64,000 bases of DNA from Syntrophorhabdaceae bacterium (GCA_963666485.2 CAXXUO010000002.1:416001-480000); one strand, 5' to 3'. Positions 1 through 64,000 are shown, counted from the first letter of the stretch. Made by a program: numbers and translations. Notes: a model not told the origin generated them from the letters alone.

Positions 1-2
1 CG

Positions 3-677
3 GTAAAATGGGAAAAGGCCGTCGAAGAGATCACGATACCCAGGATCAACGAGAACATCGTCCGGCAGTATGCGGCAATGGCACGGGACCTCAAGGACAA
101 TTACGGGATCACGGGGGACCTGACCGTCGACAGCGTCCTCGGGTTGAAGGACGTTTTTGTTTACGAAGAGAACCACGCGCTTGCAGAGGACGTTCTGACG
201 GGAATATGCTCGGACCTCCTCGGCGCGCTCAATGAAGAGCGGGCGCGGGAAGGTGACTATATAACCGGGGACCTTACCGGGCGCATGACAACAATAGAAG
301 GGACGGTCGGGGAAATTGAAGCCGGATGGCCCGGCGTCATCACGGCACACGAAGAAAAGCTCCGGGCCAAAATATACGAGGTCACACAATCGACCCAGGT
401 CGATGAATCCCGCATCCTGCAAGAGTTGGCCATCTATATGGAGCGGCTCGACATATCGGAAGAGATCGTGCGCCTGAAAGGGCACCTCGATAATTTCCGC
501 ACGACCCTGTTATCGGCGGACGCGATCGGACGGAAGCTCGATTTTATCATCCAGGAGATGGTCAGGGAGACCAACACGATCGGCAGCAAATCGAACGACC
601 TGTACATCAATGAGCGCGTCATCCGGATCAAGGTCGAGATAGAGAAGATGCGCGAACAGGTCCAGAACATAGAGTAA
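3..677 (+). CDS. yicC: YicC/YloC family endoribonuclease (5'-partial)
   Basis: Frame is open from the window start. C-terminal DISEEIVRL...GRKLDFIIQEMVRETNTIGSK...EKMREQVQNIE signature. Lies upstream of gmk. Confidence 0.92.
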   Translation, partial: VKWEKAVEEITIPRINENIVRQYAAMARDLKDNYGITGDLTVDSVLGLKDVFVYEENHALAEDVLTGICSDLLGALNEERAREGDYITGDLTGRMTTIEGTVGEIEAGWPGVITAHEEKLRAKIYEVTQSTQVDESRILQELAIYMERLDISEEIVRLKGHLDNFRTTLLSADAIGRKLDFIIQEMVRETNTIGSKSNDLYINERVIRIKVEIEKMREQVQNIE

Positions 678-687
678 GGGTGAAAGG

Positions 688-1287
688 TTGCCGTCAGACC
701 AGGTGAACGCTGCAAAAAAAGGGGTCCTCATCGTTGTTTCCGGCCCGTCCGGTGTGGGGAAATCAACCCTCATCGACCGTTTCCTCTCGGAAGATGCACA
801 GAGTGAATTTTCCGTATCCTACACCACGCGGAAGATAAGGCCACACGAAAAGGACGGGACCGATTATTACTTTACCGACGAGAACACCTTCAAGGAATTG
901 ATAGAGCAGGGATATTTTCTCGAATGGGAGAGCGTCCACGGACATTTCTACGGCACCCCCCGCTCCGAGATCATGGCTATCCTGGAAAAAGGCAAGGACA
1001 TCGTCCTCGACATCGACGTGAAAGGGGCCTTAAGCATCAAGGGACAGTGTCCCGCTTCCCGGCTCATTTTCATCGAGCCCCCGTCGGTGCAGGAATTGAG
1101 GCATCGCCTGTTGCTTCGAGGCGAAAAGGAAATAGATACACGGATGAAGCGCGTTGAAGAAGAAATTGCACTGAAAGGGCAATTCGGGTATACTGTTCTT
1201 AACGATGACCTCGGGCGGGCGTACTCTGCATTCCTCGGGGCGATCGAAGACATCAGGAGAAAGAAGAATGGCACGAATAACTGTTGA
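688..1287 (+). CDS. gmk: Guanylate kinase
   Basis: SGPSGVGKST P-loop, SYTTR, DYYF, YGTP motifs. Confidence 0.96.
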   Translation: MPSDQVNAAKKGVLIVVSGPSGVGKSTLIDRFLSEDAQSEFSVSYTTRKIRPHEKDGTDYYFTDENTFKELIEQGYFLEWESVHGHFYGTPRSEIMAILEKGKDIVLDIDVKGALSIKGQCPASRLIFIEPPSVQELRHRLLLRGEKEIDTRMKRVEEEIALKGQFGYTVLNDDLGRAYSAFLGAIEDIRRKKNGTNNC

Positions 1288-1513
1288 AGACTGCATGGAA
1301 ATGGTTGAGAACCGTTTTGAACTGGTACACCTGGCCGCCCGGCGTTCAAAACAGCTTATAAAAGGCGCCAAGCCCCTCACGAAATCATCCAACCGGGAGA
1401 TCGTGACGTCCCTGCGTGAGATCGCCGAAAAACAGGTTTATTTCGAGAAGAAAGAAGCTCTCGAAACAAAGGAAAAAGAAACACCGATACAGCTGTCGAC
1501 GTTTACGCCGTAA
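1268..1513 (+). CDS. rpoZ: RNA polymerase omega subunit
   Basis: MARITVEDC...NRFELVHLAARR; follows gmk. Confidence 0.96.
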   Translation: MARITVEDCMEMVENRFELVHLAARRSKQLIKGAKPLTKSSNREIVTSLREIAEKQVYFEKKEALETKEKETPIQLSTFTP

Positions 1514-1520
1514 AACCTCA

Positions 1521-1550
1521 GGCTATAGGCAATAGGCGATAGGCTATGGG
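1521..1550 (+). repeat. Degenerate heptamer array (GGCNATA)n
   Basis: ggctata ggcaata ggcgata ggctatg just after the rpoZ stop. Confidence 0.7.
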
Positions 1551-1573
1551 ATGATCCCGTAGCCTATTTTTTT
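1539..1573 (+). terminator. Intrinsic terminator after rpoZ
   Basis: ATAGGCTATGGGA-tga-TCCCGTAGCCTAT hairpin followed by a T-run. Confidence 0.8.
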
Positions 1574-1654
1574 ACTCACCACCCACCATTTATATCCCTG
1601 TCGCCCCATCACCCATCGTCTTTTTTCCATCATCCATATACTTACACGGTTTTT

Positions 1655-1713
1655 CCTATCGCCCATCGCCCATCGCCCATCGCCCATCGCCCATCGCCTA
1701 TCGCCCATCGCCC
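1655..1713 (+). repeat. Heptamer array (ATCGCCC)n, about 8 units, inverted relative to 1521-1550
   Basis: Direct reading of the sequence. Confidence 0.9.
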
Positions 1714-1719
1714 GTTTTC

Positions 1720-1733
1720 TTGACTTAAGTCAA
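1720..1733. promoter_or_regulatory. FNR/HcpR-type operator TTGAC-N4-GTCAA upstream of hcp
   Basis: Perfect palindrome TTGACTTAAGTCAA about 70 bp before the hcp ATG; CRP/FNR-family box geometry. Confidence 0.75.
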
Positions 1734-1800
1734 AGCATAAAAATTTTCATGTGCTATATTTCCTGTATGATTCGAAACCAACAACATTAAGGAGGGATAT

Positions 1801-3432
1801 ATGTTTTGTTATCAGTGTGAACAGACGGCAAAGGGAACGGGATGCACAAAGGTCGGCGTTTGCGGGAAACAGCCCGATGTGGCAGCGCTTCAGGATCTCC
1901 TCGTCTACGTGGTATCGGAGTTCTCATTCTTTGCGAGGGAAGGCCTGAAACACGGGATCAAGACCGACAGGGAAACGAATCTCCTTACTATAGAGGCACT
2001 CTTTCATACCCTGACCAACGTCGATTTCGACGTGGACCGGTTGAAGATGATGGTTGCGCTGGTCGCTGCGAAACGCGACCTCCTTATCGATGCGATCGCG
2101 GCGAAGGGTGGAAATACGAAGCTGCCGGGTGGCAAGACCCCGACAAAACCCGATACCAACGTGGAAGGGCTCGTCAAACAGGGCGAAGCGGTGGGGTTCC
2201 AGGTTGTGAAGAACGACGATCCGGATATCTCGTCCCTCATGCACACCCTCGTGTTCGGGATACGCGGCGTTGCAGCATATGCCTATCATGCCGCCCTCCT
2301 GAACAAAGAAGATGACGCGATCTATAATTTTGTATACGAGGCGCTTTCCGAGGTGATCGAGAACAGGCTCGGTCTCAATGAATGGCTCGGCCTTGTGCTG
2401 AAATGCGGTGAGATCAACCTGAAAGCCATGGAACTCCTCGATGCCGCGAACACCGGGACATACGGGCACCCCGTGCCCACGGAGGTACCTCTCGGCCAGA
2501 AAAAGGGGAAGGCCATCCTCGTCTCGGGACACGACCTGAAAGATCTCGAAGAGATCCTCAAACAGACAGAGGGCAAGGGGATCTTCGTGTACACGCACGG
2601 CGAAATGCTCCCGACCCACGCCTATCCGAACCTGAAGAAATATGCGCATTTCTATGGACACTACGGAACGGCCTGGCAAAACCAGCACAAAGAATTTGCG
2701 GCATTTCCCGGATCCATCGTTATGACCACGAACTGCATCCAGAGGCCGCTCGACTCATACAAAGAGAACATCTTCACGGTCGGCCCGGTCGCCTGGCCGG
2801 GCGTCAGGCACCTGACCGGCGGAGATTTCACGCCGGCGATAGACAGGGCGCTTGCCCTTCCCGGATTTACCGCGGATTCCGCGGCAGGCTCGGTAATGGT
2901 AGGCTTCGCCCGGAATACTATCATGAGTGTCGCGGACAAGGTCATCGACGCGGTCAAGGCGGGCAAGATCAGGCACTTCTTCCTGGTAGCCGGCTGCGAT
3001 GGGGCCAATCCCGGGAGGAATTACTACACGGAATTCGTGGAAAAGGTGCCGGAAGACTGCGTCGTCCTCACCCTTGCATGTGGCAAGTTCCGCTTCTTTG
3101 ATCAGAAACTCGGCGATATCGGCGGAATTCCGCGCCTGCTCGATGTGGGGCAGTGCAACGATGCATACTCGGCGATCCAGATAGCAGTCGCACTCGCGGG
3201 GGCATTCAAGGTCGGCGTCAACGAACTGCCGCTCTCCCTTGTCCTGTCCTGGTACGAACAGAAGGCCGTGGCGATACTCCTGACCCTCTTTTACCTCGGG
3301 ATCAAGAACATCCGGCTCGGGCCCTCGCTGCCTGCTTTCGTGACCCCGAACGTCCTCAACGTGCTCGTACAGAACTATAATATTAAACCGATCACGACGC
3401 CCGATCAGGATCTGAAAGAAATACTCGGCTGA
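1801..3432 (+). CDS. hcp: Hybrid cluster protein (hydroxylamine reductase)
   Basis: MFCYQCEQT...GCTKVGVCGK, YTHGEMLP, GQCNDAYS, SWYEQKAV. Confidence 0.97.
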   Translation: MFCYQCEQTAKGTGCTKVGVCGKQPDVAALQDLLVYVVSEFSFFAREGLKHGIKTDRETNLLTIEALFHTLTNVDFDVDRLKMMVALVAAKRDLLIDAIAAKGGNTKLPGGKTPTKPDTNVEGLVKQGEAVGFQVVKNDDPDISSLMHTLVFGIRGVAAYAYHAALLNKEDDAIYNFVYEALSEVIENRLGLNEWLGLVLKCGEINLKAMELLDAANTGTYGHPVPTEVPLGQKKGKAILVSGHDLKDLEEILKQTEGKGIFVYTHGEMLPTHAYPNLKKYAHFYGHYGTAWQNQHKEFAAFPGSIVMTTNCIQRPLDSYKENIFTVGPVAWPGVRHLTGGDFTPAIDRALALPGFTADSAAGSVMVGFARNTIMSVADKVIDAVKAGKIRHFFLVAGCDGANPGRNYYTEFVEKVPEDCVVLTLACGKFRFFDQKLGDIGGIPRLLDVGQCNDAYSAIQIAVALAGAFKVGVNELPLSLVLSWYEQKAVAILLTLFYLGIKNIRLGPSLPAFVTPNVLNVLVQNYNIKPITTPDQDLKEILG

Positions 3433-3457
3433 CGGTATACGGCGTACGGCTAACGGA
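3433..3457 (+). repeat. Degenerate heptamer array (CGGCNWA)
   Basis: cggtata cggcgta cggctaa cgg immediately after the hcp stop. Confidence 0.6.
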
Positions 3458-3515
3458 AAGACAAAAAAACTAATAGGGGCTGGTGAAAAGCCAGCCCCTT
3501 GAGCAGAGGTAGGAC

Positions 3516-4274
3516 ATGGCGACGAGGAAGATAGTTTGTATTGATGAGGAGAAATGCAACGGGTGCGGGCAATGCGTTAGTGCATGCGCGGAAGGTGCGA
3601 TCGAATTGAAGGGAGAAAAGGCCCGGCTTGTCGCGGAAAAATATTGCGACGGGCTTGCGGCATGCCTGGGCACGTGCCCGCAGGATGCCATTTCAATAAT
3701 CGAAAGGGAGGCGGATGATTTTGATCCTGAAGCCGTCGAAAAATACCTGTCAGCAAAGAAATCTGACCAGGAATGTGCGGATGCGGTCCGCCCGGCGGAT
3801 CAAGAACAGGTAATTCCCTGCGGATGCCCGTCTGCAGATGTCCGGATTTTCAGCAAGCCATCTCCCGGGCCGGGTATAAGTGAATCCCCCGGGCCCCGGG
3901 CGGGATCAGAGCTCACTCACTGGCCGATACAGATCAAACTTATTCCCCCGACAGCGCCTTTTCTCAAAAACGCCGACCTTCTCGTGGCATCCGATTGCGT
4001 ACCCGCGGCGTATCCTGCGTTTCATCAGGACCTTCTGAAAGGCAAAGTCCTGATGGTCGGATGCCCGAAATTTGACGACACCCATGAATATATCGACAGG
4101 TTTACACAGATCTTCGCAACAGCTGACATAAATTCTATCACGGTAGCTATCATGGAAGTTCCCTGCTGCTCGAAGATGCCGTCCATTATCAGGGAAGCAC
4201 TGCAAAGGTCCGGCAAGCTGATCCCTGTCCAAACCGTCATCATCACGAGGACAGGCAATATCAAAACTGAATAA
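3516..4274 (+). CDS. 2x[4Fe-4S] ferredoxin-domain protein of the type often found beside hcp
   Basis: CNGCGQCVSAC and CDGLAACLGTCP; C-terminal LTHWPIQIKL, GCPKFD, MEVPCC. Confidence 0.88.
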   Translation: MATRKIVCIDEEKCNGCGQCVSACAEGAIELKGEKARLVAEKYCDGLAACLGTCPQDAISIIEREADDFDPEAVEKYLSAKKSDQECADAVRPADQEQVIPCGCPSADVRIFSKPSPGPGISESPGPRAGSELTHWPIQIKLIPPTAPFLKNADLLVASDCVPAAYPAFHQDLLKGKVLMVGCPKFDDTHEYIDRFTQIFATADINSITVAIMEVPCCSKMPSIIREALQRSGKLIPVQTVIITRTGNIKTE

Positions 4275-4296
4275 TTACTCAAAACCAGTCGTTGTT

Positions 4297-4405
4297 GCCT
4301 TTAGCCTTGCCTTTTGCCTTTTGCCTTTTGCCTTTTGCCTTTTGCCTTTAGCCTTTAGCCGTACGCCTTTAGCCGTACGCCGTCAGCCGTACGCCGTCAG
4401 CCGTT
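4297..4405 (+). repeat. Heptamer array (GCCTTTT)n grading into (GCCGTAC/GCCGTCA)n
   Basis: About 15 drifting 7-bp units; the right part is the reverse complement of 3433-3457. Confidence 0.9.
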
Positions 4406-4472
4406 CTTTATTGATTTCCTCTCGTCATTTAACCGATACTAAATACCATACATATTTTCATAAGGAGGACGT

Positions 4473-4823
4473 ATGAAGATCACCGATCTCACCAAGGTCG
4501 ATAAGGTCCTGATGACGATGGAAGGGGCTTCAGGTGCGTGGAAACAGATCCCGCTCGCGAAAGCCGACGGCGTACCGCATTATTCACTGCGGGTCTTTAC
4601 CATAGAACCGGGGGGGCACACGCCGTACCACAGCCATCCGTTCGAACATATGAATTATATTATCGAAGGCCGGGGGGCCCTTGTCGACGCGGACGGCACC
4701 GAGCGGCCGGTCAAGAAAGGCGATTTTGCCCTGGTCATGCCCGACGAGGTCCATCAGTACAAGAACAGTGCCGCCGATGCGCCGCTTGTCATGATCTGCC
4801 TTGTTCCAAAGGATTATGAATAA
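4473..4823 (+). CDS. Cupin domain protein
   Basis: PGGHTPYHSHPFEH...G...PDEVHQY cupin motifs; AGGAGG RBS. Confidence 0.9.
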   Translation: MKITDLTKVDKVLMTMEGASGAWKQIPLAKADGVPHYSLRVFTIEPGGHTPYHSHPFEHMNYIIEGRGALVDADGTERPVKKGDFALVMPDEVHQYKNSAADAPLVMICLVPKDYE

Positions 4824-4834
4824 GGTTGCCGCCG

Positions 4835-5209
4835 TCAGGCCGTTACCGAATCGATCATATCGGTGAGTTTCTTGACGTCGAAGGGTTTGGCGATAAAGGG
4901 ATGGCCGCCGATATATCCTCCCTGCCGGTCTACCTCGTCCTGACTGATAAGGCCCGTGAGAAAGATGATCGGAATGGAACGTGTTGATTCGTCCTCGCTC
5001 AAGTTCTCGGCAACCCTCCCTCCATCCATCCCGGGCATTTTTATATCGAGAAGGATCACGTCCGGCCTTATTTTCTTCGCCAGCTGTATCCCTGCTGCCC
5101 CGGTCTGGGCCGTGGTCACCTGGTATCTCATGGTCTGGTGGAGCATGGCTTTCGTGACGTCGCAGAGGATCTTGTCGTCATCTATGAGCAGGACTATCTT
5201 TTTCATCAA
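4835..5209 (-). CDS. Stand-alone response regulator receiver protein
   Basis: LLIDDD, ILLDIKMPGMDG, FLTG, KPF. Confidence 0.92.
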   Translation of the reverse strand: MMKKIVLLIDDDKILCDVTKAMLHQTMRYQVTTAQTGAAGIQLAKKIRPDVILLDIKMPGMDGGRVAENLSEDESTRSIPIIFLTGLISQDEVDRQGGYIGGHPFIAKPFDVKKLTDMIDSVTA

Positions 5210-5285
5210 TTTTTTCTATTGTATCCATCTTCCGCTTGACCGTCAACCATTCTCGACATTAAAATCACGGAAATAAGGAGGCCCC

Positions 5286-5816
5286 ATGAAAAGATCGATC
5301 ATGTGTTTTATCCTTGCCTGCCTTGCGCTCGCACCCGTTCACCTGGCGGCGGCTGATGTTCAGCTCAACAACACGGTCGTAAAGGTTTATTTCAGCCCCG
5401 ACGGGGGCGCGCTGAAGGCGATAACCAGGCAGATCGATCAGGCTGTCCGGGAGATACTCGTACTCAGCTACGTCATGACGTCAAAACCGGTCGAATCCGC
5501 GCTCATCAATGCCCACAGGCGCGGTGTGCAGGTCGAGGTGATATTTGACAGGGACGAACAGAAAGAACGGAAATATGTGACGGCAAAGATGTTCAAGACC
5601 CGGGGGATCGCCGTGTGGCTCGATGACAGGCACGCCTGTTCCCATAACAAGGTGATGATCATCGACCGGGGCACCGTGATCGCCGGCTCGTACAATTTTA
5701 CATCCGCCGCCGAAAAACGGAACGCCGAGAACCTCCTGATAATACCGTCAGCCGACCTTGCGGGCCTGTACACGGACAACTTCCTGGCCCACAGGCAGCA
5801 TTCCCGGAAATATTGA
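5286..5816 (+). CDS. Secreted phospholipase D-family nuclease (Nuc-like)
   Basis: Signal peptide; HNKVMIID...GSYNFT...NAEN (HKD motif). Confidence 0.9.
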   Translation: MKRSIMCFILACLALAPVHLAAADVQLNNTVVKVYFSPDGGALKAITRQIDQAVREILVLSYVMTSKPVESALINAHRRGVQVEVIFDRDEQKERKYVTAKMFKTRGIAVWLDDRHACSHNKVMIIDRGTVIAGSYNFTSAAEKRNAENLLIIPSADLAGLYTDNFLAHRQHSRKY

Positions 5817-5820
5817 CGCG

Positions 5821-6168
5821 TCAGTCTTCCCGGGGCCCCACGACAAGGTTCAGAAGGTAATGCACGATCGATAACACGATGCTGTAGATCAGCGCCCACC
5901 AGAAGCCGGCCACCTGGAAGCCCTTGATAAAATAGGAAGCCAGGAGAATGAGCACCGCATTTATAACGAATGTGAACAATCCAAGGGTCAGGATATTTAT
6001 GGGCAGCGTTATCAGTATCAGGATGGGCTTCAGCAGCACATTGACGATCCCGAGGAACAGCGCGACCCAGATGGCCGTAAAAAAACTCGCAACCCTTACC
6101 CCGGGTATTAAATAGGCCGCGATAAGCACTGCCGCGGCCATAACGATCCATTTAAGGAGTATTCTCAT
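5821..6168 (-). CDS. YvlD-like 4-TM membrane protein (phage-holin family annotation)
   Basis: LKPILILITLPINILTLGLFTFVINA motif; ATG at 6168. Confidence 0.85.
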   Translation of the reverse strand: MRILLKWIVMAAAVLIAAYLIPGVRVASFFTAIWVALFLGIVNVLLKPILILITLPINILTLGLFTFVINAVLILLASYFIKGFQVAGFWWALIYSIVLSIVHYLLNLVVGPRED

Positions 6169-6187
6169 TGATGCGGCGCACTCCCTG

Positions 6188-6457
6188 TTATTCCCGGTAA
6201 AACCTGTCATCAGGAAGCATCTTGAGTGAGATGACCTCCGCCTCGCCGATTATCCTCTCGAGTGCAATGCTGAGCTCGGCCATTTTCACCGAGATCATAT
6301 CGAGCACTGTCGACATTTTTTCGATATTCTCTTTCGTGACTGACTGGGTTTGCGCTATCAGGGCCTCATTCCTCCTGCAATCCTCGATAAGGTCTTTGTG
6401 CAGCTCCCATTCTTCCTGCGTCAGCTCTTTTGATGCCAACAATTCATCTACTGTCAT
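6188..6457 (-). CDS. Hypothetical coiled-coil protein
   Basis: GGAGG RBS upstream; helical 89 aa ORF. Confidence 0.7.
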   Translation of the reverse strand: MTVDELLASKELTQEEWELHKDLIEDCRRNEALIAQTQSVTKENIEKMSTVLDMISVKMAELSIALERIIGEAEVISLKMLPDDRFYRE

Positions 6458-6640
6458 GGTGTGACCTCCCCGTACCTACCCCTGTCATATTTTATATATT
6501 TGCGGCCGAAAACGCAATGTCGAATAGTAATAAAATGTAAAACAAATCTTGGTTTTCATGATCCTGCCGACTATTCCTCCATTGTAAAGCTCCGGAGATT
6601 GACATATGACAAAGTATGAAGCATATTTAAGTCGAGGTCT

Positions 6641-7411
6641 GTGGTGCCGAAAAAGAATATTCCCGAACCGGATATAGGAAAGCGGTTTCAGAACGGGACA
6701 AAATATACCCCTGAGTCACTCGCCGGACACACCCATAATTTCGCGTCTATCCCCCCGACCTTCAAGGAATATTCGGATCCCCTCATGCGGGTGTCCCTGC
6801 CCGAGCCAAAGGCGAAAGGCGAAACAAACATCTGGAAGCTTTTCCTGAAAAGAAGGTCACGAAGGGAATATGCAGCGGGAAAGCCCCTTGCGCTCAATGA
6901 CCTCGCTGCACTCCTGTGGGCCGCCCAGGGGCTTACAGCACAATTTGGTGATACGTTCTTCAGGACCGCGCCTTCCGCGGGCGCCCTGTACCCCGTCGAG
7001 ACCTATCTCTACGCCCATGCCGTGGAGGGACTCGAAGAAGGCCTTTACCATTTCCGGCCGGGTGATTACGACCTTGAATTCTTAAAAAGAGGAAACTTCT
7101 CGGTGAGGCTCGCGGAAGCGGCGCTCGGACAGTCCATGTTTTTGAATGCCCAGGTGACGTTCATCTGGTCGTCGATCATTGCCCGGGGCCAATGGAAATA
7201 CCATCAGCGTGCCTATCGCTACACCTACATAGATGCAGGTCATATCGCGCAGAACCTCTACCTTGCCGGGGAAGGCCTCGGGCTCGGCGTATGTGCGGTC
7301 GGCGCCTTCTATGATGATGATATCAATGCGATTATGGGATTTGACGGCGAAAACGAAACCGTGATCTATATGGCAACCGTCGGTTTTCGATCGCCCGACG
7401 AATCGATATGA
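6641..7411 (+). CDS. SagB/ThcOx family nitroreductase-like dehydrogenase
   Basis: RRSRREY, RTAPSAGALYPVE, DAGHIAQNLYL, GAFYDD. Confidence 0.9.
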   Translation: MVPKKNIPEPDIGKRFQNGTKYTPESLAGHTHNFASIPPTFKEYSDPLMRVSLPEPKAKGETNIWKLFLKRRSRREYAAGKPLALNDLAALLWAAQGLTAQFGDTFFRTAPSAGALYPVETYLYAHAVEGLEEGLYHFRPGDYDLEFLKRGNFSVRLAEAALGQSMFLNAQVTFIWSSIIARGQWKYHQRAYRYTYIDAGHIAQNLYLAGEGLGLGVCAVGAFYDDDINAIMGFDGENETVIYMATVGFRSPDESI

Positions 7412-8481
7412 ACAAAGGAGCTATTATGTACGAACAGGGAGTGATAAGGCCGCCCAGCGAAGCTCAGAGCCTTTTGATACGTGTAACGAGGAACTGCCCG
7501 TGGAACCAGTGTATCTTCTGCCCCGCCTACAAGGGCGTCAAATTCTCGCGGCGCACTGTCGAGGAGGTCAAGAAAGACATCGACAGCATGGAAAAGGAAT
7601 ATGCCGCTTACAAAGGAATGATCCGGTCAGCCTTTCTCCAGGATGCGGACAGCCTCGTCCTCAAGACGGCTGACATACTCGATATTATCAATTACACGAA
7701 ACAGAAATTTCCGGGGCTCGAAAGGATAACGACGTATGCCCGCGCTACAACGCTCAAGCGCAAAAGCGTCGAGGAACTGCGCCAGCTGCGTGACGCCGGC
7801 CTCACCCGGATACACGTAGGCATGGAAAGCGGTTCGGCAAACGTCCTCAAAATGATACGGAAGGGCATTACGCCCGAAGATATCGTCGAGGGCGGCAAGA
7901 AGGTCGTCGAAGCAGGGATGTCGCTGTCGGAATATATCATGCCGGGGGTCGGCGGGAAGAGTTTAAGCTCCGAAAATGCCGTCGAGACCGCACGGCTGCT
8001 CAACCAGATCAAGCCGGATTTCATACGCGTCAGGACCTTTGCGATGCACCCGCAGTCACCCATGAGAAAACTGGTCGAGAACGGGACGTTCGTACCGATC
8101 AACGATATCGAGATAGTTGCGGAGATACGGCTTCTCGTCGCAACCCTCGATGAGATGCACACGTATTTCTCCTGCGGGGATTTCAGCCTCAATCTCCTTA
8201 TGCAGGTAGACGGGTATCTTGATGAAAAGAAGGCGTACATGCTCTCGGAACTGGACAAGTTCCTGGCCCTGACACCCGCCCAGCAGAAGATCTACACCCT
8301 GCTGAGGCGCTCATCGTACATGCAGTACCCCATCGAGGCCGTCCAGAATGAAGAGGTTATGAAAAAGATACTTCCGGAGATCGAGAAGCTGGAAAAAGAC
8401 GACCCGAACGGGTTCCATAATTATATAGAGATGCTGAAGTCGTACCAGCTTCCGCAGCCGCAGACGGATGACTGGCAATAA
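7408..8481 (+). CDS. Radical SAM protein
   Basis: IRPPSEA...CPWNQCIFC (CX3CX2C), GMESGS. Start may be at 7426. Confidence 0.92.
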   Translation: MNKGAIMYEQGVIRPPSEAQSLLIRVTRNCPWNQCIFCPAYKGVKFSRRTVEEVKKDIDSMEKEYAAYKGMIRSAFLQDADSLVLKTADILDIINYTKQKFPGLERITTYARATTLKRKSVEELRQLRDAGLTRIHVGMESGSANVLKMIRKGITPEDIVEGGKKVVEAGMSLSEYIMPGVGGKSLSSENAVETARLLNQIKPDFIRVRTFAMHPQSPMRKLVENGTFVPINDIEIVAEIRLLVATLDEMHTYFSCGDFSLNLLMQVDGYLDEKKAYMLSELDKFLALTPAQQKIYTLLRRSSYMQYPIEAVQNEEVMKKILPEIEKLEKDDPNGFHNYIEMLKSYQLPQPQTDDWQ

Positions 8482-8489
8482 GAAAAAAA

Positions 8490-8521
8490 CTTGGATCCCG
8501 GTGTCAAGCACCGGGATGACG
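8490..8521. repeat. REP-like palindromic element, copy 1
   Basis: CTTGGATCCCGGTGTCAAGCACCGGGATGACG; exact reverse complement at 29497-29528. Confidence 0.85.
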
Positions 8522-8535
8522 ACCAAGGGAGAGAA

Positions 8536-8569
8536 GCCGTTAGCCGTTAGCCGTTAGCCGTTAGCCGTT
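8536..8569 (+). repeat. Heptamer array (GCCGTTA)n overlapping the 3' end of ORF 8547-9488
   Basis: gccgtta x4-5. Confidence 0.9.
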
Positions 8570-9488
8570 TCACCAACTCCGACGGCATCAGCACTTCCAG
8601 CCGTATAGGGCCTTCACCGAGGATGTTCTCGAGCTTCACTTTTTTCTCGGCAAATTTTTCCGCGAGCTCCCCGTCTATCGTGAGATGGTAATCGACATTG
8701 CCGAGAAGGGCGTGGGCAATGTGCGAGATATGCCTGTCGAGCTTCTCCTGGCAGTATTTCTTCCGCACGATATCGAGAATGAAACCGATGTGGCTGTCCT
8801 GCAAGGGAAGCCGGGGGCAGCTCTTCTTCCCGATATTGACGACTCTGTTGAGTAGGCCGAGCAGCCTCTTGCACGCTTCTGCCTGGGGGCCCATGAGGTC
8901 GGGATGATAGTCATATTTGGGTAAAATGTTCTTCAGGACCGACCAGTTGAGATCGTATTGAATGTGCTTCATGTCGCCCCATACCTTGATGTCATAGACC
9001 GTATGGAGGGCCGCGGCGCAATCCCGGAGGATCGCAGTGTCCTGCTCAAACCCCTCGTAGGCCGGTGCCCCGGGACCGTTCCTCATGACGGAGGACACGT
9101 GCTCGTAGAGCCGGGGATGGGCATGCTCGCCCACCATATCGTCATGGCCGCTTATGATATCAAGCCGGTCATAGAGGTCTACGATGGCCCGCCAGTGGGC
9201 CGTGTCGGCATTGTCGCTCTCAGGCCACGTTTCGAATGTGTCGATATTGTCCGTGATCTGAAAGGTGTCCGTAACGCAAAGCCCGCCGCGGTTCATATGA
9301 ATGACAAAATCGAGTTCCATCTCATCGACCGACGTGACGAGGCTCAGTTTTTCTTTCTCGAAAAGGTGCCATAAAGAAGCGACCGCCTTTTTTTCCCTGG
9401 CGAGGCCCTTATCACCCACATTTTTGCTCGCGGCGAGATCAAGGATGTAGTAATCGACATAGGCATTGGGATGCCGTGTTCCTGCCAT
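8547..9488 (-). CDS. Hypothetical protein with PIN-like N- and C-terminal motifs
   Basis: 313 aa ORF; AYVDYYI...HIAHALLGNVDYHLTIDGEL...VLMPSEL. Confidence 0.7.
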   Translation of the reverse strand: MAGTRHPNAYVDYYILDLAASKNVGDKGLAREKKAVASLWHLFEKEKLSLVTSVDEMELDFVIHMNRGGLCVTDTFQITDNIDTFETWPESDNADTAHWRAIVDLYDRLDIISGHDDMVGEHAHPRLYEHVSSVMRNGPGAPAYEGFEQDTAILRDCAAALHTVYDIKVWGDMKHIQYDLNWSVLKNILPKYDYHPDLMGPQAEACKRLLGLLNRVVNIGKKSCPRLPLQDSHIGFILDIVRKKYCQEKLDRHISHIAHALLGNVDYHLTIDGELAEKFAEKKVKLENILGEGPIRLEVLMPSELVKRLTANG

Positions 9489-9735
9489 GTATCACCTGTA
9501 TTTCCGTTCTTCTTGTGTGCCGGTCGATACGCCTTATCGAGTACGAAAGTCTTCCCTGGTGAGCGCGAGCATCAGCAACAGATCGTAGATTTCTTAATAA
9601 CCTTCCCCTTACCCCTGCTTCATTATAACAAATGTCACCGGGAATTGAAGAGATATTTGCACCCTGCCGGAGGTGCGTATCCGGATATGTGGTTTGTCGT
9701 TGAAATAGGTGCGATTTGACTATATTTTATTATCG

Positions 9736-10554
9736 ATGAAAGTAATGGGGCCATGCCGCGCATGCCTTGCGGGATTGATCGATAAGACCGTGTCTTTATC
9801 GGGAGGCAGTCAAGGTGTGAGAGATTCTTCGCTTAACCTCCTCGACAGCATCTACGACCGGCAAGCTACCCCTCCTGCCATCGCGAACGTTCTTCTCGAC
9901 CATATAAGGCGCAAGACGGGGGTCGTAGATCCCTACGCAACGATCAAGTACCGGGAATTAAGGCTGGCCCGCTCATTCGCAAGCAGGCGGCACGGTGAAA
10001 AACCGGCTTCGTTATGGGACCATATCCACCTGTCCGCCCTCGGCAATTCCACGGACTTTTTTACGGGCGGGTCATTCGACACAGGCTCCTTTGTCCTCGC
10101 GGGTGATAAAGACAGGGTCGAGGCGGCCCTCTTTAGCGGCGGGAATGAGATAATGATGCTTGGGGATAACATGGGCGATTTCGTCTTTGACGCCGCACTC
10201 GCACACTTCCTGGAAGAAAAGGGGAAGAAGGTTTTTTACGCCGTTAAAGGAGGTCCCGTCCAGAACGATGTTTCGATGGAAGATGTGGCCCGCCACAGAC
10301 TCGAAAGGACCTATTCATCCATTGTTTCCACGGGCTGCGCCCGCGTCGGGCTCGCAAGAAGCGACATGACGGGAACGATCCGGCAATTGTGGGAAGAAGG
10401 CGTGCCCGTCATTGCGAAAGGCATGGGAAATTTCGAGACGATCAGTGAATTTGACGATGAACGTCAAGTGGTATATATAATGAAGGTAAAATGCCCTGCT
10501 GTCGCACATGCCGTACAAAGCGATATCGGGACATACATCGTTTACATGAGGTGA
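9736..10554 (+). CDS. DUF89/ARMT1-like damage-control phosphatase
   Basis: CxxC N-terminus, DPY, ALGNSTD, GDNMGD, QND, IAKGMGNFETI, KVKC. Confidence 0.88.
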   Translation: MKVMGPCRACLAGLIDKTVSLSGGSQGVRDSSLNLLDSIYDRQATPPAIANVLLDHIRRKTGVVDPYATIKYRELRLARSFASRRHGEKPASLWDHIHLSALGNSTDFFTGGSFDTGSFVLAGDKDRVEAALFSGGNEIMMLGDNMGDFVFDAALAHFLEEKGKKVFYAVKGGPVQNDVSMEDVARHRLERTYSSIVSTGCARVGLARSDMTGTIRQLWEEGVPVIAKGMGNFETISEFDDERQVVYIMKVKCPAVAHAVQSDIGTYIVYMR

Positions 10555-10560
10555 CCTGCG

Positions 10561-11490
10561 ATGGCAGAAAAACAGGATTACTACGATCTTCTCGGGGTAC
10601 CAAGAACTGCGTCCGAGGATGATATAAAGAAGGCATACCGGAAACTGGCATTGAAATATCACCCCGACCGCAATCCCGGCAACAAGGAGGCCGAGGAAAA
10701 GTTCAAGAAGATCAACGAGGCCTATGCTGTTTTGAGCGATCCCGAAAAACGTAAGCAGTTCGATCAGTTCGGGATGGGAGGCTTCCAGCAGCGCTACAGC
10801 GAGGAAGACATATTCAGGGGCTTCAATGTCGGTGACCTGTTCAAGGACCTGGGATTTGGCGGCGGCGACATCTTCAGCATGATCTTCGGGAACCGTGGCG
10901 CCGGACGGGCGGGACGCCAGCAACGGCAGCAGCAGTCCTGGGATTTCGGCGACTATATAACGCGCGAACAGCGCGGGGCAGAAGCAACGCAGGACCTTGA
11001 CCTGTACTATGAACTCGAGATCCCCTTCATGGACGCCATGCACGGCGCCGAAAAAAGAATATCCCTGGCAACGCAGTCGGGGACCGAAGAGGTTAACGTC
11101 AAGATACCCAAAGGCATCGCCACAGGCAAGAAACTGAGATTGAAAGGAAAAGGCAACATCGGGCGGTCCGGGCGCGGCGACCTCTACATTACGATGAAGG
11201 TCGGTGAGCACCCGGTCTTCAAACGCACCGGCAACGACCTCTATGTAAAAAAAGAGGTGAAAGTCACCGATGCCCTTCTTGGTACGGTTGTCGAGGTCCC
11301 GTCAATAGCAGGTCCCAAACGGGTGACAATACCGCCGGGCGTGCGGAGCCACTCCAAGGTCCGTCTGAAAGGCCTCGGGGTCCCGGGGGAAAATGGCGAT
11401 GAATACGTCGAGGTCATTATCGACGTCCCGAAAAAACTGACCGAAAAACAGAAGGCGCTCCTCGAAGAACTAAGAAAGGAAGGCCTCTGA
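10561..11490 (+). CDS. Type II DnaJ/CbpA-like co-chaperone
   Basis: J domain with HPD, G/F-rich linker, DnaJ C-terminal domain, no zinc finger. Confidence 0.93.
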
Positions 11491-12269
11491 TGCTTCCACG
11501 CAGGCACATCCTCGATGTCTGGGAGATCATCAAGGATACCGAGGACCTCAAATCGATGGCAACGATCACGCTTGCGATCGATGCGATCAAGTACATGCAC
11601 AACGAACCGAAAAAGGACCACCTCGTCGAGGCCCTCGAACTGAACGAGTTCATATGCTTCATGTTTCCCGCCAAGAGGCCGAAGAACAGGTCCCTTCTCT
11701 ACCACGTGGTCTCAGACCTGGTCGGGCTTCTCATGTATGGCATGCCGAATACCCGCAAATATGCCATAGACAATATCGAGACGATCAACTATTCCGAAAA
11801 GAACATGGAGATATACCCCGTTATCGAAGTGTGGAACATGCTCAAGACCAAGGTCAAGAGAGGGAAAAACGAGACGGACGACATCATCGACGGGTTCATA
11901 AGAAAGATCCGCGTCGAGATGGACATTTTGGAAAGGTTCCCTTTCGTGGAAGATATCTTTCAGGAATCGAAGGAACGGATCAAGGAATGGCTCCCCTCGT
12001 TCGCAAGCTATTACGACGAGAACCGCAAGATGGTCCGCGGCACATATGACAAATGGTGGGCCACATGGATGTGTAAAACGAGCAAGGAAGAGATCCTTGG
12101 TGCCATGATCGACCGTCTTGCCGCGCAGACAGAGCATGAATATAACACTGTAATAAACAAGGACAAGATATTTTCTTCGATCATGGCGAACCCGCAGGTC
12201 AACCGGGCCGAAAACGAGCAGTTTACGCGCTGGTATAAGGAAGGCGTAAATTTATTGTTAAAAATTTAA
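11490..12269 (+). CDS. Hypothetical protein translationally coupled to the DnaJ gene
   Basis: TGATG stop/start overlap; 259 aa; no recognisable motif. Confidence 0.75.
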   Translation: MLPRRHILDVWEIIKDTEDLKSMATITLAIDAIKYMHNEPKKDHLVEALELNEFICFMFPAKRPKNRSLLYHVVSDLVGLLMYGMPNTRKYAIDNIETINYSEKNMEIYPVIEVWNMLKTKVKRGKNETDDIIDGFIRKIRVEMDILERFPFVEDIFQESKERIKEWLPSFASYYDENRKMVRGTYDKWWATWMCKTSKEEILGAMIDRLAAQTEHEYNTVINKDKIFSSIMANPQVNRAENEQFTRWYKEGVNLLLKI

Positions 12270-12278
12270 CCCGCAGGG

Positions 12279-12308
12279 TTGACAAAAACTTCCCCTAATC
12301 CTTATATT
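12279..12308 (+). promoter_or_regulatory. groESL promoter (TTGACA...TCCTTATATT)
   Basis: TTGACA at 12279 and TATATT at 12303; same motif upstream of dnaK. Confidence 0.65.
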
Positions 12309-12312
12309 AATT

Positions 12313-12339
12313 CTGGCAATCGTTTTTCGTTATTGCTAA
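12313..12339. promoter_or_regulatory. Degenerate CIRCE (HrcA operator)
   Basis: CTGGCAATC-N9-TATTGCTAA versus consensus TTAGCACTC-N9-GAGTGCTAA, between the promoter and groES. Confidence 0.65.
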
Positions 12340-12368
12340 TTCAACAACCAAGAAAGGAGTGTGAAACA

Positions 12369-14320
<1,952 letters not shown>

Positions 14321-14336
14321 GAGACAAGAGTAAAAG

Positions 14337-14367
14337 AAAACGGGCCTCAATTGAGGCCCGTTTTTTT
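14337..14367. terminator. Bidirectional intrinsic terminator
   Basis: AAAACGGGCCTCAATTGAGGCCCGTTTTTTT between convergent groEL and dodecin. Confidence 0.88.
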
Positions 14368-14381
14368 ATTCACCCTTCCCC

Positions 14382-14597
14382 TTAACCTTCACTGTGATAC
14401 TTAAATGAAATACCGAGGCGTACCCGAAACTGGCTTACTTTTCCATTCTCGACCGTCACATCCTGCTTGATCACCTCAGCAACCCGCAGGTCTTCGAGGC
14501 TTTTCCCCGCGGTATCGAGGGCAACTTTCGCCGCATCTTCCCACGATTTCTCGCTTGTCCCGACTATCTCGATGATCTTGTAAACACTTCCTGGCAT
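14382..14597 (-). CDS. Dodecin family flavin/nucleotide-binding protein
   Basis: SVYKIIEIVGTS..SWEDA...RVAEV...FRVRL.ISFKY. Confidence 0.9.
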   Translation of the reverse strand: MPGSVYKIIEIVGTSEKSWEDAAKVALDTAGKSLEDLRVAEVIKQDVTVENGKVSQFRVRLGISFKYHSEG

Positions 14598-14673
14598 GTT
14601 CGCCTCCTTTCAGTATAATTTACAAATCAGGTTATAGGGTGTTATAGCACATTATGAAAATCTGTCAATATAT

Positions 14674-14705
14674 ACGGCGAACGGCGAACGGCGAACGGCT
14701 AACGG
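14674..14705 (+). repeat. Heptamer array (AACGGCG/AACGGCT)n
   Basis: acggcga x3 then acggcta acgg. Confidence 0.85.
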
Positions 14706-14844
14706 AAAAAAAGATATGCGGCCTGACTGAAATACAGATGCGCATGGACAGCAAAGGGCTAGCGGAGGAGAATATCCAGCCGTTTATAACTATTGAAATT
14801 GATGGCGGAAAAAACGAAAAGAAATTTCTTGCCCCCAGTCTTTT

Positions 14845-14885
14845 GCCGTTAGCCGTTAGCCGTTAGCCGTTAGCCGTTCGCCGTC
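14845..14885 (+). repeat. Heptamer array (GCCGTTA)n overlapping the arnD stop
   Basis: Inverted partner of 14674-14705. Confidence 0.88.
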
Positions 14886-15775
14886 TGTACACACACCTCC
14901 CCTGCCCTGCCGGCGATCGTACCGTATTCAACACGACAGGTCGGCGTACCGGGATCTTGCCGGGATGCTTCGGCGATATCTATAAGCCGCTCAAAAGAAT
15001 ACCCCCGCTGCTTTGCCTGATCAATGAATGAGCGGAGAAAACCACTCCAGCGTTTACCTTCGAGTTCTGTATGCACGGTCACGATATTGAGGCCTTCTGT
15101 AAGCAACCCAAGGTAATGGTCCACGAGCACCTTTTCGTCGGTGCTCACGATACCGATGACCTCGTCAAGGGTCGGAAGTGTTGTGGGGATCTGCAGTATG
15201 GGGAATTTTTTCGCGGACATTTCCGGATAGAATGGAAGTTCCCCGCGCGTGTCGGAGCTGTACACCAGTCCCTTTTCGCTGAACATTTTGAGGACAAATG
15301 GATTTATCATCCATCCGGGCGCGGCAAAGGAGCGTGCGTCCGTGCCCGTTACCTCGCGGTATACGGAAAGCAGTTTAACTATCTCGCGTCTTGTTCTTTC
15401 TTCGTCGAAATGCTTTATCGAGTCGTGCCATTTGACATGATCATATCCGTGGATGCCAAGCTCGTGCCCCTCTTGTACGATCTTCCTGATAAGCCCGGTG
15501 TTCTTTTGGGCGATTCGGGGCCCCGGCAGGATGAGCCCGTACATGAGCGTCTTGACGCCGTACGTGCTCACAACGCCTACCCTTCCCGTTTTTTTGAGGA
15601 AGCCTTTCCGGGTGAAGACGCGCTTTACCGTCCTGCCCGTATTGTCCCTGCCCATCGGGACAAAGAAGCTCGCCTTGATTGCGCTGTCCCTGAATATGTC
15701 GAGGAGGACCGGCACCCCGCTGCGCATACCGGCAAAGGTATCGACATCCACCTTTATGCCAATCGTCCGATCCAT
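14870..15775 (-). CDS. arnD: Undecaprenyl-P-L-Ara4FN deformylase (polysaccharide deacetylase family)
   Basis: KVDVDT..G...GVP, GRDNTGR, HGYDHVKW, IPTTLPTLDE, HTELEG; lies in the arn cluster. Confidence 0.85.
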   Translation of the reverse strand: MDRTIGIKVDVDTFAGMRSGVPVLLDIFRDSAIKASFFVPMGRDNTGRTVKRVFTRKGFLKKTGRVGVVSTYGVKTLMYGLILPGPRIAQKNTGLIRKIVQEGHELGIHGYDHVKWHDSIKHFDEERTRREIVKLLSVYREVTGTDARSFAAPGWMINPFVLKMFSEKGLVYSSDTRGELPFYPEMSAKKFPILQIPTTLPTLDEVIGIVSTDEKVLVDHYLGLLTEGLNIVTVHTELEGKRWSGFLRSFIDQAKQRGYSFERLIDIAEASRQDPGTPTCRVEYGTIAGRAGEVCVQTANG

Positions 15776-15782
15776 GCTTTAT

Positions 15783-16823
15783 TTACCGGCGCGCCTGGGA
15801 GAAGCTTGTTGCAAGGTAATAATCAAGGGTCTTGCCGAGCGCCGTATCGAGGTCGACCTTCGGTTCCCACCCGATAAGCTCTTTTGCCCTGGCTATCGAT
15901 GGTACCCTCCGGTCTATATCCTGGTACCCTTCTCCGTAAAAATCCTTTGAAAATACCTCGATTATCTCGGAATGCTTCGCGAAATGCCCCGTCCTGGGGT
16001 CGCTCGTGAACATATCCTTCAGTTTCGTGGCAAGTTCTTTGACCGTTGCTTCATTTTTGGGGTTGCCTATATTGAAGATCTGCCCGTTGAGTTTGTCATC
16101 CTTGTTCTCAACGATCTTCATCAGACATTCGATCCCGTCGTCGATATAGGTAAAGCACCGTTTCTGGAGGCCTCCGTCGACGAGGCGGATCGGTTCCCCG
16201 AGAAAGAGGCTGCTGATAAACTGTGTGACAACGCGTGAGCTGCCTTCTTTTTCCGGGTCGGTCCACAATTCGTCGAGCTTCGGGCCTATCCAGTTAAAAG
16301 GCCGGAACAAGGTGAACTTCAGCCCGTGCTGGAACCCGTATGCCCAGATGACCCGGTCAAGGAGCTGCTTTGACGCACTGTATATCCAACGCTGCTTGTT
16401 GATCGGGCCGAGCACGAGCGGGCTTTCGTCTTCACGGAACTCGGTGTCGGGGCACATGCCGTAGACTTCCGATGTCGAAGGAAAAAGAAGCCTTTTCCCG
16501 TACTTGACACAAAGACGGACCACCTTGAGATTTTCCTCGAAGTCGAGCTCGAAGACCTTGAGCGGCTCCCGCACATATGTCATCGGCGTGGCGATCGCAA
16601 CGAGCGGCATGACGACGTCGCATTTCTTGACGTGGTATTCGATCCATTCCCTGTTGATCGAGATATCGCCCTCGACATAATGGAAACGTTCATGCCCCAG
16701 GCATTCCCCGAGCTTGTCGGCCCGTATGTCGAGCCCGTAGACCTCCCAGTCTGTCTCGTTGAGCACGCGCTCCGCAAGGGCGTTGCCGATAAATCCGTTC
16801 ACTCCGAGTACTAAAAGCCTCAA
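15783..16823 (-). CDS. arnA: UDP-glucuronate dehydrogenase/decarboxylase (stand-alone ArnA C-terminal domain)
   Basis: [45 protein letters not shown] start at 16823 with GGAGG RBS. Confidence 0.9.
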
Positions 16824-17740
16824 GGATGACCTCCTAAGATAATGTTTTTCAATGTATGGGACGACGCAAGGCCGGCGGCATCCGTCTCGTTCTCGCCTTC
16901 CACCTGCACGGTGATAAGCTTCAATGCCCCGGATCCGGCCTTTACCAGCAAAGGGTCTTCGGATATGACCGCTCCCGCGGGAGCGTTCGCAGATGAGTCC
17001 ACGGGGTATGCCTTCCAGATGAACAGCTTTCTGCCGTCGAAGTACGTGAACGCGCCGGGATACGGATGGGTCACCGCACGCGTCAGGTTGTATATCGCCG
17101 CAGCGTCCCGGTTCCAATCGATGCGCCCGTCCTCGGGCCTGCGCCCGCCGAAATAGGATGAAGGCCCTATCTGCGGGGACCGCGTGAATGTACCGTTCAG
17201 TATCGTCGGCAGGATCTCGTGCATGAGATCACCCGCCGCGTGAACGAGTTTGCGGTAGACGGACAGGACATCGTCTTCAAATTCGATCGTTACTTCCTTT
17301 TGCCCGACAATGTCACCGGCGTCCGGTTTCTCGACCATATCGTGCAGGGTCACCCCGGTCCTTGCCTCGCCGCCTATGATAACCCAGTTCACCGGGCAGC
17401 GCCCGCGGTACTGCGGCAGGAGAGAACCGTGCAGGTTAAAGGCCCCGACCGGTGGTATCTCAAGTATGGAGTTCGGGATCATTTTCCGGTAATAGAACGA
17501 GAAGATCACATCCGGCCGGAGGTCCCGGATGACATCCGTCCATTTTTCCTCTTTTATATTGTCGGGCGTGAATACGGGGATCCCGTGCTTTTCGGCTATC
17601 GCCAGCGGCGTCCTGAACCATATCTCCTCGTCCGGGTCATCTTCGTGGGTGAAAAGACAGGCTACATCGACACCGGCTTCGAGGAGCGCTTCCAGGCAGA
17701 CAAAACCGACCTCCTGGTATGCGAAGACGACTGCTTTCAC
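16820..17740 (-). CDS. arnA: UDP-L-Ara4N formyltransferase (stand-alone ArnA N-terminal domain)
   Basis: [44 protein letters not shown]. Confidence 0.9.
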
Positions 17741-18666
17741 ATATATTCCTTTTTGATAATATACCGGGGACGCCGCCTGACCTCCTGGTAGATCCTCCCG
17801 ATATATTCCCCGATCACCCCCAGGGCGAATATCTGGATGCCGATGAAGAAGAAGAGGATGCCGATGAGGGTGAACGTGCCTTCTCCCTCGGGGCCTATGA
17901 CGATCCTGCGGACCATAAGGAAGACGGCGAAGGCAAGCCCGACGAAGGCGATGATCACCCCGAGCATGCTTATGAATTGAATAGGCAGAAGGGAAAAATT
18001 GGTCATCAGGTCAAAATTGAGCCTGAAAAGCTTGAAGGGGCTGTACTTGGATGTTCCCTTCTTCCGTTCCTCGTGACCAACCTCTATCTCCGTTATTTTT
18101 TTTGCGAAAGTATTCGCCAGTGCCGGGATGAAGCTCGACGATTCCGGGCACATGTTCATGTAGTCGACTATGTTGCGCCGGTAGGCCCGCAGCATGCACC
18201 CGTAGTCCCTTAAGCGCACCCCGACGAGCTTGGCCGTTATCCTGTTGACGATATACGACGGCAGTTTCCGGAAAAGGGAATCCCGCCTGTTCTTTCTGTA
18301 GGTGGCAACAACCTCGTACCCTTCTTCGGCCTTTGCGACCAGCCTTGGGATCTCTTCGGGCGGGTTCTGGAGGTCCGCGTCGATCGTAACGACTATTTCG
18401 CCGCCGGCATAGTCGAACCCGGCAAAAAGGGCCATGTGCTGCCCGTAGTTCCTGTTGAACTCTATGACCTTTACCCGCGTGTCCTCTTTATGAAAGGACT
18501 CGAGGATCTGTTCCGTCCGGTCGGTGCTTCCGTCATTGATATATATGATCTCGTACGTTTTCTGTATGCCTTGAAGTGCGGCCTGAAGCCGGGTGTGAAG
18601 CTCCGGCAGCGACTCTTCTTCGTTCAGAACGGGAACAAGTACGGAAATGTACGGTTTGTCAGCCAT
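17737..18666 (-). CDS. arnC: Undecaprenyl-phosphate L-Ara4FN transferase (GT2)
   Basis: NDGSTD, RNYGQH, DADLQNPPEEIP, DYGCMLRAYRR; two C-terminal TM helices. Confidence 0.9.
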   Translation of the reverse strand: MADKPYISVLVPVLNEEESLPELHTRLQAALQGIQKTYEIIYINDGSTDRTEQILESFHKEDTRVKVIEFNRNYGQHMALFAGFDYAGGEIVVTIDADLQNPPEEIPRLVAKAEEGYEVVATYRKNRRDSLFRKLPSYIVNRITAKLVGVRLRDYGCMLRAYRRNIVDYMNMCPESSSFIPALANTFAKKITEIEVGHEERKKGTSKYSPFKLFRLNFDLMTNFSLLPIQFISMLGVIIAFVGLAFAVFLMVRRIVIGPEGEGTFTLIGILFFFIGIQIFALGVIGEYIGRIYQEVRRRPRYIIKKEYM

Positions 18667-20212
18667 TTCTCCTCACATAAAATATATACTCGTCCTTTTC
18701 GTACCGTACTTTATTGACGGGTACGAACGATCTTTCGAGCACATCCCTCAAATGCCTGGTCGGTTTTTCCTCGACAATGAGTAGTATATCATTTTCATTG
18801 GGATTTATCTCTTTAATATCGCGCAGCATTGTTATGGGTTTCCCGATGTAGAATATGATGCCCGCGGAGTTGAAACCGAATGTGTAGATCTTTTTCGTCG
18901 ATTTATATTCCCCCAGCGGACCGGTTATGAGCGTCAGAGATTTGGAGGTCCTGTCGACGAGCGGCATATAATACGCGCTGTAAAAGAAACCCCCGAACAC
19001 CATGAAGAAAAGGCAGCAGGAGATCGCTAGGTCATGCCGCTTCCTGAAAAGCGCCGCCAGGAACCCGATCCCCGCCAGGAGGAAAATGGCGAGATATACG
19101 TAGAGCGACCAGGGCCCTTCCCTGAAAACGGCAACATCTTCCTTCGGCAGGACGTTGATCGCGACGACCGCCCCGAGCGGGACGCAGATCAGGAGACACG
19201 CAAAGATCTTGAGCAGTGCGTTCGTCCATCCCTTCGATACCAGTGATTCCCAGGAGTCCCTCAGGTAAAGTCCCGTTATCAGCGCGAGTGCCGGGTAGGC
19301 TGAAAGAAGATAGATGGCCCTCTTGCTCTGGGAGAATTCGAAGAAAAGGAAGATCAGGATGAACCAGACGAGAGGGAACGTGTAGCGACGCCTGAAAGCG
19401 CTGAAAAGCGCGAAAGGCAGGATAAGGCTCCACGGCATGAAATTGAAAAAGAGCTTGTGGAAATAATACCAGGGCGTTTCAAGGTGGTCGAACGCATTGG
19501 TGTAGCGCGTCAGGTTCTGATGAAAAATAAATTCCCTGATATAGGCGTCCCCTGCCATTATAAACCAGATCGAGGCGATCGCGGCGGCCAGGATGCAGCC
19601 AAGAACGAGGTAGAGGATATAGCGCTTGAATTGCCTCTTAAAGATGATAAGGAAGAAGGCGACGCCCGCCGGGATGGCAAGGCCCGCCGGTCCCTTTGTC
19701 AGGATGGCGAGGGCGCCCGGGATAAACGACAGTATGAAGAGGAGCCGTTTATCCTTCTCGAGCGATATGTACACGAAGTAAATAGAAAGCCCTATAAAAA
19801 AGGCAAACATCATATCCATGACCGATTCCCGGGCGTTTGAAAGGAACTGGTAATTCGTGGCAAGAACAAGCCCTGCCAGGAATCCGGCCGTGTCGTCCTT
19901 GAGCCTGCATCCGAGAAGGAAGGTAATGACAACCAAAAGAAGTGCGGACAGGGCCGACGGCGCCCGGGACGCGAATTCATTGAGATTGCCCGACATTTTC
20001 GCGGCGGCCATGATCGTCCACGAATAGAACGGCGGTTTTTCGAGATACGGCACACCATTGAGATATGGCCGGATATAGTCCCCGCGGTCGAGCATCTCCC
20101 GGGCCATGATGGCCTGCCTCGGTTCATCCGGGTCCCATAGTGACGTGGCTCCCAGGTTAAAGAAAAAAAGGATCCCGGCCAGGATGATAAGTATTGTCAG
20201 TTTTAATTTCAT
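18659..20212 (-). CDS. arnT: ArnT/PMT family (GT83) lipid A L-Ara4N transferase
   Basis: WDPDEPR...AREML...YLEKPP, LTKGP, SKR..YLL; multiple TM helices. Confidence 0.88.
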   Translation of the reverse strand: MKLKLTILIILAGILFFFNLGATSLWDPDEPRQAIMAREMLDRGDYIRPYLNGVPYLEKPPFYSWTIMAAAKMSGNLNEFASRAPSALSALLLVVITFLLGCRLKDDTAGFLAGLVLATNYQFLSNARESVMDMMFAFFIGLSIYFVYISLEKDKRLLFILSFIPGALAILTKGPAGLAIPAGVAFFLIIFKRQFKRYILYLVLGCILAAAIASIWFIMAGDAYIREFIFHQNLTRYTNAFDHLETPWYYFHKLFFNFMPWSLILPFALFSAFRRRYTFPLVWFILIFLFFEFSQSKRAIYLLSAYPALALITGLYLRDSWESLVSKGWTNALLKIFACLLICVPLGAVVAINVLPKEDVAVFREGPWSLYVYLAIFLLAGIGFLAALFRKRHDLAISCCLFFMVFGGFFYSAYYMPLVDRTSKSLTLITGPLGEYKSTKKIYTFGFNSAGIIFYIGKPITMLRDIKEINPNENDILLIVEEKPTRHLRDVLERSFVPVNKVRYEKDEYIFYVRRNG

Positions 20213-20592
20213 CTCACGTTTTTCGTTATTGCCAAAACACTGCAAAAATACAGGAAGTTTTATATGCCAATACGCGACATTTTTCAATATTTCTTTATGG
20301 TTTTCCCGGGAAATTCATTTAAAGCATCAATAATTCCGGATTATTATACATGATATCTGCTGAAAAACGGGAAAAATTCCCCGGTGTCAGAACGGCGCTT
20401 GAAGCGCCGGAATCCGTTTCGCCATTAGCCGGCCTGAAACAGGGCAACCCCGGTGTCAGCACCGGTCACGTTCCCTGCGCCCCGACCATTCACGTCACGG
20501 CGCAGGCTGTCGCATGGCTCCCTTCATTCCATATGTCCAAGTAATATTTGACATTATTCAATAATTTTTATACCATATCCTTCATTATTCCT

Positions 20593-20802
20593 ATGGACCA
20601 GGCCGAAAATGCGCAGGAAATTTATAACCAGTACAAGGGGCAGCACGCAACGCTGGACCGGCGGATCCAGATGCTCCTTAAGAAGTCATACCTGACTGAG
20701 GCCGAGGAACGGGAAATGAAAGTCCTGAAGAAAAAAAAGCTCTACTGTAAAGACCTTATGGAAAGTCTCGCTGATGCGATGCAGCGAAAGGAGAAACATT
20801 GA
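20593..20802 (+). CDS. YdcH/DUF465 family small protein
   Basis: QH..LD..I......LT..EE.E...LKKKKL..KD; typical upstream of ilvB in deltaproteobacteria. Confidence 0.75.
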
Positions 20803-22490
20803 AAAGAACGGGTGCACAGATCTTCGTCGAATCATTGAAGGCCGAAGGCATCGATACGATATTCTGCTATCCGGGGGGCGCGACGCTCAACATTACGGAC
20901 GCCCTCACCGATATAAGCCAGATACGGCAGGTTGTTGTCCGTCATGAGCAGGCCGCCGTCCACGCCGCCGACGGGTATGCCCGCGCCTCGGGAAAAGTAG
21001 GGGTCGCGCTCGTTACGTCGGGCCCCGGCGCAACGAACACGGTTACGGGCATTGCAACGGCATACATGGATTCTATACCCATGCTCATCTTCTCGTGCCA
21101 GGTGAACACCATGCTGATCGGCAACGATGCCTTTCAGGAGGCCGATATAGTCGGGATCACCCGGCCGTGCACAAAGCACAGCTACCTCGTCAGGGATGTA
21201 AAAGACCTGGCGAAAATAATCAAGGAGGCCTTCCATATCGCCGAATCGGGAAGGCCGGGCCCCGTTCTCGTGGACATACCAAAAGACGTCTCGTCGGCCC
21301 TCCATGATTTTAAATATCCCGACAAGGTCCACATTCGCAGCTATCAGCCAACATATGTCGGCCATTCCGGCCAGATAAAGAAGGCCATGCGGCTGATCAT
21401 GCACGCAAAGAGGCCGGTCCTTTACACGGGCGGCGGCGTCATATTGTCGAACGCCTCCACGGAATTGACAAAATTCGCGGAAGCCCTGTCCATACCGGTG
21501 ACGAACACCCTGATGGGGCTCGGCGGCATCCCGGGAGACCATCCGCTCTTTCTCGGCATGCTCGGCATGCACGGCACCTATGCCGCGAACATGGCCATCA
21601 CTGAATCAGACCTCATCATAGCCATGGGGGCACGGTTCGATGACCGCGCCACGGGCAAGACGGACGAGTTCGCCCCGCATGCGAAGATCATCCATATCGA
21701 TATAGACCCGACATCGATCAGCAAGAACATAAAGGTCGATATCCCCATTGTCGGGGACACCCGCAATGTCCTCATCAACATGTTGAAGATAATCGAGGAC
21801 GAAAAAGACGCCTATAAACAGCAGCATCACAACGTCGCGGAGTGGATCGCGAAAATAAATAAATGGAAAAAGGATTACCCGCTCACCTATCAGAAAAACA
21901 CTATGCTGAAGCCCCAGTATGTCATCGAGCGGATCTTCCAATTAACAAAAGGAAAAGCGATCATAACGACGGAGGTCGGCCAGAACCAGATGTGGGCTGC
22001 CCAGTTCTTCAAGTTCCTGAAGCCCAGGACATGCCTCACATCCGGGGGCCTGGGCACCATGGGCTACGGCTTTCCGGCGGCGATCGGTGCGCAGGTGGCT
22101 TTCCCCGGATCCCTCGTCATCGACATAGCCGGGGACGGCAGCATCCAGATGAACATCCAGGAACTGGCGACCGCGGTCCAGTACAACCTGCCCGTCAAGG
22201 TCGTCATTCTCAACAACGGGTTTCTCGGCATGGTCAGACAGTGGCAGGAGCTTTTCTATGAAAAAAGGTACACCTGGACGCACCTGCACTCACCCGATTT
22301 TGTCAAGGTAGCCGAGGCCTATGGCGCCGTGGGCTTGAGGATAAGCGAAGAAAAAGATGTCGACAAGGTCTTGAAGCAGGCATTCAAGAACAACCGCCCT
22401 ACGTTTATCGACGTCCACGTGAGCCCCGAGGAATGCGTATATCCGATGGTTCCCGCCGGCGCATCCCTGAAAGAGATGCTTCTTGTTTAG
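20799..22490 (+). CDS. ilvB: Acetolactate synthase large subunit
   Basis: [33 protein letters not shown]hDP motif. Confidence 0.97.
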
Positions 22491-22498
22491 GAGGAAAA

Positions 22499-23026
22499 TT
22501 GAGACATACCATTTCGCTTCTTGTTGAGAACGAGTTCGGTGTCCTTTCGAGGATCGCAGGCCTTTTCAGCGGCAGGGGGTTCAATATAGAGAGCCTCTGC
22601 GTTGCGGAAAGCCTCGATCCCACGATTTCGACCATGACCATCGTGACCACCGGCAACGATGCCATCCTCGAACAGATCCTGAAACAGCTCAACAAGCTTA
22701 TAAATGTTATCAAGGTGGTCGATTTCAAAGATATAGATTACGTCTCGCGCGAAATGATACTCGTCAAGGTCAATGCCGAGGAAAAGACACGGGCGGAAAT
22801 CCTGAGGATAGTCGAGATATTCCGGGGCAAGGTGATCGACGTGTCGAGCCGCACCTACACCATCATGATCACGGGTGACGAAGGAAAGCTCAGCGCCTTT
22901 ATCAACCTGATAAAACCGCTTGGCATCAAGGAGCTTGTACGGACCGGACCGATAGCCATGGCGCGGGGTGAAAGAATGTTGAAGGTCAAAGAAAAAACTG
23001 AAATGAAGGAGGAAGCAAATGGCTAA
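22499..23026 (+). CDS. ilvN: Acetolactate synthase small subunit
   Basis: [27 protein letters not shown] domain; TTG start with GGAGG RBS. Confidence 0.95.
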
Positions 23027-24017
23027 TATGTATTATGACAAAGATGCTGATCTGAAAGTGTTCAAGGATCGCAAGATTGCCATAGTCGGGTACGGAAGCC
23101 AGGGACATGCCCAGGCACAGAACCTGCGCGACAGCGGGGTGGATGTCATCGTTGCGGAGCTGGAAGGGACACCCAATTACAAGCTCGCCGTTAAACACGG
23201 CTTCAAGCCGGTTAGCGCAGCCAAGGCAGCCAAGGATGCGGACGTGATCCAGATACTGGCACAGGACAATCTCCAGGCGGAACTTTACAAGAGTGAGATC
23301 AAGGGCGGATTGAAAAAAGGGAAGACCCTTGTCTTCTCCCATGGCTTCAACATTCACTACAACCAGATCGTGCCCCCGGCGGATGTTGACGTCGTTATGA
23401 TCGCGCCGAAAGGCCCCGGCCACCTCGTACGCCGGGAATTCGAGCGCGGCGCCGGCGTGCCCTCCCTCATTGCCATCTACCAGAACTACACCAAGAAAGC
23501 CAAGCAGACCGCACTGGCCTATGCGAAAGGCATTGGTGCCACCCGCGCCGGGGTTATCGAAACATCATTTGAGGAAGAGACGGAGACGGACCTCTTCGGC
23601 GAGCAGGCAGTCCTTTGCGGAGGCGCATCCGAACTGGTCCGCGCCGGTTTTGACACCCTCGTCGAGGCGGGCTACCAGCCGGAAATAGCTTACTTCGAAT
23701 GTCTCCACGAACTGAAGCTCATCGTCGACCTCATGTACGAGGGCGGCATCTCCTACATGAGATATTCTATCAGTGACACGGCCGAATACGGCGACATGAC
23801 GCGCGGAAGGCGCGTCATCAACGAGGAGACCCGGGAAGAGATGCGGGTGATCCTCGACGAGATACAGTCCGGGGAATTTGCCCGGGAATGGATCCTCGAG
23901 AACATGGCCGGAAGGCCCGTTTACAATGCCGTGAAAAGGATCGACGGAGAACACCTTATCGAACAGGTGGGAAAGAAACTTCGCTCGATGATGGGTTGGA
24001 TCGGGAGAAAAGATTGA
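23019..24017 (+). CDS. ilvC: Ketol-acid reductoisomerase
   Basis: [31 protein letters not shown]. Confidence 0.98.
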
Positions 24018-24658
24018 AAGAGCCGTTTATTGCAAGGGAGGGACTGAGGATCATAGTCCCTTCCCTTGTTCTAACTGCGGTCCTGATAATCGGAAATTTT
24101 TATTATATCTCGATCTTCGTCTTCTGTTTTGCACTCTTTTGCCTCTACTTTTTTCGCAATCCACGCCGTCACCCGGGTGCGGACGATAATTCCCTGATCT
24201 CTCCGGCGGACGGAAAGGTCCTCGACATAAGCGAGATACATGAACCGGAATTCTTCGGCACGGACGTGATGCGGATCGCGATCTTCATGTCACCGGCGGA
24301 CGTACATGTCAACCGGGCACCTTGCGCGGGCCGGGTCATGGCCATGAAGCACGTTGCCGGTAAGTTCGCCATGGCGTTCGGCAAAGACGTTGAGATCAAG
24401 AACGAGAAGAATTATATTCTTTTCGAAAATGAGGGGGAGCGGATACTTATTGTCCAGATAGCGGGGTTTATCGCACGCCGTATCATTCCCTACGTCAGGG
24501 TCGATCAGCGTGTCGATCGCGGCCAGGCGGTCGGCATGATCGCCTTCGGTTCGCGGGTGGACATTTATTTTCACAAAGGCTACGAACCTGTGGTAGACTT
24601 ACACGCAAGGGTTAAGGCTGGTAAGACCATCCTTGCGCGTAAGAAGGAGGTACGATGA
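24014..24658 (+). CDS. psd: Phosphatidylserine decarboxylase proenzyme
   Basis: [32 protein letters not shown] cleavage motif. Confidence 0.93.
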
Positions 24659-25446
24659 ATGATATGAAACGGAAAAAAGGCAAACCGAGAAAGGGAATGT
24701 ACCTGCTGCCGAATTTCCTGACATCTTTGAGCCTTCTCTCCGGCTTTTACGCCATCATCGCATCCATGGACAGGCGTTTCACCTATGCAGCGATCGCTAT
24801 TTTCGTTTCCGCTATATTTGACATGCTCGATGGCCGCGTTGCCCGTATGACCAATTCTTCGAGCCGTTTCGGTGTCGAGTATGATTCGCTTTCCGATGTT
24901 ATCGCCTTCGGTGTTGCCCCTGCCGTCCTTGCGTATACGTGGGCATTGAAAAGCTACGGCAAGTTCGGCTGGCTCGCGGCCTTCCTCTTCGTTGCCTGCG
25001 GTGCATTAAGGCTCGCGAGGTTCAATATACAGGTCGACACGGTCCAGAAGAAACATTTCCTCGGCCTGCCGATACCGGCCGGAGCGACCACCATTGCAGG
25101 CATCGTCCTGTTCGCATCATGGATGGGGTACGGCATTGGCGGACTTAAAACGATCGTTATGCCGATCGTCATCTACTGCCTGGCCCTCCTCATGGTCAGC
25201 AAGTTCCACTACATAAGCTTCAAGGATATGGGCTTTTTGAGGGCGCGGCCGTTCATGTCGACCGTAGGCGTCATCGTCGGCCTCGTTATTATTCTCACCG
25301 AGTATCAGATAAGCCTTTTCATTGCAACGTCGGCGTATGCCATATCAGGACCTATTTTTACCCTGATACACCATTTCCGGAAAGAACCTGCCGAGGACGC
25401 TATCCGTCCGAGAGAAAATCAAGCAGGGCCAGGTGGTCGTCAATAA
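24655..25446 (+). CDS. pssA: CDP-diacylglycerol--serine O-phosphatidyltransferase
   Basis: DMLDGRVAR...FGVEYDSLSD, ALRLARFN. Confidence 0.95.
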   Translation: MNDMKRKKGKPRKGMYLLPNFLTSLSLLSGFYAIIASMDRRFTYAAIAIFVSAIFDMLDGRVARMTNSSSRFGVEYDSLSDVIAFGVAPAVLAYTWALKSYGKFGWLAAFLFVACGALRLARFNIQVDTVQKKHFLGLPIPAGATTIAGIVLFASWMGYGIGGLKTIVMPIVIYCLALLMVSKFHYISFKDMGFLRARPFMSTVGVIVGLVIILTEYQISLFIATSAYAISGPIFTLIHHFRKEPAEDAIRPRENQAGPGGRQ

Positions 25447-26089
25447 CGGCGTCTGCCGGCATTGACCTGCTCTTGTAGGCTATGAATCTTACGCCCGCTG
25501 ACCGGGCCGTACCCATGTCTACCTCGGAATCACCAATATAGAGGACCGTTTCGGGTCTAACACCCAGGGCCTGCACTATCTTGTGGACGCCATCGGGATC
25601 GGGTTTCGACCGTGCCTGCACTATCTCCCCCTCGTCCGGCTCTTCCCAGTCACGCTTTACCTGGTGCTCAGCCGTCACTACGATATCAAACAGGCCCCAC
25701 AGATCATACCGTGTCATGATATGTCTCATGGACGTCGTCCGGTTGGTGCTGATCGCCGTATGGATGCCCCTTTGCTTCAGGATGCCGAGCGTTTCCTTAA
25801 TATTGGGTTCCATCTCGAGATAAACGATGAAATCCCTGAAATCGATGTGTTCCCTGAAGAACCGGACGCCTTTTTCCTCGGCAGCGGCATCACCACGAAA
25901 TATATGGGCGATCGATTCAAAGACGGTATGGGTATGGCAATACCTGAGTTCATCCTCGTCAAGAGGAAGCCTCCCGCCGCCTTCCGCTATGGTATTATAG
26001 AGACGCCGGTTGGCGTCAAAAGAGTCGAAGAGAACTCCGTCGCAGTCGTAAATAACACATTCAATATTCCATTTTTCACGTGGTCCCAT
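25400..26089 (-). CDS. HAD-family hydrolase (phosphoglycolate phosphatase-like)
   Basis: DCDGVLFDS, STNR, KPDP, YIGDSEVD. Confidence 0.9.
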   Translation of the reverse strand: MGPREKWNIECVIYDCDGVLFDSFDANRRLYNTIAEGGGRLPLDEDELRYCHTHTVFESIAHIFRGDAAAEEKGVRFFREHIDFRDFIVYLEMEPNIKETLGILKQRGIHTAISTNRTTSMRHIMTRYDLWGLFDIVVTAEHQVKRDWEEPDEGEIVQARSKPDPDGVHKIVQALGVRPETVLYIGDSEVDMGTARSAGVRFIAYKSRSMPADAVIDDHLALLDFLSDG

Positions 26090-26258
26090 CTTTCCATTCT
26101 CCCGGTACTACATTTTCGAACACCTTGCTTTTAAACTGTAAGTTGCAAAAAATCAAGAGAAAATCAGTTAGGAATATCCCATAAAGACGCAAAATAATAG
26201 TTCTAATTGCATCAATATATGTTACAATTGTATGCGAAAGACTACCAAGGAGGCGATT

Positions 26259-26729
26259 ATGATAAGTGTTTCCGTTCCCGGATGGGGAGACCTCGATATC
26301 GAGTATCTCGTCATCGACTATAACGGGACCTGCGCATTTGACGGCAAGATGAAAGAAAGCGTTAAGGAGATGCTCGAAAGGGTGTCCCGCTATATAAAGG
26401 TATTCATCATCACATCCGATACATATGGGAACATAGACAGTGAAGGCAACACCATTGGTTTCAGTATAATAAAAGTTGGAAAAGAATCGAGCGCCCAGGA
26501 AAAAGCCAAGATAATCAGGGAGCTGGGACCCGAAAAGATAGTTGCGATCGGGAACGGATCAAATGACGTGCTCATGCTGAAAGAGGCCTCACTCGGGATC
26601 GGGGTCATCGGCGAGGAAGGCTGTTCAAAGGACCTGCTTAAAGAATCCGACTTTTTTGTAAAGGATGTCAACGACGCATTGAGCATACTCCTTCACCCCG
26701 AAAGGATCGTCGCAACATTAAGAGATTAA
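26259..26729 (+). CDS. HAD hydrolase, soluble P-type ATPase-like
   Basis: DYNGT.AFDG, TSDTYG, IGNGSND, ATLR. Confidence 0.88.
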   Translation: MISVSVPGWGDLDIEYLVIDYNGTCAFDGKMKESVKEMLERVSRYIKVFIITSDTYGNIDSEGNTIGFSIIKVGKESSAQEKAKIIRELGPEKIVAIGNGSNDVLMLKEASLGIGVIGEEGCSKDLLKESDFFVKDVNDALSILLHPERIVATLRD

Positions 26730-26816
26730 TCAAGAATTCCGGGAAAAATCTGCCAGCTCAGGAAAGCCTTTTAGGAATGACCTGAGCTTTAGGTTTTTTG
26801 CCGAAGGTAGTGACGC

Positions 26817-29432
26817 ATGATCGGAAATTTAATCAAGAAAATAGTAGGAACAAAAAATGAACGTGAGCTCAAGCGGATCCAGCCTCTTGTAGAAAGGACC
26901 AGTGAGCTCGAAGATAAAATGAAGTCCTTGAGCGACGATGAGCTCAAGGCCATGACACCTTTGTTCAAACAGAGAATTGCAGACGGGGAAGAGCTTGACT
27001 CGCTTCTGCCCGAGGCGTTTGCCGTTGCACGCGAAGCTGCCTGGCGTACGATCGGGATGCGCCATTTCGACGTCCAGCTGATTGGCGGGATCGTCCTCCA
27101 TGAAGGCAAGATCGCCGAAATGGCAACCGGTGAAGGAAAGACCCTGGTGGCCACCCTGCCGGTGTATCTCAACGCCCTGACAGGTCGCGGCGTTCATGTC
27201 GTGACCGTAAACGACTACCTGGCCAAAAGGGATGCCGAATGGATGGGCCCGGTCTATAAATTCCTCGGGCTTTCCGTCGGGGTCATTCTCCACGACCTTG
27301 ATGATCACGAGCGTCGCCAGTCATACGGATGCGATGTGACCTACGGTACGAACAATGAGTTCGGTTTCGATTACCTGCGCGACAATATGCATTACGATAT
27401 CGAGGATTGCGTTCAGCGGGAGTTCAATTACGCTATCGTAGACGAGGTCGACAGCATATTGATCGATGAGGCGCGGACCCCCCTTATAATTTCCGGGCCG
27501 GCCGAAGAATCTACCGATAAGTACTATAAGATCAACAAGCTGATACCCCAGCTCAAGAAAGACCAGGACTTCAAGATAGACGAAAAAGCCCGTAGCGCCT
27601 ACCTTACTGAAGAAGGTGTGGCACGGCTTGAGAAGATGCTTAATATCGACAACCTCTACGATCCGAAATACGTCGATTTTCTCCACCACATCAACCAGGC
27701 CCTGCGCGCCCATCAACTCTTTGCGCGGGACGTTGATTATATCGTCAAGGATGGCCAGGTCATCATCGTCGACGAATTCACGGGCCGGCTGATGCCGGGG
27801 AGGCGCTACAGTGAAGGCCTGCACCAGGCCCTCGAAGCGAAGGAGAACGTGAAGATAGAGCGGGAGAACCAGACGCTCGCCACCGTCACGTTTCAGAATT
27901 ACTTCCGGATGTATAAGAAACTTGCCGGCATGACAGGCACGGCTGATACCGAGGCGGTCGAGTTCAAGAAGATCTACAACCTCGACGTCCTCGTCATCCC
28001 GACCAACAGGCCGCTCATCCGCACCAATTTTGCCGATGTTGTGTACAGGACCGAGAAAGAAAAATTCCGTGCTGCCATAAAGGAAATAGAAGAACTGCAC
28101 AAAGCGGGCAAACCCGTCCTCGTCGGTACCCTTTCCATTGAAAAATCGGAACGGGTCTCCGAGATGCTCAAGCGGAAAGGTATCCCCCACAATGTCCTTA
28201 ACGCCAAGAATCACGAAAGAGAGGCCGAGGTCGTAGCCCAGGCAGGGCGTTCCAAGGCGGTCACGATATCGACGAACATGGCAGGCCGCGGTACCGACAT
28301 ACTCCTCGGCGGCAACCCGGGGTTTCTCGCTCTCGCTATGAACAAGGGAGAGAAGGACACCCCCGAATATGAGAAGGTCCTCGAAAAGGCAAAAACCATA
28401 TGTGCCGCGGATAAGGAAGAGGTGATCAGGCTCGGCGGACTGCACATCCTGGGAACGGAGCGCCATGAATCCCGCCGTATCGACAACCAGCTCCGGGGCC
28501 GTTCAGGGCGCCAGGGAGACCCGGGGTCCTCGCGGTTTTATGTATCCCTCGAAGACGAGATCATGCGCCTGTTCGGGTCGGAGAAGGTGTCCCCTATCCT
28601 CGGAAAGCTCGGTATGGACGAAGACACGCCTATCGAGCACCCTTTCATCACGAAGGCCATAGAGAACGCGCAGACACGCGTTGAGGGCCATAACTTCGAG
28701 ATCAGGAAATACCTTCTTGAATACGACAACGTTATGAACAAGCAGCGCGAGACGATATACGGTATGCGCCGTGAGGTCATGAAAAACGGGGATGTCCACG
28801 AAAAGGTCATGGAAATGGTCGAAGAGATCTGCGAGGACATCGTTTTTACATGCGCACCGGAAAAGGTCTACCCGGAAGAATGGGACCTCGAGACCCTCAA
28901 GATGAGGATCTATGAAAATTTCCTGATCCACCTGGATTTCCCTCTCGAGGAAATGAAGAACCTCACGCGGGAAGGTCTGCTCGACCGCGTCATTGAAATA
29001 GTCAACTCGTTCTACGAAAAGAAATCCCGGGATTTTGGCGCAGACGAAATGCAGGCCGTAGAACGCTTCATCGTTCTCAATTCCATCGACACATTCTGGA
29101 AAGAGCATCTTCTTTCCCTCGATCATCTCAAGGAAGGGATAGGTCTCCGCGGATACGGGCAGAAAGACCCGCTGCGCGAATATCAGCGGGAAAGCTTCGA
29201 GCTTTTCCTCGACATGGTCGACAGGGCCAAGTACGATACTGTCCGAAAGGTCTTTGCCGTCCAGCCGGCACGGAATGAAGAAATCGAATACCATGAACCC
29301 GTCATGTTCTTCAATGCGGGCGACGGCGGGCCCTCGCCCGACACGTCGGATAAGAAGGAAAAGAAGGTAGGGCGCAACGACCCCTGCCCCTGCGGCAGCG
29401 GGAAGAAATACAAAAAGTGCTGTGGACGGTAA
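26817..29432 (+). CDS. secA: Preprotein translocase SecA
   Basis: [23 protein letters not shown]-terminal [22 protein letters not shown]. Confidence 0.99.
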
Positions 29433-29438
29433 AAGCGA

Positions 29439-29468
29439 TTCAAGATTCAAAGTTCAAGGTTCAACGTT
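29439..29468 (+). repeat. Heptamer array (TTCAANG-like)
   Basis: ttcaaga ttcaaag ttcaagg ttcaacg after the secA stop. Confidence 0.75.
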
Positions 29469-29496
29469 AGAAAACGCCCGTATTAAGGCCGGTCCC

Positions 29497-29528
29497 CGTC
29501 ATCCCGGTGCTTGACACCGGGATCCAAG
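29497..29528. repeat. REP-like palindromic element, copy 2
   Basis: CGTCATCCCGGTGCTTGACACCGGGATCCAAG, reverse complement of 8490-8521. Confidence 0.85.
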
Positions 29529-29565
29529 GTTTTGTTTTTTAATTTCTTGAGTCTGATTTCGAGGT

Positions 29566-30732
29566 TTGAAAATGGCAAAACATACGATCAAAGGTATTGA
29601 ATTTTCAGGAATTGCGTCCGGTATAAAGCCGCAGGGCCTCGACCTTGGCCTCGTCGTGTTCCGCGAACCTGTGAACGTCGTGTCGGCCTACACGCGAAAC
29701 CAGGTCAAGGCTGCGCATATCCTGTATGACAGGACGGCCGAGAAAAAACCCGTCAGGGCGCTCGTTGTGAACAGCGGGTGTGCCAATGCATGCACCGGGC
29801 AGGAAGGGATCGACGACCTCGCCGTGATCGCCTCCTCGCTCTCACCGCTCATCAGTGTAAAACCTGGTGAGATACTTTTCGCCTCCACGGGCGTGATTGG
29901 CAAAAGGCTGCCCGTGGACACGATCACGTCCGCCCTCCCCTTGAGTGCCGGGGCCCGGACGGAAGATGGCCTCGATCAATTCGCGCGGGCCATAATGACG
30001 ACCGATACCTACCCGAAGGTAGCCTGGAGGACGATCAAGGGCAAAAAATCGTACACGATTGCCGGCGTTGCCAAGGGATCGGGGATGATCAACCCCTTGT
30101 TCGCAACCATGCTCGCCTTCGTGTTCACGGATTTTCCCGTGTCCCCGGCCATTATCAGGAAATCATTCAAAACAGCTGTCAAAGAGAGTTTCGAACGGAT
30201 AACGGTTGACGGTGAATGCAGCACGAACGACACGGTCCTGCTTTTTACAAGCCGGAAAGGGGAAGACCCTGAGGCTGTCCCGGCTTTTGAGAAAGCCCTC
30301 GGCGAAGTCCTGAAGGACCTCTCCATGATGGTCGTACGCGATGGTGAGGGTGCGACACGCATAGCCCACATCATTGTCCGGGGCGCGAAGAAAAAAGAAT
30401 GGGCGGAGAAGATCGCACGGCGCATAGCATTGTCTCCCCTGACAAAGACTGCCTTCTATGGGTGCGATCCCAATTGGGGACGGATCATAGCTGCTGCCGG
30501 AGACACGGACGTTCCGCTCGATCCGGCAAAGATCGATATTTCGCTGCAGGGGAAAATGGTCGCCCGGGGCGGCGTCGAGATCCCCTTCAACGAGGATAGG
30601 ATGAAGAAACTCATGGACAGGAAGGAAATATCCGTCGTGGTCGATCTTAACCAGGGCAAGGCATCCTACGACATATTCACGACCGACCTGACGTACGATT
30701 ACGTCAAGATAAATGCATCGTATAGAACGTAA
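29566..30732 (+). CDS. argJ: Ornithine acetyltransferase/N-acetylglutamate synthase
   Basis: NSGCANACTG, ASTGVIG, IMTTDT, KGSGMINP..ATML, STND, DLTYDYVKINASYRT. Confidence 0.96.
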   Translation: MKMAKHTIKGIEFSGIASGIKPQGLDLGLVVFREPVNVVSAYTRNQVKAAHILYDRTAEKKPVRALVVNSGCANACTGQEGIDDLAVIASSLSPLISVKPGEILFASTGVIGKRLPVDTITSALPLSAGARTEDGLDQFARAIMTTDTYPKVAWRTIKGKKSYTIAGVAKGSGMINPLFATMLAFVFTDFPVSPAIIRKSFKTAVKESFERITVDGECSTNDTVLLFTSRKGEDPEAVPAFEKALGEVLKDLSMMVVRDGEGATRIAHIIVRGAKKKEWAEKIARRIALSPLTKTAFYGCDPNWGRIIAAAGDTDVPLDPAKIDISLQGKMVARGGVEIPFNEDRMKKLMDRKEISVVVDLNQGKASYDIFTTDLTYDYVKINASYRT

Positions 30733-31000
30733 ACGGCTAACGGCTAACGGCTAACGGCTAACGGCTAACGGCTAACGGCTAACGGCTAACGGCTAACGGC
30801 TAACGGCTAACGGCTAACGGCTAACGGCTAACGGCTAACGGCTAACGGCTAACGGCTAACGGCTAACGGCTAACGGCTAACGGCTAACGGCTAACGGCTA
30901 ACGGCTAACGGCTAACGGCTAACGGCTAACGGCTAACGGCTAACGGCTAACGGCTAACGGCTAACGGCTAACGGCTAACGGCTAACGGCTAACGGCTAAC
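30732..31000 (+). repeat. Perfect tandem array (AACGGCT)x38 + AAC
   Basis: Starts at the last base of the argJ TAA; unit count from coordinates. Confidence 0.97.
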
Positions 31001-31021
31001 AAAGAATAGCGAAGATAGAAG

Positions 31022-31050
31022 AAAAGGCAAGCGGAAATGCTTGCTTTTTT
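31022..31050. terminator. Bidirectional terminator of the repeat cassette (copy 1)
   Basis: AAAAGGCAAGC-GGAAAT-GCTTGCTTTTTT. Confidence 0.85.
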
Positions 31051-31107
31051 AATATTTTTTATCATTTATCGCGTGCCGGGAAACGTTAGGAAGATCCTTT
31101 TCTTTTC

Positions 31108-31130
31108 CCGTTCGCCGTTCGCCGTCAGCC
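31108..31130 (+). repeat. Inverted heptamers (CCGTTCG)n at the end of the convergent gene
   Basis: ccgttcg ccgttcg ccgtcag ccg. Confidence 0.7.
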
Positions 31131-31469
31131 GATCATATCGAGCAATGTCCCGATCATCTCGTCCTGTGTTTTCAGGGCTTTGATGTTTGCCTCATATCCA
31201 CGCTGCGATAGGGACATTTCCGGGATCTCCCGCGCAAGGTCGACGTTGGACAACTCGCGTTGAGAGCCGTCGCTTTCCTCGATGATGGGGCCGGGCGTCT
31301 CGACCGTCTTCGTGTTCAGCCGGGGCAGGCCGTTCTTATCTTCCACAATGGTAGCTCTCGTCTCCTTGAATGCATCCGTGTTGACGTTTGCGACATTGTG
31401 AGCGGACACCGAAAGCTTGCGGCTAAATGCGGCCAGGGCCGATAGCGATGAACTGATTCCTGAGATCAT
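31125..31469 (-). CDS. Small flagellar basal-body rod domain protein (FlgC/FlgE-like N and C termini)
   Basis: SAHNVANVNT..FK and SNVDLAREI......QRGYEAN.K.LKT.DEM.GTLLD. Confidence 0.8.
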   Translation of the reverse strand: MISGISSSLSALAAFSRKLSVSAHNVANVNTDAFKETRATIVEDKNGLPRLNTKTVETPGPIIEESDGSQRELSNVDLAREIPEMSLSQRGYEANIKALKTQDEMIGTLLDMIG

Positions 31470-31542
31470 GCTTACATTATCGGAAAAAGCAAAAAGTCCT
31501 TAAGGAGAATCGTGACTTTTTTTTTGATTTTCGTAAGAAAGT

Positions 31543-31621
31543 TCCTTTCGCCTTTCGCCTTTCGCCTTTCGCCTTTTGCCTTTCGCCTTTCGCCTTGAAC
31601 CTTGAACCTTGAACCTTGAAC
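31543..31621 (+). repeat. Heptamer arrays (GCCTTTC/T)n then (CCTTGAA)n upstream of kdsB
   Basis: Direct reading; units drift along the array. Confidence 0.85.
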
Positions 31622-31654
31622 AACAGCATATCATTCTGTATACTGTCCTTACGC

Positions 31655-32386
31655 ATGAAAAAGCTCATCGTTATCCCTGCGCGCTATGAATCGACGCGGC
31701 TTCCCGGGAAGCCGCTTCTCGAGATATCCGGAAAATCGCTTATCCAGCTTGTGTATGAGAGGGCCAGTGAGTCTCGCCTCAAGGATAGTATTATCATTGC
31801 AACGGATGATGACCGGATAATGGATGCGGCCGGATCTTTCGGCGCAGAGGCCATTATGACAAGCTCATCGTGCAAAAGCGGCACGGACAGGGTATTCGAG
31901 GCTGCAAAAGACAGGGGCGCCGACCTGATAATAAATCTTCAGGGTGATGAGCCCTTCATACGTCCTGATATGATAGACCTTCTCTTCTCGGTCATGGAGA
32001 AGGAATCCCTTGATGTGGCCACCTTGTGTGCACCGGTAACAGGCGAAAATGAATACACCGACCCCAATACCGTGAAGGTCGTACTCGATAAGAGGGGCTT
32101 TGCCCTGTATTTTTCACGGTCCCCTATCCCGTATCTGAGGGACGGCAATTTTAAGCTCATGCTTTATAAACATATCGGGATCTACGGGTTTGCAGGGCAA
32201 TTCCTGAAACGATTCGTGTCACTGAAGAAAAGCCGGCTCGAGGAAGCGGAATCACTTGAGCAGTTGCGCATCCTCGAAAACGGGTACAGGATCAGGGTCC
32301 TTACCACGCACTATGATGGTTTCGGGATAGATACGATGGAGGACCTTGAGCGGGCCCGGCTTGCCCTCGACCTCAAGGTTGTGTAA
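31655..32386 (+). CDS. kdsB: CMP-KDO synthetase
   Basis: IPARYESTRLPGKPL, SGTDR, NLQGDEP, YFSRSPIP, LEQLR.LENG. Confidence 0.96.
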   Translation: MKKLIVIPARYESTRLPGKPLLEISGKSLIQLVYERASESRLKDSIIIATDDDRIMDAAGSFGAEAIMTSSSCKSGTDRVFEAAKDRGADLIINLQGDEPFIRPDMIDLLFSVMEKESLDVATLCAPVTGENEYTDPNTVKVVLDKRGFALYFSRSPIPYLRDGNFKLMLYKHIGIYGFAGQFLKRFVSLKKSRLEEAESLEQLRILENGYRIRVLTTHYDGFGIDTMEDLERARLALDLKVV

Positions 32387-32391
32387 AGCTT

Positions 32392-34494
32392 TTACAGTGT
32401 CAAGAATTCAGTGATAGAAGATATGTCCTCAGATTGACCCTCTGGTTTGCTATCCCCAGTTTTCTCCTGATGTTGTCCCGGTGGGAATGTATGGGGGGCG
32501 CTGGGCGCAACACCCATAAGGTCCGCGATCTCTTTTGTCGATTTACCATCACGTATATATGATGCCACCTGGATCTCCTTGGGTGTAAAATCGAAGCGGT
32601 CTATTCTGTTCAGGAATGGCGACATTATCTGGCTCAGGTTTATCAGGGCGATGTCGAGGCTGGCCATCGCCTGTTCATCGGTATGGCGCTTTTTGACATG
32701 TTCAATATGGGGCAGGACCAAACGCTTTATATTGGAGACGAATGTATTCTCGAGTTCATGGCGGCTCTCTTCGATCTGCCTCAACAGGACCCTCAGGGCC
32801 GTGTTTGTCTCTTCGAGAACCTTCGATTTGTTCAATAAGGCCCGGTCGTTCTCCTGGAGCATATCGAGGAATTTCTTTCTTTCGGTAATATCGCTGCCGC
32901 TGCCCCGGTAGCCCCGTAAATTGCCGTCCGCGCTAAAAAAAGGTTGTCCGCTGATCTCGACGTAGACCGTATGGCCATCCTTATGGATACACCTCCTTTC
33001 GATCAGCGTGAATGACTCTTTCTTCTCCATCCTCTCCTTCAATTGAGAGAGTATTCGTTCTATCTCATCAGGATGCATGATATCGAGGGGGCTCCTGCCG
33101 AGCAATTCCTCGGGAGCATATCCCAGTACGTCATGCACCCGGTGACTTATGAAGGTAAGGATGTTATCGGCGTCTACTTCCCATATCCATTCTTTTACCG
33201 AACTAATGAGGGCGAGGTATTGTTCCTCCTTTTCTCTTCGCCTGGCCATCTCCCGTCGAAGTTCTTCCGTGCGTTCTTCCACAAGTTTTTCAAGGTGGTC
33301 GCGATGGGACTTGAGTTCTTCCTCCATTTTTTTACGATCGGCTATGTCCTGCACGACGGCGACTATATAATCTATCTCTTTATCCTGGCACCGCACACAA
33401 CCCACGGTAACGTGCGCCCACAGTATACTCCCATCCTTGCGGATAAACCGCTTATCCATCGAATAGCTGCTGATATCGCCGGCAAGAAGATGTTTGAATT
33501 GTTCGAGGTTGGCCGCGATATCATCGGGATGGGTCATCTCAAGCCATGTCATGCGCAACAATTCTTCGTGGGAATACCCCAACATGCTGCACATGTAATC
33601 GTTGACCTCGATCCAGGTTTTATCCGGGGATGATACGGCGCGGCCCTGGGGGGGAAGCTCAAAATAACTGCGAAAACGGGCCTCACTTTTCAGAAGGCGA
33701 TCTTCCGCTGCCTTCTTACCCGTTATGTCGCGAACGCTTGTACGGTATCCCAGGTTTTCGCCCCGATCGTCGAACATGGGCTGGTACGATACCGTTTCCC
33801 ACTTGAGGCTCCCATCCTTACACTGCATCCTGAACTCTACATCACCGGGCGTTTCCCCTCGTAATGCGGCGGCCCGCGCACGCTCTATCTTCGGCCTGTC
33901 GGCCTCGTCGATAAGGCATAAAGGCGCATCGGGTAACGCCATGTATTCTTCCCTCGTATACCCCGTCAGTCTGAACACGGCAGCATTCGTCCATAGTGTC
34001 TTCTTGTCCGGGCCTACCCAGTTTTCCCAGTTATACGCGTACTCGGAGATAGAGCGGAATTTTTCCTCGTTCCGTTTTAGCATCAACATGGCCTGGCATT
34101 TTTCCGTAACGTCCTCGATAATTCCGTCAAAGATGACGGATGACTCGGTTTTGACCGGCTCCGAGCGTACCCCGAACCAGATTACCTCTCCGCCGGGCTT
34201 TCTCAATTTTCCCTCGTATCGCCATTCTTCGATTTTGCGGATGGCCCTGTTGACCGAGGAATAAAACCCGCGACGGTATTCAGGCAAAAGAAGGTCGTGG
34301 AAGCGCTCAATATATCCATCAATATCAGGTTTGAGGCCCAGGATCTCTTCTGATCGTCTGCTTACATAGATAAGGCCCGGTTTGCCGTCATGTACGGAAA
34401 ACCTGAAAACCACTGCCGGGATGCCCAACACGACATCATGTAACAGGTCTTTTGTGCACATAGACCGAAACCCCCGGGGATTTGGGAAAAGCAT
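32392..34494 (-). CDS. Multi-PAS LuxR-family regulator with a frameshift in the HTH (possible pseudogene or phase variant)
   Basis: Four PAS/PAC repeats, then FTPKEIQVA..IRDGKSTKEIA. The rest of the HTH continues in another frame after a C6 run (+ strand G6 at 32493-32498). Start may be at 34461. Confidence 0.85.
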   Translation of the reverse strand: MLFPNPRGFRSMCTKDLLHDVVLGIPAVVFRFSVHDGKPGLIYVSRRSEEILGLKPDIDGYIERFHDLLLPEYRRGFYSSVNRAIRKIEEWRYEGKLRKPGGEVIWFGVRSEPVKTESSVIFDGIIEDVTEKCQAMLMLKRNEEKFRSISEYAYNWENWVGPDKKTLWTNAAVFRLTGYTREEYMALPDAPLCLIDEADRPKIERARAAALRGETPGDVEFRMQCKDGSLKWETVSYQPMFDDRGENLGYRTSVRDITGKKAAEDRLLKSEARFRSYFELPPQGRAVSSPDKTWIEVNDYMCSMLGYSHEELLRMTWLEMTHPDDIAANLEQFKHLLAGDISSYSMDKRFIRKDGSILWAHVTVGCVRCQDKEIDYIVAVVQDIADRKKMEEELKSHRDHLEKLVEERTEELRREMARRREKEEQYLALISSVKEWIWEVDADNILTFISHRVHDVLGYAPEELLGRSPLDIMHPDEIERILSQLKERMEKKESFTLIERRCIHKDGHTVYVEISGQPFFSADGNLRGYRGSGSDITERKKFLDMLQENDRALLNKSKVLEETNTALRVLLRQIEESRHELENTFVSNIKRLVLPHIEHVKKRHTDEQAMASLDIALINLSQIMSPFLNRIDRFDFTPKEIQVASYIRDGKSTKEIADLMGVAPSAPHTFPPGQHQEKTGDSKPEGQSEDISSITEFLTL

Positions 34495-34874
34495 TATAGG
34501 GATGCCCGATAACTACCTTACCATAATATTCCCACATTAAATTGCGGAATTAATGCTGTGTTATTATGGTAACTTTTACCACAATATTCGGAGATTTGAA
34601 CATATTGAAGGATATGTGTATGCATCAGGTGGGGTGCAGGAAAAGTAAATCCGGGGTTTATGCTCCTGCACCCCGGGGAAGAGATGAGACATTTATCAAT
34701 ACAGACTGCTCCCGATATTATCACCGAAATGCCGGGAATGCACTACGGAAACATTAGGGTTTTAATGCGGTTTCCATTACCACATCGGACAGTTTTGCAT
34801 TATCGAGATCGAATGACAGCGTCACGGCCGCTCCACCCCGATCACGGCATATACACAGGTGCTCTACGGGCAAC

Positions 34875-34907
34875 AAAAAAACGGCGCATTTTTGCGCCGT
34901 CTTTTTT
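34875..34907. terminator. Intrinsic terminator
   Basis: AAAAAAACGGCGCA-ttt-TTGCGCCGTCTTTTTT downstream of ORF 34922-35203. Confidence 0.8.
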
Positions 34908-34921
34908 CATTCAGATTGAGC

Positions 34922-35203
34922 CTATTTCTTCATCTGCTCGCGCTGCTGCTTGGCCTCCGCCTTAAACTTCTCCTGACAGGCCTTCAGCTCACCCGGGTTT
35001 TTGGCCGCCTGCACGCAGGTCTTCTCTTCCTGGTTGCGCGCTATGCGGGCATCGATACGGGCAAGCACGTTCGCCTTGTGTTTTTCAAAATCCTGCCCCT
35101 GCGCCTTGGCCGGCGGCGGCGTCGGTTCCGCCGCGATCGAGGCTGCAGCGAATACACCGGCAAGGAACATTACCAAAATGATCCTCACGAGAATGTGTTT
35201 CAT
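34922..35203 (-). CDS. Small secreted helical protein
   Basis: Signal peptide; C-X11-C pair; AAGGGGG RBS. Confidence 0.75.
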   Translation of the reverse strand: MKHILVRIILVMFLAGVFAAASIAAEPTPPPAKAQGQDFEKHKANVLARIDARIARNQEEKTCVQAAKNPGELKACQEKFKAEAKQQREQMKK

Positions 35204-35367
35204 TAAAACCCCCTTCTGCTATGATTTTTGTTGACTCTGTTTGGACGACTTCTCTCGAAGCCTCAGGAGCACCCCTATTGTCACTGGCAGCACACGCCCC
35301 GGTACCCTGATCTGACCCCGGAGATAACCACAACTACCCCTATGGTAATATAAATGAAGACTAAGAT

Positions 35368-35455
35368 TGGTGCCGGAGGCGGGGCTTGAACCCGCATGAC
35401 CGCGAGGGTCACCGGATTTTGAGTCCGGCGCGTCTGCCAGTTCCACCACTCCGGC
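35368..35455 (-). tRNA. tRNA-Leu(CAA) with encoded CCA
   Basis: GCCGGAG acceptor stem, D arm, CCGGA-CT-CAA-AA-TCCGG anticodon arm, long variable arm, GGTTCAAG T-loop, ...CTCCGGC-A-CCA. Confidence 0.96.
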
Positions 35456-35542
35456 GCGCGTAATATTAAAGGCTTTCTTGCCCTGCTTTGTCAACCCTTT
35501 CGTGCCGTGAAAATGATTAATTTACGATGCCGCGGCACCAAT

Positions 35543-35573
35543 AAAAAAGGGCCCCGAAAGGGGCCCCTTCTTT
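35543..35573 (-). terminator. Intrinsic terminator after the porin gene
   Basis: AAAAAAGGGCCCC-GAAA-GGGGCCC hairpin. Confidence 0.8.
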
Positions 35574-35589
35574 CCGTAAGGAATTGATC

Positions 35590-36897
35590 TTAGAAGAAAT
35601 ACCAGGCTGCGAACCTGTAAACGTCGCCGGTGCCTACGCGGTCATCGGTCACGCTAGGTGTAGATGCCAGGTTGTAGCCGGTGACCAGATGGGTCCACTG
35701 GAGCCCGAACCTGATCGCCTGGTTGGCGTCCCACAGCAGGTTGACTGAGTAGGTCTGGTTCATGTTGATGTTGTTGGGGAAAGCCATACGCTGATATTCG
35801 CTGGCGTTGTATTTCAGGTAGCCGTAAGCAAGGTTTGCCCAGAGCTTATCGGTGAACCAGAAGGACAACTGGGTGAAGAGGCCCCAGGCGGTCGGTGCCG
35901 CGGCGTCTCCATTCTCCATTCTCCAGTAGGAGCCTACGCTCGGGGTCGCTACCGGTGTCGGGACGTTGTTCCAGTTGTTGCCTGCGAAGTTCTGGCCGTA
36001 GAAGAAGTTACCGTTGAGAAGCATTGCGAACTGCTTGTTGCCCTGTTTTTCAGGGATGATCGGTACGCTGTACCTGAAAGCAAGCATCCAGGCGTTGACG
36101 GTATCATCGTAATACCCACCCGCACTCGATACGCCCGGGGCGGCATAGGTGGGAAGTCCGGCCACAGTCTGACCCGTGATCTTCTTTTCCTTGCCAAAGT
36201 AACCGCCAAAACCAAACTTCAGGTTGTTCGGGCCGATCTTGCCGCAGCGGTCGGTCCAGTACGCGAGCTCGGCCATGAAGCCCGGCCAGTTGCTCCTGGC
36301 ATAATCATCGGCCTGACGCGTAGGATTGGCACCTGACCACTCTGTGGCAGACTGGATACCGATCATGGCGTTAAACTCTTTCGTGAAGAAATACCTGAAG
36401 GCCATCTGAGGCATCCTGAGGCCTTTGAGGTAGGTCGACTCATCGTTGAAGCCGATCTCTGCGATATAGTAGGGCATACCCCACTGCTGCCAGTTCTGGC
36501 CCATCATCAATTCCGCTGAATCCCAGTTCAACGACATGAATGCATGCCTTAACTGGAAGCCGCCGTAGGAGTTTCCGGTCGATACGCCGCGGAAGTCACC
36601 TTCGACAAATGCGCTTGTCTTTGCTCCCCAGAGATCCGGGCCCTTGATGAGGAAATTAAGGCGGGTCTCACCAGCGGTCTGGAAGGTATTGCTGTAATCG
36701 TCAGCAAGCCAGCTGGTTCCTGAGGACGGTCTGCTGGCATAGTACATGTCAGCATTTGCATTCTGGGTGGTATAGCCCAGATCGTACTTCACAAAGCCGC
36801 CAAATGTTACATCATATCTGCTTGATACGCTGCCCGCATTGCTCAATGCCGGGATGACAAGGAACACAGCAAGCAAAACCAATACTAACTTCTTCAT
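35590..36897 (-). CDS. Outer-membrane porin (DcaP-like beta-barrel)
   Basis: Signal peptide MKKLVLVLLA, GGFVKYD, ETRLNF, FVEGDF, LRHAF, GQNW; C-terminal aromatic WYFF. Confidence 0.82.
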   Translation of the reverse strand: MKKLVLVLLAVFLVIPALSNAGSVSSRYDVTFGGFVKYDLGYTTQNANADMYYASRPSSGTSWLADDYSNTFQTAGETRLNFLIKGPDLWGAKTSAFVEGDFRGVSTGNSYGGFQLRHAFMSLNWDSAELMMGQNWQQWGMPYYIAEIGFNDESTYLKGLRMPQMAFRYFFTKEFNAMIGIQSATEWSGANPTRQADDYARSNWPGFMAELAYWTDRCGKIGPNNLKFGFGGYFGKEKKITGQTVAGLPTYAAPGVSSAGGYYDDTVNAWMLAFRYSVPIIPEKQGNKQFAMLLNGNFFYGQNFAGNNWNNVPTPVATPSVGSYWRMENGDAAAPTAWGLFTQLSFWFTDKLWANLAYGYLKYNASEYQRMAFPNNINMNQTYSVNLLWDANQAIRFGLQWTHLVTGYNLASTPSVTDDRVGTGDVYRFAAWYFF

Positions 36898-37174
36898 TCT
36901 TGCCTCCTTAGTAATATTTTTTGCATCTTTGAACATACTTGTCGTCACTCCACCTCCCTCTATTAACTTTTTTTAATTTTATATCAACCGGCCGGAAAAC
37001 TGTCAAGGGAAAAATTAATTATTTTTAATAAAAAATCCCCTTTATTTCTTCCGGCCCGACGCTCCAAGGACGACCTTCCCTTATCTTCCCGGGCCCACGC
37101 GTCACGAGATAACTGGTCATAGCGTCCCTATGTCTAATATAACACGTCCCGGCGGCGGTTTAATCGTCCGTTTG

Positions 37175-37183
37175 TGCTATACT
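37175..37183 (+). promoter_or_regulatory. Extended -10 promoter for the archease-rtcB operon
   Basis: TGcTATACT ahead of an AGGAGG RBS. Confidence 0.5.
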
Positions 37184-37286
37184 TAATTGGATCAACTTTA
37201 AGGAGGGACTATGGAGCCGCAAGGACCCGGGCTGCAGAATCTTTGTCAGAAGCATGGAAGGACCATTAACAGGTGAAATACTGGCA

Positions 37287-37694
37287 ATGATAGCTTTCAG
37301 GGTCCTCGATCATGATGCCGATATCCGGATAGAGGTCTCCGGGACATCCCGGCAGGAACTCTTTGAAAATGCCGCGAAGGGTATGTTTTCGCTTCTGACA
37401 GACCCCTCTTTCGTCCAGCCCGTGATCGAGAAGGATATCATCGTCAAAGGCAACGGCGAACTGCTCGTCAATTTCCTCAATGAACTTCTTTATGTCTGGG
37501 ACGTCGAGCGGTTCATACCGGCCGAGGTCTCCGTGGATTTCACACCGGATGGAGCACATGCCGTTTTGAAAGGGGAAAACTTCGACGAGCAAAGGCATGC
37601 CATTCAGCTGGAGATGAAAGCTGTGACGTACCACAATTTTATGATGACCGAACAAAATGACCTCTACCGGGCAACCTTCGTTATCGATGTGTGA
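37287..37694 (+). CDS. Archease (RtcB activator)
   Basis: [33 protein letters not shown]-terminal IDV; directly upstream of rtcB. Confidence 0.93.
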
Positions 37695-37716
37695 TCCCGG
37701 TGATCATGGTGCGATT

Positions 37717-39165
37717 ATGAGCGAGATCGAAAAGCTTGAAAAGATTGACGACAACCGCTTTCTGATACGTAAGAGCGGGGCAATGCGCGTCGACGGGGTA
37801 ATTTATCTCGATGAAGGACTCCTTCAGGGCCTTGGCAACGACGAGAGCTTAAAGCAGGTGGAAAACGTCGCTACGCTTCCGGGCATTGTGAGGGCCTCGC
37901 TTGCCATGCCCGATATTCACTGGGGATACGGTTTTCCCATAGGGGGGGTCGCCGCCTTCGATAAGGACACCGGTATCATATCGCCCGGCGGCGTCGGCTA
38001 CGATATCAATTGAGGTGTGCGCCTTTTGCGCTCCGTGTTGAGCGTACAGGACGTCCGAAACAAGGTCCAGGATATCGTGGAAGGCTTTTTCCGCAACATT
38101 CCGAGCGGACTCGGGTCACGGCGGAAGGATGTCCGGCTTACATACAGCGAATTAAAAGCGGTGCTGAAAAAAGGTGCGCGCTGGGCGGTCTCCAACGGGT
38201 TCGGCACATCGTCGGATATCGAGCACATCGAGGACGGAGGATGTCTCGAAGATGCTGATCCTGACATGGTCTCCGATAAAGCGTACGACCGGGGCAAGGA
38301 CCAGCTGGGAACGGTCGGAAGCGGCAACCATTTTGTGGAGGTCGGGTACGTTGCGGAGATATTCGATCCCGGGATCGCATCGGACTTCGGGCTTTTTCCG
38401 GGGCAGGCCACGGTAATGATACACACGGGCTCGCGGGGGCTCGGATACCAGGTTTGCGATGAATCGATCCGGCACATGCTTTCTGCAGCCGCAAAATACG
38501 GGATCGACCTTGTTGACAGGCAATTATGCTGTGCGCCGCTTGGATCGCCGGAAGGCAGCCGTTATTTCTCGGCAATGGCGGCAGCCGCCAATTATGCCTT
38601 TGCGAATCGCCAGATGATAACGCATTGGGTACGCGAGACGTTCGAACAGGTATTTCGGGCGAGCGAGGCATCGCTCGGGCTGTCCCTTGTCTACGATGTG
38701 TGCCACAACATTGCCAAAAAAGAGAAGCACGTCGTTGAAGGTAAAGAAGTCAACCTCTGCGTGCATCGAAAGGGGGCCACACGCGCCTTCCCTCCCGGCC
38801 ACAGGCTTGTGCCGGAAAAGTACCGCAAAGCCGGGCAGCCCGTCCTCGTCCCCGGGGATATGGGGCGCGCCTCGTACGTTCTTGCCGGGACGCACCAGGC
38901 AATGGAGGAAACGTTCGGCAGCACGTGTCACGGGGCAGGAAGGGTAATGAGCAGGAACCAGGCGTTAAAGGCAGCTCGTGGACGATCGATCGCCGGAGAG
39001 ATGGAAAAGCGCGGCGTATACGTGCGGTCAGCCAGCAAAGCGACCCTCGCCGAGGAGATGCCAGAGGCATACAAGGATGTTTCGAAGGTGGTTGAGGTCG
39101 TTCATCGTGCCGGCATATCAAAACTCGTGGCGAAGATAGTGCCTCTTGGGGCCATAAAGGGCTAA
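37717..39165 (+). CDS. rtcB: RtcB RNA ligase, predicted selenoprotein (TGA 38011-38013 at the catalytic Cys)
   Basis: ORFs 37657-38013 and 38017-39165 are in one frame. [14 protein letters not shown]...[16 protein letters not shown], then [40 protein letters not shown] are all intact. Confidence 0.93.
38022..38050 (+). promoter_or_regulatory. Candidate bacterial SECIS element of rtcB
   Basis: Stem TGCGCTC/GAGCGTA with loop CGTGTT starting 21 nt after the UGA; lower CCT/AGG pairing. Confidence 0.65.
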
Positions 39166-39170
39166 AAGAT

Positions 39171-39206
39171 GGTTCAAGGTAAAAGGTTCAAGGTTCAAGG
39201 TAAAAG
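39171..39206 (+). repeat. Heptamer array (GGTTCAA/GGTAAAA)n
   Basis: Directly after the rtcB stop; inverted partners (TTGAAC(A/T))n at about 39259-39286 and 39666-39693. Confidence 0.8.
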
Positions 39207-39230
39207 ACCCCCCCCTATAAGACGGTTAAT

Positions 39231-39332
39231 AATCAGGTTCCTGAAGTCCGCTTTTTCTTTGAACTTTGAACATTGAACATTGAACTCTTTTCTATAATAA
39301 TGGTAATAAATTGAGCATGGCTGAAGAAAACG
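39231..39332 (+). repeat. 102-bp direct repeat of the cobO promoter and first codons (other copy 39638-39739)
   Basis: Identical except one base; contains TATAAT and ATG GCT GAA GAA AAC G. Confidence 0.95.
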
Positions 39333-39375
39333 TAAAGGCAAAGGGGACGTCCTTAAGAAAGTAAGTAAAGGCAAA

Positions 39376-39488
39376 GGGGACGTCCTTAAGAAAGTAAGTA
39401 ACTTAAAATCACCCGGTCCAGAGATAAGAACGACAGGGCGGTCCGTTTAGTTGTTTGAGGAGTTTCTTACTTTCTTAAGGACGTCCCC
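39376..39488. mobile_element. MITE/REP-like element with 23-bp terminal inverted repeats
   Basis: GGGGACGTCCTTAAGAAAGTAAG (39376-39398) and CTTACTTTCTTAAGGACGTCCCC (39466-39488). The left end is tandemly duplicated as 33-bp units 39332-39364 and 39365-39397. Confidence 0.75.
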
Positions 39489-39723
39489 CAAATTTTTCCG
39501 GAAGGTTTGACAATGAATGAGTGGCAGTTGATATCCCTCCGCGATTGGAGTGTCTTGCACTGAAACAATCTTAACCGGAAGACTGTGACTCTTCATTTAT
39601 GAGTCTGTAGTTGTCAACGCTTTACCTGACCAGTGCAAATCAGGTTTCTGAAGTCCGCTTTTTCTTTGAACTTTGAACATTGAACATTGAACTCTTTTCT
39701 ATAATAATGGTAATAAATTGAGC

Positions 39724-40242
39724 ATGGCTGAAGAAAACGGGCTTGTTATCGTCTTCACGGGGTCCGGGAAGGGAAAGACGAGTGCGGCGCTCGGGATTGC
39801 GCTGCGGGCGTCGGGACGCGGACTGAGGACGGTCATCGTTCAATTTCTGAAAAGTGCCGAAATGTCCGGGGAACAGCTCATCGGGAATCCGTTAATAGAG
39901 GTCCACGCCTTTGGGACGGGGTTCTTTAAACGGGGCGACGATCCGCAACCCCACATTGATACTGCAGCCCAAGGATGGAAGGTTGCCGAAGATATGATAC
40001 TGTCCGGTGGCCCGGACATTCTTGTCCTCGATGAGGTATCACATGCCGTCAATTTCGGTTTTTTACCTCTGGAGGCTGTATCGGGAGCAATACGGAGGAA
40101 AAAACCCGGTCTTCACGTCATCTTAACCGGAAGGGACATGCCGCAGGACCTTGTTGAAATTGCCGGCATCGCCACCGAAATGAAGGAAATTCGCCACATT
40201 TACACGTCAGGCCAACCGGCGGTAAAAGGGATAGACTATTAG
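39724..40242 (+). CDS. cobO: Cob(I)yrinic acid a,c-diamide adenosyltransferase (CobO/BtuR)
   Basis: FTGSGKGKTSAALG.ALRA.G.G, VQFLK, LDE, LTGR, KGIDY. Confidence 0.93.
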   Translation: MAEENGLVIVFTGSGKGKTSAALGIALRASGRGLRTVIVQFLKSAEMSGEQLIGNPLIEVHAFGTGFFKRGDDPQPHIDTAAQGWKVAEDMILSGGPDILVLDEVSHAVNFGFLPLEAVSGAIRRKKPGLHVILTGRDMPQDLVEIAGIATEMKEIRHIYTSGQPAVKGIDY

Positions 40243-40332
40243 ATCGTAAGTCGTAAAGAGTTAAAGCAAAATCCAATTTATTTATGGATTTTTTTACACC
40301 TTACGGCTGACGACTTACGACTTGCGTTTCCC

Positions 40333-41202
40333 TCACCTTCTCGCCCAATAAACACTCGCAAAAATAATCACCCCGCCAATAAGCTGATAGATATTGAGGG
40401 TTTCCCCTGAAACGAAATACGCCGTTGCGGCGGCAGTGGCCGGGACGCAATACTGGTATATCATTGTCCTCGTCAGGCCAATTCTTGCCACGGCACGATA
40501 CCAGAGGAAGAAGGCAATAACGATCGAAAACACTATAGAAAAGACGATCACCATCCACCCTGTCAGCGAAAGGCGTGCCATCTCGCCCGGGTCAAAAAAG
40601 GCCGGGACAAAGAAGCCCAGGAGGATCGCCCCGGCAAGCATGCTGTATGCCGTTACCTTCAACGGAGAATGCTTTTCGAGGAGCGGTTTGGATAATATCG
40701 TATAGAGCGCCCAGGATAAGCTGGCGAAAAGGGCAAGCACAATTCCCCGGGTATCCGAAGCAATGAGGACCCTGAAATCGCCTCGTGTCATGAGAATGAA
40801 TACCCCGAAAAAACCGGCAATAATGGCCATCAGCCTCTTCTTCGCAAATCTCTCGTATCCCAGGAGGGCGCTCAGGAAGCCGCCGTAGATCGGCGACATA
40901 TTTATGAGGATGCCGACATTGACGGCCGATGTATATTTTAAGGCATACGTGAAAAGCAGCTGATACACGGTTATCCCGATGGCCCCGAGCAGTGCGAGCC
41001 GCCACACGTCCCGGTACGCCACCTTTACATCTTCAATAAAAAGGAGTAAAAGAAATAAAAGAACACTTCCCGTAATGAACCGGACCAGTATGACGTTGAC
41101 CGGTGAAAGACTGACGAGAAGGTACTTCACCGCCACGATGTTAGCGCCCCAGATGAGCGAGACGAAAAGAAGTGAGAAATCGGACAGGCGATCGCGTTCC
41201 AC
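40333..41202 (-). CDS. DMT/EamA family transporter
   Basis: Ten hydrophobic helices; IWG.N...K duplicated EamA pattern. Confidence 0.9.
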   Translation of the reverse strand: MERDRLSDFSLLFVSLIWGANIVAVKYLLVSLSPVNVILVRFITGSVLLFLLLLFIEDVKVAYRDVWRLALLGAIGITVYQLLFTYALKYTSAVNVGILINMSPIYGGFLSALLGYERFAKKRLMAIIAGFFGVFILMTRGDFRVLIASDTRGIVLALFASLSWALYTILSKPLLEKHSPLKVTAYSMLAGAILLGFFVPAFFDPGEMARLSLTGWMVIVFSIVFSIVIAFFLWYRAVARIGLTRTMIYQYCVPATAAATAYFVSGETLNIYQLIGGVIIFASVYWARR

Positions 41203-41264
41203 GCACTATTCTTAAATGCCGCATTCCGCTTTGTCAATTTTTATTGGCGGAAGATTAAATCTTA

Positions 41265-42002
41265 ATGACGGAGAGACCGATGGACCCCAGAGAAAAAATG
41301 ATCTTTGCCCTCGATGTCGATCATTTCGAAGAAGCGCAGCAGCTTGTCATGCAGTTCAAGGACCATGTAGGGATGTTCAAGGTTGGCAAGCAACTGTTCA
41401 CCCAGTGCGGTCCCAAGATAATCGATTATATCAAACTGAAGAATTCAAAGGTTTTTCTCGATCTGAAATACCACGACATACCCAACACCGTGGCAAAGGC
41501 ATCCGTCGAGGCAGCCAGGCTCGGCGTCGATATATTGAACGTTCATGCCTCCGGCGGGTTCGCCATGATGTCTGAAGCGAAACGGGCGCTTGTTGAGACC
41601 GGGAAGAACCCGGACATTCAGCGCCCGAAAATAATAGGGGTCACCGTCCTGACGAGCCTTGACGATAACGAACTGAAGAGGATCGGTTTCGATATCCCCG
41701 TGATCGAACTGACCCGCAAACTGGCACTGCTTGCCAAAGAGGCCGGTCTTGACGGAGTGGTCGCAGGAGGAAGCGAGATCGAGATGATCCGGGAGATCTG
41801 CGGGAAAGACTTTATCATTATTACTCCGGGCGTCCGGCTCGAAGACAAAAAGGACGATCAGAAGCGGACGATCACACCGTACGAAGCCATAAGAAAGGGG
41901 GCCACGTACATCGTTATCGGACGGGCGGTGCGCGACGCGGACGATCCGAAAGCGCTCCTGAAAAAAGTGACCGGTGATATACGGAATGCCCTTTCTCTTT
42001 AA
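41265..42002 (+). CDS. pyrF: Orotidine-5'-phosphate decarboxylase
   Basis: ALDV, FKVG, FLDLKYHDIPNTV, TPGVR, DDQKR, IGR. Confidence 0.97.
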   Translation: MTERPMDPREKMIFALDVDHFEEAQQLVMQFKDHVGMFKVGKQLFTQCGPKIIDYIKLKNSKVFLDLKYHDIPNTVAKASVEAARLGVDILNVHASGGFAMMSEAKRALVETGKNPDIQRPKIIGVTVLTSLDDNELKRIGFDIPVIELTRKLALLAKEAGLDGVVAGGSEIEMIREICGKDFIIITPGVRLEDKKDDQKRTITPYEAIRKGATYIVIGRAVRDADDPKALLKKVTGDIRNALSL

Positions 42003-42705
42003 TCACAACGCGATCAGAGACGTCATAGCAACCCACCCCCAAAAGGCACGAAGGCTCCTTATCAGGCAGGGACACGAAAAGAACTCCCAGGACCTTATCG
42101 ATGAGGCCCGCAGACAGGGGGTTCAATTCCGCATAGTGCCCGGGGACGCCTTTACCAAGAAATGCGGCACGTCCCGGTCCCACATGTGCCTGGAATGTGA
42201 CGATTTCCAATACGCGGACCAGGACGGTCTCCTGAAAAGGCTCCATTCGATGGATTCCCCGTTCATAAGTGCGTTTGACGGGGTGAAGGACCCTCAAAAC
42301 CTCGGCAATATCGTCAGGACATCCGTATGCCTTGGGGTCGACGCCATCGTTATCCCCAAGGACCGTTCGTGCACGGTGAACGAGACGGTCACCAATGTTT
42401 CACGGGGCGCCGTTGAATTTGCCAAGGTAGTCAGGGTGACCAACCTTGCCCGTTACCTCGATTCTTTGAAAAAGATCGGGATATTCTGCTATGGACTCGA
42501 CGAACACGCCCGCACCGTACTCTGGGAGATCGATCTCAAAGGGCCGGTCTGCCTCGTCATGGGCGGTGAGGAAGGCTTGCGTCGCCTCACGAGGGAAACA
42601 TGCGATGATGTTGTCAGGATACCCACAAATCCCTCCTTTTCATCCCTCAATGTTGCCACGGCATACGCCATTGCAGCCTACGAAGTGATGAAGCGCAGAA
42701 AGTGA
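41974..42705 (+). CDS. rlmB: 23S rRNA (G2251) 2'-O-methyltransferase, TrmH/SpoU family
   Basis: DGVKDPQNLGNIVR, MGGEEGLRRL, IP....SSLNVA. Confidence 0.88.
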   Translation: MIYGMPFLFNHNAIRDVIATHPQKARRLLIRQGHEKNSQDLIDEARRQGVQFRIVPGDAFTKKCGTSRSHMCLECDDFQYADQDGLLKRLHSMDSPFISAFDGVKDPQNLGNIVRTSVCLGVDAIVIPKDRSCTVNETVTNVSRGAVEFAKVVRVTNLARYLDSLKKIGIFCYGLDEHARTVLWEIDLKGPVCLVMGGEEGLRRLTRETCDDVVRIPTNPSFSSLNVATAYAIAAYEVMKRRK

Positions 42706-42747
42706 CGGCCGGGTATAAATCCGGCCCCGCGTTCTTATATTATCCTT

Positions 42748-44088
42748 ATGCATTATAAGAATATTTTCCATGACAGGGAAATAAGGCGGTTCATTTCGGA
42801 AAGCTGGTCGGTCAGCGCACCGATGACCCTGATCATGATCTTTGAATTCTTTATCGGCATAACGGACATTTACATTGCGGGAAAGATCAGCAAAGAGGTT
42901 CAGGCCACATACGGCTTCGTTATTCAGCTCTATTTCATCTTCATCATAATAGCCAACGCACTGACGACCGGTACAGTGTCGGTGATATCACGGCTTTTCA
43001 GCTCCGGGGACGCGAAAGAACTTGGGAGGGCGACCTTTTCGATACTCATGGTCGCGGCATGCGCGGGGCTCTTGTTCGGCATATCAGGGATCATATTCAC
43101 GCCGCACCTGATAAAAATAGTGAGGATACCCGAGGAGCTCAAACCCGTCGGTATCCCGCTTGCGCAGATATATGCGACAGGATTGATATTTCATTATCTC
43201 CTGATAAATACGAACGGCATCCTGCGTTCCTGTAAAAAGATCCGGTCATCGCTCGGGACGATGGCCATCGTCTGCGTCGCGAACATAGCGCTTAATTTCG
43301 CCATTGTCTTCCACACGTCGATAGGGTACAAAGGTATCGCGCTGTCTACCGCCTTGAGTTCGGTCCTCGGCTGCCTCATCAACCTTTATCATGTCCGCCC
43401 GTTCGTGCAGCGAATGTACGCAAAATTTTCAGCATTTCACGTAAAAAATATCATGCACATCAGCTGGCCCTTCGGTTTGAGCCAGGCACTCTGGCAATTA
43501 CATTCAATGGTGCTGTACCTTATCCTGAGTTCCCTGCCGCAAAAAAGCATCGAGGTCCTGGCTGCTTTCTCAGCAGGAATGCGGATAGAATCGGCAGCAT
43601 TCCTGCCGGCCATAGCATTTCACATGGCCAATGCGGTGATAACCGGCAACCTGATCGGGGAAAAAAGAGACCATGATGCCTTCAGGGCCGGCATCATTAC
43701 CGCCCTGATGGGACTTGGCATTGTCATTGCGATCGCTGTGATCGTCGTTATCGCCGCCCCGTTCATCGCGGGGGTGCTTTCCAAGAATCCGGTTGTGGTG
43801 CGGGAAACCATGACGTATCTCTACATCAATATGGTCGGGGAACCGTTCATGGCCATCTGGATCATTCTGGCGGGCGCCCTGAGCGGTGCCGGGGATACGA
43901 GGAGCATCATGTTCATACTGGTCCTGTGCACGTGGCTCATACGGATCCCGCTGTGCTACATCCTGGTGGTCATCCTCAAATTCGATGCATTTGCGGTGTG
44001 GTGGGCAATGGACCTTTCGCAGTTCGCGGCTTCTATATTAATGGTCAGGAAATATGTAAGCAGAAATTGGCTTCCCGGCGGCGCTTAA
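42748..44088 (+). CDS. MATE family efflux transporter
   Basis: About 12 TM helices; D.YIAGK, GALSGAGDT, IRIPL. Confidence 0.9.
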   Translation: MHYKNIFHDREIRRFISESWSVSAPMTLIMIFEFFIGITDIYIAGKISKEVQATYGFVIQLYFIFIIIANALTTGTVSVISRLFSSGDAKELGRATFSILMVAACAGLLFGISGIIFTPHLIKIVRIPEELKPVGIPLAQIYATGLIFHYLLINTNGILRSCKKIRSSLGTMAIVCVANIALNFAIVFHTSIGYKGIALSTALSSVLGCLINLYHVRPFVQRMYAKFSAFHVKNIMHISWPFGLSQALWQLHSMVLYLILSSLPQKSIEVLAAFSAGMRIESAAFLPAIAFHMANAVITGNLIGEKRDHDAFRAGIITALMGLGIVIAIAVIVVIAAPFIAGVLSKNPVVVRETMTYLYINMVGEPFMAIWIILAGALSGAGDTRSIMFILVLCTWLIRIPLCYILVVILKFDAFAVWWAMDLSQFAASILMVRKYVSRNWLPGGA

Positions 44089-44099
44089 GACGATACCGG

Positions 44100-44672
44100 T
44101 TAGAAATTCGTCTTGAACCTGAAACGCCATCCGTCATCCCGTGATTCGGTGTTCCTGTTGTCCTTGTTCTCGACGACCACCCCTCTTCCGAGGAGCATCT
44201 CGCTCGATTCGGACACTTTTACACCGACACCATAATCGGCCCTGGTCTCCCTCACGGGCGCGGGGGCAACCCCCTTCCTGCTTTCCACGTTCTCCAGGCG
44301 TTCAACGGCGAGATGGGGACCGGAACCTGCCGGCGCGGATTCTTTAACAGGTTTTTCCATTTCGTCGACAACTTCCAACACGTACACGGTGCCTTTATCC
44401 TTGGTCGTCACCGGCTTCATGCGGACCTGGCTGGCTTTGTCGGGTTTCGCATCGCGCGTCACCACGCGATAGCCTGTACCGTCATATTCGAGAAAACCAT
44501 GGGGATTTTTGACGACTGTCTTTGACGTGCCGGAAGGTCCTTTGTCGGGCACGGTCTCTACGGTTATGCTTTTGTTCGCTTCCGGTTCGGCGGCCGTCGA
44601 CGGGCCGGGTCCGAAGAATAACGCAACGGTAAAAACGAAAAGATAGAAGAGGACCTTTTTCCAAGTGTCCAT
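44100..44672 (-). CDS. Secreted/outer-membrane hypothetical protein
   Basis: Signal peptide; C-terminal beta-strand GWRFRFKTNF ending in Phe. Confidence 0.7.
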   Translation of the reverse strand: MDTWKKVLFYLFVFTVALFFGPGPSTAAEPEANKSITVETVPDKGPSGTSKTVVKNPHGFLEYDGTGYRVVTRDAKPDKASQVRMKPVTTKDKGTVYVLEVVDEMEKPVKESAPAGSGPHLAVERLENVESRKGVAPAPVRETRADYGVGVKVSESSEMLLGRGVVVENKDNRNTESRDDGWRFRFKTNF

Positions 44673-44730
44673 GCTATGAGTATAATGACAAGTTGAAAAA
44701 AATGCCAACTTTTTGTATGCTTAACCTTCC

Positions 44731-46188
44731 ATGATAGACATAGTTTTTTACAGTACGAACAATCCGGGTGAACGTGTCGATTTCCAGACGGCGCTCCTTG
44801 CCGGAATGGCCTCGCGGTACGGCCTCTACATGATCGATCGCAAGGACATCCCGGTTATGTCCCGGGATGAGATAGATGCCCTCAAGGGAAAGCCCTACGC
44901 CGGGATCGCCTATGCGGTCCTCGAGCCTTTCCTCGGAGGCGAGATCCCGCCCGTCACGCTGAAGGGTATCCTGGATGATGCTTACGATGCCGAAAAGATA
45001 CCGACCCTCGTGCAGCATGTGACGGGAAAAACATATATAATGTGGCTCACCCGGGGGCCGACATATTCCTTCAAGGATTATGCGGCACGATTTTTCGGCA
45101 GGGTCCTGAATTATTTCCTGGGAGAAAGGGGATTGCGCAGGGTCGTGATCGTCGCCACAAGCGGCGATACCGGGGGGGCCGTGGCTGACGCCCTTCTCGG
45201 CCTCGATAATATCGATAATATCGTCTTCTATCCGAAGGGTTCCATCAGTGAAGGTCAAAGACGTCAAATGACAACGCTGGGGAAAAATGTCCACGCCTTC
45301 GAGGTGAACGGCGATTTTGACGTATGCCAGGCGCTCGCGAAGAACATCCTTGGCGACAGGGAATTCGCGATAAAGCTTTTTAACGATCCCGAACGGTTCA
45401 CGTCGGCAAATTCCATCAGTGTCGGCAGACTGCTTCCCCAGGCCGTTTATCCTTTCTACGCATATTCGCAGATCGAAACAGACGGCCAACCGTTCATAGC
45501 GAGCATTCCATCGGGAAATTTCGGAAACATGATGGGTACCGTCATAGCACGCCAGATGGGCCTTCCCGTCGAAAAGATCATATGCGGGGTCAACGAGAAC
45601 AGGGAGTTCCCCGAATTTCTCTCGTGCGGGACATACACGGTACGGCCTTCCATAAAGTCGCCTTCGTCCGCGATGATCGTTTCCCATCCGAGCAATCTTG
45701 CGCGCCTGATAGATTTCTACGGGGGCCATATTTTCGATGAACGGGACGACACCACCGGAAATGTCGTCAGACCGGGCGTGATCGACCGCATGCCCGACAT
45801 CGATGCGATGCGGCAGGACATCTGTTCACTCGGAATATCCAACGAAAAGCATTTCGCAACGATGAAGGCAGTGTACGATCGGTACGGCATCATTCTCGAT
45901 CCCCACGGGGCCGTAGGCTGGGCAACCCTGGAACAATACCTCGAAGGGAAACATGACAGGCCGGCCGTCGTTTACGAAACGGCAGACCCGGGGAAGTTCC
46001 CGGATGACGTCAACACTGCCATACATATCACCCCGGAATTACCCCCCGGCATGAAGAAGCAGGCCGGTCTCCCGGAGAGGATATACAGCATACAGGCACC
46101 ACCCGGGCATACAGCGGGAGGGCTTACCCTGTCCGCGGACCAGATAAGGGAAGCCAGGGAGAAGATCCAGGAGATATATTCCCGGTAG
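44731..46188 (+). CDS. thrC: Threonine synthase
   Basis: GPTYSFKD PLP lysine, ATSGDTGGA, SANSISVGRL, PSGNFGN, DPHGAV, TADPGKF. Confidence 0.95.
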   Translation: MIDIVFYSTNNPGERVDFQTALLAGMASRYGLYMIDRKDIPVMSRDEIDALKGKPYAGIAYAVLEPFLGGEIPPVTLKGILDDAYDAEKIPTLVQHVTGKTYIMWLTRGPTYSFKDYAARFFGRVLNYFLGERGLRRVVIVATSGDTGGAVADALLGLDNIDNIVFYPKGSISEGQRRQMTTLGKNVHAFEVNGDFDVCQALAKNILGDREFAIKLFNDPERFTSANSISVGRLLPQAVYPFYAYSQIETDGQPFIASIPSGNFGNMMGTVIARQMGLPVEKIICGVNENREFPEFLSCGTYTVRPSIKSPSSAMIVSHPSNLARLIDFYGGHIFDERDDTTGNVVRPGVIDRMPDIDAMRQDICSLGISNEKHFATMKAVYDRYGIILDPHGAVGWATLEQYLEGKHDRPAVVYETADPGKFPDDVNTAIHITPELPPGMKKQAGLPERIYSIQAPPGHTAGGLTLSADQIREAREKIQEIYSR

Positions 46189-46249
46189 GTCCCGGAGCGG
46201 AAGGTCTCAGTTGAACACAGGTTTTTTTACCCTGACAGACAACCGGAAA

Positions 46250-46645
46250 GTGCGACCCTATGCGGCGCTGATATTCGTGCTGTTGTATATGGCGACAGCG
46301 GGGTGCTTCTTTCCCGGGGCGATCGAGGACCTGGACGTGAAGCAGGTGGAATCGATCCTGAAGAGTGAAAAAAAAACCGTCATTATCGATAACCGGACCG
46401 AGATAGAATTTTCTTCCGGTCACATTCCCGGCTCTTTTAACATCCCCCTGCAGAATATCCCCGTCATAACGTCATTTTTGCCTTCCGACAAGGGCACGCC
46501 CTTGATATTTTACTGCGGGGGCTATAGCTGATCCCCGAGCCTCAAGGCCGCGGTCGCGGCAAAACAGGCAGGCTACACCAACGTGAGAACATTCCTCGCC
46601 GGGTACCCGGCCTGGATCAAAAAGGGTAATCCCATCGAGAAGTAA
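46250..46645 (+). CDS. Rhodanese-domain lipoprotein, predicted selenoprotein (TGA 46529-46531)
   Basis: Lipobox ATAG-C; IDNR..EF..GHIPGS.NIP; IFYCGGYS-TGA-SPSLKAAVAAKQAGYTNVRTFLAGYPAWIKKGNPIEK-TAA. The read-through part is the normal rhodanese C-terminus. Start uncertain (46211 or 46250). Confidence 0.88.
46539..46569 (+). promoter_or_regulatory. Candidate bacterial SECIS element of the rhodanese gene
   Basis: Stem GCCGC/GCGGC with loop GGTC starting 21 nt after the UGA; lower GCCT/AGGC pairing. Confidence 0.7.
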
Positions 46646-46668
46646 AAGCCCCGAAACGCTCGGTCTTT

Positions 46669-46694
46669 AACGTGGAACGTGGAACGTGGAACCT
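46669..46694 (+). repeat. Heptamer array (AACGTGG)n
   Basis: aacgtgg x3 then aacc. Confidence 0.75.
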
Positions 46695-46706
46695 TTGTTG
46701 CTCCGG

Positions 46707-46735
46707 TTGACACATTGACATTCCTGTCCTAGAAT
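46707..46735 (+). promoter_or_regulatory. Sigma70 promoter of zur-znuACB
   Basis: TTGACA-N17-TAGAAT. Confidence 0.75.
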
Positions 46736-46758
46736 AAATGAAAATAATTTTCATTTAT
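46734..46758. promoter_or_regulatory. Zur/Fur box
   Basis: Perfect 12-1-12 palindrome ATAAATGAAAAT-A-ATTTTCATTTAT overlapping the -10, predicted TSS and ATG. Confidence 0.85.
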
Positions 46759-47197
46759 GAACATGGACAATCACACCCGGATACTTAAGCAACTCGACCT
46801 CAAGGCAACGCCGAAAAGGCTTGCCATACTCGATATTCTCTCCGGTGAACAGATCTATCTGAGCCCCGAAGAGGTATGGATGAGACTTAAAAAGCGTTTC
46901 TCGGCTATCGGCCTTCCCACCGTTTACCGGAATCTCGAAGAAATGGCCAATGGCGGGATCATATTCAAGGTTATCCATCCCGACCGCAAGCTTTATTATT
47001 TTTACTGCAGCAACAGCGCGCATCACCACCATTTTGTCTGCACGGCGTGCAGGAAGGTTGATGATCTCTCGAGCTGCGGATTCGAGGAAATAGAGAAAGA
47101 GGTATCGGAGTGCCTGAACGGGACTGTTTCGTCGCACATCATGCAGGTGTTCGGAACATGCAGCCAGTGTTCTCCTGGAAAGAAGGCGGTCCAATGA
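46757..47197 (+). CDS. zur: Fur-family regulator, probably Zur
   Basis: KATPKRLAIL, TVYRNL, HHHHFVCTAC, CSQC; heads a Zn ABC operon. Confidence 0.88.
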   Translation: MNMDNHTRILKQLDLKATPKRLAILDILSGEQIYLSPEEVWMRLKKRFSAIGLPTVYRNLEEMANGGIIFKVIHPDRKLYYFYCSNSAHHHHFVCTACRKVDDLSSCGFEEIEKEVSECLNGTVSSHIMQVFGTCSQCSPGKKAVQ

Positions 47198-48141
47198 GGT
47201 ACGTCCGGTATTCTTGTATGGTTTTCCTGATCATGCTCATCCTCATCGGCCTCTTTTCGTGCGGGCAGGAACGGCCCCCGGGGGGGAAAGGGATTATCGT
47301 TGTTACAACTCTCTTCCCGATCTATGATTTTACCCGGTCAATCGCTGATAAGAAAGTGGACGTCATCCTCCTGCTCCCGCCCGGGGTCGAAGCACACGCA
47401 TTCGAGCCAAAACCGGCGGATATCATCAAGGTCGACAGGGCCGATCTCTTTATTTATACCGGGAAATATATGGAACCATGGGCGCAGGATATTCTGAAAT
47501 CGACGACCAGCAAGAAGCTTTCCGTGGTTGACGCAAGTACCGGTATCAAGCTTGCAGCGCTTGGACCGGATTACCACGATGAAGGACCCGGGGACGGACA
47601 TGGCCACACGTCATACGATCCCCACATCTGGCTGGATTTCGGGAATGCGGCGAAAATGGTGGATACGATCAGGGACGGGCTGTGCCAGGCCGATCCGGCC
47701 AATTGTGCTCTTTACCGGACAAATGCCGGGAATTACAAAGAAAAGCTTTCCGACCTCGACAAAAGGTACAGCTACTCACTTGCGCGTTGCAAGAAACGGA
47801 CGTTGATCCATGGCGGCCATTTCGCCTTTGGTTACCTTGCCCGGCGATATGGTCTCGAGTATGTCAGCGCGTACGAAGGCTCCCCCAATTCCGAGCCGAC
47901 CGCGCGAAAGATGATCACCCTCCAGAAAATGATCAAGGAAAAGGATATCCATTACATCTTCTATGAGGAGCTTCTCAACCCGAAGGTGTCAGAGGTCATA
48001 GCCAGGGAAACCGGGGCCAAACTCCTCAAACTCAACGGGGCGCACAACATTACCCGGGATGAATTCAACAAAGGGGTCACCTTCCTCTCTCTCATGGACG
48101 ATAACCTCGCGAACCTCACAATAGGTCTTGAATGCAGATAA
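47194..48141 (+). CDS. znuA: Zinc ABC transporter substrate-binding lipoprotein
   Basis: LFSC lipobox, EAHAFEP, His-rich loop, DPHIWLD, HFAFGYLARRYGL. Confidence 0.92.
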   Translation: MRYVRYSCMVFLIMLILIGLFSCGQERPPGGKGIIVVTTLFPIYDFTRSIADKKVDVILLLPPGVEAHAFEPKPADIIKVDRADLFIYTGKYMEPWAQDILKSTTSKKLSVVDASTGIKLAALGPDYHDEGPGDGHGHTSYDPHIWLDFGNAAKMVDTIRDGLCQADPANCALYRTNAGNYKEKLSDLDKRYSYSLARCKKRTLIHGGHFAFGYLARRYGLEYVSAYEGSPNSEPTARKMITLQKMIKEKDIHYIFYEELLNPKVSEVIARETGAKLLKLNGAHNITRDEFNKGVTFLSLMDDNLANLTIGLECR

Positions 48142-48929
48142 AGGATGCGGTAACGACCAAAGGGTTATGTTTCGGCTTTAACGGGATAGAGATCCTGAAA
48201 GACATCACTTTTACCCTGGAACGGGGTGCATTTCTCGGGATCGTGGGCCCGAACGGTTCCGGCAAGACAACCCTGATCAAGCTCCTGCTTGGCCTCATAC
48301 CGCCCACGCGGGGAAGCGTCGCCTTGTTTGGCCAGGATATAGGGGCTTTTCATGCCTGGTCGAAGATCGGGTACCTGCCGCAAAAAATAACGGGTTTCAA
48401 CCCCCATTTCCCTGCTACGGTCGCAGAGGTCGTGGCCCTGGGGCTGCTCGCCGGCAAGTCCTTCCCGCGCAGGAAAGCGCGGGCTGATCAAAGATCGGTA
48501 GAAGACGTTCTGGAACTCATGGACATAAAAACCATCAGGAACAAGCTCATCGGGGAACTCTCCGGCGGCCAGCAGCAGCGGGTCCTGATCGCAAAGGCGC
48601 TCGTCGCGTCCCCCGAATTGCTCATCCTGGACGAACCAACGACGGCCCTCGATCCCGAAAGCCGGGAGAGGTTCTTTGCAACCCTGAAGGATGTTAACGG
48701 GCGCAAAGACACGACCATCATTATGATAACCCATGACGTCGGGACGATAGGCCGGCATGCATCGCTGATGCTGTATCTCGACAAAACCGTTGTTTTTTAC
48801 GGCGGGTTCGACGATTTCTGCATGTCCCCTGAAATGACCGATTATTTTGGAGAACATTCCCAACACCTTATCTGCCACAGGCACGAGGATGTAATAACAC
48901 GTATTAAGGACCTTCACGATGCTCCCTGA
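48132..48929 (+). CDS. znuC: Zinc ABC transporter ATPase
   Basis: GPNGSGKTT, LSGGQQQR, LDEPT, ITHD; C-terminal His/Cys. Confidence 0.92.
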   Translation: MQIKDAVTTKGLCFGFNGIEILKDITFTLERGAFLGIVGPNGSGKTTLIKLLLGLIPPTRGSVALFGQDIGAFHAWSKIGYLPQKITGFNPHFPATVAEVVALGLLAGKSFPRRKARADQRSVEDVLELMDIKTIRNKLIGELSGGQQQRVLIAKALVASPELLILDEPTTALDPESRERFFATLKDVNGRKDTTIIMITHDVGTIGRHASLMLYLDKTVVFYGGFDDFCMSPEMTDYFGEHSQHLICHRHEDVITRIKDLHDAP

Positions 48930-49032
48930 TATACCGCACAAAAAATATGCATATCAGGCTGCTTCGTAGGACATTGTGTGCACAAGATGAAAGAAGAAAT
49001 GACACTGAATAACACGAGGAAGGGGAAGAACC

Positions 49033-49863
49033 GTGGAGATGCTTGAGTTCTTCCAGCACGGTTTCATCCAGCGGGCACTTCTGGCCGGATGCTTTATAGC
49101 GGCTTTGTGCTCAACCCTCGGGACTTTCTTGGTGCTTCGCAGACTGTCGCTGATCGGGGACGGCCTCGCACATGTCACGTTCGGCGGGGTCGCGGCCGGC
49201 CTGCTGTTTCAAACCTACCCGTTCTATGTCGCAATCCCTGTCGTCATGGCGAGCGCGCTCGGCATCCTGAAGCTGATCGACAAGGCCCGGCTTTACGGCG
49301 ATGCGGCGATCGGCATCATCTCTTCGCTCGGCATAGCCGGCGGCGTGCTGATAGCAAGCATGGCCGGCGGCTTCAACGTGGACCTTTTCAGCTACCTGTT
49401 CGGCAATATCCTCGCAATAAGCACGGCCGAGGTGTGGACTTCGATCATCCTCTGTCTCTGCCTTATTGTGGCGATCACCCTCTTCTACCATGAACTGGTC
49501 GCCATCTCCTTTGACGAAGAATCCGCACGCGCATCGGGTATCAGAACGGCGCACATCAACAGGGTCCTGGTCCTGCTGACCGCCCTGACCGTGGTCCTTG
49601 CGATGAAAGTTGTCGGCATAATGCTCGTGTCCTCCCTGCTCATACTGCCATCCGTCACGGCGCTGCAATTCTCCCGGGGATTCAGGGCGACTATCGTGAT
49701 CTCGTGCCTGACGGGGATAATGTCAGTGATATCAGGCATTATCATATCCTTTATGCTCGATATCCCTTCCGGGGCCACGATAGTCCTCCTCAATTTCCTA
49801 GTCTTCATTGTCTCGTTCGCTTCGGTCCGTATCTTCCGGAAAAAACCTGTCCAAATGGCATGA
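49033..49863 (+). CDS. znuB: Zinc ABC transporter permease
   Basis: LRRLSLIGDGLAH, YLFGNIL, FDEESA, VGIMLVSSLL. Confidence 0.92.
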   Translation: MEMLEFFQHGFIQRALLAGCFIAALCSTLGTFLVLRRLSLIGDGLAHVTFGGVAAGLLFQTYPFYVAIPVVMASALGILKLIDKARLYGDAAIGIISSLGIAGGVLIASMAGGFNVDLFSYLFGNILAISTAEVWTSIILCLCLIVAITLFYHELVAISFDEESARASGIRTAHINRVLVLLTALTVVLAMKVVGIMLVSSLLILPSVTALQFSRGFRATIVISCLTGIMSVISGIIISFMLDIPSGATIVLLNFLVFIVSFASVRIFRKKPVQMA

Positions 49864-49951
49864 CAGGACGTGATACCGGGGCTTCAATTCCGGTCGCTTA
49901 CAATCTCAACTTTTCGCCGGAAAATCTTGAAAAAAAAGATGCTTCCCGCCG

Positions 49952-49980
49952 TTGACAACGTAAAACTGCATCCTTATATT
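49952..49980 (+). promoter_or_regulatory. dnaK-lon promoter (TTGACA-N17-TATATT)
   Basis: GTTGACAA...TCCTTATATTA, matching the groES promoter. Confidence 0.65.
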
Positions 49981-50014
49981 ACGCTAGACGCGAAAAAATC
50001 AGGAGGACACCAAA

Positions 50015-51940
50015 ATGGCGAGAAAAGTGATAGGAATAGACCTGGGCACCACAAATTCAGTGGTTGCCGTTATGGAGGGAGGCGAACCCAAGGTCATTAT
50101 AAATGAAGAGGGCAGCCGGCTTACGCCGAGTGTCGTGGCATTCACAAAGGAAGGCGAAGTACTGGTTGGCCAGACAGCCAAACGACAGGCGATAACAAAC
50201 CCTGAGAACACGATATTTTCAATCAAACGGTTCGTCGGAAGACGTTTCAGTGAAGTGCAGGAAGAGATTAAGACAGTGCCATACAAAGTAGTCGGGGACC
50301 AGGAAGGCAATGTCCGCGTAGATGTCCGGGGCAAACAGTACACCCCCCAGGAAATTTCAGCATTCGTACTCCAGAAATTGAGAAAGTCCGCGGAGGCATA
50401 CCTCGGCCAGCAGATCGATGATGCTGTCATTACCGTTCCAGCATACTTCAATGACTCGCAGAGACAGGCAACGAAGGATGCGGGCAGGATCGCGGGCCTG
50501 AACGTGCTCAGGATCATCAACGAGCCGACAGCATCGGCCCTTGCGTACGGGCTCGACAAGAAGAAGGATGAAACCATAGCCGTATACGATTTCGGCGGCG
50601 GGACATTCGATATTTCTATTCTCGAGGTCGGCGACAATGTCGTCGAGGTCAAATCGACGAACGGCGACACCCACCTTGGTGGTGATGACATAGACCAGAG
50701 GGTAATAGACTGGATCGTTTCCGAGTTCCGCAAGGACCAGGGGATCGATCTTTCCAAGGACAGGATGGCGCTGCAGAGGCTCAAAGAAGCGGCTGAGCGT
50801 GCAAAGATCGAGCTCTCGACAACGATCGAGACAGAGATCAACCTGCCCTTTATAACGGCGGATGCCTCGGGCCCGAAACACCTCAACCTGAAGTTAAGAA
50901 GGGCCGAGCTCGAACAGCTGGCAGACGATCTCTTTCAGAGGAGCGTTGAACCATGCAGGCGTGCCCTCAATGACGCCAAGATCCCGACAAACAAGATCGA
51001 CGAAGTGGTCCTCGTCGGCGGGTCCACAAGGATCCCGAAGGTCCAGGACATCGTGAAGGAGTTCTTTGGCAAGGAACCACATCGCGGCGTGAACCCGGAC
51101 GAGGTCGTTGCACTTGGTGCGGCCGTCCAGGCAGGTGTCCTTGCGGGCGAGGTGAAGGACGTCCTTCTTCTCGACGTCACCCCTCTTTCACTTGGCATCG
51201 AGACCTTAGGCGGCGTGCTGACCCGGATCATCGAACGGAATACAACGATCCCGACGAAGAAGAGCCAGGTTTTCACAACGGCGGAAGACTCACAGACCAG
51301 CGTCGAGATCCACGTGCTCCAGGGAGAGCGGGAAATGGCGCGGGACAACCGGACCTTAGGGCGGTTCCACCTTATCGGCCTGCCCCCGGCACCGCGCGGC
51401 ATACCGCAGATCGAGGTCACGTTCGACATCGACGCCAACGGGATACTTCACGTATCCGCGAAGGACACGGCAACCGGCAAGGAGCAGAGCATCCGTATAA
51501 CCGCCTCCACGGGCCTGTCCGAAGAGGACATCCAGAAAATGGTGCGCGATTCCGATGCCCACGCCGAGGAAGACCGGAAGAGAAAACAGGAGGTCGAGCA
51601 GCGCAACCAGCTCGACAACATAATTTATACAACCGAGAAAACGCTCAACGAGAACAAGGACAAACTGTCCGCTGAAGATATACGGACGGTCGAAGATCTT
51701 CTGAGCCCCGCAAAAGACGCGCTGAAGAGCGGCGATGCCGACCGGATCAAGAGGGCGGCCGACGATCTGACGAAAGCGTCACATCACCTTGCGGAAACCC
51801 TCTACAAGAAAACGTCCCAGGCTTCACAGGGAGCCCCCGGGCAGGACGGCGGACAACAGTACCAGCAGGCGCAGCAGCCCGGCGGCGGCAAGCGTGATGA
51901 TGACGTCGTTGACGCGGAATTCGAGGATGTGAAGAGATAG
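50015..51940 (+). CDS. dnaK: Chaperone DnaK
   Basis: [33 protein letters not shown]. Confidence 0.99.
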
Positions 51941-51957
51941 ACCAGGGGGAATTATTA

Positions 51958-54309
51958 ATGGTAATCGGCTTAAAGAACGACAAAAGCATAAAAGACAGGA
52001 TGTTCATACCCGCGGAATTGCCTGTGCTTCCGCTCAGAGGGACCGTGGCTTATCCTGATCTCGTCATGCCCCTTATCGTGGGGCGTGAAAAATCAATACG
52101 TCTTGTCGACGAAGCGATGAGCAAAGACAAGATGATAGCGATCATTACGCAAAAAAATCCCGACATCGAGGAACCCGATGCGGAAGACCTTTACACGGTG
52201 GGGACCGTCGCGACGATCATGAAGATGGTCAAAATGGTCGACGGCAGCCAGAGGGTCGTTATCCAGGGCCTGTGCCGGTGCAAGGTGATCGAGTTCACCG
52301 AATCGGAACCAAACATAAAGGCGAGCATTCTTCCGGTATTCGAGGATTATCAGAAAGATATTGAAATTGATGCAATGTACATCAATTTGAAGAACCTGTA
52401 CCGCAAGGCCATCGAGATGGCGCCTTACCTTTCATCGGAGCTGGCACAGATCGCATCCAAGGTCGAAAACCCGGGCAACCTGGCCGACCTTATCGCATCG
52501 ACGATCAACATATCGGTCATAGAAAAACAGGAGATACTGGAAAAGATCGATCTGAAGGAAAGACTGAAGAAGGCAACCATCTACCTCAACAGGGAAGTTG
52601 AGACGCTCGAACTCTCGAGTAAGATCCAGAGCCATGTCAAAGAGGGTATCGACAAGACCCAGCGCGAATACTACCTGAGGGAGCAGCTCAAGGCGATCCA
52701 GAAGGAACTTGGAGAAAGCGACGACAAGATAAACGAGATAGATGAGCTCAAGAAGAAAATAAAAGAAGCCAAAATGCCCGACGACGTCCGCAAGGTAGCG
52801 GACAAGGAACTGGACAGGCTTTCCAAGATGAGCAGCATGTCCGCGGAATACACCGTTGCCCGGACCTACCTCGACTGGCTGACAGAGCTCCCCTGGTCAA
52901 AGGCCACGGAAGACAACCTTGACATTGACGGGGCATCGACGATCCTCGACGAGGACCACTACGATCTCGAAAAGGTCAAAAAGAGGATACTTGAATACCT
53001 TGCCGTGCGGAAGCTGAAGGCCGATATGAAAGGTCCCATACTCTGTTTCGTCGGGCCTCCGGGCGTCGGGAAGACGTCCCTCGGCAAATCGATCGCCCGT
53101 GCCCTCGGCAGGAAGTTCATGAGGATATCCTTAGGCGGCATACGGGACGAGGCCGAGATACGCGGCCACAGGCGGACATATGTCGGCGCACTGCCCGGCC
53201 GCATCGTCCAGGGGATCAAGAAGGCAGGGTCGAACAACCCGATCTTCATGCTGGACGAGGTCGACAAGATAGGCATGGATTTCCGGGGAGACCCGTCAAG
53301 TGCCCTTCTCGAGGTGCTCGACCCGGAACAGAATTTTTCATTCAGTGACCATTACCTCGAGGTCCCGTTCGACCTCTCGAAGGTCATGTTCATAGCGACA
53401 GCAAATATGCTCGATCCCATACCGCCGGCGTTGAAGGACAGGATGGAGGTCCTGGAACTTCCCGGCTATACCGAGGAAGAAAAATTGATGATCGCGCGCC
53501 AGTTCCTTATCCCGAAAGAACGCTCCGAACACGGCCTCCTGGAGGACCACATCGAGTTTGAGGACGAGGCGCTAAAGGTCGTCATCCGGTCCCATACCCG
53601 GGAATCGGGCGTCCGCAACCTTGAAAGGGAGATTGCCGCCATATGCAGGGCAGTGGCCAAGGACGTCGCACAGGGCAAGACCGGGAAGCAGGTAATAACG
53701 GCCGACAGTATCCATACATTTCTCGGCCCGGTGAAATTCTTCTCCGAGGTCGCCGAGCGGACGAAATATTCCGGCGTAGCCACGGGCCTTGCATGGACCC
53801 CGACAGGCGGGGATATCCTTTTTATAGAGTCTACAAAAATGCGCGGTAAAGGCGGCCTGTCCCTCACAGGACAACTGGGCGACGTCATGAAAGAGTCGGC
53901 CCAGGCGGCGTTGAGCTATATCAGGAGCAAGTACGGCGATTACAAGATCCCGGAGGATTTTTTCGAGAAGAATGACCTGCACGTCCATGTCCCCCAGGGA
54001 GCCATCCCGAAGGATGGACCATCAGCCGGGATAACAATGTTGGTCTCTCTCGTGTCCCTGCTGACCGATAAACCGGTCCGCAATGATGTCGCAATGACCG
54101 GCGAGATCACGCTGCGCGGACTTGTTCTGCCCGTGGGCGGGATAAAGCAGAAGGTCCTCGCCGCACGGCGGGCCGGGATCAAGAACATCGTCCTTCCGAA
54201 GCTTAACGAAAAAGATCTGGAAGAGGTCCCGGAAAGCATAAAAAAAGGCATGGATTTCAAGTTCATCGAAAGGATGGACGAGGCGATAGAGATTTGTATA
54301 GCGAAATGA
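51958..54309 (+). CDS. lon: ATP-dependent protease La
   Basis: LON N-domain, [17 protein letters not shown]. Confidence 0.98.
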
Positions 54310-54661
54310 ACGGCTAACGGCTAACGGCTAACGGCTAACGGCTAACGGCTAACGGCTAACGGCTAACGGCTAACGGCTAACGGCTAACGGCTAACGGCTA
54401 ACGGCTAACGGCTAACGGCTAACGGCTAACGGCTAACGGCTAACGGCTAACGGCTAACGGCTAACGGCTAACGGCTAACGGCTAACGGCTAACGGCTAAC
54501 GGCTAACGGCTAACGGCTAACGGCTAACGGCTAACGGCTAACGGCTAACGGCTAACGGCTAACGGCTAACGGCTAACGGCTAACGGCTAACGGCTAACGG
54601 CTAACGGCTAACGGCTAACGGCTAACGGCTAACGGCTAACGGCTAACGGCTAACGGCTAAC
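54309..54661 (+). repeat. Perfect tandem array (AACGGCT)x50 + AAC
   Basis: Starts at the last base of the lon TGA; unit count from coordinates. Confidence 0.97.
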
Positions 54662-54682
54662 AAAGAATAGCGAAGATAAAAG

Positions 54683-54711
54683 AAAAGGCAAGCGGAAATG
54701 CTTGCCTTTTT
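54683..54711. terminator. Bidirectional terminator of the repeat cassette (copy 2)
   Basis: AAAAGGCAAGC-GGAAAT-GCTTGCCTTTTT. Confidence 0.85.
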
Positions 54712-54776
54712 AATTTTTGTTTGGGTTTTTAATTGAATTTATTTACTCTTTTATCGCCCCAGAACTTTATTCTTTT

Positions 54777-54794
54777 CCGTTAGCCGTTAGCCGT
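54777..54794 (+). repeat. Inverted heptamers (CCGTTAG)n
   Basis: ccgttag ccgttag ccgt next to the budA stop. Confidence 0.75.
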
Positions 54795-54798
54795 CCCC

Positions 54799-55584
54799 CT
54801 ATTTTTCCACCGCCTTCAACTGCACACTCCTGTCCTTCTCCAGATCAACCTTATCGAAATCGTAGTCATCAGGCAAGATGAGGAAGAGTTCCCGTGTGTC
54901 GTCAAATTCTGCGGTGACATCACTGGCGACAAAATCGAGGATGTGACCACCGGCTTTTTTGTCGGCTGTAATAAAGTGAAGGTGATATCCGGTGATGCTT
55001 ATACCCTTGAAATAGTGGGGGGACCAGAAACCTACCACGGTTCCCGTGACATTCTTGAACTCAAATACCGGCTGGGTCCTGGCTATTTCGTCGAGCGGCC
55101 GGTACGGCTTCGTCTGGGAAGGCACGCTCCGGGTCTTTACGGACCGAAAAGTCCCTGTCATTTTTACCGCGTAAAAGATATTCCTCGACGGGAACCCTTT
55201 TTCCGTGCTGTCAGAAAATTGCTGAAAGGTCGAACCTTCCTTGAGCTTTAAGGTCCTGTCTGCCGTGAAAAAGGTAACGGACGCGAAAGGTGTTTTCGTG
55301 CTGAGATCCGGCTTCGCAACCGATCCATTTGCGGATACCTGGTAAAAAACACCGTCGAGCAGGATCAACTCCCCATCGAGCCTGTCGAGAGTGCCTGTGC
55401 CGAAATCACCATTTTTGCGTAATTCGCCGAGTGTGGTGATGCCATCGTATAGACCCGCCATCAGGGCATCGATCGTTGAGATCTGGGTGATCGTTTCGTC
55501 TGATGCGAAACAAATAGATACAGACAAAAGCACAAGGAATGCTGCAATGAACGGTCTAACCCTGGAAAACGCCATATCATTCAC
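54799..55584 (-). CDS. budA: Alpha-acetolactate decarboxylase with signal peptide
   Basis: QISTIDALMAGLYDG, GDFGTGT...LDGE, TRSVP, GYHLHFI...GGHILD. Confidence 0.92.
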   Translation of the reverse strand: MNDMAFSRVRPFIAAFLVLLSVSICFASDETITQISTIDALMAGLYDGITTLGELRKNGDFGTGTLDRLDGELILLDGVFYQVSANGSVAKPDLSTKTPFASVTFFTADRTLKLKEGSTFQQFSDSTEKGFPSRNIFYAVKMTGTFRSVKTRSVPSQTKPYRPLDEIARTQPVFEFKNVTGTVVGFWSPHYFKGISITGYHLHFITADKKAGGHILDFVASDVTAEFDDTRELFLILPDDYDFDKVDLEKDRSVQLKAVEK

Positions 55585-55592
55585 CTCTTTGT

Positions 55593-55928
55593 TCAGGGTG
55601 CCAGCAGCACCTGTTCGCCGAACTCTTTCTTCAACTCGGCGGAAAGACCATCGGCCTTATCCTTGGATTCGAACTCGACCATGAGCTCCCCGCCCTGCCC
55701 TACCACGATGCGGCCGTACTTTTTGACGACACGGGCCACGTCTTCAGGCTCCACGGTCCACCAGCCCCGGGTGCGCTTGAGCAACTCTTCCCCTTTGAGT
55801 TTCTGGGGAGTCACGAGGTCAATGGAACGAAACCAGGCACTCCAGCCTATCTGGGCCGGTTCCTTCATAACAGGGGTCACCGGGTCATGGTAGATCCTGC
55901 AGCGCCCGAAAAGCCGAAGGCGGATCAT
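55593..55928 (-). CDS. Hypothetical protein
   Basis: 111 aa; ATGA overlap with the upstream ORF; in operon with budA. Confidence 0.7.
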   Translation of the reverse strand: MIRLRLFGRCRIYHDPVTPVMKEPAQIGWSAWFRSIDLVTPQKLKGEELLKRTRGWWTVEPEDVARVVKKYGRIVVGQGGELMVEFESKDKADGLSAELKKEFGEQVLLAP

Positions 55929-56263
55929 GCGAGAACCTCGTCAACCAGTTTCCCGATATCGTTTTTTCCTGCCAGAAGATCCTCGGGCACCGTAAAGCCG
56001 GATTGTGCCAGGGCCCGTCCGAGACATACCAGGTAAATGTCCGCAGCAATGTCATCGGCGGCGGCATTCGTGCGTTCAAGGATAGCGATCCACGATCTTT
56101 CGAATAATCTCAGGGCATGCTCCCGTACGCGCCGGAGCCGCTCATCGGCCGGCGATATGTTCGCCGATCCAAGAAATTCATTCTGGGCCTCTTCGAGCGA
56201 CGCAAATATCCCGCGCATGTACCGGACCTGCGGATCACGGCCAAACGTGTCGACATCTGTCAT
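55925..56263 (-). CDS. Hypothetical protein
   Basis: 112 aa; AGGA RBS; coupled to the downstream ORF. Confidence 0.7.
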   Translation of the reverse strand: MTDVDTFGRDPQVRYMRGIFASLEEAQNEFLGSANISPADERLRRVREHALRLFERSWIAILERTNAAADDIAADIYLVCLGRALAQSGFTVPEDLLAGKNDIGKLVDEVLA

Positions 56264-56379
56264 GCTCGTCCTGCCATAGACGAGATACGATTACACATGG
56301 TTTATACAATAATAAAATGCCCGGACCGTGTCAATTTTTTCTCTTTACAAGAGCACCCGGCTGGTCCCATACTTTTTCT

Positions 56380-56961
56380 ATGAAAAGAGTATTGCCTGTT
56401 ATATTAGGAGTATCGATCTTATTTTTCTTTTTCGGGACTTTCTGCGGCTTAAGCGCAGAGACGAGATCTACCGACATGTTCCTTCTTTCGTTCGGAAAGG
56501 GGAAGGTCGAGGTCCGGCTTTATTCGGACTATTTCTGCAGCGCATGCAAGGCAGTCGAGCCGAACATTGAATACCTCCTTGCAGACCTCGTTAAACGCAA
56601 TGTGATAACGATCACATTTATCGATACCCCGCTGCATAAGGAATCTGCCCTGTATGACCGCTATTTTCTGTATATCTTGAACGCAAGGAAAGAGATCAGC
56701 CATGCCCTCAAAGCGCGCTCGGTGCTCTTTGAAGCCGCACAACAGAATATCACAGACAAGGAGAAACTCGAGGCCCGCCTGGCTTCAAAAGGAATACGAT
56801 TTAAAGCCTTCGATGCCCGGCCTGTATTTACGACTCTTCAACAATACCTGACGGCTGACCGGATACGCGCCACTCCAACATGCGTCGTGATAAGCGGCGA
56901 TAAGAAGGATTTCTACCAGGGAGGGCCTAACATCACCCGGGCCCTGGAAAGCCTGAAGTAA
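56380..56961 (+). CDS. Periplasmic thioredoxin-fold (DsbA/DsbG-like) protein
   Basis: Signal peptide; YSDYFCSAC CxxC; PLH; ATPT cis-Pro motif. Confidence 0.82.
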   Translation: MKRVLPVILGVSILFFFFGTFCGLSAETRSTDMFLLSFGKGKVEVRLYSDYFCSACKAVEPNIEYLLADLVKRNVITITFIDTPLHKESALYDRYFLYILNARKEISHALKARSVLFEAAQQNITDKEKLEARLASKGIRFKAFDARPVFTTLQQYLTADRIRATPTCVVISGDKKDFYQGGPNITRALESLK

Positions 56962-56978
56962 GGCACAAGGAGTGAATT

Positions 56979-57389
56979 TTGGAAAATTCCGATACTATCG
57001 AGAAAGAGCTTCTTGCCGGTGTGCATACGATCGCGATCGTCGGGTTGTCGCCCGACCAGGAAAAAGCGAGCAATATTGTGGCAAATTACCTGATAGCGAA
57101 CGATTACGAGGTCATCCCCGTGAATCCCGGCCATGAGCAGATACTTGGCCGGAGGTCATATCCCTCCTTGAGTGACATACCGCACAAAGTGGACATCGTC
57201 GATATCTTTATGAGGTCCGAAAAGGTCCTGCCCGTTGTAATAGAGGCGGTCAAGATCAAGCCGAAGGCCATCTGGCTTCAACTCGGAATTATCGACAATG
57301 AAGCGAGGGACCTCGCTGAATCGAATAATATTCTTTTTTATATGGACCTGTGCATCAAGCAGGAGCATGCGCGGTTATTCAAGGCCTGA
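56979..57389 (+). CDS. CoA-binding protein (YccU-like)
   Basis: TIAIVGLS, IPVNP, YPSLSDIP..VDIVDIF, WLQLG. Confidence 0.9.
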   Translation: MENSDTIEKELLAGVHTIAIVGLSPDQEKASNIVANYLIANDYEVIPVNPGHEQILGRRSYPSLSDIPHKVDIVDIFMRSEKVLPVVIEAVKIKPKAIWLQLGIIDNEARDLAESNNILFYMDLCIKQEHARLFKA

Positions 57390-57858
57390 AGCCGCGTATT
57401 GAAGGGTTGGGGCAAGGGTTTGGGTACCCCTGCCCCTGGCTGGGTACTGCAGGGTGAGCCCTTTCACAGGAAGGGTCCTGGATCAGGCCGGGACTCATCA
57501 TGTGATCCTCGGGACTCTCATATACATAAATCCTCTTATGCGTACCTATCACATGCAGGAATTCTTGCTTCTCGCTCTGAAGCGTGAGGGAGGAACGGCC
57601 ACTGTTATTCATCACGGCAAACTGCAGAATAAATGTGCGCTGCGCATCTCGTGTACCTACATCAATGTCCAGCACAATATCTTCTCGTAATGAAGGGACA
57701 CGTCGAACGTAGCGCGCCGCCGACTGACCTGCGTTTATGATCGCGTATAAGAACGTGTAATCTCGTGAAAGAGAAGCCGTACGAAAATGATCGTAGAGCT
57801 CATAATTGGACAGGTACGAAAAACCTGATATGATTACCGCCTCTGCCGTTTGCATCAT
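57379..57858 (-). CDS. Hypothetical protein (doubtful)
   Basis: 159 aa ORF filling the gap; no motif recognised. Confidence 0.35.
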   Translation of the reverse strand: MMQTAEAVIISGFSYLSNYELYDHFRTASLSRDYTFLYAIINAGQSAARYVRRVPSLREDIVLDIDVGTRDAQRTFILQFAVMNNSGRSSLTLQSEKQEFLHVIGTHKRIYVYESPEDHMMSPGLIQDPSCERAHPAVPSQGQGYPNPCPNPSIRGFRP

Positions 57859-57945
57859 CGATAGAGCTTAACATCCGGGCGGGGATGGGACTATATTTCA
57901 TTTATTCAGGCAATGTGCTGGTAAGAATCTGGTGTATCAGGACCG

Positions 57946-60786
57946 TCAATCTTCTTTCCATACGCCGGTCCAATCGGAAGGCGGAGGGTTCTTGATAAAG
58001 GTATTGCATCGTTCCCAGAAGATGCGGCACACCTGATCTCTATCCAGTTGTGTGCAGAAGATGTCTCGTGCCCCGAGGAAGTCCCGTTTCCGGTAAAGAT
58101 CGAAACCCTGGTCGAAGATCTGTTCATGTTCGGCCAGACGATAATTTTTCTCGCCTAACACTTCGTATATTTTGACGGGTTTCATCTTTCCCTTGAAAAT
58201 AACGACATCAAGGAGCCGGGTTGTGAAGGAATCACCAATTTCTTCCTTCGTGGATTCGCTGATGAGGATCTTTGTACCGTACTGTTTATTCCTTTTTTCA
58301 AGATATGCCGAAATATTCACGTCGTCGCCAATCACGGTGTAATCCATACGCTGCTCAGAACCTATATTTCCGGAAAGGACCTCGCCCGTCGATATCCCGA
58401 TCCCGATCCTCACCCGTTCCTTCCCCTGAGCTGATCGCCAGCTGTTAAATTTATCAAGTACCGCATGCATATCAAGCGCACTCTTGACAGCCCTTGCAGC
58501 ATCATCATCCCGTTCGTACGGGACACCAAACACCGCCATTATGGCGTCCCCGATATATTTATCAAGGACAGCATCATATTTGAAAAGGATCTCCGACAGG
58601 AGGCTGAAACACTCGTTGATAAAATCCACGGTCTGGACAGCCGTTAATTTTTCGGTCAATGCCGTGAATCCGCGTATATCCGAAAAGAGAACGGTTACCT
58701 TGTTTCGTGTACCGCCAAGCTTTTGCCGGTCCTGATCATTGAGGACCTTATCGACAACCGCCTTTGACATGTACCGTGTCAGGGTGCTCTTAAGCCGTCT
58801 TTCTTCCGTGATGTTCTCAACAACAAGCACGGTCCCGTCATATTCATTTGCTTCATTGAAAAGAGGGACCCCGTTGACGTTGACTATATGCTGCTTTCCG
58901 TTGGGGATCACAAGCGGCATATTAAATTCGACAAAAGATAATTTTGATCCCGCAACGCCCCGTATCGCATCGGCGAAAGACTTGTTCGCCCCTCCGAGCA
59001 AGTCGAAAAAGTCCGTACCCTTCAATGTTCCTTCATTCAGCTGAAAAAGCGAGTAGAATGCGCGGTTCGCCGTTACCAGCCGGAAATCTGCGTCAAGACT
59101 GACCAACGAGTTCGATATGCTCTGCTGAACATTATCGAGATAGTTTCGCATCGTGACGACCTGGTCGAAAAGCGTCGCATTCTCCAGGGCCATCGAAATC
59201 TGCGATGACAAAGCCTGGAGCAATTCCTGGTCATCATCGGTAAACTCACCGCCGCGCTTGTTCATCACCTGTGTCACACCGACTATCTCTGCAAACCTGT
59301 TCAAGACGGGAACGCACAGCATGTTGCGCGTGCTGAAACCCGTCTGCTGGTCGAAAGCCGGGTTGAAGTGCGGGTCTTCGTAGACATTGTTGATCTTACG
59401 CCCTTTGCCGGTTGTCACGACATCACCCGCGATCCCCATCGATACGGGGAAACGGATCTCCGATATTTCCAGGTCCTGTGCCGCTTTCGACCAGAGCTCG
59501 TTTGTTGCTTTGTTCAGGAGAAACAAAGATGCTCGTTCTGAATTCAATATCTGGGATATCTTGCTCACCAGGTTCGGGATGAGGGTTTTAAGGTCCATGG
59601 TCTGGGCAGCGACATTGGAAATATCGAGCAATATGCTGACCTTTTCATAATTGGACATGACCTTTTTCGACAGGTAGAAATTGTCGAGAGAGATCGCGAT
59701 CTGCTGAGACAGGATGCGAAAGACCTTTTCGTCCTGTTCGGAGAACTGGGCTATTTTTTTGTTTATTATCTGAACAACGCCGAGAAGTTCCCCTTCAAGA
59801 TTTATAACCGGGCCGCACAGGATGGACCTGGTACGGTAGCCCGTTCTCTTGTCGACCTCCGGATTGAACCTGTCATCGCTGTATGCGTCTTCGATGTTTA
59901 ATATTGTCTTGTTCTGGGCCACCCATCCGGCTATTCCCTTGTCGATCGGTATCCTGATCTCGCGCGTCTCCGACCCTTCGGCGACACGTGACCAGAGCTG
60001 TCCTGCAGCCTTGTCCACAAGGAACAGGCTCGCCCTCTCGGCCTCCATGATCTTGCTGGCCATTGTTACATTCTTTACGAGAAGTTCCTCAATGGTAATC
60101 CGCAGATCGAAAAGCTCCGACAAATTGAGGAAGCTCTGGTAGCTTTTCAGTGCTCTTTCCGCTTCGCGCGATTTATTTAATATCTCTCCGACGTGCAGAT
60201 TGCTGCGCTGCAGGTGCTCCAGGAAATTTACGGCAAGTATCGGGATCTTTTTGAAGGCTTTTTTCAGATCGCTGTATTTTATTTGCAGAAGATGCATCCT
60301 GGTGACCGACCTGACGGAGGAAGATCGTTTCCCGTCAAAAAAATAATCGATCTCCCCGATAATGTCTCCCGGCTCTATCGCACCGAGGTCCATCCTGCCG
60401 GCAACATCATCCGTCCAGTACGCCCGGGCGGTACCGTCCAACAATATGTAAAGGTGATCACCCGACCCGTCCTGCGAGACAAATTCCACGTCTTCGCGGA
60501 TAAAAACTGCTTCTATCATCGAGGAAAGGACCTTCAGGCCCCGGACAGGGATCGAAGCGAAAACGGGTAGAAGCTTCATGATATCGACCTTCTGTCGATC
60601 GAGGGCCCCCTGAAGGTCCTCGGCCGAAACCTTTCCGGTCTCGATCAATATCTCACCGGACAATTTGAAGATATCGCGGTCCCGGAGGGCTTTCTGCAAT
60701 TCCAGGACTTCTTCGATGTTCTTTTTTTTGAGAGACAGATACCCGCCGATCTTCCTGCGGTCAGTTGAACGAGGCTTTCCTGGCAT
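57946..60786 (-). CDS. Class III adenylate/guanylate cyclase: MshEN-like, cNMP-binding, GAF-GAF, PAS, cyclase domains
   Basis: GE.D..DG.RSSSVR (cNMP); two GAF domains (GIAGWV, DKRTGYRTRSILC..NKK); PAS; FSDIRGFT, DKYIGDAIMAVFG, YTVIGDDVN. Confidence 0.92.
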   Translation of the reverse strand: MPGKPRSTDRRKIGGYLSLKKKNIEEVLELQKALRDRDIFKLSGEILIETGKVSAEDLQGALDRQKVDIMKLLPVFASIPVRGLKVLSSMIEAVFIREDVEFVSQDGSGDHLYILLDGTARAYWTDDVAGRMDLGAIEPGDIIGEIDYFFDGKRSSSVRSVTRMHLLQIKYSDLKKAFKKIPILAVNFLEHLQRSNLHVGEILNKSREAERALKSYQSFLNLSELFDLRITIEELLVKNVTMASKIMEAERASLFLVDKAAGQLWSRVAEGSETREIRIPIDKGIAGWVAQNKTILNIEDAYSDDRFNPEVDKRTGYRTRSILCGPVINLEGELLGVVQIINKKIAQFSEQDEKVFRILSQQIAISLDNFYLSKKVMSNYEKVSILLDISNVAAQTMDLKTLIPNLVSKISQILNSERASLFLLNKATNELWSKAAQDLEISEIRFPVSMGIAGDVVTTGKGRKINNVYEDPHFNPAFDQQTGFSTRNMLCVPVLNRFAEIVGVTQVMNKRGGEFTDDDQELLQALSSQISMALENATLFDQVVTMRNYLDNVQQSISNSLVSLDADFRLVTANRAFYSLFQLNEGTLKGTDFFDLLGGANKSFADAIRGVAGSKLSFVEFNMPLVIPNGKQHIVNVNGVPLFNEANEYDGTVLVVENITEERRLKSTLTRYMSKAVVDKVLNDQDRQKLGGTRNKVTVLFSDIRGFTALTEKLTAVQTVDFINECFSLLSEILFKYDAVLDKYIGDAIMAVFGVPYERDDDAARAVKSALDMHAVLDKFNSWRSAQGKERVRIGIGISTGEVLSGNIGSEQRMDYTVIGDDVNISAYLEKRNKQYGTKILISESTKEEIGDSFTTRLLDVVIFKGKMKPVKIYEVLGEKNYRLAEHEQIFDQGFDLYRKRDFLGARDIFCTQLDRDQVCRIFWERCNTFIKNPPPSDWTGVWKED

Positions 60787-60909
60787 TACGATTTCTCCTG
60801 GATGAAAAGTCTTCTTGCCCGTACAGCTTGTCAGGATTTGATAGATACTAATAAAAATTTACATTTTAATCAATTTATTTCACATCTTATCGTATAGAAG
60901 GAGGAAATC

Positions 60910-61344
60910 TCATCTGGCAAGCTTTTTCTTGGTTTCTTCCACCTCGATGTCGGCTTCTTTCGACCGTTCGATCACGGACAGGACCCCTACCCATGTCTTC
61001 GACTGCGCAACGAGCGTGCTCTCGGGATATTCCCTGATGATCCTCTGGAACATGGCCCTTGATCTCCGGTAATCTTTCCGCGGGTTCTTCTGAGTGGCAT
61101 AGATAAGCCCCATATTGAACAGGGCCTGATCGGCCGGGGCCTTGTGATCGGAACGAACAAGAATGCTCTGGTTTAATTTAAGGCTGTTCTCGAATTCCCC
61201 CCGCGCATAGAGATTGGCGGCACTTTGAAGATCGGCCGAGAATGTGTCGGTTTTGACGGTTGCACATCCCAGGAACCCGGAAACGATCAATGCCGCAAGA
61301 ATACAGTGAATGTGCTTCCTTTTCCCGGTTCGCTTTCGACCCAA
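60910..61344 (-). CDS. TPR-containing lipoprotein (QseG/YfhG-like position)
   Basis: FLGC lipobox; ALFNMGLIY...DYRRS...FQRII.EYPES. Confidence 0.75.
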   Translation of the reverse strand: MGRKRTGKRKHIHCILAALIVSGFLGCATVKTDTFSADLQSAANLYARGEFENSLKLNQSILVRSDHKAPADQALFNMGLIYATQKNPRKDYRRSRAMFQRIIREYPESTLVAQSKTWVGVLSVIERSKEADIEVEETKKKLAR

Positions 61345-62741
61345 ATCCTGCCTCCATGTATATCGACGATATGCTTCGCAAGGGCAAGGCCAAGGCCCGT
61401 GCCCTTAGTCCCGGCCCGTGCGGCCGCGTCGCCCTGCCGGTATTTATCGAATATTGCCGCCCGGTCCTCCGGGGATATCCCCGGTCCGGCATCGGTCACG
61501 GCAAATTCAAGCCCCCCGTGTGCAGACCTCAAGGACACGGCGACCCTTGAGCCGTCCGGTGAATATTTTACAGCATTTCCCAAAATATTCCGAATTACCT
61601 GGAGCATCTTTTCGGGATCGATCCTGACGGGCGGTATATCACCGGAATAATCGAATTGAAAAAAAATATCCCGGGATGCATAGAGCGGTTCGATCTCCGC
61701 GACGGCCTTTTTCAATAAGGGCTTTATATCGTGCAACGCCATATCGAAATCCCCGACGCCAGCCTCTATTTTGGACAGATCGAGAAGCGTATTGACCTGT
61801 TGAATAAGCCGGTTGCATTCCTCGGCCATGATGGCCAATATTTTTTGTATATCGTCCGCCGAGCGGTCCGGATGCTTCTGCAGGAGCGTTATCCCTGCCT
61901 TCATAGATGCAAGCGGGGTACGCAGTTCGTGGGTCATAAGGGCGAAAAAATCGGATTTGATCTTCTCTGTCTCAGCCAATTGCTCACTCATTACATTCAG
62001 GGCGTGTGCCAGTTCCCCGATCTCGGGTGGAGATGATATCGCGAGCGGGTCTTCGAATTTCCCCCGTGCTATCTGCCGCGTCTTCCTCTTGATGATCGAC
62101 AAAGGCTTCGTGATGCTCCGCGTAACGCTCCAGGCAATAAGGACACCAAGAAGCAGGGAACACAGGGCCATGGTCATTGCGGTCCTGAGCGCCCGCTTCC
62201 CTGATCTGCCCAATGTCTCGATCCCTGCCTTGGTGCTGGCGGCCGTGGCGAGCTCCAGTGCTTTTATCTCTTTTATGATCGCATCAATATTTGACCCTTT
62301 CTCCGCCTTATACGTGCCGGCCCGGTAGGGTTTGCCCGAACTGATATATCTTTCTTCCTCCTTTACCAGCGCTGTATAGCGGGTATGGATATTATCTATA
62401 CCTTCCAGTAGTTCCCTGCTGCCCAGAGAATCAGAGACCGCCCGGGCCTCTGCAAGAGAACTGGCAAAGTCTTTCCCGGCATGCACGAAATGATCATACA
62501 GCGCCCTCTCCTTCGAAATGATATATTTCTTTTCGAATGTTATCTCGGAAAGCAATGCATCGCTCAGCCGGTCCTTGCACGCGAGCATCTTGTCCCCCGC
62601 TTCAAGCATGCGAATACCGGCCCTGTTGAAATGGTCTAATTTTACAATGGAATAAAAGGTTACCGATGTCGTTACGATAAAGAGTGCACTGAACCCGACG
62701 ATCAATCGGCCTGGTACGTTCAATTTAGCAAAACTGCCCAT
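61287..62741 (-). CDS. Membrane HAMP-domain sensor histidine kinase (GlrK/QseE-like)
   Basis: Two TM helices, HAMP, THELRTPL H-box, NAVKYS, DAGPGI, GTGLGL. Confidence 0.93.
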   Translation of the reverse strand: MGSFAKLNVPGRLIVGFSALFIVTTSVTFYSIVKLDHFNRAGIRMLEAGDKMLACKDRLSDALLSEITFEKKYIISKERALYDHFVHAGKDFASSLAEARAVSDSLGSRELLEGIDNIHTRYTALVKEEERYISSGKPYRAGTYKAEKGSNIDAIIKEIKALELATAASTKAGIETLGRSGKRALRTAMTMALCSLLLGVLIAWSVTRSITKPLSIIKRKTRQIARGKFEDPLAISSPPEIGELAHALNVMSEQLAETEKIKSDFFALMTHELRTPLASMKAGITLLQKHPDRSADDIQKILAIMAEECNRLIQQVNTLLDLSKIEAGVGDFDMALHDIKPLLKKAVAEIEPLYASRDIFFQFDYSGDIPPVRIDPEKMLQVIRNILGNAVKYSPDGSRVAVSLRSAHGGLEFAVTDAGPGISPEDRAAIFDKYRQGDAAARAGTKGTGLGLALAKHIVDIHGGRIWVESEPGKGSTFTVFLRH

Positions 62742-62802
62742 TTATACTGCTCTTTACTGCAAAACAAAGATATAATGACCCCCCCGGGGGGGGCAGGGTG
62801 GA

Positions 62803-63312
62803 TCATTTAAACTTCGATATCCGGTAGTCCGTATAATCCTGTTCAGTTTTCCAAACATCCGCAACATTCTTCGGCACATTGCCTTTATAATGTTTTTCAA
62901 GGTCGGCCCACAATTTATCTGCATCTTTCTGAAGGCTCTTTATTTTTTCTTCCAGCATATTCTTCCTGCCTTGGGCCGACTGTTCCTGCTCTTTTTTTTC
63001 ACGGTTCACTTTCTCTTCATTGAGGACGTCGCGAAAGTCAATTCCTCTCGTACTTCTGTCAGGGTTTTCAATCCTGTAGATTTCCTGGTGCGCGGCAACC
63101 ATCTCGGAATTTATACTCCGGAATTTCTTGAGAGACTGGGTCGTTACGTCATCAAGCGCACTTGCCGATTTTTTTGCGGCCACATTCCCGTCGGTGGCGG
63201 GAGCTCCTTTCACATCCGCGGATTTCCCCGTATCGGCGTCCCACGGAAATACACAGGGCGTATATCCTATCACCAGACCAAAGATCAACAGAGTGGACCA
63301 TGCAATCTTCAT
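62803..63312 (-). CDS. Secreted hypothetical coiled-coil protein
   Basis: GGAG RBS then MKIAWSTLLIFGLV signal peptide. Confidence 0.7.
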   Translation of the reverse strand: MKIAWSTLLIFGLVIGYTPCVFPWDADTGKSADVKGAPATDGNVAAKKSASALDDVTTQSLKKFRSINSEMVAAHQEIYRIENPDRSTRGIDFRDVLNEEKVNREKKEQEQSAQGRKNMLEEKIKSLQKDADKLWADLEKHYKGNVPKNVADVWKTEQDYTDYRISKFK

Positions 63313-63394
63313 TCTTTTCTCCCGGAGATTAAAAATAACCACGTCAATCGTCAGTATTAGACATATCACTCCACGGAAGATTTGTAAATCCAAT

Positions 63395-64000
63395 TTATTT
63401 GATCGACTGAAGATAGATCCGGAGATTCACTTTCTTATGCTTTATCTTAAGCTTTGCGCGTATGTTGTTGCGATAACTGTTGACAGCACTTGATGCCACG
63501 CCCAGCATATCGGCGATCTCTTTCGTGTTTTTGCCGTCTTTTATGAGGCTCACAACCTCCACCTCGCGGGGGGTAAGATTGAACTGGCCGACATTCTTTA
63601 TCAGGGGAGACATGATGTCATTGGTATTGTTCTCAATCATTTCAAGGAAATAATATATCTCCGGGTCGGGACGGCTCTTTTTCATCTTTTCGATATACGG
63701 AAAGATCCGGCTTTTAAGATTTGCAATGAATACCTGCTCGAGGGCCTTCTTTTCCTCTTCCACTTTTCTTAGCAGTACCCTAAGGGCTATGTTGGCCTCT
63801 TCAAGGGCGGAGGTCTTCTGATCGAGTTCACGGGTACGGTCCCGGACCAGTTCTTCGAGGCCGTTATGATGTTTCTTTAATTCCTGTTCACTTCTCAGCA
63901 ATCTCTCGGTTAATTTTTCACGACGGGAAATGTCGAGGACATAACCAAGGTAGTGGCTTGTATTGCCCCCTTCATCCCGCATAATGGTTGTCCTGTCCTC
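63395..64000 (-). CDS. PAS-LuxR transcriptional regulator (5'-partial)
   Basis: PAC end, LEEANIALRVLL coil, LTPREVEV..LIKDGKNTKEIA...YRNNIRAKL HTH. Confidence 0.9.
   Translation of the reverse strand, partial: EDRTTIMRDEGGNTSHYLGYVLDISRREKLTERLLRSEQELKKHHNGLEELVRDRTRELDQKTSALEEANIALRVLLRKVEEEKKALEQVFIANLKSRIFPYIEKMKKSRPDPEIYYFLEMIENNTNDIMSPLIKNVGQFNLTPREVEVVSLIKDGKNTKEIADMLGVASSAVNSYRNNIRAKLKIKHKKVNLRIYLQSIK

Follow-up and report, generated by a model that had tools for sequence, protein, structure and literature searches.

A candidate selenocysteine form of the RNA ligase RtcB, predicted from an archease-rtcB gene pair of a Syntrophorhabdaceae bacterium and from related genomes and metagenomes

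Introduction

In the RNA ligase RtcB of Pyrococcus horikoshii, Cys98 bridges both manganese ions of the active site, M1 together with His234 and His329, and M2 together with Asp95 and His203. The alanine mutant at this position abolishes all ligation steps, and in one crystal structure the residue was seen in oxidised form, as sulfonic acid (PMC9745838). Human RTCB requires protection by PYROXD1 (PMC12263435). The bridging cysteine is a known weak point of RtcB. An engineered P. horikoshii RtcB carrying selenocysteine (Sec) at this position (U98), made in E. coli, cleaved itself spontaneously (PMC4150793), and Sec at position 98 is therefore not automatically benign.

Recoding of UGA as Sec is known from the E. 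coli formate dehydrogenase genes, which use SelB and an in-frame bacterial SECIS element (bSECIS). The criteria published for such elements are a loop of 3–9 nt, a stem of 4–16 bp, a G in the first two loop positions, a distance of 16–37 nt from the UGA, and a minimum free energy at or below -7.5 kcal/mol (PMC13188914). According to the same 2026 review, binding of atoms or chemical groups, mostly of metals, is predicted for roughly a fifth of selenoprotein families; the statement of a first-pass annotation of the present locus, that most characterised selenoproteins are oxidoreductases, agrees with it. That annotation had proposed a Sec-containing RtcB, and the computational follow-up is reported here.

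Results

Gene pair and reading frame

The window analysed in this study is the whole 64,000-nt stretch of a Syntrophorhabdaceae genome (GCA_963666485.2, CAXXUO010000002.1:416001-480000), and coordinates without a contig name are counted from its first letter. The features of the locus are as follows.

37254..37694, + strand, archease gene (Pfam PF01951, 122.3 bits against a cut-off of 25, residues 15-146; alternative start ATG 37287)
37717..39165, + strand, rtcB coding sequence of 482 codons with one UGA read through (Pfam PF01139; alignment to PDB 1uc2_A)
38011..38013, + strand, UGA, candidate Sec codon at residue 99 (U99), placed by alignment to Cys98 of P. horikoshii RtcB
38027..38046, + strand, SECIS-type hairpin UGCGCUC-CGUGUU-GAGCGUA (7-bp stem 38027-38033/38040-38046, 6-nt loop 38034-38039)

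The first-pass annotation had described two rtcB ORFs as one frame broken only by the TGA at 38011-38013, with archease upstream, and both points were borne out. The ORFs 37657-38013 and 38017-39165 lie in one frame, the codons around the TGA being GGC TAC GAT ATC AAT TGA GGT GTG CGC, and translation of 37717-39165 with TGA as U yields 482 residues in which U99 is the sole recoded position. The start at 37717 was inferred from where the homologue alignment begins, with ATG 37657 as an in-frame alternative. The RtcB profile PF01139 is matched at 587.8 bits (cut-off 27) over positions 1-426 of 426, and this locus is the only RtcB match in the genome, with no second copy. An intein-containing RtcB (NCBIfam NF038162) was considered and rejected: with 741.3 bits the protein falls short of the 1150-bit cut-off, and the intein section of that profile is passed over in the match.

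The archease gene ends in an ordinary TGA stop codon, leaving a gap of 22 nt to the rtcB start. Archease was found upstream in all 22 Sec-type loci having at least 500 nt of upstream sequence, with a distance between the archease and rtcB matches of 12–457 nt in those Sec-type loci with a position printed. The pair is surrounded by unrelated genes (cobO, pyrF, an ORF without a Pfam hit, and genes for a PAS sensor, EamA and MatE transporters and a SpoU methylase), no rtcA-like neighbour was seen among them, and archease-rtcB is a stand-alone pair.

Several other features of the surroundings were recorded. The 452-aa ORF at 35590-36948 on the minus strand, divergent from archease-rtcB, has no Pfam match at E <= 1e-5. 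Directly after the rtcB stop, at 39171-39206, lies a GGTTCAA heptamer repeat that recurs across the genome, with 86 matches at up to 2 mismatches vs 1 for a reversed control, an array of ~300 bp at C4:299440-299742 being among the 86; at the copy after rtcB the contig depth jumps ~30- to 280-fold, depending on the metagenome run. Further on, a 93-nt direct repeat (39231-39323 and 39638-39730, 99% identical) surrounds a segment of ~400 bp that holds two tandem 33-nt units and inverted repeats of 26–28 nt. The second copy of the 93-nt repeat enters the start of cobO, and the leader of cobO thus seems to have undergone an insertion or a duplication.

Residue at the UGA and the metal site

The best match among solved structures is P. 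horikoshii RtcB (PDB 1uc2_A, E 5e-179), which aligns over its whole length and on which U99 falls on Cys98. The residues Asp95, Asn202, His203, His234, His329 and His404 of 1uc2_A are all matched by identical residues, and their equivalents are invariant in 66 of the 66 aligned relatives, in line with the first-pass view that the other catalytic motifs of RtcB are intact. Counting the ligands Asp95, Cys98, His203, His234 and His329 together with the nucleophile His404, five of six are identical, and the one remaining, position 98, is the UGA, which would complete the set only when read as Sec or Cys. The role that annotation had assigned to the D-x-x-C cysteine (Cys98), as metal-bridging and sensitive to oxidation, agrees with what PMC9745838 reports.

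Conservation of the TGA across relatives

The TGA recurs at this codon in related genomes alongside cysteine homologues. In 148 related genome loci that were checked by position, the codon was TGA in 44 and TGC or TGT in 104. An RtcB match was present in 39 of 41 related genomes (this one included), and 30 loci fetched from these 41 genomes comprised 20 with TGA and 10 with TGC/TGT; in the genus itself, 19 genomes have an RtcB match and 15 of these carry TGA, again counting this genome. These genomes are kin, so that the counts, and the Mann-Whitney p given below for the hairpin, overstate independence.

In an even sample of 401 genomes of the phylum, 326 had an RtcB match at E <= 1e-60. Among the 150 matches listed (185 others being unlisted), 48, spread over 13 families, contained exactly one TGA. 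For 20 of these TGA rows and 20 rows with no stop, picked by hand to spread over families, the fetched sequence placed the TGA at this very codon in 20/20 of the former, and Cys in 20/20 of the latter. Named species genomes gave 78 loci covering the codon, 74 with Cys and 4 with TGA, the labels of the latter being deltaproteobacterial or Syntrophaceae in three cases and Acidobacteriota in one. In metagenomes, at least 120 stretches match the degenerate pattern PGG[VI]G[YF]DIN-TGA-G; in 119 of 120 such stretches the sequence continues for 48 nt downstream, and 114 of the 119 are distinct.

In a protein tree built from 66 full-length rows (37 Sec and 29 Cys; the four partial rows L019, L027, L029 and L030 were left out), at least 11 changes between Sec and Cys are required, nine of them forced by well-supported branches, and Cys forms are nested inside Sec clades. 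In eight Sec/Cys neighbour pairs, no protein positions stood out as switching together with Sec/Cys, and the columns that changed often were ordinary variable positions.

The TGA itself was checked against assembled contigs of two studies that cover the stretch. Two contigs, both of the likely source sample, match it without a difference and carry the TGA. A 9,933-nt contig of the second study differs at 110 bases, and the 40 of 109 differences that were listed, running in positional order from 37238 to 38305, include none at 38011-38013. Public gene callers truncate the gene here, as had been foreseen. The 120 best database relatives comprise 103 full-length Cys forms and 17 fragments of 362–379 aa that start after the TGA, with no full-length Sec form among them; the database protein P0011, which is 96% identical to this RtcB and was called on a contig of the same 9,933-nt length, begins just after the TGA. 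The nearest named database proteins are labelled Syntrophorhabdaceae, phylum Thermodesulfobacteriota.

Between pairs of TGA-bearing rtcB genes, dN/dS is 0.03–0.13 before the TGA and 0.05–0.20 after it. Purifying selection persists downstream of the TGA, about as strong as upstream, and the relaxed downstream selection that the first-pass annotation had named as evidence against its proposal was not seen. No further stops were present in the TGA-bearing rtcB genes examined, the two extra X in one locus (L058) being N letters.

The short SECIS-type hairpin

A hairpin after the UGA, with the stem and the loop CGUGUU given in the feature list, had been noted in the first-pass annotation, and it is both present at that place and conserved in relatives. 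It begins 13 nt after the UGA, and the distance from the UGA to the loop is 20 nt. Its 27-nt window folds at -9.4 kcal/mol, so that the loop, the 7-bp stem, the spacing and the energy all lie within the criteria of PMC13188914. By reading of the folds, the same is true of 42 of the 44 genome Sec sequences, with L052 (-7.3 kcal/mol) and L057 (a weak hairpin at -4.8 kcal/mol) missing the energy limit. No Rfam match was found at E <= 10, and the fold of this single sequence is not significant (z = -1.29, with 23 of 200 shuffles folding as well); the significance of the hairpin comes only from the comparison with relatives.

A hairpin is found at the same place in all 40 genome Sec sequences compared, at a mean of -10.3 kcal/mol, vs a mean of -4.95 kcal/mol at the same site in 30 Cys sequences (Mann-Whitney p = 9e-9, the sequences being kin and not independent). 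Elsewhere in these rtcB genes, 242 of 5,852 27-nt windows were equally stable. The Cys sequences that still have the hairpin (L061, L068, L075, L076 and partly L015) are all nested in Sec clades.

Constraint on the nucleotide sequence points in the same direction. The entropy of third codon positions in Sec forms reaches its gene-wide minimum at codons 104-110 (0.73 bits vs a mean of 1.46 bits), and no minimum was found at these codons in Cys forms. When each sequence was recoded synonymously 500 times, the native hairpin beat 95% of recodings in 31 of 44 Sec sequences (median p = 0.018), with 13 of the 44 not at p <= 0.05, vs four of 30 Cys sequences (median 0.29), two of these four being nested Cys forms. 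The hairpin of the rtcB described here had p = 0.018 in this test. Stems vary between sequences yet stay complementary (GCGCUC/GAGCGC, GCGCUCC/GGAGCGC, GCGUUCC/GGAACGC, GAAGACC/GGUCUUC and GAGGACC/GGUCUUC), and the peptide encoded by the hairpin varies with the stem (RSVLS, RSGLE, KTGLV).

In a fixed register, covariation was weak in the 40 genome sequences, with 72.9% of cells pairing and 50 of 500 shuffles reaching that value. With 147 distinct sequences in two registers, none of 500 shuffles came up to the covariation score or to the share of paired cells, and a slid register scored about the same. The mixed pair counts and the ambiguous slid control arise because at least three hairpin registers coexist. 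A covariance model (R1, with its alignment A2) was set aside, since it scored Cys forms highly too, having captured mostly coding conservation. By the folds and the recoding, the short hairpin is a conserved element that recurs in TGA forms and decays in most Cys forms.

A second, longer hairpin type

In the 27-nt window of the short type, 19 of the 119 metagenome TGA sequences have no stable hairpin. Eighteen of these 19, together with two similar sequences, make up 20 metagenome sequences that fold into a much longer hairpin, composed of stems of 5 bp and 11 bp and a 9-nt A-rich loop, the 75-nt stretch folding at -26 to -38 kcal/mol (loci L161, L171, L172, L175, L182, L183, L188, L190, L208, L211, L221, L229, L230, L240, L247, L248, L254, L263, L271 and L272). 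The structure was derived from one of the same 20 sequences, across which pairing holds in 84.7% of cells, with changes on both sides in 8 of the 16 pairs. None of 500 shuffles reached any of five measures, and slid controls pair at 57% or less. The loop is without the G required by the published bacterial SECIS model, and the contigs carry no taxonomy. These approximately 20 metagenome sequences have a different, longer predicted hairpin with compensatory changes, which is new here.

Selenium machinery and genetic code

The genome was searched for selA, selB, selC and selD, the presence of which the first-pass annotation had set as a check, and counterparts of all four were found. SelA has two matches (534 and 476 bits), and two matches to SelB winged-helix domains are present. 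SelD, at 372 bits, is itself of Sec type: its gene too has an in-frame TGA (motif GGG-U-ASK), after which comes a hairpin with the loop CGGGU. There is one tRNA-Sec, with anticodon tca. An alternative code, with TGA as a sense codon, was rejected: TGA ends archease, EamA and SpoU, i.e. three of ten neighbouring genes, and the code is therefore not reassigned.

A second selA-selB pair lies outside the window, in the first ~60 kb of contig C3 (selA at C3:23114-24217, selB near C3:19439). The selA of C3 shares only 45% identity with the other copy, and the region has 64–68% G+C vs 55% for the genome; either it is an island gained by horizontal transfer, or the assembly contains a chimeric join. 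Only one tRNA-Sec was found.

SelA is present in 371 of the 401 sampled phylum genomes, and its co-occurrence with a TGA-bearing rtcB therefore says little. The genome G394 (90% complete), whose rtcB is of the TGA type, had no SelA match at E <= 1e-40, which may reflect its incompleteness. Another genome without a SelA match (G312, 93% complete) carries L076, a Cys-type rtcB with a perfect former hairpin, and this fits a recent loss of the Sec trait.

Discussion

A Sec residue as the probable reading of UGA-99

The archease-rtcB pair very likely encodes a functional RNA 3'-phosphate/5'-OH ligase with Sec in place of the metal-bridging Cys, as judged from sequence comparison, and UGA-99 very probably encodes that Sec. 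The candidate Sec RtcB put forward in the first-pass annotation is supported in this sense, and each of the computable checks proposed there came out in its favour.

A rival account, which we consider improbable, is that UGA-99 is read through without selenium. Near-cognate or suppressor decoding would then place Cys, Trp or some other residue there, and the hairpin would act only as a generic stimulator. Hairpins after stop codons can stimulate read-through in general, and the identity of the residue at UGA-99 is beyond sequence computation. This hairpin, however, has the spacing and the loop G of a bSECIS, and its loop is similar to the one in the selD element of this genome; the genome moreover has the full Sec machinery and otherwise uses TGA as a normal stop, and the site aligns only with Cys, as in a classic Sec/Cys pair.

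The hairpin and the synonymous constraint would also be left unexplained if the gene were split, with an N-terminal piece of 98 residues and a separately initiated C-terminal piece of ~380 residues assembling into one enzyme. GTG 38017 does open an ORF of 382 aa, and public gene callers report fragments of 362–379 aa, but most TGA-bearing relatives have GTC, GTA or GTT in place of this GTG, which leaves no conserved start at 38017. The two pieces would in addition be without the bridging ligand, whose alanine mutant is dead at every step (PMC9745838), and we regard this arrangement as very unlikely.

A pseudogene or assembly error, i.e. a recent inactivating TGA or a sequencing mistake, is what standard annotation of a broken gene would imply and has next to no likelihood given the TGA at this codon in 44 genome loci of many families and at least 120 metagenome stretches, the dN/dS of 0.05–0.20 after it, the two identical source-sample contigs and the second-study contig with no listed difference at 38011-38013, and P0011, a gene call on a contig of the same length as that of the second study, which starts just after the TGA.

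Proposed mechanism and possible role of selenium

With UGA-99 read as Sec, the hairpin 13 nt past it would recruit SelB carrying Sec-tRNA(Sec) during translation, and the codon would be decoded as Sec rather than ending the chain at residue 98. The full-length enzyme would then guanylylate His405 (His404 in P. horikoshii), with the GMP passed to the RNA 3'-phosphate before attack by the 5'-OH, and archease would act as activator. A selenolate, instead of a thiolate, would be common to the metal sites M1 and M2. What we infer here is the insertion of Sec and whatever effect it may have on catalysis.

Why Sec would be used is a matter for suggestion. Selenium oxides are generally easier to reduce back, and the reason that we prefer is that the Cys of RtcB is prone to irreversible over-oxidation, from which a selenium ligand might be recovered more easily. 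Alternatively, Sec may bring about a shift in metal preference.

A broader proposal, possible but on balance somewhat doubtful, is that these genes form a family of natural selenoenzymes, which would be the first known to act in RNA repair or splicing, in which a selenolate bridges binuclear non-redox metals, Sec serves recovery from oxidative or metal-induced ligand damage in anaerobes, and at least two unrelated SECIS architectures act at the same codon. Under this proposal, the advantage for which selenium was selected would be that anaerobes can restore the ligase once its bridging ligand has been damaged, and the same problem of ligand damage would be met in metazoa by a dedicated protector, PYROXD1.

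A natural selenium RtcB would provide a ready comparison of ligand chemistry with oxidation tolerance and metal choice, and would add a nucleic-acid enzyme to a mostly redox selenoproteome. There is also a consequence for annotation, as current annotation turns hundreds of rtcB genes of anaerobe genomes and metagenomes into truncated fragments (here, 17 among the 120 best database relatives), something that a family model permitting U at the bridging site of RtcB would mend.

Comparison with known systems

No report of a natural Sec-RtcB was found among the papers listed in full-text searches on RtcB, older names of its family or archease together with selenocysteine or selenoproteins, a scope outside which lie PMC9879109, PMC12013261 and Deng et al. 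2026, which could name RtcB. Neither 'RtcB' nor 'ligase' occurs in the BSepDB paper (111 families; main text and one supplement) or in the deep-Sep paper, and the 2026 review on selenoproteins of prokaryotes has no 'RtcB', 'ligase' or PF01139, its table of families included (PMC13188914). NCBIfam release 20.0 has only generic or intein RtcB models. The enzyme and the recoding mechanism are each known, and we could not find their combination described.

Cys-type RtcB proteins, such as P. horikoshii PH1602 (PDB 1UC2, 4DWQ and 7LFQ) and T. thermophilus TTHA1785 (PDB 2EPG), have, position 98 apart, the same metal ligands, the same GMP-accepting His and the same Asn202 as the protein predicted here, and the operon order of archease and rtcB is also the same (PMC3973293). 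The difference lies at the position of the bridging Cys98, which is here a UGA followed by an in-frame hairpin.

With the E. coli formate dehydrogenase genes the locus shares the arrangement of a UGA followed by a hairpin that fits the bSECIS criteria. The loop AGGUCU of many relatives is presumably the same as that of fdhF. The host protein, on the other hand, is a nucleic-acid ligase rather than an oxidoreductase, the hairpin has a sequence peculiar to this family, and a second rtcB lineage has a longer stem and a loop without the G.

Sec in place of Cys as a first-shell metal ligand is found in [NiFeSe] hydrogenase. The same substitution occurs in the formate dehydrogenase FdhA (Mo/W-Sec; PMC13188914), and it is proposed for the RtcB of this study. 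Both of these are redox metal centres, whereas the RtcB site is of the binuclear Mn(II) type and activates GTP and RNA phosphates with no redox step.

The nearest precedent for the residue itself is the engineered U98 RtcB of P. horikoshii, made with the UTu system, in which Sec occupies the identical position of a close homologue. That protein is man-made, UAG-encoded, EF-Tu-delivered and self-cleaving (PMC4150793), whereas the genes described here are natural and under purifying selection.
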